A DNA stretch of 13,957 nucleotides, from the NCBI GenBank assembly GCA_040218735.1, contig JAVJQW010000045.1, forward strand, positions 1 to 13,957, in the 5' to 3' direction. This stretch comes from Deltaproteobacteria bacterium. GTDB lineage: Bacteria; Myxococcota; Kuafuiibacteriia; Kuafuiibacteriales; Kuafuiibacteriaceae. A program made the translations under genes and the position numbers. Each line of letters begins with the position of its first letter. Position 1 is the first letter of the stretch. The notes below the pieces were generated by a model that was not told where the DNA came from, searched no databases, and saw only the letters and a list, made by a program, of their open reading frames with translations. Positions 1-13,957 of this stretch are shown piece after piece.

Positions 1-1
1 G

Positions 2-265
2 CACAAGAGTCGGCTCGGACGCGAGCTTGTCGGCCAGGACGACGTCGAGGGCTACGCCTTCGAGGAGCTGGTCGCAGAGCTCGGGGCCGCGTTCCTGGCG
101 GCGCAATGCGGGCTGCCGCCGGACGACCGGCACCACGCGGCATACCTGCAGAGTTGGATCGCTGTCCTGGAGAAGGACCCGGGAGCTTTCGTGCGAGCCG
201 CATCGAAGGCGCGCAAGGCGAGTGAGTTCCTGATGGAGACGGCGGCGACCGAGCAGGCGGCGTAG
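2..265 (+). CDS. ardC: C-terminal part (5'-truncated by window) of ArdC-like antirestriction protein, zincin-like MPTase/PolyVal domain
   Basis: Not in the ORF track. Frame from base 2 reads HKSRLGRELVGQDDVEGYAFEELVAELGAAFLAAQCGLPPDDRHHAAYLQSWIAVLEKDPGAFVRAASKARKASEFL..., ending at TAG 263-265. The motifs H.SRL.R, YA.EELVAELGAAFL, HAAY..SW and AAS.A.KA are typical of the ArdC C-terminal domain. Confidence 0.82.
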   Translation, partial: HKSRLGRELVGQDDVEGYAFEELVAELGAAFLAAQCGLPPDDRHHAAYLQSWIAVLEKDPGAFVRAASKARKASEFLMETAATEQAA

Positions 266-291
266 TGGACGCGACGAAGGAGGACTTCACG

Positions 292-528
292 ATGCACGCT
301 TCGAGTTCACGACCACCCAAGCCGAGCCTCGAGGTTGGCGACCAAGTTCGGGTGCGCGGAGAGCTGCGCACGATCGCACGCGAGCCGTTCTGGCTCGACG
401 ACATGCAACGATGGCGCGTCCTGACGAACAATCCCGACCGCACGCAGCAGTTCGTCGACTGCGACGTGCTCGTGCCCGCAGCGCAGCTGCCGCTCTTCGG
501 AGCGCAGGAGCAGGCCACCGATGTCTAG
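292..528 (+). CDS. small hypothetical protein (~78 aa; LEVGDQVRVRG suggests a small SH3/KOW-like beta fold)
   Basis: Strong SD AAGGAGG at 277-283 before ATG 292. Follows the ardC stop on the same strand and overlaps the next ORF. Confidence 0.6.
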   Translation: MHASSSRPPKPSLEVGDQVRVRGELRTIAREPFWLDDMQRWRVLTNNPDRTQQFVDCDVLVPAAQLPLFGAQEQATDV

Positions 529-739
529 CGACGACCGACTCGACCCCAAGCTGGCCGCGACCCTCGACGTCATGAATCGCATCGGCAGCGTCACCGTGCG
601 GCGGACCGTCTTCGGCGATCGATGGTGTCCTGAGGGCACGGGGCGACACGTGACCCGAGCTCAACTCGACCGCCTTGTTCAGGCCGGACGGCTTCGTCGC
701 GAGGTCGACGGTGAAGTTGTCCGGTACACCACGAAGTAG
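521..739 (+). CDS. small hypothetical protein (72 aa; possible winged-helix-like C-terminus)
   Basis: ATG 521 with AGGAG upstream and an 8-bp overlap with the previous ORF. The C-terminus RAQLDRLVQAGRLRREVDGEVVRY resembles a helix plus wing. Confidence 0.55.
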   Translation: MSSDDRLDPKLAATLDVMNRIGSVTVRRTVFGDRWCPEGTGRHVTRAQLDRLVQAGRLRREVDGEVVRYTTK

Positions 740-749
740 GCCGCGGACT

Positions 750-1457
750 TCACCACACGAACGCGCTGTCGCACGACTCGCATCGAATCACTGTGGCCTC
801 CAGCACCTTGCGGCTCGCGCGGATGATGTGCTCGCACTGGCAGGTCGCCTTGACCAGGCGCGAACCCGGACGCTCGTCCTCGCCGCCGCCGGCGTCGTCG
901 CTTCGGTCGGTACCGCGTGCGCTCCCGCCTTGGACACCCCGCGACTTGCCGCCCTTCCCTCCGCTCCGCTGCGCCCGGCCAACGCGCGCGACGAGCGCGG
1001 ACCCGAGCCGATCGATCTGCGTGGCGTAGTGCTTCTTGGTCGCGCGAAGCAGGCTCGTCTCGGAGAAGCCGTAGTGCTCGGTGCGCTCGACGCGCAGCCC
1101 GAGCTCCTCGGCGGCGCGTTGGAAGTGCGCATTGTGGTACTGGCTCGCGGAGCAGTCCGAGACGCCGCGCACGTGGTTGAGCGCGTGCGCCGCTTCGTGC
1201 AGCAGCGTCTCGAACACCGCGTCGGGCTTGCGGTCGAGATACTCCGCGGTCACCACCACCTCGTGCAGGCGCTCGCCGCCCTGCGGCACCCAGCGCAGCG
1301 CGGCGAAGTGGCCGAGGACGCCCGCGCGGTGTGACGGCGCGGGCAACAGCATCACCGGCGGGACCTCGCGGTGCGTGGTGCTGATCGCTTGCCAGGCGTT
1401 GCTCAGCGCCTCGACCAGCTTCACGGCCTCGGGCTTCTTCGCGGTGCTGCGAGGCAT
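750..1457 (-). CDS. SprT-like zinc metalloprotease with C-terminal Zn-ribbon
   Basis: TLLHEAAH (HExxH) followed by QYHNAHF (third His ligand), a Gly-rich linker, and C-terminal CQC...CESC Zn ribbon. Confidence 0.8.
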   Translation of the reverse strand: MPRSTAKKPEAVKLVEALSNAWQAISTTHREVPPVMLLPAPSHRAGVLGHFAALRWVPQGGERLHEVVVTAEYLDRKPDAVFETLLHEAAHALNHVRGVSDCSASQYHNAHFQRAAEELGLRVERTEHYGFSETSLLRATKKHYATQIDRLGSALVARVGRAQRSGGKGGKSRGVQGGSARGTDRSDDAGGGEDERPGSRLVKATCQCEHIIRASRKVLEATVIRCESCDSAFVW

Positions 1458-1459
1458 GG

Positions 1460-1477
1460 TCGGTGTTTAAACACTGA
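1460..1477. promoter_or_regulatory. AT-rich palindrome (candidate operator / -10 region) directly upstream of the sprT-like gene
   Basis: Perfect 12-bp palindrome GTGTTTAAACAC at 1463-1474, extending imperfectly to TCGGTGTTTAAACACTGA. It lies 5 bp from ATG 1457 in otherwise very GC-rich DNA. Confidence 0.45.
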
Positions 1478-1526
1478 TTCGGCTCCGAAAGCCAAGAGGA
1501 AGCTGATGCGCGACGTCCCGCTCGTC

Positions 1527-1579
1527 GGGCGCGTCCCGCGCCCACTCGCCTGCGAAGCCTGGGGCCCGCTCCGTGGGCC
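1527..1579 (-). other. pair of GGA-loop hairpins 3' of VR1 (candidate DGR target-recognition cruciforms)
   Basis: Coding strand GGCCCAC-GGA-GCGGGCC (1579-1563, one mismatch) and GGGCGCG-GGA-CGCGCCC (1543-1527). Confidence 0.65.
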
Positions 1580-2466
1580 TACTGCCCTTCCAGAGCTCGA
1601 CCTCGGGCAAGCCGGAAGCCGACGACCCCGCCGCGATCGTCGCGGAGGTCCGCGCGGCGGAACGCCGCGCGGACGTACCTCGCGCCGTCGTACCACGAGC
1701 CGCCACGCAAGACGCGGGACGGGCGCTCCCCGGGCGCGAGGTACGGATCATGCTGCGCGTCCGTTGTGTACTCGCGATGCCAACCGTCGGCGCACCACTC
1801 GTCGACGTTCCCCAGCATGTCGTGCAGCCCGAACGCGTTGCGACGCCGCGTCTTCACCCTCCGGGTGCCCGCGCGCTCGTGCGGATACTGCTTCTCCGGC
1901 CAGCTCGACGAATCGTGCGCCTCCTCGAGATCGTAGCCTTCGCCCGAGTTTCCGCCGTACCACGCAAACAGGTCCAGCATCGGCGCGTTGTTGTTGCCCA
2001 GCAGCTCGATGGGTCCGTCGTACGGCGGCGCCTGCATGTTCGCGCGGCACGCGTACTCCCACTCCGCCTCCGTCGGCAGCCGCAGCCCAGGCACGAGCTC
2101 GGACGCCTTCGCCAGGAACGCGTTCGCGTCGTCCCACGAGACGTTCTCGACTGGCCGCCGGGGGTCGACGAAGTGGCTCGGGTTCGAACCCATCACCGCC
2201 TCCCACAATGCCTGCGTGCACGGCGTCTGCCCGAGCCAGAATCCCCGCGAGATCGTGACCGAGTGCTGCGGCCCTTCGTTGTCGCGCCGCACCGGCTCGC
2301 CGTCCGCCGAGCCCATCGTGAACGTCCCGGGCGGGATCCACCGCAGGATGTGCTCCACGCCGCCGATCTCGAACCCAACCCAAACGCCCTGCCGATCCTC
2401 GCCCCACGAAGAGGCCCACTCAGGCGGGATGCCGTCGTCGAGCGGGTTGAGGCGATCTTCGTTCAC
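1579..2466 (-). CDS. stand-alone FGE-sulfatase (formylglycine-generating-enzyme-like, CLec-fold) domain protein; DGR target 1
   Basis: Motifs RWIPPGTFTMGS, PVENVSWDDA, LRLPTEAEWEYACRA, NAFGLHDMLGNVDEWC, RGGSW...GFRLAR. Likely start GTG 2466 (GGGGTG upstream). The ORF-track start at 2736 lies inside the TR. Confidence 0.88.
   Translation of the reverse strand: MNEDRLNPLDDGIPPEWASSWGEDRQGVWVGFEIGGVEHILRWIPPGTFTMGSADGEPVRRDNEGPQHSVTISRGFWLGQTPCTQALWEAVMGSNPSHFVDPRRPVENVSWDDANAFLAKASELVPGLRLPTEAEWEYACRANMQAPPYDGPIELLGNNNAPMLDLFAWYGGNSGEGYDLEEAHDSSSWPEKQYPHERAGTRRVKTRRRNAFGLHDMLGNVDEWCADGWHREYTTDAQHDPYLAPGERPSRVLRGGSWYDGARYVRAAFRRADLRDDRGGVVGFRLARGRALEGQ
1602..1727 (-). repeat. DGR variable repeat VR1
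   Basis: 126 bp, ungapped against TR 2628-2753; 18 mismatches, all at TR adenines (coding strand). Encodes PSRVLRGGSWYDGARYVRAAFRRADLRDDRGGVVGFRLAR. Confidence 0.95.
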
Positions 2467-2627
2467 GCCGGCACCCCAACGTCGAGATGGCCGGTGCGCT
2501 CTCGCCGCGGCATCCACACGCGGGTACGCACGCACCAGCCTCCCACTTCCTTTTCGCTCCGCCGCACGATGCGACGAAGACAGGATGAAGATCGGGTCGA
2601 GCCCGGGTCGCCTGACCCACGCTCGCG
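2467..2627 (-). ncRNA. structured spacer 3' of TR (putative DGR RNA priming/structural region)
   Basis: Fold-back hairpin 2595-2628 and long stem GGCUGGUGCG/CGCACCGGCC (2540-2531 with 2498-2489) with inner CCGCG/CGCGG. The U-G wobble works only on the minus-strand transcript. Confidence 0.55.
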
Positions 2628-2753
2628 CTCGGGCAAGCCGGAAGCCGACGTTCTCGTTGCGATTGTCGCGGTGGTTCGCGTTGCGGTACGCCGCGCGGAC
2701 GTTCCTCGCGTTGTCGTTCCACGAGCCGCCACGCATGACGCGGTTCGGGCGCT
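2628..2753 (-). repeat. DGR template repeat (TR)
   Basis: Lies just 3' of the RT stop. Reads KRPNRVMRGGSWNDNARNVRAAYRNANHRDNRNENVGFRLAR with 8 AAC + 1 AAT codons and 27 adenines. Differs from the three VRs almost only at adenines. 3' end GAGCGCGAGC (IMH*) versus GAGGTCGAGC (IMH) in all VRs. Confidence 0.95.
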
Positions 2754-2800
2754 TCGGACCTTCACCCCGGCGGGATTGTCGAGCCTGCGCCGCCCCACGT

Positions 2801-3805
2801 CTACGCCTCCGCCGTCGGCGCGCGCTCGAGGTCGGCGCGCCGAAAGCCGCTGGCCTCCGCGTGGGCGGTGATGGCGAACGCCGCGTCGTAGGCGCGCTGC
2901 AGCGCGAGCGCGTCGAGCACTCCTTCGCGGTAGAGCGCCTCCCACGCCCTTCGGGACCGTGCGTAGCGGCGCATGCGCCGGCGCGACAGCTTCAGCACGC
3001 CGGGATAGATACGAAAGCCGAGGAACGAGAGCCCCGCGTGGCTCCGCTGCACGAAGCCTGGCCCCTTCGGGCGGAGATCGAGCACCTCCTGCAGGAGCAT
3101 CGCCGCCATCGTCCGAACGCGCTCCGCCTCCGCGCGCGTCTGCGTCCACGCGACCACGTCGTCCATGTAGCGGACGTAGCCTCGCACGCGGCCGTCCTCG
3201 GCGAGGCACCGGTCGAGCGGCGCGAGGTAGAAGTTCGCGAAGCTCTGCGACGTCAGCGACCCGATCGGGAGCCCGCGCCCCGCACCGAAGCCCCGGACGA
3301 TGCGGCGCACCAGTGCCCGCACTTCGCGGTCTTTCAGCTTGCGATCCAACGCCGTGCACAACCGGTCGTGGGGGATGCTCGCGAAGTACTTCGCGACATC
3401 GAGCTTCACGTACCAGGGCCAGCGCCGCGTGTGCACCTGCGCGCGCTGGACCGCGGCGAGGCTCCCCTTCCCGACGCGGCACGCGAACGTGTCGTCGACG
3501 AGGGCGCGGTCGAGCGTCGGTCCGATCGCGGCCATCAAGGCGTGGTGCACCACGCGGTCCTCGAACACCGGCGCGTGGATGACGCGCGGCTTCGGATCGC
3601 GAATGGAGAACCGTCGATACACATGGCTCGGGGCCGTTCCTTGGCGGAGGCCGTCGCCGAGCGCGGCCAGGTTGTCGTACGGCCGTCCGCGGAAGCGCTC
3701 CACGTCCTCGCGGCCCGTCTTGCCGCGCGCGGCGCGATGAAAGGCCGAGGCGAGCGCGCCGAGGTTCGCGACGTCGTCGAGCGTCGCGCGGCAGCGCTGT
3801 ACCAT
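2801..3805 (-). CDS. DGR reverse transcriptase (~334 aa)
   Basis: KPRVIHAPVFEDRVVHHAL, KLDVAKYFASIPH, GLPIGSLTSQSFANFYL (DGR-type SQ motif), YVRYMDD catalytic motif, FLGFRI. Start ATG 3805 overlaps the hrdc stop (TGATG). No maturase or endonuclease extension. Confidence 0.95.
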   Translation of the reverse strand: MVQRCRATLDDVANLGALASAFHRAARGKTGREDVERFRGRPYDNLAALGDGLRQGTAPSHVYRRFSIRDPKPRVIHAPVFEDRVVHHALMAAIGPTLDRALVDDTFACRVGKGSLAAVQRAQVHTRRWPWYVKLDVAKYFASIPHDRLCTALDRKLKDREVRALVRRIVRGFGAGRGLPIGSLTSQSFANFYLAPLDRCLAEDGRVRGYVRYMDDVVAWTQTRAEAERVRTMAAMLLQEVLDLRPKGPGFVQRSHAGLSFLGFRIYPGVLKLSRRRMRRYARSRRAWEALYREGVLDALALQRAYDAAFAITAHAEASGFRRADLERAPTAEA

Positions 3806-4281
3806 CAGGACACCACCGTCGGGAGGAGGAGCTCGCGCAGCAGCCCGAGGAACGCGGCGCCGTACTTGTCGACACGCCGTTCGCTCACGCCCGAGATGCG
3901 TCCGAGCGCCGCCTTCGAGGTCATGCGGTCCGTCACCATCTGCGCGAGCTGCTCGTTCGTGAACACGGAGTAGAGAGGCACGCCCGCTTCTGCGGCCTTG
4001 CGCTTTCGCAGCTCGCGAAGTCGCGCGAACACCGCGAAGTCCGACTCCGAAAGCACCTCGCGATAGTCCACCTTCGGTGACCGCGACGTCGTCGTCGTCG
4101 TCGTTTCCTCCGCCCTCGCGGCATCGGCGTAGGTGACACAGATGGCCCACGTCGCCGCGCCGTGCTCCGTCACGAGGTGACGGTCGACCGCCAACACGTT
4201 GCGCTGCGCGAGGAACTTGTTGAGGGCTTCCCAGCCCGGACGTGGGTCGAGGACGGGGATAGTGAAGAATTCGAGTTTCAT
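3805..4281 (-). CDS. HRDC-domain DGR accessory protein
   Basis: C-terminal FARLRELRKRKAAEAGVPLYSVFTNEQLAQM...ALGRISGVSERRVDKYGAAFL is an HRDC domain. Translationally coupled to the RT; hrdc is a known DGR accessory gene class. Confidence 0.88.
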   Translation of the reverse strand: MKLEFFTIPVLDPRPGWEALNKFLAQRNVLAVDRHLVTEHGAATWAICVTYADAARAEETTTTTTSRSPKVDYREVLSESDFAVFARLRELRKRKAAEAGVPLYSVFTNEQLAQMVTDRMTSKAALGRISGVSERRVDKYGAAFLGLLRELLLPTVVS

Positions 4282-4316
4282 CGGCAGCCATAGCGAATCG
4301 CGGACCGTGACGCCTC

Positions 4317-4469
4317 CGCCGGCGCGTCCCGCGCCGGCGCTCGGGACGGCTCCGCCGTCGGTCCTCCGAGCGACCCAGGAGCGTGTCCATGCATCGCCTC
4401 AGCCACGACTGTTCTTGCGTAACCCCTCCGGGCTCGGCGGCTCCGCCACGGGGACTCCCCCTCCGGGGG
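4317..4469 (-). other. cluster of GGA-loop hairpins 3' of VR2
   Basis: Coding strand CCCCC-GGA-GGGGG (4469-4457), GTGGC-GGA-GCCGC (4449-4437), GACGGC-GGA-GCCGTC (4359-4345) and CGCCGGCGCG-GGA-CGCGCCGGCG (4339-4317, 10-bp stem). Confidence 0.65.
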
Positions 4470-7400
4470 CTCGACCTCGGGCAAGCCGGAACCCGACGCC
4501 CGCGTGGCGAAAGTCGCGGTGGGAGGCGCGGCGGTACGCCGCGCGGACGTACCGCGCGCTGCCGACCCACGAGCCGCCACGCGAGACGCGGCTCGGGCGC
4601 TCCCCTGGCTCCGCCAGGGGGTCAGTGACAGGAGCGTCCGGGTACGGATCAGGCCTGCCATCGGCTCCGTCAGCGCACCACTCCCAGATATTCCCCAGCA
4701 TGTCGTATAGGCCCCACGGGTTCGGGATCTTGGTTCGCACGGCACGCGTCCCAGCCTTCGGGGTCGGGTACTGCATTTCGCCCCAGTCCGAGGTGTCGTG
4801 CCCCTCCTCGAGGTCGTAGCCCTGGCCGCTGTTGCCTCCGTACAAAGCGATGGCGTCGAGCGCCGGAGCGTTGCGATCGCCGAGAATCTCGATCGGCCCG
4901 CCGTAAGTCGCCGCCGTGGTCCCTGCGCGGCACGCATACTCCCACTCCGCCTCGGTCGGCAGCCGCAGCGCCAGCTCGACGTGCTGTCGGTTCAGCGCCG
5001 CCATGAACGCCACCGCATCGTCCCACGACACGTTCTCCACCGGCCGGTCGCGGGTTCGAAAGCGACTCGGGTTGGCCTCCTTGCCGAGCACCGCCTCGTA
5101 GAGCGCCTGCGTGCACGGCGTCTCCGCCAGCCAGTAACCCTGGGTCAGCGTGACTTGGTGCTGCTTCTCTCGATTGAAGCGCCCCGGTTCGTCTTCGGGC
5201 GAACCCATCATGAAGCGGCCCGGCGGAATCCAACGCATCCGGATCACCTCCGGCACCACCCGCGTCTCCACCTCGACGTCCGCGAACAGTCCGAACCGAT
5301 CGCGCCCGACTCCCGAAGCCCACTCGGGTCGTTCGAAGGGTTCAAGATCGAGCGACACGAGATCGGTCTCGAGCCGAACCGGCGCGCGCAGATCGATCGG
5401 GATGCGCGTGTCGGCGTCCAGCCGAACGCTGCGGATCACGTGCGGCTCGGTCTCGCGCGTCCCGCGCGGCCCGGCCGAGCTGGAGCTGGAAGCCGGCTCC
5501 GCCGGCCCCGGACTGGACTGGGCTCGACCTCGGGCAAGCCGGAAGCCGACGTGCTCGAGGCGATCGTCGCGGTGGAACGCGTAGCGGAACGCCGCGCGGA
5601 CGCTCCTCGCGAAGTCGAGCCACGAGCCGCCACGCATGACGCGGTACGGGCGCTCCCCTGGCTCCGCCAGGGGGTCCGTGACGGGGCCGTCGGGGTACGG
5701 ATCAGGCTCGCCCCAGCCCTTCGCCCCGTCGGCGCACCACTCGCGGACGTTCCCGAGCATGTCGTGCAGGCCCCATGCGTTGGGCTCGCGGGTCTTGACG
5801 TCGTGGGTCTCGCCCTCGCTGTTCTCGGCGTACCAAGCGACTGCACCCAACGGGCCATAGGGCGCCTCAGCGGAGCCGGCGCGACACGCGCGCTCCCACT
5901 GCGCCTCGGTGGGTAGAACGAGGTCGAGCCCCGGGACCTGCGCGTTCAGCGTCGCCAGGAAGACTTGCACGTCGTCGAAGCTCACTTGCTCGACGGGTCG
6001 CTGAGGCCCCTTGAAGCCGGACGGCTCGTCGTTCATCACCGCCGACCAAAGCGCCTGCGTGCACGGCGTCTCGGCCAACCAATACCCCTCGCTCAACGTC
6101 ACCTCGTGCTGTGTCTCGCCTTCGTGGCGCTCCTCCTCGTCCTCGGGTGAACCCATCAGGAACGTCCCGCCCGGGATCCACCGCATCACCTGCTCAACGC
6201 CCGCGACCTCGAACGATGCCCAGCGGCCGAACTGGTCGTTGCCCCCTCGGCTCGCCCACGCTGGCGCGAGCCGCTCCACGCGGAGCTTCGAACGCGTCGC
6301 CCGAAGGTCGATCGGCGAGTCCAGCACCGAGCCCAGCGACGTCAGGAACCCACCGCGCACATAGAGTCGGTGCGTCGCGCTCGCCGGCACGCCGGAGACC
6401 CGTCGCCCGTCGACGAGGTGCTGGAGGCGCCGGACCCATCGGCCCATGGCCTCGTCCGCCTCGAAGTCGATCTCGCCCTTGCGCTCGTCGAGGTGCTCGT
6501 ACCACGCCAGGGCCCGGTCTCTGTCGGTAGCGCCAAAGGTGCCGGTCTCCAGCGCCCGCGTGAGCTTCTCCAGATGGAGGTGCGCGGCGCGGCGCGCGTC
6601 CTCGGGGACGAGGTGGGCCTGGCCCATCGCGAGCAGGCCGAGGTACGTCTCGACCCAGACCTGCGCTGCGGTCGCGGACGCCGCCAAACGCTCGACGGCG
6701 GCGCGGCGGACGCCTACATCTCGCGCGAGGAAGCCAGCTCGAAGCGCGGCACGCGCCTTGTTGCCGATGCGCGCGCGCCCGGTGATGGTGTGGCGGACAC
6801 GTGTGTCGTGCCAAGCGGCGCACTCCACCGCTGTGCTCCGTTCGCTCGTCGCCGCTCGGAGTCCGACTGCGTCGAAGACCACCGCGAAGGACATCAGCTC
6901 CAGAACGGCCGTGACCTCCTCGTGCGATACTGTCTCTACATCCGAGACCGACCGCCAAGGTGGCGGCACGCGACGCCGACCGAGCGATAGCATCAGCGTA
7001 GGTGTTCGATGCCTCGCGAGAGACCGACCCAACGCGGACCACGGAGACCGTCGCCTTGGCTCGGCGAGCGCCAAGAAGCGGTCGGGCGAACTCGCGACCG
7101 CCGCGACCGCCTGAGCCGTGAGCCCACACGGACCGTCCGGCAGGTACTCGACGACAACGCGCTCATGACCAAACGCACGAACGAGGCCGTCGAGGATCAC
7201 TTCGTAGTCCGCCGCGAAGGGGCGCGCGTCCGAGGTGTCGTCGACGAGCACCCAAACACGACCCTCGAGGTGCCGGACACGCTCGCGCGGAATTGGGTCG
7301 ATCGGGCGGCACGTGGCGTAGCGATCGACGAGCTCAATCGTGTCCACGGCTCCCCACGAAGCGTCCCCCGTGAGCAGACGACGAAGCTTCGACGCCCAAT

Positions 7401-7734
7401 CCTCCCACCGCACGCGTGGAGGCGGCACCGCGGGCGGGGGAGACGGGGCATGAAGCTCACGGGGAGTCATCGTCGGACCATTCCGACCGGCGAGCGGTTG
7501 AGAGGGATCCTCGAACTCGACGCGGCGAACGACACGTACGAAGGTCGCAGACGGCAACCGCTCCGACTCTGGCTCGAGCCCGGACGATCGGAGGTGCTCC
7601 ACACGAGAATTCGGAGCCGGGAGGACGACGCGGGGGTGATGGCTCATCCCGAGCATCGGCGCCACCCGGATGACCTCGTCGCGGTCCATCCGCACGAGCA
7701 TCCGGAGGAGGTCCGCTCGCCCGATCGTCTTCAC
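4399..7734 (-). CDS. ternary-system vWA component: degenerate vWA-like N-terminus, helical region, two tandem FGE-sulfatase (CLec) domains, each with a DGR VR (1111 aa)
   Basis: GTG start overlaps the MoxR stop (GTGA). GAVDTIELVDRYA...PIPRER then VWVLVDDTSDARPF resembles the vWA strand-1/MIDAS region in degenerate form. Two complete FGE domains at about 6265-5520 and 5335-4470. Confidence 0.85.
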   Translation of the reverse strand: MKTIGRADLLRMLVRMDRDEVIRVAPMLGMSHHPRVVLPAPNSRVEHLRSSGLEPESERLPSATFVRVVRRVEFEDPSQPLAGRNGPTMTPRELHAPSPPPAVPPPRVRWEDWASKLRRLLTGDASWGAVDTIELVDRYATCRPIDPIPRERVRHLEGRVWVLVDDTSDARPFAADYEVILDGLVRAFGHERVVVEYLPDGPCGLTAQAVAAVASSPDRFLALAEPRRRSPWSALGRSLARHRTPTLMLSLGRRRVPPPWRSVSDVETVSHEEVTAVLELMSFAVVFDAVGLRAATSERSTAVECAAWHDTRVRHTITGRARIGNKARAALRAGFLARDVGVRRAAVERLAASATAAQVWVETYLGLLAMGQAHLVPEDARRAAHLHLEKLTRALETGTFGATDRDRALAWYEHLDERKGEIDFEADEAMGRWVRRLQHLVDGRRVSGVPASATHRLYVRGGFLTSLGSVLDSPIDLRATRSKLRVERLAPAWASRGGNDQFGRWASFEVAGVEQVMRWIPGGTFLMGSPEDEEERHEGETQHEVTLSEGYWLAETPCTQALWSAVMNDEPSGFKGPQRPVEQVSFDDVQVFLATLNAQVPGLDLVLPTEAQWERACRAGSAEAPYGPLGAVAWYAENSEGETHDVKTREPNAWGLHDMLGNVREWCADGAKGWGEPDPYPDGPVTDPLAEPGERPYRVMRGGSWLDFARSVRAAFRYAFHRDDRLEHVGFRLARGRAQSSPGPAEPASSSSSAGPRGTRETEPHVIRSVRLDADTRIPIDLRAPVRLETDLVSLDLEPFERPEWASGVGRDRFGLFADVEVETRVVPEVIRMRWIPPGRFMMGSPEDEPGRFNREKQHQVTLTQGYWLAETPCTQALYEAVLGKEANPSRFRTRDRPVENVSWDDAVAFMAALNRQHVELALRLPTEAEWEYACRAGTTAATYGGPIEILGDRNAPALDAIALYGGNSGQGYDLEEGHDTSDWGEMQYPTPKAGTRAVRTKIPNPWGLYDMLGNIWEWCADGADGRPDPYPDAPVTDPLAEPGERPSRVSRGGSWVGSARYVRAAYRRASHRDFRHAGVGFRLARGRAPGGGVPVAEPPSPEGLRKNSRG
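4476..4601 (-). repeat. DGR variable repeat VR2 (C-terminal FGE domain)
   Basis: 126 bp versus TR: 21 mismatches, 18 at TR adenines and 3 not (4492, 4525, 4583). Encodes PSRVSRGGSWVGSARYVRAAYRRASHRDFRHAGVGFRLAR. Confidence 0.92.
5454..5506 (-). other. pair of GGA-loop hairpins 3' of VR3, inside the coding interdomain linker
   Basis: GCCGGC-GGA-GCCGGC (5506-5492) and CGCGCG-GGA-CGCGCG (5468-5454). Same order and similar spacing as after VR1. Confidence 0.65.
5529..5654 (-). repeat. DGR variable repeat VR3 (internal FGE domain)
   Basis: 126 bp versus TR: 14 mismatches, all at TR adenines. Encodes PYRVMRGGSWLDFARSVRAAFRYAFHRDDRLEHVGFRLAR. Confidence 0.95.
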
Positions 7735-8762
7735 GTCTCGTGTTTCGCGTTCTTATCGAAGAAGAACTCGCCAACGTCGTCGAGGAGCTCCTCCCGCGCC
7801 TTCGACACGCTGACGCCCCGCCTCTTCGCCTCGACGGGACCCAGGACGACGAGCGTGCGAAGGAGGTCGATGAGCTCGGCTTGTCCAGGAGCCGCAAGCC
7901 CGAGATCCGACAAACGCTTGCGGTCCGTGGCGAGCTGCTTCGCCGCCGTGCGTACGAGGTCGTCGCTGAGGATCGCCGCGTCGGGGAAGTGCGCGCGCCC
8001 CCTGTCGAACAGCCAATCCTCGTAGCCGTCGCCCTTCCCCATTCGGTGCACGACGCAGCGACGGAGGAACGCCTTGGGCAAGGTCCGCTCTTCGTTCGTG
8101 GTAATGACGACGAGCGGCGGGACGCCGGGCTGGGCCACCTCTTCGAAGCCCAGCGCATCGAAGCGACGTTCACCCAATGCTTCGAGCAAGCCGTTGGGGA
8201 CGGACTCCTCGGCCTTATCGATCTCGTCGATCAGGACCACGACGCCGTCGCGCTTCGCGTCGAACGCGTCCGGGTGCCAGGGTCGTTCGAGCGTCTCCAG
8301 TCGCTCGTCACCCGCGCTCGGCGGCTCCCCGAAGCGCGCACGAAAGCGCTGCTCCGTAGCTCCTTGCCAGTCGAACGCCCACCACAGCACCCCCGGCTCC
8401 ACGAAGTAGCGCTCCTCGAGCAACACCTCGTCCTTGAATTTCGGCGTCGCCTGAAGCTGCGCCCTCGCCAGGCGTCGAACGGCGTCATACGTGTACAGGA
8501 GGTCCCGCGACTCCGTCCGGGCGTCGACGACCTTCGAGACGAAGGCGCGACCCGTGTGCACCGCGGCAGCGCGGGCGAGCTGGCTCTTGCCGACGCCCGG
8601 GAGTCCACGGAGCAGGAGTGGTCTCGAGGCTGCGAGCGCGGCGTTGACGGCGCGGATGTCCTGCGCGTCGAAGACGTGTGGACACGCTTCGCGCCCGCCA
8701 ATGGGAGGCAGCGCATAGCGCTCATCGGGCTCGACCTCGAGCAAGCGGGGGGTATCGGTCAC
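7731..8762 (-). CDS. MoxR-family AAA+ ATPase
   Basis: Walker A GLPGVGKS, Walker B VVLIDEIDKA, sensor-1/Arg finger VITTNEERTLPKAFLRRC, and YTYDAVRRLARAQ insert. GTGA overlaps at both ends. Confidence 0.93.
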   Translation of the reverse strand: MTDTPRLLEVEPDERYALPPIGGREACPHVFDAQDIRAVNAALAASRPLLLRGLPGVGKSQLARAAAVHTGRAFVSKVVDARTESRDLLYTYDAVRRLARAQLQATPKFKDEVLLEERYFVEPGVLWWAFDWQGATEQRFRARFGEPPSAGDERLETLERPWHPDAFDAKRDGVVVLIDEIDKAEESVPNGLLEALGERRFDALGFEEVAQPGVPPLVVITTNEERTLPKAFLRRCVVHRMGKGDGYEDWLFDRGRAHFPDAAILSDDLVRTAAKQLATDRKRLSDLGLAAPGQAELIDLLRTLVVLGPVEAKRRGVSVSKAREELLDDVGEFFFDKNAKHET

Positions 8763-10240
8763 GGTGGGGCCTCGTCGAACAAGGGCGCGATCGTCTCGAG
8801 CATATGCGCCTCGATCGTCAGGATCACGTCATCCTCGGAAGCACGCAAGAACAGGACGTCCAGATCGATCTCAGCGGCTTCGAGTTCGGCTTTGAAGTCC
8901 TCTGCGAACTGCGCATCGACCCGGTCTTCACGAAAAACGACGAGGTATCGGCGCTCTCCACGCTTCGCCTGCTTCTTGGTCGCGCGCGCCATGGCCCTCT
9001 TGAGAATTCCCTGATGCTGGCTAGCTCGATACTGCTTTCGCTGCGCATAGCTCGCGACCGTCTGCGTGACCGCGGCGATCACTTCCTTCGCCTGCGCACC
9101 GCCGGTCATCGCCGTGACGTCCACCTCGAGGCGATGGACAGAGTCGAGCTCGTTCTTGTCCCGTACGAAGTCGGCAGGGCGACCCATGGCAGCGGCCGCC
9201 ATGCACTCCGCGATGGCATTCGAGTAGCCACTACATACGAGAATCGGAGATCCCGCGACGAGCGATTCGGTCACCTCTTCGCCTCGATCTCGCAACCCCA
9301 CAACCCCTGGCAGGAGCGCGCATACCCACCGCGCAAGAACAGCTCGACCTCCGGCTGGTGGGTTCTCGGCGACCTCCTCCACGGTCTCGAGGAGGTCATC
9401 CGGCGATTGCGACTCGCAGGCCTTCCCGAGGTCGACGGGGGTCGTCCTGTCGTCGAGACCGAACGTCTGGCACAGGCGGAGGCGAAGCCACGCGGCCTCC
9501 GCGCCGGAGAGGGCCGCAGCGATCTCGTTGCGCTGCTCCTCGCGGATGCGCGCGTACCGCTCACGACGGGCGTGGCCCAGCTCTTCGGCGGACAGCTCCG
9601 TCGGCGCACCGGGCGCTTCGGAGTCCAGCGCACCGGCACCCGCCAGGAATGGGTGACTTGGCACGGCCCCTCGCAGCGTTCCGACAACGTGGGCGATCGG
9701 AATGATCCAACCCGACTTCGGCTCGGACCTCTCGCGGGAGACGGTCAATCCGGCGAGGTAGAAAACGCCAGCTTCCTCGATGAACACCGGGCCGCCGCTG
9801 AACCCCTTCGCCGTCTCGGCTGCGAGCTGCCAGACCTGCCGTTTCGGGTCGTAGCTGGACAGCTGTGTCGGGTGGGACTCGTAGGATCTGGTCGCTGTTC
9901 CGCGATACCCATGGAGTTGAACGGAGTCTCCGAACGACAAGCCTCGATCCCAGCAGGTCGCCGACAAGCCAAACCTCAGCGGCGCCGCGAGCTCGAGGAA
10001 CACGAAGTCATCTCGCTCGGGAGGCTCATCCATCGGCATTTCGGGCAGGACACGTTGGACTGGGCGCCAGAAGTCAGGCTGGTCGCCGCCCTGAACGTGT
10101 ACGGTCAGGTCTTTCGGATCGCGGCCGACGATGCCGTGCGCGCAGGTCAGAGCGAGGCCGTCCGTGAGGAACACGGCGGAGAGGATCGGTGTGCCGTTCG
10201 CCCGGACTCGGCCGACGAGCAAGCTAGGCCTCTTCGTCAC
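8759..10240 (-). CDS. trypsin-like serine peptidase fused to an uncharacterised C-terminal region (VMAP-position component of a MoxR/vWA ternary system)
   Basis: Catalytic triad motifs LTCAHG, DDFVFLEL and KGFSGGPVF in the first ~190 aa. About 280 aa of helical/alpha-beta C-terminus. Sits directly upstream of MoxR. Confidence 0.8.
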   Translation of the reverse strand: MTKRPSLLVGRVRANGTPILSAVFLTDGLALTCAHGIVGRDPKDLTVHVQGGDQPDFWRPVQRVLPEMPMDEPPERDDFVFLELAAPLRFGLSATCWDRGLSFGDSVQLHGYRGTATRSYESHPTQLSSYDPKRQVWQLAAETAKGFSGGPVFIEEAGVFYLAGLTVSRERSEPKSGWIIPIAHVVGTLRGAVPSHPFLAGAGALDSEAPGAPTELSAEELGHARRERYARIREEQRNEIAAALSGAEAAWLRLRLCQTFGLDDRTTPVDLGKACESQSPDDLLETVEEVAENPPAGGRAVLARWVCALLPGVVGLRDRGEEVTESLVAGSPILVCSGYSNAIAECMAAAAMGRPADFVRDKNELDSVHRLEVDVTAMTGGAQAKEVIAAVTQTVASYAQRKQYRASQHQGILKRAMARATKKQAKRGERRYLVVFREDRVDAQFAEDFKAELEAAEIDLDVLFLRASEDDVILTIEAHMLETIAPLFDEAPP

Positions 10241-10583
10241 CGGGATCGCCTGCCGCCGGGCCCTTGGAAGGCTCGTTCTTCCAGAGCGCTTCGATCTCGA
10301 TCGCCGCCTCTGCCGTTCCTTTCGTCACGATGGGTATGCCAACCTCACCGGCGAACTTCAGCCCGAACTTGACCTTCAACTCGTCAGGGCGGTTGGCCTT
10401 CGTGAAGGCCCCGAGCACGACGTCACACGTCGACGCGATCGATCCCCGGAGTTCCTCGACGGCGTCGATGATCTTGTCGGTGGCGTCGGTCCGTTCGGTC
10501 CCCGAGGAATCGTCCCCAGGGAGCTCGGCGACCCCCTCCTCCACCTCAACGAGGAACTCTCCAACCTTGATGACTCTCCCCAC
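10224..10583 (-). CDS. Trypco1 / CU044_2847-like trypsin-co-occurring protein (~119 aa)
   Basis: PDELKVKFGLKFAGEVGIPIVTKGTAEAAIEIEALW matches the family's PDE..V.FG......G......G..EA...V...W pattern. GTG 10583 has SD GGGAGG; the stop overlaps the trypsin gene start by 17 bp. Confidence 0.78.
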   Translation of the reverse strand: MGRVIKVGEFLVEVEEGVAELPGDDSSGTERTDATDKIIDAVEELRGSIASTCDVVLGAFTKANRPDELKVKFGLKFAGEVGIPIVTKGTAEAAIEIEALWKNEPSKGPAAGDPGDEEA

Positions 10584-10648
10584 AGCACCCTCCCGAAGAG
10601 CCCGAAGGGTATCACGACGTACGTCGCCACATCTCCAGGACGCGACCG

Positions 10649-11038
10649 CTAGAAGGGGATTTCGTTCTCCCCCGGCACCGGCTCGTGCGGCTCGCCGCTC
10701 GTCTTCGAGCCCTCGGCCAGGAACAGCACCCGGTCCGCCTTCACCTCGGTCGTCCAGCGCTTGTTGCCGTTCTTGTCCTCCCACTCGCTGTTCTGCAGGC
10801 GCCCCTCGACGAGGACGCCGCGGCCGCGACGCAGGTGCTCGCCGCACGTCTCGCCCTGCTTTCCCCAGACGACGATGCGGTGCCAGTCGGTCCGCTCCTG
10901 CATCGCGCCGTCGACGTCCTTCCAGCGCTCCGTCGTCGCGATGCGGAAGTTCGCGACGGCCGTTCCGCCCTGCGTGTAGCGCATCTCGGGATCCGCACCG
11001 AGGTTCCCCATCAGCATCACCTTGTTGAAGTTGCTCAT
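10649..11038 (-). CDS. ssb: single-stranded DNA-binding protein (129 aa)
   Basis: [46 protein letters not shown] and acidic tail ENEIPF. SD AAGGAG before ATG 11038. Confidence 0.95.
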
Positions 11039-11067
11039 CCGTAGCTCCTTTCGGTCCTTCGCTTCGT

Positions 11068-13957: not shown

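Follow-up and report, generated by a model that had tools for sequence, protein, structure and literature searches.

Can a diversity-generating retroelement (DGR) supply the sensors of a MoxR-centred conflict system? This question is raised by a locus in a 13,957-nt stretch of DNA from a Deltaproteobacteria bacterium (GCA_040218735.1, JAVJQW010000045.1:1-13957), which we refer to in its entirety as the window. Eight parts follow one another on the minus strand from 10583 to 1579: Trypco1, a trypsin-like protease with a further C-terminal domain, a MoxR ATPase, a 1111-aa target with two FGE domains, an HRDC protein, a reverse transcriptase (RT), the template repeat (TR) and a short FGE-only target (Table 1). 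A first-pass annotation had described a co-oriented gene string with coupled junctions, and all four of its overlaps are present: 17 nt between Trypco1 and the protease (10224-10240, provided that translation begins at the GTG), GTGA both between protease and MoxR (8759-8762) and between MoxR and the long target (7731-7734), and TGATG between HRDC and RT (3803-3807). Trypco1 begins with a GTG at 10583, 4 nt 3' of GGGAGGG. The start of the short target is not fixed, and its open frame extends up into the TR. No terminator-like sites above chance were found within the gene string. All eight ORFs are open and keep their catalytic motifs, and screening the proteins revealed neither a signal peptide nor a clear membrane segment (maximum 19-residue hydropathy of 1.92). 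Profile searches matched FGE-sulfatase, AAA_5 and Trypco1 in the locus, each as the annotation had anticipated, while the PADLOC defence models matched only a generic RT, an HRDC-containing DpdF and, weakly, LmuA.

Table 1. Features of the locus, in window coordinates. VR, variable repeat.
Feature	Position	Strand	Details
Cargo cassette	1481-10649		between flanks that are also present on two further contigs of the assembly
Trypco1	10224-10583	-	119 aa; PF19493 E 2.7e-17; NCBIfam CU044_2847 E 1.2e-18
Trypsin-like fusion (third component)	8759-10240	-	493 aa; Trypsin_2 23.1 bits, cut-off 27.6
MoxR-type AAA+ ATPase	7731-8762	-	343 aa; AAA_5 E 2.8e-12
Long DGR target	4399-7734	-	1111 aa; FGE-sulfatase E 3.1e-80, 2 stretches
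HRDC accessory protein	3805-4281	-	158 aa; PF00570 E 2.9e-18
DGR reverse transcriptase	2801-3805	-	334 aa; RVT_1 E 5.7e-12
TR core	2621-2753	-	133 nt
Short FGE-only DGR target	1579 to about 2460	-	about 293 aa; FGE-sulfatase E 8.8e-49
VRa	5522-5654	-	end of long target's first FGE domain
VRb	4469-4601	-	end of long target's second FGE domain
VRc	1595-1727	-	end of short target

The case for the DGR is solid. Its RT, the only one of its type in the genome, has the motifs IGSLTSQ181 and YMDD213; IGxxxSQ and YxDD are hallmarks of DGR RTs. The HRDC gene lies directly upstream. The TR core contains 28 adenines and 9 AAY codons in the VR frame, and over its 133 nt most mismatches of the VRs fall at TR adenines: 14 of 16 in VRa, 18 of 23 in VRb and 18 of 20 in VRc. 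For the first 120 nt, of which 26 are A, hypergeometric P values range from 1e-11 to 1e-15. The VRs terminate all three local FGE-sulfatase domains, and a PDB search with the FGE part has TvpA of Treponema denticola (2y3c, E 2.6e-41) as its top match. The RT motifs, the A-specific TR/VR pairing, the C-terminal VRs and the HRDC gene thus agree with the earlier proposal of a real DGR in a MoxR-centred operon that targets FGE domains. A candidate fourth VR lies on another contig. At the 3' end all four VRs read GGTCGAGC and the TR reads GCGCGAGC, and GC hairpins with GGA loops lie downstream of each VR. This VR/TR difference and the hairpin fit the IMH/IMH* arrangement of DGRs and mark a putative homing signal.

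Two of the non-adenine mismatches in each local VR are the CG to GT difference at this 3' end. VRa and VRc have no others, VRb has three in its body, and the remote candidate has five; these extra differences may reflect drift without recent retrohoming. They also lend themselves to a reading in which the locus is a recently inactivated relic, with genes that look intact, retrohoming that has ceased and VR differences that are historical. One relative, in which two loci retain only fragments of HRDC and RT, would fit such decay, and the four public runs that include the locus consist only of contigs, in which VR variation is not readable. The open ORFs with their catalytic motifs, the absence of non-adenine differences in VRa and VRc beyond the 3'-end pair, and the hairpins kept 3' of the VRs argue in the other direction, and we regard a relic as distinctly unlikely.

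Is the DGR functionally part of the MoxR operon? MoxR has an intact Walker A motif (GLPGVGKS53) and Walker B motif (VVLIDEID175), and a MoxR alignment was used to find 80 related loci. An FGE domain is encoded downstream of MoxR in 33 of them, from Acidobacteriota, Magnetococcales, Verrucomicrobia, Planctomycetes, Gamma- and Betaproteobacteria and myxobacterial MAGs. Conserved synteny in relatives, which the annotation had named as a check on its proposal, therefore extends over several phyla. Among these loci, 12 have HRDC and 10 have an RT, and HRDC is directly upstream of RT in 10 related loci of this set. We also looked at 11 RT-bearing loci, comprising 9 of the 10 RT loci of the MoxR set and 2 with an RT from a separate set of six; in 10 of the 11, a TR just 3' of the RT pairs with one to three VRs, and 74-95% of the mismatches are at A.

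Alternatively, the DGR could be a system of its own that has nothing to do with the MoxR/protease genes next to it. Among the FGE-linked loci with at least 7 kb after the MoxR start, an RT is nearby in only 10 of 25, which speaks for this alternative. The coupling here is closer than adjacency, however: the VR-bearing domains are fused to the protein right after MoxR, the N-terminus of that protein shares homology with the post-MoxR proteins of all related loci, the junctions have overlapping codons, and the MoxR-to-FGE order recurs across phyla. We consider chance adjacency very improbable.

The identity of the long target's N-terminus bears on what kind of system this is. Its C-terminal part consists of two FGE/C-type-lectin-fold domains with a VR at the end of each. 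The N-terminal extension, from residue 1 to about 450, is predicted to form an alpha/beta domain followed by a helical domain (AF2 model, pLDDT 73). The annotation had labelled this protein as a vWA protein, and direct searches gave that label no support. The first 500 residues have no Pfam match at E<=1, and none was found in 14 relatives either. The VWA_2 model hits 34 places in the genome, none of them in the long target, and hhalign of the extension against the genome's VWA_2 domains gave 4%. Foldseek of the AF2 model returned no vWA and only generic Rossmann-like matches (TM<=0.2). The vWA component of ternary systems is described as a six-stranded Rossmannoid fold with an Asp ending strands 1 and 4 (Kaur et al. 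2020, PMC7159879, in the parts available); the modelled extension has 4 strands rather than 6, with a degenerate MIDAS motif.

Profile-profile comparison, on the other hand, does link the extension to vWA domains. Against VWA_CoxE-type proteins, hhalign gave a probability of 85.6% (E 5.6e-6) in an alignment that places beta1 on the MIDAS strand, and D165, which ends strand 1, hardly varies. A profile of the extension, iterated at an inclusion E<=1e-5, gathered 3, 40, 64, 77 and 89 matches by round, and in almost every locus it reached the ORF that immediately follows MoxR; VWA_CoxE is matched by Pfam in 22 of the 28 post-MoxR ORFs recovered in this way. The N-terminus of the long target is therefore probably a very divergent CoxE-type vWA followed by a helical domain, as judged from sequence profiles. 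Since the extension is most likely of the CoxE type, the long target would be the counterpart of the 'vWA component' in MoxR-vWA ternary conflict systems. The gene order matches those systems as well, with the third component followed by MoxR and the vWA-position protein, and with Trypco1 beside the trypsin-bearing third component.

In that third component, residues 1 to about 200 are trypsin-like, with the motifs TCAHG32, D77/D78 and GFSGGP146 (catalytic H34, D77/78 and S148), and residues from about 217 to 491 form an unclassified C-terminal domain. Its Trypsin_2 score is below the curated cut-off, and its Atlas score against 'Serine protease' clusters is 0.98. With these motifs and the Trypco1 match, the Trypco1/trypsin partnership that had been read from the sequence stands. 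The same annotation had suggested VMAP and iSTAND profiles for the third component, and it resembles neither. Residues 201-493 have no Pfam match at E<=1. An Atlas score of 0.91 had pointed to an iSTAND cluster but found no confirmation: the iSTAND profile gave no match to the C-terminal domain at E<=10 and hhalign gave 0.2%. VMAP-C and iSTAND are likewise absent from the 34 ORFs directly upstream of MoxR (this locus included), among the 25 families listed of 27. The C-terminal domain is 63% identical to that of another protein, P0004, whose N-terminus matches TIR_2 only weakly, at 18.5 bits and thus under the cut-off.

The 34 upstream ORFs contain TIR_2 (14), SEFIR (5), Trypsin_2 (3), Metallophos (3), SIR2_2 (1) and PNP_UDP_1 (1). 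Such domains are the usual effector repertoire of conflict systems. Because trypsin-like domains occur in just 3 of the 34 and Trypco1 in just 2 of 86 related loci, the effector arm of this locus is a minority variant. In experiments on a Streptomyces subrutilus system, Trypco1/2 ("Pepco") proved to be a pore toxin that its trypsin-like protease activates; SsPepco has 117 aa and is cleaved after I97, and its tail is charged and proline-rich (Evans et al. 2025 preprint, PMC12642450, in the text available). By that description the Trypco1 of this locus fits in size and in its Ile97; the 22 residues beyond it form a tail that includes 8 charged residues and 3 prolines. By analogy, the protease here is more likely to be a licensing step than the final effector.

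This bears on a different ordering of the pathway, in which the protease protein is itself the sensor and the FGE domains are not upstream sensors. It is the original model of Kaur et al. as related in the available parts of Doré et al. (PMC10907252). No likeness is detectable between the C-terminal regions of third components across loci, and such extreme divergence is what an arms-race surface would be expected to display. However, in the system of PMC12642450 Pepco has proved to be both what the neighbouring trypsin-like protease cuts and what kills the cell, which would place the protease downstream, and the investment of the DGR in three to four VRs on FGE surfaces suits a sensor better than an effector. 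We therefore find a sensing role for the third component quite unlikely, and prefer the FGE domains as sensors.

What they sense need not be an invader. The same machinery could serve non-immune recognition: kin or self/non-self discrimination, developmental cell death in a social bacterium, or regulatory tuning by hypervariable intracellular sensors. One related locus (L020) has a winged-helix regulator as its third component. In the parts of the literature available, an HTH gene replaces VMAP at DGR 8 and an earlier speculation on signal transduction in cyanobacteria is cited (Doré et al., PMC10907252), and ternary systems are statistically linked with a multicellular habit (Kaur et al. 2020, PMC7159879). 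Kin recognition at the cell surface is unlikely, since neither a signal peptide nor a clear membrane segment was detected. The partner domains of the relatives (TIR, SEFIR, SIR2 and trypsin with Trypco1) are typical of abortive-infection effectors. Furthermore, the genes travel as mobile cargo: positions 1-1480 and 10650-13957 of the window are 91-94% identical to one contig of the assembly (C44) and 90-92% to another (C68) by blastn, and both carry other cargo between these flanks. The locus is thus a compact, mobile, self-contained 9.2-kb cassette, and a non-immune role for it seems unlikely.

With gene content, A-specific TR/VR pairing and synteny established, we prefer an immune reading, to which we assign a probability of roughly 0.6: DGR-rewritten FGE sensors would be coupled through a MoxR/vWA-like module to a protease and a Trypco1 death effector. 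In our model, the HRDC protein, the RT and the 133-nt TR rewrite the C-terminal ligand-binding surfaces of the three local FGE/C-type-lectin-fold domains, two on the long protein and one on the short, with the domain on the other contig as a probable additional target. These hypervariable domains would bind an invader-derived ligand in the cytoplasm, and binding would lead, via MoxR and the vWA-like module, to activation of the protease. By analogy with the Pepco work, done in another sensor context, the protease might then remove the charged C-terminal tail of a pre-assembled Trypco1 barrel after Ile97, and the barrel would permeabilise the membrane and kill the infected cell.

A broader generalisation is possible, and we advance it tentatively. 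The 'vWA-less' DGR-MoxR loci of the Doré clade 5A type may be true MoxR-vWA ternary systems in which the vWA has diverged beyond Pfam and the third components have fast-evolving C-terminal domains that are neither VMAP nor iSTAND, and the present copy may be a portable, anticipatory immune cassette. If so, three to four DGR-rewritten lectin-fold receptors, including short ones free of signalling parts, would gate a trypsin protease through MoxR. The protease would license a Pepco pore, wiring an antibody-like repertoire to pyroptosis-like death, and a plasmid- or ICE-like element would carry the cassette as cargo from host to host. The locus is a good candidate for experiments.

The layout had been thought possibly undescribed, but its elements are already in print, in Kaur et al. 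2020, in the clade 5A loci of Doré et al. 2024 and, for the HRDC type, in Wu et al. 2018 (PMC5758913), where HRDC-type DGRs are architecture C. As far as the available parts of Doré et al. (PMC10907252) describe them, in clade 5A loci MoxR immediately precedes a target with an N-terminal extension that lacks any predicted domain; a second target is short and CLec-only, and genes for Trypco1 and trypsin or for TIR effectors are adjacent. These loci are proposed to form a DGR-diversified antigen sensor, so that "antigen sensor / adaptive-like immunity" is already the thesis of that paper. We liken our locus to this type (for example, Thiohalocapsa PB-PSB1 DGR 8) by layout; MoxR with an extended target, a short CLec-only target and effectors are common to both. 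Our long target differs in its two tandem FGE domains, and the locus in its three local VRs and one remote candidate; targets with three tandem CLec domains are described elsewhere in the same paper. The third component at DGR 8 is an HTH gene, in contrast to the trypsin and Trypco1 here.

Two kinds of ternary system in the available parts of Kaur et al. 2020 (PMC7159879) are also close, and there FGS/FGE occurs at the C-terminus of the vWA component more often than any other domain (22%). With iSTAND systems our locus has in common the order of third component, MoxR and vWA component, the N-terminal trypsin and a CoxE-type vWA. A true example of such a system, in a Leptolinea MAG, runs Trypco1, trypsin-iSTAND, MoxR and VWA_CoxE; unlike it, our protease has a C-terminal domain that shows no resemblance to iSTAND and our vWA is too divergent for Pfam. 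The VMAP systems with DGRs, from cyanobacteria and Gammaproteobacteria, share MoxR followed by a vWA component fused to a DGR-diversified FGS, as well as Trypco1/2 genes beside trypsin-bearing third components. They differ in that VMAP-C was not detected here or in 33 related upstream ORFs (25 families listed of 27). The TvpA DGR of Treponema denticola, of the HRDC type (architecture C), has an HRDC accessory gene and an FGE-fold variable protein as here; TvpA, however, is a surface lipoprotein of a host-associated spirochaete, without a MoxR/protease operon.

For the Trypco1-protease module, the earlier view that no mechanistic characterisation existed is now outdated by the work on SsPepco-SsAvs4 (PMC12642450). 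Compared by description, both systems encode, immediately ahead of a trypsin-like protease, a protein of about 117-119 aa with an Ile at 97 and a charged tail containing prolines, and FGE is among the sensors fused to Pepco-associated proteases in the available text of that preprint. SsAvs4 combines a STAND ATPase sensor and the protease in one polypeptide; here, a separate protein would do the sensing, with MoxR as the relay.

The assembly comprises 11.6 Mb in 70 contigs (96.5% complete), and the window is one entire contig, C69 (13,957 bp), with a G+C content of about 69%. Every gene of the string lies on the minus strand, and the four junction overlaps described in the first-pass annotation are all present. 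Catalytic motifs are intact in the protease (TCAHG32, D77/78 and GFSGGP146), in the MoxR-type ATPase (GLPGVGKS53 and VVLIDEID175) and in the reverse transcriptase (RT; IGSLTSQ181 and YMDD213). None of the proteins in the string contains a clear membrane segment, and the locus appears to be cytoplasmic. The 385-aa ORF listed for the short FGE gene (window 1579-2736) opens with the translated template repeat (TR); the real start of this gene is probably near 2460. A promoter scan found none, and two terminator-like sites were present compared with 3.9 expected.

Features of the locus and its flanks (window coordinates)
Feature	Position	Strand	Details
960-aa Ig-like protein (flank)	11068-13950		
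SSB (flank)	10649-11041		
Trypco1, 119 aa	10224-10583	-	PF19493 E 2.7e-17; NCBIfam CU044_2847; GTG start, GGGAGGG 4 nt before
Protease fusion, 493 aa	8759-10240	-	Trypsin_2, residues 23-154, only 23.1 bits vs cut-off 27.6
MoxR-type ATPase	7731-8762	-	AAA_5 E 2.8e-12
Long target, 1111 aa	4399-7734	-	two FGE-sulfatase domains, E 3.1e-80
VRa	5522-5654		16 mismatches vs TR, 14 at TR adenines
VRb	4469-4601		23 mismatches vs TR, 18 at TR adenines
HRDC protein	3805-4281	-	E 2.9e-18
RT	2801-3805	-	RVT_1 E 5.7e-12
TR	2621-2753	-	133-nt core
Short FGE-only gene	1579 to ~2460	-	open frame continues upstream through whole TR to ATG at 2736
VRc	1595-1727		20 mismatches vs TR, 18 at TR adenines
SprT-like protein (flank)	750-1457		

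Two further small contigs of the assembly, C44 (locus L007) and C68 (locus L008), share 90-94% identity with the outer parts of the window (1-1480 and 10650-13957). On C44 the space between the SSB and SprT-like flanks is taken by a DUF6161 membrane protein and a PDZ protein, and on C68 by an RND efflux triplet that was identified from ORFs alone. Because the same flanks enclose other cargo on these contigs, we conclude that 1481-10649 is a discrete cargo cassette. At ~763-820 of C68, beside a truncated left flank, 59 nt of the short FGE gene survive with 90% identity to window 1791-1848, and this copy may once have held a DGR cassette that was later replaced. Homologues of the SprT-like protein occur in 50 plasmid records, and the arrangement resembles a hotspot for cargo within a repeated element of plasmid or ICE type. 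The three flank copies are either paralogues or strain variants. The 960-aa protein upstream of SSB, whose matches to bacterial Ig-like families (Big_3_3 and Big_13) are all weak and which has an N-terminal hydrophobic stretch, belongs to the repeated flank and not to the cassette.

The cassette contains a real diversity-generating retroelement (DGR), whose RT is the only one of DGR type in the genome. A repeat search of the window returned a four-copy family, the TR and three variable repeats (VRs). In register, the TR core spans 133 nt with 28 adenines and, read in the VR frame, contains nine AAY codons. Mismatches over the first 120 nt are enriched at adenines with hypergeometric P of 1e-11 to 1e-15. 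Two of the non-adenine differences recur in each VR as a CG to GT change close to the 3' end (GGTCGAGC in the VRs, GCGCGAGC in the TR), which by its sequence looks like an IMH/IMH* pair, and GC-rich hairpins with GGA loops lie downstream. Searching the whole genome with the TR revealed that a stand-alone FGE gene on contig C52 (L009 6536-7264), adjoining a glycosyltransferase, ends in a fourth VR-like copy (C52 43103-43235). This copy differs from the TR at 28 positions, 21 of them at A, and shows the same 3' signal, five other non-A changes and hairpins, making its gene a candidate remote DGR target.

Among public sequencing runs, five rows from two studies, one of them perhaps the source, contain the stretch, and no RNA runs are among these listed rows. 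In the contigs of the four runs examined, the differences among the rows listed are confined to the flanks and are paralogue-like. Among the long pieces listed for the second study, the TR and the three VR stretches are left uncovered, which could be due to the repeats themselves. In the sample of that study (runs X2-X5), 89-91% of the words sampled from the cassette are present, and its long contig pieces, such as 5974-10736, show 0 differences; this strain, or one nearly identical to it, therefore exists outside the probable source sample.

The long target was labeled a vWA protein in the first-pass annotation, and direct tests of its N-terminal extension were negative or uninformative. Pfam matched nothing in the first 511 residues at E<=1 and found no vWA in 14 relatives and six related targets. 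The VWA_2 model hit 34 places in this genome, none of them on this contig, and hhalign of the extension against 27 of these own-genome domains gave 4%. When the long target was used for a PDB profile search, the FGE part alone was matched. An AlphaFold2 model (pLDDT 73, with residues 85-445 mostly >85) consists of an alpha/beta domain with four strands and then a helical bundle, for which Foldseek returned only generic Rossmann-like folds (AdhE, DHQS and others; best E 8.9e-4, TM 0.17; all TM<=0.2). The extension family is rare, with 23 representatives at E<=1e-3 among 1.84 billion.

Indirect evidence from remote homology nevertheless makes the label probable in a modified form. An iterated profile of residues 1-490 (inclusion E<=1e-5), searched against all ORFs of 86 related loci, gathered 3, 40, 64, 77 and 89 matches by round. 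In nearly every locus, among them those of Streptomyces, Lentzea, Sorangium So ce56 and Nostoc, the matches included the ORF that immediately follows MoxR. Pfam VWA_CoxE is matched by 22 of 28 recovered post-MoxR ORFs. Independently built profiles of 25 FGE-linked extensions and 23 VWA_CoxE-type proteins aligned with 85.6% probability (E 5.6e-6, 149 columns), placing our strand VWVLVDDTSDARPF on the MIDAS strand LLLIDHKGSMVPF. The extension is probably a CoxE-type vWA that has diverged strongly and has a degenerate MIDAS, joined to a helical domain. This reading fits the statement in Kaur 2020 (PMC7159879) that the vWA components of iSTAND systems are of the CoxE type and most often occur with FGS domains, and the link gives a large group of loci like this one a clearer classification. 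In L075, L080, L084 and L092, at ~10.6-12.5 kb in each, the profile match is divided between two ORFs that lie in different frames, with the vWA-like part in one and the helical part starting a long effector (TIR/STAND/TPR, or NACHT/FGE). The frame switches within a few tens of bases, and the split could represent two genes or a frameshift.

The third component, the protease fusion, has a C-domain (~residues 217-491) that shares 63% identity with that of P0004, a protein whose N-terminus matches TIR_2 only weakly (18.5 bits, below cut-off). It is also faintly akin to the pre-MoxR proteins of L020, which has a winged-helix N-terminus, and L021, the only two recovered by iterated searches seeded with our C-domain. 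Word-based homologue searches returned just the protein itself, P0004 and one trypsin-NACHT protein, a PDB profile search gave nothing below E 0.9, and the AlphaFold2 model has a pLDDT of 52. The first-pass annotation had proposed searches with profiles of VMAP and iSTAND, the third-component cores of MoxR-vWA ternary systems. We place the C-domain in neither, since it has no Pfam match and an Atlas score of 0.91 to an iSTAND cluster was not borne out: a profile of 11 relatives and the iSTAND of L107, a Leptolinea MAG locus with a true iSTAND ternary system, did not match it at E<=10, and hhalign gave 0.2%. A PDB phmmer search with the protease domain matched no trypsin entry; its match to SAKe involved designed Kelch-like repeats only (i-Evalue 0.5-2.3 per stretch) and is a summed-repeat artefact.

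Among 34 ORFs directly upstream of MoxR, the N-terminal domains include TIR_2 (14), SEFIR (5), Trypsin_2 (3), Metallophos (3) and, once each, SIR2_2, PNP_UDP_1, TCAD9 and a winged helix. No similarity is detectable among the C-terminal regions of these ORFs, and a search seeded from L039 recovered 0 of 27 other pre-MoxR ORFs. Aligning our C-domain with the C-terminal 320 aa of 28 related pre-MoxR ORFs by hhalign gave 43% (E 2.4e-4, 65 columns), a value that is suggestive only. This logic of a variable effector and an adaptor matches that of VMAP and iSTAND systems.

Strong MoxR matches (E<=3e-29) are found in four of 19 same-family genomes. Six loci from three of these genomes have MoxR followed by a target with one to three FGE domains, except that one stops at a contig end before any FGE. 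HRDC, RT and the short FGE gene lie downstream in two of the six; two others have HRDC/RT fragments only and then the short FGE gene, and two are interrupted by contig ends. One relative has two loci, L024 (G015:C568) and L025 (G015:C345), that have kept MoxR and multi-FGE targets (three and two domains) with HRDC fragments only (residues 1-50/60) and, in L024, an RT fragment (residues 270-334). These degenerate loci might be served in trans.

Scanning 185,579 species genomes by MoxR alignment left 80 loci. The first-pass annotation had made conserved synteny in relatives a check of its reading, and FGE lies downstream of MoxR in 33 of the 80, including nearly all of the 32 closest. HRDC is present in 12 of the 80 loci and RT in 10; where at least 7 kb after MoxR had been fetched, RT accompanies 10 of 25 FGE-linked loci. 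In 10 of 11 RT-bearing loci examined, the RT is closely followed by a TR that pairs with one to three VRs, with 74-95% of mismatches at A; in the eleventh, L064, the figure is 45-53%. No relatives of Trypco1 or the trypsin fusion were detected in the 80 loci by tblastn, and a profile search found Trypco1 in two of 86 loci. The order Trypco1, trypsin, MoxR and target is complete also in L048, from a Nitrosomonas MAG, and L107 has this order in iSTAND form.

From the sequence, and from what is established for TvpA and Mtd-type targets, it follows that the FGE domains here are DGR-diversified binders. According to Evans 2025 (PMC12642450), Trypco1/Pepco becomes a pore toxin once a neighbouring trypsin-like protease cuts its C-terminal tail after a conserved Ile, I97 of 117 aa. 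Our 119-aa Trypco1 has Ile97 followed by a 22-aa tail with eight charged residues and three prolines. Because of this mode of Pepco activation and the matching Ile97 and tail, we favor the signaling direction of Doré et al. On the anatomy observed in the locus, all signaling steps are predicted: a ligand would be bound by the hypervariable FGE domains, MoxR and the vWA-like module would carry out remodelling, the protease would be activated and cleave Trypco1, and a membrane pore would lead to cell death.

DGR hypermutation as a form of anticipatory, antibody-like immunity has been proposed from genomics alone (Kaur 2020, PMC7159879; Doré 2024, PMC10907252). The locus brings no new concept to this idea but is a convenient test case: at 9.2 kb it is compact, it is complete in that RT, HRDC, TR and three VRs are all in cis, and it forms a discrete cargo cassette. 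The mechanism of its effector arm, trypsin plus Trypco1/Pepco, is known experimentally from Evans 2025, which offers a clear read-out. Literature searches on DGRs with MoxR, vWA, trypsin, Trypco1, VMAP and iSTAND yielded no study that tests a whole DGR-MoxR system experimentally. The layout, which the first-pass annotation thought might be undescribed, matches the clade 5A-type loci of Doré 2024, the HRDC type of this DGR corresponds to architecture C of Wu 2018 (PMC5758913), and the link between DGRs and ternary systems is in Kaur 2020. To these descriptions the present analysis adds the remote CoxE-type vWA homology of a seemingly domain-less extension, a third component that is neither VMAP nor iSTAND, and the cargo-cassette context.

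Follow-up and report, generated by a model that had tools for sequence, protein, structure and literature searches.

DGRs with multiple targets, with tandem VR-bearing CLec domains and with remote targets have all been described, as far as the available text of two papers extends (Wu et al. 2018, PMC5758913; Dore et al. 2024, PMC10907252). The same portion of the former reports an HRDC accessory gene in 14 of 372 DGRs, about half of them without avd. For VMAP ternary systems, a link to DGRs is reported for cyanobacteria and gammaproteobacteria in the accessible sections of Kaur et al. (2020, PMC7159879), and no experiment ties any such system to defence, as Dore et al. state in the available part of their paper. 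That DGRs can be carried by plasmids and ICEs is already known from the excerpts consulted; a literature search combining DGR, plasmid and Myxococcota found none, with subscription journals thinly covered.

Here, we analyse a window of 13,957 nucleotides (the whole stretch of DNA under study) and consider it probable that it holds a DGR that diversifies likely sensors of a MoxR/trypsin conflict system and is cargo of a likely conjugative plasmid in a likely myxobacterium. No single feature is new; the locus is a clear further example of a described system type. It would bring a likely myxobacterial host into the range of DGR-diversified MoxR conflict systems, the proposed bacterial antigen sensors, and suggests a concrete route of spread through a cargo slot of variable content on a multi-copy backbone of plasmid type. 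It also offers a compact 9-kb test case for Avd-less DGR function with a basic HRDC protein coupled to the RT, for internal VR targeting by hairpins encoded in frame, and for whether such sensors defend against anything.

Template, targets and reverse transcriptase

The genes of the element lie on one strand in the order Trypco1-trypsin-MoxR-T2-HRDC-RT-TR-T1 (minus strand, as are all features of the DGR and its operon given below). The template repeat TR (2628..2753; 126 bp) contains 27 A and nine in-frame Asn codons and would encode a repertoire of about 3.5e14 protein variants per VR without any reachable stop codon. In ungapped comparisons over the 126 bp, with significance given as hypergeometric P, mismatches to TR fall at TR adenines in 18/18 cases for VR1 (1602..1727; C-terminal in T1; P 1.7e-15), in 14/14 for VR3 (5529..5654; internal, T2 aa 695-735; P 1.5e-11) and in 18/21 for VR2 (4476..4601; T2 aa 1046-1086, near the C-terminus; P 1.7e-12), in which the non-A mismatches are at TR positions 19, 77 and 110. 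The first-pass annotation, which had proposed one TR and three VRs in cis in two genes flanking the RT, was correct in this layout; its hand counts were reproduced, and the adenine bias on which it had staked the assignment is present in the computed alignment (P 1e-11 to 1e-15). As it also stated, codons for S, Y, V, L, G, F, R, D or H stand in the targets where TR has its nine Asn codons, and the GGSW, VRAA and GFRLAR scaffold is unaltered. VR1 and VR3 equal TR at all 99 non-A positions, compared with CLec bodies that are 68-79% identical where aligned.

A whole-genome search for remote VRs, which had been recommended, was run as an ungapped scan of the assembly (G000) and added a fourth repeat outside the window. 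VR4 (C52, 43103-43228) has 21 A and 5 non-A mismatches to TR and lies in a broken TIR-CLec gene, a pseudogene; the template likely also supplied changes to this repeat. At most five mismatches at the 99 non-A positions were found only in TR, VR1-3 and VR4, the next best sequence having 31, and TR is the sole template repeat found in the assembly. FGE genes on C8, C55, C61 and C9 were rejected as targets: they have at least 31 non-A mismatches, and the three that were checked are not followed by a hairpin. Three of the 27 TR adenines (positions 1, 88 and 125) are unaltered in all four VRs. Identical substitutions are shared between the four VRs at chance level in 6/6 pairs (P 0.12-0.95), in agreement with VRs that were rewritten independently, as previously suggested. 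Contigs from run X1, which may be the window's own source, span 1422-4496 and 4469-10732 with 0 differences among the matches listed, and T2 is identical in 4/4 other records, which may not be independent and one of which is the window's own contig; thus, misassembly is not the source of the repeats. Altogether, we regard it as practically certain that the locus is a real DGR, and all three cis VRs are very probably its targets.

T1 (1579..2466; 295 aa, GTG start) is a short CLec/FGE-type target (PF03781, E 1e-45) and is identical to record P0128, also of 295 aa. T2 (4399..7734; 1111 aa) is a long target in which an N-terminal extension precedes two tandem CLec/FGE domains, each containing one VR. 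T1, T2 (two matches) and the C52 gene all match PF03781, with the VR inside the CLec fold. The best solved relative of T2 is TvpA (2Y3C, E 8.5e-20), and neither T1 nor T2 has a signal peptide evident by eye.

The RT (2801..3805; 334 aa, PF00078) has an intact frame with YMDD at aa 213-216, bearing out the earlier statement that its catalytic motif is intact. Its best solved relative is 8UB7 chain A (E 1e-38), presumably the DGR RT of Bordetella phage BPP-1, followed by another RT at E 3e-15. Contendobacter and Marichromatium supply the named close homologues (53-55%; 179/333 identical for Marichromatium gracile), and close RTs are sporadic (3/401 genomes of the phylum sample, own genome included). 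A second DGR RT or TR was not found in the assembly, where other RT matches are weak (C28, 28% identity; C20, E 1e-10). The HRDC accessory gene (3805..4281; 158 aa, pI 9.2; PF00570, E 3e-18), overlooked by the first-pass annotation, overlaps the RT start with its stop codon. This gene also immediately precedes the RT in the related loci L018, L020, L021 and L028, and in P0015 and L021 HRDC is in one ORF with an RT lacking the N-terminal part. bAvd (PF22296) was not found in the assembly, which is 96.5% complete, and we infer that the basic HRDC protein stands in place of Avd.

Cis signals and activity of the element

The IMH-like 3' tail on the VR side (1595..1601 for VR1) starts with GT in 4/4 own VRs versus CG in the own TR; with relatives included, it starts with GT in 9/10 VRs and with CG in 5/5 TRs (L019, a duplicate of another locus, is excluded from all counts). 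GGA-loop hairpins, which the earlier reading had overlooked, lie behind all four VRs: a perfect 7-bp hairpin behind VR1 (1527..1543), a 5-bp hairpin behind VR2 within coding sequence (4457..4469) and, behind VR3, two 6-bp hairpins (5492-5506 and 5454-5468; together 5454..5506) that form part of the in-frame coding sequence for the linker joining the CLec domains of T2. An imperfect hairpin behind VR1 was read from the sequence at 1563-1579. Defined as a GRA loop on a stem of at least 5 bp no more than 100 nt behind the repeat, hairpins occur at 4/4 own VRs and 4/6 relatives' VRs, compared with 1/5 TRs, 0/5 non-VR CLec ends and 138/20000 random windows. The exceptions are L028, where the VR lacks a hairpin yet the TR has one, and one VR of L021. 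MFE folds of the TR 3' spacer, from which we draw no conclusion, place a hairpin directly behind the TR in four loci, and an Rfam search of the window gave no family above cut-off. Following the BPP-1 model, the RT would copy TR-containing RNA with errors at A, and the cDNA would replace the VR starting from its GC-rich 3' end. We suggest that the GT-versus-CG tail sets the direction of transfer and that the GGA-loop hairpin marks a target; if so, the internal VR3 needs its hairpins in the protein linker.

A sister element bears on the history of rewriting. Its RT (P0126) is identical to that of the element at 303/334 positions and the body of its T1 (P0129, MEQ9503160.1) at 209/247, and in the repeat this T1 differs from VR1 at 14/16 TR-mutable codons and at 0/25 fixed codons; VR rewriting, therefore, did happen. 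All changes in the sister VR are reachable by A-to-N from the TR of the element. Among the 40 best matches in a second sample, 20 VR positions are listed with a different letter, 19 of them TR adenines, and the 4 letters that occur in none of the five repeats of the assembly are 4/4 at TR adenines; these extra A-specific alleles are best explained as coming from a sister locus in runs X2-X5, which may or may not be the sister element above.

The claim of an active multi-target DGR, thus, holds on an evolutionary time scale, as judged from non-A identity and the sister codons, and does not extend to the present samples, in that no turnover is seen across other assemblies or the second sample. 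Rewriting by the element was recent on that evolutionary scale. That it is now dormant or swept, with its machinery intact but repressed or deprived of a host factor so that the VRs are frozen, is an account to which we give slightly less than even weight. It would fit the identity of the T1 and T2 VRs in all other records (T1 is identical in both cluster members, possibly non-independent records) and, among the matches listed from the second sample, the 0 differences in VR1 in X3 and X4 (in X2, 310 nt contain 2 differences, which are unplaced). The depth of the VR1 contig in X2 (95.9 versus 98-104 in the unique part, among the matches listed) points the same way, as do the three non-A changes in VR2 and the decay of the VR4 gene. 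Against dormancy, no part of the machinery (RT, HRDC, TR, tails, hairpins) is broken, and VR1 and VR3 have 0 non-A mismatches while the CLec bodies have diverged. An ambiguous sign in this direction is that VR contig depth is below that of the unique part in X3 and X5 among the matches listed. Moreover, the sample comparison used assembled contigs, which drop rare variants, and such contigs are unable to reveal them.

Operon, carrier and possible roles

Upstream of T2, the first-pass annotation overlooked an operon for Trypco1, a trypsin-like peptidase and MoxR, in which start and stop codons overlap from trypsin through MoxR to T2, as they do between HRDC and RT. MoxR (7731..8762; 343 aa) is a MoxR-like AAA+ ATPase (PF07728, E 3e-12; weak bpMoxR and AAA_3 matches) with Walker motifs present. 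The trypsin-like peptidase (8759..10240; 493 aa), in the VMAP position, matches PF13365 at E 1e-4, below the curated cut-off; its His/Asp/Ser motifs are intact, and Atlas serine protease clusters match at 0.98. For its C-terminal 279 aa, Pfam gives no family even with E allowed up to 10, and a VMAP-C domain was not matched on the peptidase, the Atlas VMAP-C row aligning with the trypsin part only. Trypco1 (10224..10583; PF19493, E 1.5e-16) is an adaptor whose start was placed from a Shine-Dalgarno-like stretch. The series from MoxR through the long target, HRDC, RT and TR to the short target is found again in L018, L020 and L021, where other genes lie upstream, among them a metallophosphoesterase protein in L021 and, by eye, a TIR/trypsin-looking ORF in L020.

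Several searches with the T2 extension returned little: no Pfam match for aa 1-490, no BLASTP match to the L021 target's N-terminal part, only the element's own protein in a word-index search, Atlas matches all under 0.9, and no vWA or usable match by Foldseek with either N-terminal model. VIA-align places a vWA as top match of the N-domain (Z 9.8-10.0, rmsd 2.3-2.6, 107-110 aligned), with non-vWA folds within 1 Z (HPRT ties at Z 9.3), and outlines a candidate vWA-like alpha/beta domain at about aa 152-265 (6940..7281). This domain has the sequence DDTSD, which we take to be a degenerate MIDAS-like motif. VWA_CoxE is matched in 1/18 T2 homologues scanned. We take the extension to contain a likely, though weakly called, divergent vWA-like domain. 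By analogy, the balance of the evidence favours the targets as sensors of a conflict system. Following published predictions, an invader molecule bound by a CLec variant would signal via the vWA-like domain and MoxR, and this signalling would release the trypsin-like protease so that the infected cell is harmed.

The element fills a cargo slot of 9.2 kb (1481..10649) in a backbone present in three copies in the genome: homology to the paralogous contig C44 ends at 1480 and resumes at 10650. The left arm (1..1480), 93.5% identical to C44, contains the 3' end of an ArdC-like gene (1-265, plus strand; the C44 ORF matches ArdcN and MPTase-PolyVal), followed by two small ORFs and an SprT-like gene (750-1457; minus strand for the SprT-like gene). 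The right arm (10650..13957; minus strand) encodes ssb and a 960-aa Ig-like protein, and its end overlaps contig C51. C44 and C68 hold other genes in the slot (an RND efflux set and a DUF6161 protein), and the C68 slot retains a 59-bp relic of a CLec gene. C51, joined by end overlap, has TrbI/VirB10 below cut-off, and C30, joined by end overlaps, has TraC/VirB4, ParA and, below cut-off, a RepA-like match; the path from the window to this VirB4/Rep contig passes through collapsed repeats, and linkage on the same molecule is a candidate. Related RTs are on three plasmid records, two of them typed as conjugative. The carrier is, in our judgement, probably of plasmid type and conjugative.

Alternatively, the diversified domains could serve the plasmid rather than the host by recognizing competing conjugative elements (e.g., the sibling backbones) or recipients, the protease being an exclusion or addiction effector. 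The position on a three-copy backbone adjoining ArdC, ssb and transfer genes, the TR-compatible target on the sister element and the CLec relic in the same slot of C68 agree with such a role. We nevertheless consider it unlikely because the same gene order is found in relatives that may lie outside plasmids, because published examples in the available text are mostly cellular loci (PMC10907252), and because the efflux set and DUF6161 protein in the slot look host-beneficial. A further, improbable idea, which we put forward tentatively, is that coexisting myxobacterial conjugative plasmids with Avd-free HRDC hypermutator cargo, as sisters sharing a TR scaffold, rewrite one another's sensors as well as chromosomal ones (the TIR-CLec gene on C52) in trans. 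If true, a transferable, population-shared adaptive recognition repertoire would spread by conjugation.

A reading in which gene conversion has homogenised ordinary FGE paralogues, TR being the tail of a longer ORF (1579-2736, 385 aa), is highly improbable: TR is in frame with T1 with no intervening stop and a public gene call (P0152, 385 aa) begins within TR, but gene conversion gives no adenine bias (found at P ≤ 1.5e-11) and is refuted by it, the nine Asn codons are in the TR copy alone, TR has the CG tail and no hairpin, only 48 nt separate TR from a DGR-type RT, and the short T1 start is used in most relatives. The 385-aa fusion ORF was judged a by-product of an Asn-rich frame in GC-rich DNA.

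Comparison with described systems

We compared the element with known systems as far as the available text of each source describes them. At the level of cis signals, it resembles the BPP-1 DGR (Guo et al. 2011, PMC3240598) in the GC-rich VR 3' end, the VR/TR tail mismatch and the downstream hairpin. BPP-1 uses Avd and a four-base GRNA loop and has a single target, in the phage tail; the element has GGA three-base loops, often several per VR. GRA three-base loops within the target gene are shared with the DUSEL4 archaeal DGRs (Paul et al. 2015, PMC4372165).

The HRDC accessory and FGE-type CLec target are shared with architecture C (HRDC) DGRs, e.g., Treponema denticola TvpA (Wu et al. 2018, PMC5758913), among which several and remote targets as well as internal VRs are known. 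By contrast, the HRDC protein of the element has a pI of 9.2 versus a mean of 6.9 in that group, and its targets are tied to a MoxR operon and have no signal peptide evident by eye.

Similarities to VMAP ternary systems (Kaur et al. 2020, PMC7159879) are the order, 5' to 3', of a peptidase-bearing third component, MoxR and a vWA-type protein with a C-terminal FGS effector (the last place being taken here by T2 with its weak vWA call), Trypco1 beside trypsin, and the DGR link. In a test of gene order, the positional match is trypsin protein, MoxR and T2 with overlapping starts and stops. Different from those systems, the element has no VMAP-C match, and WxhapG and PsWRxa motifs were not found by eye in the short N-terminus of MoxR. 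The element works like a ternary system and is not classed as a VMAP system.

The clade 5B DGRs of Thiohalocapsa PB-PSB1 (DGR 4/5) and Marichromatium purpuratum (Dore et al. 2024, PMC10907252) likewise have tandem VR-containing CLec domains in one target, with MoxR, Trypco1, a trypsin-like peptidase and targets served in trans also described. They have a recognised vWA and three CLecs in a single target; the element has a weak structural vWA call and a second short target. The clade 5A MoxR-DGRs of the same paper (PB-PSB1 DGR 8 and relatives) have MoxR immediately upstream of a long target whose N-terminal extension is unnamed, a short CLec-only second target and, often, Trypco and trypsin genes. 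The element differs in having two VR-bearing CLec domains in its long target, an HRDC accessory ("HRDC" has 0 matches in their nine supplementary files), a likely myxobacterial host (their RT table has one Myxococcota row) and a position as cargo in a plasmid-type slot. Altogether, judged by its layout, the element matches the description of clade 5A, the MoxR-associated cellular DGRs.

Adenine-directed repeats and their turnover

The window is one entire contig (C69) of assembly G000 (11.6 Mb, ~69% GC) and carries a repeat family with four copies, at 1593, 2619, 4467 and 5520. The copy at 2628-2753 on the minus strand is the template repeat (TR); it contains 27 adenines, and nine of its in-frame codons specify Asn. 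The others are variable repeats (VRs). All 18 mismatches between VR1 (1602-1727) and the TR lie at TR adenines (hypergeometric P = 1.7e-15), as do 18 of the 21 in VR2 (4476-4601; P = 1.7e-12) and all 14 in VR3 (5529-5654; P = 1.5e-11). The recomputed comparison reproduces exactly the mismatch counts of the first-pass annotation, its list of residues replacing Asn and its invariant GGSW, VRAA and GFRLAR scaffold. Pooled with a fourth VR on another contig, the changes at TR adenines (n = 71) comprise 29 A>T, 28 A>G and 14 A>C. The same substitution is not shared by two VRs above chance in any of the six pairs (P 0.12-0.95). Thus, the VRs were not copied from a single mutated allele, which bears out the earlier proposal that they were mutagenised independently. 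As computed from the TR, 16 codons are mutable, giving ~3.5e14 protein variants per VR with no stop codon reachable. Altogether, the window holds a real, well-formed multi-target diversity-generating retroelement (DGR).

VR1 and VR3 are identical to the TR at every non-A position, while the three CLec bodies are only 68-79% identical in their aligned parts; the repeats were therefore homogenised recently. Among public records, a 119,840-bp contig holds a sister element whose RT is identical at 303 of 334 residues (P0126) and whose short target has a body identical at 209 of 247 (P0129). Between its VR and VR1, 14 of the 16 mutable codons differ and none of the 25 fixed codons does. Arguing against turnover at present, the long target T2 is identical in four of four other records, and the short target T1 in both cluster members. 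In a second sample from another study (S2), 4763 nt are identical to the window and, among the matches listed, VR1 is unchanged in runs X3 and X4; this turnover comparison rests on assembled contigs, which drop rare variants. Also among the listed contig matches, summed depth over the VR in run X2 is 1090-1220 versus ~100 per copy, and X2 contigs at depth 120-130 include diverged HRDC and target sequences that X1, the possible source run, lacks. We read the extra depth and the diverged contigs as a sister DGR in S2 and not as alleles of the window loci. Among the matches listed, 19 of the 20 VR positions that carry other letters in S2 are TR adenines. Given the unchanged copies on the one side and the divergence from the sister element on the other, a real DGR whose VRs are now frozen is a serious possibility, if somewhat short of probable, and is compatible with the other readings. 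Gene conversion among the repeats in place of a DGR could account for their homogenisation and, set against mismatches concentrated at TR adenines, is exceedingly improbable.

Operon proteins, targets and cis signals

Read along the minus strand, which carries every gene of the system, the order is Trypco1 (10224-10583), trypsin-like peptidase (8759-10240), MoxR-like ATPase (7731-8762), T2 (4399-7734), HRDC gene (3805-4281), RT (2801-3805), TR and T1 (1579-2466). Stop and start codons overlap along trypsin/MoxR/T2 and between HRDC and RT. T2 carries a pair of FGE-type CLec domains, each with a VR: VR3 is internal (aa 695-735), and VR2 lies close to the end of the protein (aa 1046-1086). The nearest solved structures are TvpA for the CLec and 8UB7, which we take to be the BPP-1 RT, for the RT. 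P0002, a record of this RT, lies on an 86-kb contig and has changes at 2 of the 334 residues, together with an identical T2. The peptidase keeps its His, Asp and Ser motifs, and a Pfam search gave no VMAP-C match in its C-terminal half. No bAvd was found in genome G000. Because the HRDC protein has a basic pI (9.2) and its gene directly precedes the RT in each of the four related loci compared, we infer that it likely fills the place of Avd. In locus L021 (9530-10402) and in P0015, HRDC and an N-terminally incomplete RT form a single ORF, lacking ~200 and ~70 RT residues, respectively; these are either deletions or a fused form.

For the N-terminus of T2, Pfam gave no match, and a VWA_CoxE match falls in the matched region of one of 18 scanned relatives (23 found). 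For two AlphaFold models, with a mean pLDDT of 80 and 89, the top structural match is a vWA domain (Z 9.8 and 10.0), a lead tied within 1 Z by other alpha/beta folds in both; Foldseek did not recover a vWA domain with either. This domain is likely vWA-like. Residues 268-447 (window 6393-6933) are helical and, in the model, align with helical parts of a STAND protein and MalT (Z 8.4-8.5, rmsd ~5), which may reflect a mere common helical arrangement.

Directly past the shared repeat end, GT follows all four VRs of this DGR and CG follows the TR; across five DGR loci, nine of ten VRs have the GT tail and five of five TRs the CG tail. Hairpins with a GRA loop (nearly all GGA) and a stem of ≥5 bp, ≤100 nt behind the repeat, were found for 4/4 own VRs and 4/6 VRs of relatives, versus 1/5 TRs, 0/5 non-VR CLec ends and 138/20000 random windows. 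The internal VR3 has two, encoded in frame within the interdomain linker. Homing in BPP-1 is described as needing a hairpin behind the VR with a GRNA loop (PMC3240598), in contrast to the GRA loops here; archaeal DGRs are described with GRA three-base loops within target genes (PMC4372165), as in the window DGR. A further predicted hairpin directly behind the TR (2599-2625), with counterparts in loci L018, L020 and L021, may be part of the DGR RNA spacer. The long target of L018 (5485-7113) also has tandem CLec domains, of which only the internal one matches the TR (15 A and 3 non-A differences); the terminal one has neither VR nor hairpin. In L028 (10100-10240; genome G082), the RT and target share one strand and the TR is on the other, the GT/CG contrast is kept, and a hairpin lies near the TR with none behind the VR.

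A likely remote target on another contig

A scan of all 70 contigs on both strands, scored at 99 non-A positions, returned a sole additional match: VR4 (C52:43103-43228) differs at 21 A and 5 non-A positions, against 31 non-A mismatches for the runner-up. VR4 is followed by the GT tail and by three hairpins, terminates a CLec domain preceded by DNA encoding a TIR_2 domain (E = 4e-9), and is likely a remote target. This TIR-CLec gene (C52:41930-43263; L001:11930-13264) is broken by a stop and frameshifts and is now probably a pseudogene. By eye, it lies at one end of a cluster of polysaccharide type, with a flippase-like gene on one side and, on the other, an ORF whose C-terminus resembles HNH. 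Since VR4 shares its non-A change at position 110 with VR2 and that at position 101 with at least five contigs of the second sample, it may follow a sister TR and not the window TR.

Carrier, mechanism and comparison with known systems

The DGR lies between two arms with paralogues elsewhere in the genome. The left arm (1-1480) is 93.5% identical to a copy on C44, and C68 covers 1-772 at 92%; for the right arm (10650-13957), identity to C44 is 91%, and C68 covers 10841-13957 at 90%. On C44, the space between the arms holds ~1.8 kb with a DUF6161 protein; on C68, it holds an RND efflux set and a 59-bp CLec gene relic. This CLec/FGE relic (C68:763-819; L025) is 90% identical to window 1791-1848 and abuts the left arm, a joint also present in contigs of X1, X2, X3 and X5 among the matches listed; it suggests that the C68 sibling element once had a T1-like target, lost together with sprT. 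The arms encode ArdC, a SprT-like protein, SSB and an Ig-like protein. On the plasmid-type backbone, this Ig-like protein (960 aa; 11068-13950) occurs in three close copies, on C69, C44 and C68, and in three distant ones, on C10, C51 and C62. Contig-end overlaps lead from the arms to C51 (kinase, sigma-54 activator and, below cut-off, TrbI) and on to C30 (TraC/VirB4, ParA and, below cut-off, a RepA-like protein), and the same proteins are recorded on 86-kb and 136-kb contigs. The carrier is likely a conjugative plasmid, and only likely because the contig path runs through collapsed repeats. A myxobacterium is the likely host. Of 401 genomes sampled from the phylum, 3 have a close RT, and 1388 proteins in a large collection match at E < 1e-40; the RT family is wide but patchy. 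A role of the diversified domains in plasmid competition would suit such a carrier, and we consider it unlikely.

By analogy with the established BPP-1 model, the RT would make errors at A when copying a TR RNA, and the resulting cDNA would replace the VR starting from its GC-rich 3' end. The tail and hairpin would license each of the four VRs, and HRDC would substitute for Avd. We suggest that the CLec domains act as sensors and that MoxR and the vWA-like domain would switch on the protease, following the proposal of Dore et al. (PMC10907252).

As described by Dore et al. (PMC10907252), MoxR in clade 5A loci is accompanied by a target with a long extension, a short target consisting of CLec only, and Trypco/trypsin neighbours; in clade 5B loci, CLec domains with VRs occur in tandem, and there are targets in trans. 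Kaur et al. (PMC7159879) defined the ternary order of genes, Trypco1 and the connection to DGRs. Wu et al. (PMC5758913) report HRDC in 14 of 372 DGRs, multiple targets in ~15% and one CLec1 target with two internal VRs, and DGRs on mobile elements are already known (10.1101/2024.11.15.621889). Our literature search, thin in subscription journals, turned up no paper that brings together DGR, plasmid and Myxococcota. The gain over known systems is thus modest and lies in the likely host, HRDC as the only accessory and the cargo-slot setting.

Follow-up and report, generated by a model that had tools for sequence, protein, structure and literature searches.

Genes and repeats of the locus

Judged from its sequence, the stretch of DNA analysed here, a 13,957-nt window from a myxobacterial genome, contains an HRDC-type DGR with the order HRDC, reverse transcriptase (RT), template repeat (TR). 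The genes and the TR are as follows.

1579..2466, minus strand: target gene 1, with a single FGE-sulfatase domain (Pfam, E = 8.8e-49), bearing variable repeat VR1
2628..2756, minus strand: TR, defined by alignment with the three VRs
2801..3805, minus strand: DGR RT, 334 aa, with its ATG at 3805 (Pfam RVT_1, E = 1.9e-11)
3805..4281, minus strand: HRDC-domain accessory gene, 158 aa (Pfam HRDC, E = 2.9e-18)
4399..7734, minus strand: target gene of 1111 aa with two FGE-sulfatase (C-type-lectin-fold) domains, bearing VR3 and VR2 (Pfam FGE-sulfatase, E = 3.1e-80, two stretches)

The stop codon of the HRDC gene overlaps the RT start, and the RT translation contains LPIGSLTSQ and YMDD, which we take to be DGR hallmarks. 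Among 8000 candidates scored, 1550 proteins were homologues of the RT at E ≤ 1e-20. By tblastn, HRDC homologues occur immediately 5′ of the RT in 81 of 168 relatives' records (the window and L001, which are identical DNA, both counted), and TR/VR pairs are present at 112 of the 168. The locus combines the features that define a DGR, namely an RT, TR and VRs with adenine-biased differences, an adjacent HRDC gene, VRs within FGE-sulfatase domains and an IMH/IMH* pair; no Avd-like gene was seen among the larger ORFs of the window, and the accessory gene is HRDC. Covariance models of Rfam 15 gave no match at E ≤ 1 on either strand of 2300-2900.

Mismatches of the VRs fall at TR adenines in 7 of 7 cases for VR1 (a 66-nt cluster), 18 of 21 for VR2 and 14 of 14 for VR3; for VR4, a remote repeat on contig C52 of the same genome, the count is 22 of 31. 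Assembled contigs of four public runs (two samples) were broken at the repeats, with variants mixed, and yielded neither a usable RNA-cDNA joint nor clean VR variation. The open frame of target gene 1 extends upstream across the spacer and the TR, and its start is probably the GTG at 2466.

A spacer arm matches the IMHs of the targets

The features at the TR and VR junctions, where the argument begins, are these.

1593..1602, minus strand: IMH of VR1 (VR1 at about 1602-1730); the odd position in its 9/10 match to the arm would be a G-T pair
2595..2604, minus strand: returning arm (GGGCUCGACC), a candidate cis-primer and guide by its reverse complementarity to the IMHs and by covariation across relatives
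2619..2627, minus strand: IMH* (CGCGAGCGU), the TR counterpart of the IMH, from the TR/VR alignment; C2627 is the conserved mismatch facing the arm
4467..4476, minus strand: IMH of VR2 (VR2 at about 4476-4604), close to the C-terminal end of the 1111-aa target
5520..5529, minus strand: IMH of VR3 (VR3 at about 5529-5657), internal to the 1111-aa target

On the minus strand, 2633-2595 reads CCCGAG-CG-CGAGC-GT-GGGTC-AGGC-GACCC-GG-GCTCG-AC-C, letter for letter as an earlier note on this DNA had written it, with G2628 as the final TR base common to the VRs. That note had claimed that the arm is the exact reverse complement of the IMHs of VR2 and VR3 and a near match to that of VR1, and this proved correct. 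The arm (2604-2595, minus strand) is GGGCTCGACC, and its reverse complement, GGTCGAGCCC, is found at minus-strand 4476-4467 (VR2) and 5529-5520 (VR3), matching in 10 of 10 positions; the IMH of VR4 on C52 is likewise exact, and minus-strand 1602-1593 at VR1, GGTCGAGCTC, agrees in 9 of 10. The corresponding TR bases, minus-strand 2628-2619 (GCGCGAGCGT), agree in just 6 of 10. The order of arm followed by cDNA is exactly colinear with the bottom (non-coding) strands of the VRs and not with that of the TR, a relation that the note had described and that can be read directly from the letters. The 16-mer that ends the TR has five copies in the genome, one in the TR and one in each of the four VRs; all four VR copies, VR4 included, run into arm-matching IMH bases and the TR copy does not.

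A trivial explanation would be chance, or paralogy and GC-rich codon words, with the VRs sharing the 10-mer as domain duplicates and the arm matching them by coincidence. In its favour, paralogy is clear between the flanks of VR3 and VR4, and the five exact copies of the arm 10-mer in the window include two outside the DGR besides the three that are DGR parts; with at most one mismatch there are eight matches where 4.25 would be expected, and eight or more turn up in 16 of 200 shuffles. Across the genome the 10-mer occurs 242 times (both strands, 11.6 Mb), so about 6e-4 matches are expected per 60 oriented positions. When the 134-nt spacer was compared with the 32-nt VR junction segments, 200 dinucleotide shuffles gave a complement as long in 1-2% of cases for VR2 and VR3 and in 8% for VR1; the best score for the TR, 6, was attained by about 82%. 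The main argument against a chance match is comparative and drawn from sequence: the same relation, in the same register, recurs in BPP-1 and in relatives whose sequences differ. We regard coincidence as very improbable. The recurrence of GGCTCGAC at minus-strand 2785-2778, against which the note had cautioned, is real, but it is probably fortuitous, since the last eight bases of the arm recur upstream of the TR in none of 21 relatives.

Arm and IMH change together among related DGRs

RT-only scans gave few loci (two in the genome collection and three matching in a 401-genome phylum sample, G000 included), so relatives were drawn by alignment-based scans from 80 of 584 metagenome stretches and 80 of 574 viral stretches. 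The comparison set comprises 50 non-redundant TRs with RTs at least 37.5% identical, from which alignments of 27 and 29 sequences were picked by eye. The p-values given here are nominal because related sequences are not independent.

Arms scored 7.06 against their own IMHs and 5.25 against the IMHs of other elements, and none of 5000 permutations reached the own value (n = 50), which is the arm–IMH covariation that the earlier note had proposed to seek by aligning spacers and IMHs of related DGRs. The best complement of spacer to VR beat its shuffles (p ≤ 0.05) in 12 of the 50 and that of spacer to TR in one; the complement score was higher for the VR in 33, tied in 7 and higher for the TR in 10. 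In 16 of the 50 the best arm begins exactly at the last shared base, and 13 of these 16 have their 3′ end 30-37 nt past the junction.

The comparison depends on how the arm is placed in register. A register chosen to maximise the TR match (TR 192, VR 80, neither 69) was dropped as circular, the choice itself selecting TR matches, and was replaced by a register from shared positions only and by MAFFT anchors. The latter are blind to the VRs and anchored 41 of the 50 TRs, the other 9 being gapped at an anchor. In the VR-blind register, TR–VR differences at the six positions nearest the junction give 52 cells in which the arm complements the VR, 16 in which it complements the TR and 22 in which it complements neither. 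Unbroken arm:VR runs of at least five occur in 21 of the 50 TRs, with an arm:TR run of one in all 21, and these TRs carry 19 distinct arm 10-mers. The remaining TRs include some with register errors or miscalled ends and others with no signal. Among 29 TR-VR pairs, the 120 nt downstream of the TR include the reverse complement of the IMH 7-mer in 21; the sequence downstream of the VR does so in none.

These data bear on the view that the hairpin is purely structural or serves priming alone, and that the IMH is recognised by other means, for instance by the RT and HRDC proteins together with DNA hairpins downstream of the VRs, the arm match having no targeting role. Such a view predicts that the arm should best complement the TR, yet at the first post-junction position TR and arm form a standard pair in 0 of 29 fold-backs (29-sequence alignment), and of the 31 TRs that differ from the VR at this base, 23 have an arm that complements the VR. 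The VR:arm state at this position, G:C or T:A, requires three changes on the RT tree, and at least two of them are forced by well-supported branches; the pair has persisted through at least 2-3 independent double changes. L010 and L004 VR1 are exceptions that mismatch the arm. Dissimilar arms also fit their own IMHs over 10-14 nt: altered arms with matching IMHs are found in L013 and L020 (11/11), L040 (14/14), and L003 and L090 (10/10). The permutation result points the same way. On the other side, a junction-proximal core, G-G/T-T-C-A-G, is kept in many relatives, as a protein site would be; a motif recognised by protein or an inherited state would explain it equally well. The VRs are followed by hairpins, many of them with GGA loops, at 21 of 66 flanks, where shuffles give 7 of 66. 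Farther out, at +6 and +7, the arm is complementary to the TR in 10-11 cells and to the VR in 4-5, so the VR-specific guide is often only about 6-7 nt long. Lastly, 2025-26 papers, in the parts available to us, still call the route of DGR cDNA to the VR and the one-way flow from TR to VR unresolved. On balance we consider a role confined to structure or priming unlikely.

The same colinearity and the same joint variation of arm and IMH would be expected if the IMH were written rather than read, that is, if the RNA arm attached to the cDNA were copied into the target during second-strand synthesis or repair, so that the VR flank became its reverse complement. Copying of this kind would also explain why the first 8-10 bases are common to all four VRs of this genome. 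Against it, VRs of one element vary in the length of their arm match and carry mismatches inside the matched stretch: in L004 the two VRs depart from the arm at different positions, L088 and L008 share just 6-8 bases, and the match of the window's VR1 is broken by an internal T. The need of BPP-1 for a pre-existing IMH, and its transfer boundary, are reportedly described in Doulatov 2004 and Guo 2008. BPP-1 homing requires an IMH that is already in place, and the boundary of transfer lies upstream of the first copied base (PMC5703328). We therefore hold a written IMH to be quite unlikely, and favour an IMH that is read by the arm.

Beyond the clade, in 59 non-redundant distant DGRs (RT below 37.5% identical), p ≤ 0.05 was reached for the VR in six and for the TR in two; the signal there is at most weak, BPP-1-like arms starting TGACCAC excepted.

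Predicted folds place the arm at the end of the template

The elements of the predicted RNA structure are listed below.

2557..2579, minus strand: hairpin 2, a 10-bp stem (some G-U) with a UCG loop, read from the sequence; the 101-nt fold predicts a 7-bp version only
2582..2593, minus strand: 3′ strand of the putative TR-closing duplex (GAUCUUCAUCCU), beginning one nucleotide (C2594) past the likely priming C
2605..2618, minus strand: inner stem-loop of hairpin 1, GGGUC-AGGC-GACCC, from the minimum-free-energy fold
2757..2768, minus strand: 5′ strand of the putative TR-closing duplex (GGGGUGAAGGUC), abutting the TR 5′ end, from RNAduplex with 2593-2582

The hairpin proposed in the earlier note is the minimum-free-energy fold predicted for the 43 nt from 2632 to 2590, with C2595 paired to G2628. 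It folds at -23.1 kcal/mol, where shuffles average -16.3 (z = -2.39; 5 of 200 shuffles as stable). Hairpin 1 persists in a 101-nt fold, whose stability does not exceed that of shuffles (z = -0.03; 89/200), and a nested stem-loop appears at its position in most of 21 folded relatives. In the fold-back of the window's TR, both pairs adjoining G2628:C2595 are mismatches. A2629 in the TR and C2595 and G2598 in the arm never vary across the 27-sequence alignment, and G2628 and A2597 hardly do. A2629 would be the first templated base. In the VRs of L019 and L044 a G replaces the A before the junction; at least in these two, then, that A is copied.

A second helix would close the TR. The predicted duplex of 12 bp, including 3 G-U, has p of about 0.005 (RNAduplex, 200 shuffles). 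A corresponding helix is predicted in 21 of 21 relatives, starting 1-2 nt past the priming C, and reaches p ≤ 0.05 in 10 of them; a search for upstream:downstream helices that excluded G-U pairs missed it in most loci, the window included. In the 29-sequence alignment, both sides have changed at 8 of 12 pairs of the TR-closing helix and at 7 of 10 pairs of the predicted arm:TR fold-back, where the priming pair is G:C in 26 of 29 and the fourth pair is standard in 29 of 29. For the two helices together, 63.8% of cells are paired against 54.6% when shuffled (0 of 500 shuffles equal this), and the covariation score is 0.297 against 0.163 (0 of 500), with a maximum of 0.186 in slid registers. RNAalifold predicted no pairs on the 27-sequence MAFFT alignment, because the variable-length hairpins are out of register.

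Hairpin 2 gives way to A-rich sequence at 2556-2546 and then to a 3′ tail that reaches about 2521; at this position relatives have a hairpin, GAAA...AAAAG, and then a CCGGYGUGCUGGUAG-like motif. A GC-rich stem-loop between the RT/TR unit and the next gene could also be taken for an intrinsic terminator or for a leader hairpin that regulates target gene 1. The hairpin is followed by CCGAUCUUCAUCC and has no U-run after it, and the bases downstream form a conserved helix and a conserved tail of about 100 nt; we give this reading hardly any credence.

A model for priming and targeting

From these comparisons and predicted folds we think it probable that minus-strand 2628-2595 is the priming and guide module of an HRDC-type DGR RNA. 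A transcript from about 2770 to about 2520 would fold so that two adjacent helices close the TR, one pairing 2768-2757, just 5′ of the TR, with 2593-2582, and the other folding the arm, 2604-2595, back on IMH*, 2628-2619. Such a fold would set C2595 against G2628, where the copied template ends on its 3′ side. C2595 is likely the priming nucleotide, since the predicted two-helix layout is that of the template:primer duplex and cPRT Stop of BPP-1. The RT and the HRDC protein would begin cDNA at C2595, with A2629 as the first base copied and the remainder of the TR after it, and the product would be a single strand of RNA arm and cDNA colinear with the bottom strand of each VR. Pairing of the arm with the VR-adjacent IMH could then anchor the cDNA at the 3′ boundary of the target, whereas C2627, unable to pair with the arm, would shield the TR and give the flow from TR to VR its direction. 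What the analysis shows are the relations between sequences, the conservation of the folds and the covariation; the priming nucleotide, the chemistry of priming and arm–IMH pairing in the cell are steps that we infer. We are evenly divided over a broader statement: that in HRDC-type DGRs, and probably in DGRs generally, the IMH is the Watson-Crick complement of an RNA arm joined to the cDNA and not a protein-recognition site, with one conserved mismatch shielding the TR.

Both parts of the earlier note's interpretation gain support from the comparisons. Consistent with self-priming, the arm is predicted to fold on IMH* in the window and in relatives, with a second, covarying helix 1 nt past it; consistent with targeting, the arm complements the IMH of its own VR better than IMH* and changes with the IMH across HRDC-type relatives. 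What did not hold was the note's presentation of the IMH-matching role as a new inference. The idea of an RNA guide is already in print for BPP-1, where Naorem et al. 2017 proposed that spacer–IMH pairing sets directionality (PMC5703328). We found no report of the arrangement in an Avd-less architecture, of clade-wide covariation or of the conserved TR mismatch in the parts of the literature available to us.

What the present data would add is a target-matching arm, a conserved template mismatch and co-change of arm and IMH across a large Avd-less clade, which, as sequence comparison, lend independent support to the 2017 proposal for BPP-1. The predicted folds further suggest that DGRs using HRDC share the two-helix arrangement for priming which cryo-EM revealed in BPP-1. 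If the model is true, target choice could be programmed by changing arm and IMH jointly, a possible handle for retargeting DGR-based mutagenesis tools, and unlinked targets could be predicted genome-wide as the TR end followed by the reverse complement of the arm; this rule located the fourth VR, on C52. The relation between arm and IMH also yields exact and cheap predictions for compensatory mutations.

Comparison with known systems

In retrons, the msr-msd RNA is primed from the 2′-OH of a branching G within a fold-back. As in retrons, the element's own folded RNA would here prime reverse transcription and remain covalently bound to the cDNA; retrons are without a target repeat or homing, and their inverted repeats flank the template and do not mirror a target. 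Group II intron RNA reverse-splices into its target, the target DNA primes the cDNA, and EBS-IBS pairing acts as the guide. The proposed mechanism resembles group II intron retrohoming in that RNA would pick its DNA target by short Watson-Crick pairing adjoining the copy site, but differs in that the cDNA would be made first, with the element's own RNA as primer.

HRDC-type DGRs are the 'Architecture C' of Wu et al. 2018 (PMC5758913) and include the Treponema denticola DGR (PMC4891356); HRDC-containing DGRs number 14 among 372 surveyed (PMC5758913, PMC4891356). Like them, the element described here has its HRDC gene next to the RT, targets with the C-type-lectin fold, and repeats that end in IMH or IMH*. 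Both surveys call IMH and IMH* imperfect repeats and, in the parts available to us, mention neither a spacer arm nor RNA structure (PMC5758913, PMC4891356).

The closest comparison is with BPP-1. [quoted passage not shown] As in BPP-1, a spacer arm is predicted here to fold onto the TR 3′ end beside the first copied base, and a second helix to pair bases at the TR 5′ end with spacer 1-2 nt past the priming nucleotide, 2582-2593 being the apparent counterpart of the Sp 59-70 strand of cPRT Stop. In both systems the arm fits the IMH better than IMH*: 10/10 against 6/10 here, and in the BPP-1 sequence, where the reverse complement of Sp 47-56 was compared with VR 118-127, nine contiguous bases against 6/10 for the TR. 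Unlike in BPP-1, the accessory protein is HRDC and not Avd, and the TR lies downstream of the RT and not between avd and brt. The module is also compact: its arm ends 33 nt past the junction, with a short hairpin to close it, and in BPP-1 the priming base, Sp 56, lies 73 nt past the first copied base. The putative priming base is an invariant C here and an A in BPP-1, and the putative first template base an invariant A here and a G in BPP-1. The pair adjoining the priming pair is a conserved mismatch here and a required pair in BPP-1; because mismatches adjoin G2628:C2595 while BPP-1 needs four pairs, the priming geometry may differ. The element would thus work like the BPP-1 RNA yet fall outside the Avd-dependent kind, since its accessory gene is HRDC.

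Organization of the element

The host genome comprises 11.6 Mb at 69% G+C, and the diversity-generating retroelement (DGR) lies on contig C69, whose 13,957 bases make up the window in full. Among named records, the nearest relatives of its reverse transcriptase (RT) come from Myxococcota. The gene order on the minus strand is a 1111-aa target, an HRDC gene, the RT, the template repeat (TR), the spacer and a second target; the variable repeats (VRs) were placed by alignment with TR.

Features of the element
7734-4399, minus: target gene, 1111 aa, with two FGE-sulfatase (C-type-lectin-fold) domains
~5657-5529, minus: VR3
~4604-4476, minus: VR2
4281-3805, minus: HRDC-domain accessory gene
3805-2801, minus: reverse transcriptase
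~2756-2628, minus: TR
~2466-1579, minus: second target gene
~1730-1602, minus: VR1

Mismatches to TR fall at TR adenines in 14/14 cases for VR3, 18/21 for VR2 and 7/7 for VR1. All four repeats end in ...GGCTTGCCCGAG, the last shared base, G2628, marking the junction; TR then continues with IMH*, CGCGAGCGT, and the VRs with the IMH, which is GTCGAGCCC in VR2 and VR3 and GTCGAGCTC in VR1.

Both lectin-fold domains of the 1111-aa target are diversified, and one of the two is internal; the N-terminal region of the protein, ~500 aa, has no Pfam match. An AAA_5 (MoxR-like) ATPase gene (8762-7731, minus) lies just upstream, and near it a gene (10240-8759, minus) with a weak trypsin-like match of 23.1 bits, below the 27.6 cut-off. 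This neighbourhood of target, ATPase and trypsin-like genes (4399-10240) is reminiscent of the conflict systems that DGRs diversify in multicellular bacteria, as far as these are described in the available parts of PMC7159879 and PMC10907252. A second RT-like open frame on another contig (C20, 287,295-288,035, plus strand) is 29% identical to residues 34-267 of the DGR RT (E = 9.9e-11). In contigs from three runs of one other sample, a variant of the DGR locus occurs mixed with the window version; its differences lie inside TR at 2644, 2664 and 2713-2715, and it may reflect either another strain or an additional copy.

A spacer arm complementary to the targets

The earlier note described a spacer that folds back on IMH* and carries a segment complementary to the IMH of the targets, and its sequence statements all proved correct on re-reading of the window. 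The returning strand of the hairpin, or arm (2604-2595, minus; GGGCTCGACC), is the reverse complement of one 10-mer in VR2 and VR3, namely the last shared G with nine IMH bases (10/10 positions), as against 9/10 for VR1 and 6/10 for TR. Among folds of the 43-nt stretch, the fold-back hairpin is the one of minimum free energy (-23.1 kcal/mol, z = -2.39, 5/200 shuffles as stable); it is kept in a 101-nt context, yet there the fold as a whole does not surpass shuffles (z = -0.03). Exact copies of the arm/IMH 10-mer number 5 in the window and 242 in the genome, a count from which ~6e-4 chance matches are expected per 60 oriented positions. As such a 10-mer is not very rare in GC-rich DNA, a single case needs comparison to decide; taken alone, the match in the window is suggestive of a real relation rather than chance. 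Eight arm bases, GGCTCGAC, occur again upstream of TR at 2778-2785. Since the arm's last 8 bases are not repeated upstream of TR in relatives (0/21), this recurrence is probably due to chance.

The arm follows the target rather than the template

RT homologues with E ≤ 1e-20 numbered 1550 among 8000 scored. With an alignment of 41 RTs as the query for locus searches, we analysed 80 of 584 confirmed relatives from metagenomes and 80 of 574 from viral contigs (597 stretches in each case), supplemented by 2 loci of the genome collection and 3 of the phylum sample. A custom k-mer-diagonal and adenine-bias classifier detected TR/VR-like pairs in 112/168 records. In 81/168, with the window and the identical DNA of L001 both counted, a homologue of the window's HRDC protein is encoded immediately upstream of the RT, so the near relatives form an HRDC-RT-TR clade. 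The comparative test set comprised 50 non-redundant TRs with an RT at least 37.5% identical and a VR in the same locus.

Inspected by eye, the twelve nearest loci have in common a layout of TR end, IMH*, a hairpin of variable sequence, the arm and conserved bases, with each arm the reverse complement of its own VR flank. Divergent arms likewise match their own IMH (L003 10/10; L013, which is AT-rich, 11/11; L020 11/11; L040 14/14; L090 10/10; L053 18/21 in two blocks), and all six match their own TR poorly. In the L053 spacer (3289-3340, plus), no self-complementary hairpin separates IMH* from the arm; blocks of 10 and 8 bases make up its complementarity to the bases after the VR junction.

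A free search of the spacers found complementarity at p ≤ 0.05, relative to 200 dinucleotide shuffles, to the VR junction in 12/50 TRs and to the TR junction in 1/50; the VR score was higher in 33, equal in 7 and lower in 10. The best arm most often started exactly at the last shared base (16/50), and in 13 of those 16 TRs its 3′ end lay 30-37 nt past the junction. The comparison of spacers and IMHs across related DGRs that the earlier note had called for showed the arm tracking its own IMH, with a mean fit of 7.06 versus 5.25 for the IMHs of other elements and 0/5000 permutations as high. Chance is an unlikely explanation of this relation, as is a terminator role. The reverse complement of an IMH 7-mer occurs within 120 nt downstream of TR in 21/29 TR-VR pairs and downstream of VR in 0/29; the arm accompanies only TR.

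The preference for VR held in two registers. With the register set only on positions where TR and VR agree (31 usable TRs), the arm complemented VR in 57.2 weighted cells at differing positions, TR in 28.2 and neither in 38.6. With MAFFT anchors blind to VR (41/50 TRs anchored, 9 gapped), the six junction-proximal positions gave, wherever TR differs from VR, 52 cells for VR, 16 for TR and 22 for neither. Here 21 TRs, with 19 distinct arm 10-mers, had an unbroken arm-VR run of at least 5, and the arm-TR run was 1 in all 21. Were the hairpin purely structural, an arm that fits VR and systematically misfits TR would go unexplained. Farther from the junction, at +6 and +7, complementarity to TR is the commoner (10-11 cells versus 4-5 for VR), so in many elements only 6-7 nt are specific to VR, the remainder closing the TR hairpin; the 10/10 match in the window stands at the long end of the range among relatives. 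A run of 5 with VR was not reached in 29/50 TRs in the MAFFT register. Some of these are register errors, the free search giving 7-14 nt (L013, L019, L028, L035, L040 and L078); others are wrongly called TR ends or carry no signal. At the first position, L010 and VR1 of L004 do not match the arm.

The same colinearity of arm-cDNA and VR is predicted if the arm sequence is itself copied into the target during homing (a 'writing' model). This model accords poorly with two observations: VRs of one element differ in match length or carry internal mismatches (L004, L008, L088 and VR1 of the window), and BPP-1 needs a pre-existing IMH, according to the available part of Naorem 2017 (PMC5703328).

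A conserved mismatch and a closing helix

In A4, an alignment of 29 sequences, standard pairing between the arm and the TR base just past the junction (C2627 of the window) is absent from 29/29, and the flanking pairs are kept in 26/29 and 29/29. The same base is G, T or A in the VRs, opposite C, A or T in the arm. Mapped on a 20-locus RT tree, the VR:arm states G:C and T:A need 3 changes, at least 2 of them forced by well-supported branches; arm and target have thus changed together more than once, TR staying C.

Nucleotides 2593-2582 (GAUCUUCAUCCU) pair with 2768-2757 (GGGGUGAAGGUC) in a helix of 12 bp, including 3 G-U. One strand starts one nucleotide past the arm and the other lies directly 5′ of TR, so that TR is closed by two neighbouring helices, this one and the arm:IMH* fold-back. 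RNAduplex placed a helix at this site in 21/21 relatives, with p ≤ 0.05 versus shuffles in 10/21, and 8/12 pairs have changed on both sides. For both helices in A4, whose rows were picked by eye and in part stand one column out of register, which lowers these figures, 63.8% of cells were paired versus 54.6% in shuffles (0/500 as high), and the covariation score was 0.297 versus 0.163 (0/500; slid registers at most 0.186). The fold, its conservation and its covariation are all observed, and the feature is real and conserved.

A2629, C2625, G2598 and C2595 are invariant in A3, an alignment of 27 sequences, and G2628, C2627, A2597 and G2593 nearly so. C2595, opposite G2628 in the predicted fold, would probably be the primer. 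In the VRs of L019 and L044 a G replaces the A before the junction's last shared base, so that A is copied, at least there; the change would fit mutagenesis of a copied adenine. Beyond the closing helix, nucleotides 2579-2521 (minus) hold a UCG-loop hairpin of 10 bp, then A-rich sequence and a tail. Relatives have, at the same distance, a hairpin, GAAA...AAAAG and a motif like CCGGYGUGCUGGUAG, and the conserved DGR RNA therefore extends ~110 nt past TR.

A remote VR and hairpins after the VRs

The rule of a TR end followed by an arm-matching IMH could be put to use. The TR-end 16-mer has five copies in the genome: TR, VR1, VR2, VR3 and one on contig C52 (VR4; about 43,090-43,237, plus strand), inside another FGE-sulfatase gene and unlinked to the window. 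It carries the same IMH, with a 10/10 match to the arm, and 22/31 mismatches are at TR adenines. The copies in all 4 VRs run on into arm-matching IMH bases; the TR copy does not.

VR4 sits ~43 kb into the 278-kb contig and is followed by three GGA-loop hairpins. After each window VR come GC-rich inverted repeats, one or two in number, and most of these have a GGA loop.

Inverted repeats after the window VRs
1579-1563 and 1543-1527, minus: after VR1
4469-4457, minus: after VR2
5506-5492 and 5468-5454, minus: after VR3

Among relatives, 21/66 distinct VR flanks, versus 7/66 shuffles, contain a perfect hairpin with a stem of 5 bp or more and GGA within or at its loop, GGA being the commonest loop (14/38 best hairpins). 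YGGA-type loops are frequent, too, in the RNA hairpin that follows IMH* in TR, and one protein may therefore read both.

Comparison with BPP-1

The feature is best read as a cis-priming and target-guide module of a DGR that lacks Avd, the accessory protein of BPP-1. We hold this primer-plus-guide reading of arm and hairpin with moderate confidence; the priming nucleotide, the linkage chemistry and arm-IMH pairing in the cell are what we infer. In the article texts searched, we found no comparative test of arm-IMH pairing, no description of the RNA of HRDC-type DGRs and no mention of a conserved mismatch in TR. Handa et al., in the part available, analysed conservation in DGRs with Avd homologues, and papers from 2025-26, as far as accessible, still call the homing step unresolved.

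Priming of BPP-1 cDNA from the spacer is established, on the accessible text of Naorem 2017 (PMC5703328) and Handa 2018 (PMC6182149). There, pairing of the RNA primer is more extensive with the IMH of VR than with IMH*, and this difference is given as the probable cause of directionality (Naorem 2017, PMC5703328). We reproduced the relation on the BPP-1 record, where the reverse complement of spacer (Sp) 47-56 is TGACCACCTA, VR 118-127 is TGACCACCTG and TR 118-127 is TGCCCATCAC. The IMH-matching role that the earlier note put forward as its own is thus supported as an idea but is a rediscovery, being in print for BPP-1; to that published idea, our data add comparative support across a whole clade, the first of its kind, and exact predictions that can be tested by mutation.

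Follow-up and report, generated by a model that had tools for sequence, protein, structure and literature searches.

DGR targets that carry several VRs in a single reading frame have been described in a number of studies. An ORF made up of tandem FGE domains was reported to contain three VRs (Schillinger 2012, PMC3521204), and a target of three FGE domains whose VRs, two of them internal, all appear mutagenised was presented together with the remark that an internal IMH must also serve as coding sequence (Wu 2018, PMC5758913). In a later survey, 31 DGRs have more than one VR in the same ORF (Yan 2019, PMC6642488). MoxR-vWA ternary systems with DGR-linked FGS fusions were defined by Kaur 2020 (PMC7159879), and a protein combining vWA with three tandem VR-bearing CLec domains, encoded beside MoxR, Trypco1 and trypsin genes, was described by Dore 2024 (PMC10907252), whose metagenomic data show that the frequency of variation differs among the VRs of a single target; TR codons that avoid nonsense are reported in the same paper. 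In both of the latter papers, the anti-invader activity of the MoxR-vWA ternary systems is a prediction.

We analyzed a stretch of 13,957 nt (hereafter the window; coordinates are window positions) that forms an entire contig (C69) of an 11.6 Mb genome and contains a locus of this kind. The reading of its long target as a DGR target with two VRs is correct; the architecture has already been published, and the locus is a new example of it only. The target is likely a vWA-type sensor, diversified by the DGR, within a defence locus of MoxR, trypsin and Trypco1; its two sites probably bind in parallel (OR).

Organization of the locus and of its long target

The target, the DGR and the MoxR operon are all encoded on the minus strand, in the order Trypco1, trypsin-like peptidase, MoxR-like ATPase, 1111-residue target, HRDC gene, RT, TR and short CLec-only target, with genes that overlap or nearly abut. 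The operon begins with a gene for a Trypco1 adaptor (10224–10580; PF19493, E 2.7e-17), followed by one for a trypsin-like peptidase with an unassigned C-terminal region (8759–10240; a weak match, below the cut-off) and one for an AAA+ ATPase (7731–8762; AAA_5, E 2.8e-12). From family knowledge and gene context we take the latter to be MoxR; homologues of it occupy the same position in the related loci L016, L020, L021 and L022. The GTG start of the target gene (4399–7734) overlaps the stop codon of the ATPase gene (GTGA). Downstream lie an HRDC-domain accessory gene (3805–4281; PF00570, E 2.9e-18) and, adjoining it, the reverse transcriptase gene (2801–3805; RVT_1, E 5.7e-12), whose frame is intact and which encodes a YMDD motif; we place this RT in the DGR class based on the TR/VR pairing rather than on an RT tree. 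The TR (2628–2755) contains 28 adenines, lies 45 nt from the RT gene and is followed by IMH*. The short CLec-only target (1579–2445) with VR1 completes the series. RT, TR, accessory gene, three VRs and the whole MoxR operon thus fit in about 9 kb, and the operon order and overlaps agree with published loci. No Avd gene was found above the cut-off in the genome, so that activity would rest on the HRDC accessory. A zincin-like MPTase-PolyVal fragment (2–265), an SprT-like gene (750–1457) and an SSB gene (10649–11038) suggest a mobile island; a large Ig-like repeat protein is encoded at 11068–13860.

The long target is a single open frame (7734–4399) of 1111 residues with a calculated mass of 123 kDa, made up of a CoxE-like vWA/helical module, a first CLec/FGE domain with VR3, a linker and a second CLec/FGE domain with VR2; two stretches match PF03781. 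A preliminary description of this DNA had correctly recognized one polypeptide with two FGE domains, but the extent given there (4399–6270) covers only the last two thirds of the gene, which starts at 7734. This start is backed by an N-terminal motif conserved in homologues; a profile built from 84 other N-termini gives 129.8 bits (E 7e-40) for that of the window, compared with 4.6 bits for the best of 200 shuffles.

Domain 1 (residues 493–739; 5518–6258) is TvpA-like and without the FGE cysteine insert. A linker (residues 740–803; 5326–5517), predicted to be disordered over residues 739–765 and then to form short strands, connects it to domain 2 (residues 805–1090; 4465–5322), with which it shares 55% identity. 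TvpA is the best sequence match for the CLec domains (E 3.8e-22). A single-sequence AlphaFold model of the target was unusable (pLDDT 35.2); the model based on an alignment of 65 rows has a pLDDT of 84.7 and a pTM of 0.59. As for the tandem structure that the preliminary description proposed to model, both CLec domains are folded, but residues 739–765 are of low confidence and the mutual orientation of the domains is not readable from the output. Every match listed by Foldseek is an FGE-fold protein, TvpA (PDB 2Y3C, E 3.1e-18) being the best. In FGE, a cysteine-bearing insert after the RGGS motif has a catalytic role. Alignment to PDB 2Q17 reveals that this insert is missing from domain 1, which rules out a catalytic FGE function, and in domain 2 no cysteine follows residue 1020. 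The highest 19-residue hydropathy of the protein is 1.92 and falls within a predicted helix, making a cytoplasmic location likely.

Contigs from several sequencing runs end at the VRs, and the linker contains in-frame GTG codons, as might be expected if an assembly error, or the joining of two separate genes through their repeats, had produced the long frame. This reading is largely refuted and hardly credible. Indeed, the same junction is present in 4/4 database cluster members (possibly one strain) on contigs of up to 135,760 nt, the relative P0002 has the same linker, likewise open, and one contig, from what is possibly the source run, spans 4469–6400 with zero differences. The two domains, only 55% identical, each group with the domains in the same position in other organisms and, by eye, no obvious ribosome-binding site precedes the linker GTGs.

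The N-terminal module (residues 1–485; 6280–7734) looks like a degenerate CoxE-type vWA, an assignment that is transitive and built on sequence and secondary-structure pattern. Direct searches of Pfam, NCBIfam and the PDB with the N-terminus gave no match, a profile of its homologues found nothing in the PDB, and a word-indexed search with residues 100–485 recovered the window's own cluster only. Over residues 115–195 the module aligns with 40% identity to a protein scoring above the VWA_CoxE cut-off, and 2 of the 14 aligned N-terminal homologues match this family. The first MIDAS-position Asp (D165) is invariant, the remaining MIDAS motif is degenerate, and the structure model of the module displays an alpha/beta pattern. 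The N-terminus of one top homologue passes the SAV_2336 N-terminal model. For the third component, neither subtype model gave a match: VMAP-C (PF20028) has none in the genome at E ≤ 10, and iSTAND (PF19995) has none either, Atlas leads pointing weakly to the latter (0.79–0.81, under 0.9). Compared with P0002, the N-terminal module is 28% identical, whereas the domain bodies are 84% and the linker (residues 736–803, 66/68 residues) 97% identical; the difference between 28% and 84% suggests that N-terminal modules have likely been exchanged on a shared DGR cassette.

Two variable repeats in one reading frame

TR and VRs were compared over 128 nt, using TR positions 2755–2628. The internal VR3 (5529–5656) has 15 mismatches to the TR, all of them at adenines (chance 2.8e-12), in agreement with the A-only pattern originally proposed. 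VR1 (1729–1602) is likewise A-only with 19 mismatches, and the C-terminal VR2 (4476–4603) has 19 mismatches at adenines and 3 elsewhere. A stand-alone CLec gene remote from the window (G000:C52:42508–43260, plus strand; locus L024) contains a TR-matched VR (C52:43103–43235; 22 A and 6 non-A mismatches), an IMH-like end and three GGA hairpins, and is probably a past or trans target of this TR. VR3 ends 1130 nt ahead of the stop codon, as its description as an internal repeat about 1.1 kb upstream implied, and its start lies 1053 nt from that of VR2. As 23 of 128 bases differ between them, neither VR2 nor VR3 is a duplicate of the other. Directly after the repeat, the same two bases set all four VRs apart from the TR, and five matching bases follow, the IMH/IMH* pattern known from other DGRs (Wu 2018). 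The open frame together with the TR/VR pairing establishes a single polypeptide with two TR-matched VRs. The claim that VR3 has an IMH and hairpins of its own also holds, its IMH-like 3' end resembling those of the other VRs and being accompanied by an in-frame hairpin.

Hairpins with a GRA triloop and a stem of at least 5 bp are found within 100 nt 3' of 4/4 VRs, against a genome background of 0.0076 per 100 nt, and none occurs 3' of the TR; such in-gene hairpins at DGR targets have been described (Paul 2015, PMC4372165). The one 3' of the IMH-like end of VR3 (5492–5506; GGA triloop, 6 bp) is in frame within the coding linker, a second GGA-triloop hairpin follows at 5468–5454, and VR2 has a GGA hairpin at 4469–4457. 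In addition, identical 8-bp GGA-triloop hairpins are located directly 5' of VR3 (5655–5673) and of VR2 (4620–4602), both in coding sequence; no such 5' hairpin was found before VR1, the TR, the C52 VR or 9/9 examined VRs of relatives. This pair may be a by-product of local homogenisation, 51/60 bases being identical there. The stretch between the target stop codon and the HRDC gene (4359–4317, minus strand) contains another two GGA-triloop hairpins, of 6 and 10 bp, and the sequence directly 3' of the TR (2627–2595, minus strand) folds into a strong hairpin.

Eighteen TR codons contain adenine, and only AAG at 2754, on the 5' edge, can become a stop codon (TAG); the equivalent codon reads GAG in 4/4 VRs. 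AAC never gives a stop (10.1101/2024.11.15.621889; Dore 2024). The idea that codon choice protects the frame is therefore sound insofar as the TR is almost stop-proof, but the exception named along with it, GAG turning into TAG, is impossible, as GAG yields only GNG. With a TR so nearly stop-proof, the internal site could be rewritten without truncating domain 2.

Comparison with P0002 shows variation in both repeats. The A-containing codons differ at 13 of 16 positions in VR3 and again in VR2, compared with 1 of 25 other codons in VR3 (p 4e-7) and 0 of 25 in VR2 (p 3e-8), so that VR3 is not frozen across lineages. In this between-lineage comparison, the proposal that VR2 and VR3 are each diversified is upheld. 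Within the lineage, where the data are contigs, no variation in a population was seen: the VRs are identical in 4/4 cluster members and a contig of sample S2 covering VR2 contains no difference. None of the holders listed is recorded as RNA, which counts neither way. These identities, along with the lack of an Avd above the cut-off, would be expected if the architecture were real but both VRs recorded past retrohoming and were no longer changing in the lineage. We consider such a silent DGR unlikely. Neither the frame nor the motif of the RT is disrupted, and every difference of VR3 and VR1 from the present TR lies at an adenine, position 2644 being unchanged in both. In addition, the cluster members are possibly one strain, and the within-sample data are contigs, from which rare variants are lost.

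Sample S2 also contains a second TR allele, whose base at 2644 is that of VR2 and of the C52 VR and explains one non-A mismatch of each; VR1 and VR3 have the base of the window TR. This fits VR3 having been overwritten more recently than VR2, although the direction of the change at 2644 is not established. The P0002 peptides had predicted a second TR allele differing at codons 2661 and 2655; six differences were found elsewhere and none there. Three residues in the two VRs of P0002 (two internal, one terminal) are explained by neither TR allele, and we do not equate the second genotype in sample S2 with P0002. Two more VR-like contigs in S2, whose gene of origin was not assigned, differ from the TR mostly at adenines.

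Tandem domains in homologues and the logic of two sites

Among the best 120 whole-protein homologues, one of which is the window's own cluster, 72 have two domains, 41 three, 6 four and 1 six, in a ranking that favours multi-domain proteins. The layout with two VRs, regarded as unusual in the preliminary description, is thus neither unpublished nor rare in this set, in which 120/120 proteins are multi-domain. As for the survey of one versus two FGE domains proposed there, the top 120 carry two to six, and one-domain forms do exist, found through the N-terminus. A search by N-terminus alone found 23 proteins: three with a single complete CLec domain, two with a pair of them, and 18 that are fragments, short vWA-like proteins or other fusions. 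Among four related MoxR-RT loci, L016 and L021 have one domain before the HRDC gene and L022 has two. The target region of L020 / L023 contains one CLec domain split across two reading frames, by a frameshift or an assembly error. The two-domain target of L022 (G002:C156, 5401–9540, minus strand), from a genome of the same family, lies in the same operon layout; its internal VR has 15 A and 3 non-A mismatches to the TR, with an IMH and a hairpin, and its terminal VR is decayed (19 A and 29 non-A mismatches, no hairpin).

We also counted residues that AAC cannot reach (K, E, Q, M and W) in eight AAC-equivalent columns. They represent 13 of 1296 residues at internal sites (162 of 173 domains fitting the spacing) and 11 of 888 at terminal sites (111 of 117 domains), compared with 24.5% in the domain bodies and 5 of 24 in three non-target FGE proteins of the genome (counted by hand; a fourth did not fit the motif). 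Judged from these sequences, internal domains clearly bear the DGR signature as a rule, with the reservation that kin in the counts are not independent.

A tree of 44 domains was built, with VRs trimmed, from 19 of the 57 full-length two-domain homologues, mainly near matches, together with the window and L022. Domain 1 of the window groups with first domains (100/100 with P0002; 98/89 with P0005 and P0026) and domain 2 with the second domain of P0002 (100/100). A fresh internal duplication is ruled out by this grouping by position and by the 55% identity between the domains. For 118 domains, the best match is the domain at the same position in another protein in 80 cases, the sibling in 34 and another domain in 4. 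The grouping by position and the sibling matches point to tandem domains that are old here, and to tandems that have also arisen or been homogenised repeatedly.

The following mechanism would be consistent with known DGR biology. The RT would copy TR RNA with errors at adenines, and each cDNA would enter a single VR by way of the IMH and hairpin belonging to it, with the consequence that the two sites would change in separate events. Each site could encode about 10^14.5 possible peptides, and tandem repetition would be one more way of adding randomised binders, beside the short target of the window and the C52 target. The target may be a 'bispecific' receptor. Ligand binding by the CLec domains is predicted to be relayed through vWA and MoxR to the peptidase, as hypothesized also by Kaur 2020 and Dore 2024.

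The preliminary description suggested that the two domains might act as an AND gate or avidity sensor. Under that reading, the MoxR-peptidase module would fire only once ligand is engaged by both diversified domains. The domains are indeed old and distinct paralogues that group by position with those of relatives, the linker is identical at 66/68 residues in P0002, and a system that triggers death would benefit from a threshold. We nevertheless consider an AND gate improbable and the suggestion unsupported, because one-domain forms with the same N-terminus exist, L016 included, the terminal VR of L022 is decayed and the model has a low-confidence tether at residues 739–765. Moreover, domain number is labile, up to six, and it would be rare for a new ligand to suit two sites that are randomised independently. 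From the sequences and the model, OR logic, with the two sites broadening the repertoire in parallel, is the more likely and better-fitting reading. In P0002 the linker is better conserved than the domains (97% vs. 84%), which may point to a need for fixed geometry. In a further reading, the tandem-CLec vWA sensors would form a large family of receptors with two sites, the internal one being a complete DGR target and sometimes the principal one; here the protein would be a prokaryotic combinatorial receptor and a coincidence detector, acting through its conserved linker, with the 5' GGA hairpin marking both in-gene VRs and about 10^29 possible pairs. In the window it is the internal site whose TR match is free of non-A mismatches, and in L022 the internal VR is the sole survivor; taken as a whole, we give this reading quite a low probability.

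In the model of Kaur et al., the variable CLec domains would be freed as effectors or decoys by peptidase cleavage of the vWA protein, as proposed for VMAP ternary systems (Dore 2024; Kaur 2020). The disordered linker could serve as a cleavage site, and free-standing CLec-only targets are present in this genome. On the other hand, the cleavage step is hypothetical and a sensor role is favoured in Dore 2024, so that release appears very improbable; the DGR part of our findings is the same under sensor and effector models.

The locus is a clean and compact example of the published architecture, and only a demonstrated two-site logic would surprise. The starts of VR2 and VR3 are close enough (1053 nt) for single long reads to reveal whether each site is rewritten on its own, and the small size of the locus makes it suitable for reconstitution. 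The survey indicates that internal VRs are routine in the tandem-CLec target family rather than exceptions.

Comparison with described systems

None of the 15 papers listed, of 304 matches for myxobacterial DGRs, deals with a locus of this layout. In the surveys of Schillinger 2012 and Wu 2018, targets with several VRs are rare, whereas here 120/120 top matches, a biased set, are multi-domain. The three-FGE target of Marichromatium purpuratum 984 (PMC3521204) resembles the window target in that its single ORF of tandem FGE-sulfatase domains contains several VRs, but differs in its three domains and in belonging to a different phylum; it is perhaps identical with the CLec1 target with three VRs in Wu 2018 (PMC5758913). 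The TvpA DGR of Treponema denticola (PDB 2Y3C), corresponding to the HRDC-containing architecture C of Wu 2018, has an HRDC accessory and remote targets, as here, but its target differs in having a single CLec domain, in which the VR is terminal, and in lacking a vWA-MoxR context.

The locus shares with the MoxR-vWA ternary conflict systems (PMC7159879) a MoxR gene, a putative vWA-FGS fusion and a third gene bearing a peptidase, in linkage with a DGR; domain models assign it to neither the VMAP nor the iSTAND subtype. Also close in layout are DGR 4 and DGR 5 of Thiohalocapsa PB-PSB1 (Dore 2024). Their targets, encoded next to genes for MoxR, Trypco1 and a trypsin-like protein, have an N-terminal vWA, as is probable here, followed by CLec domains in tandem, each bearing a VR. 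These targets have three CLec domains instead of two, and VMAP and vWA are recognised there, whereas the vWA here is degenerate and neither VMAP-C nor iSTAND is matched. The accessory gene of the window encodes an HRDC domain, and the strings 'Myxococc' and 'HRDC' are absent from the main text of Dore 2024 (PMC10907252). In its third component, the locus is closer to the description of DGR 9 in the same paper.
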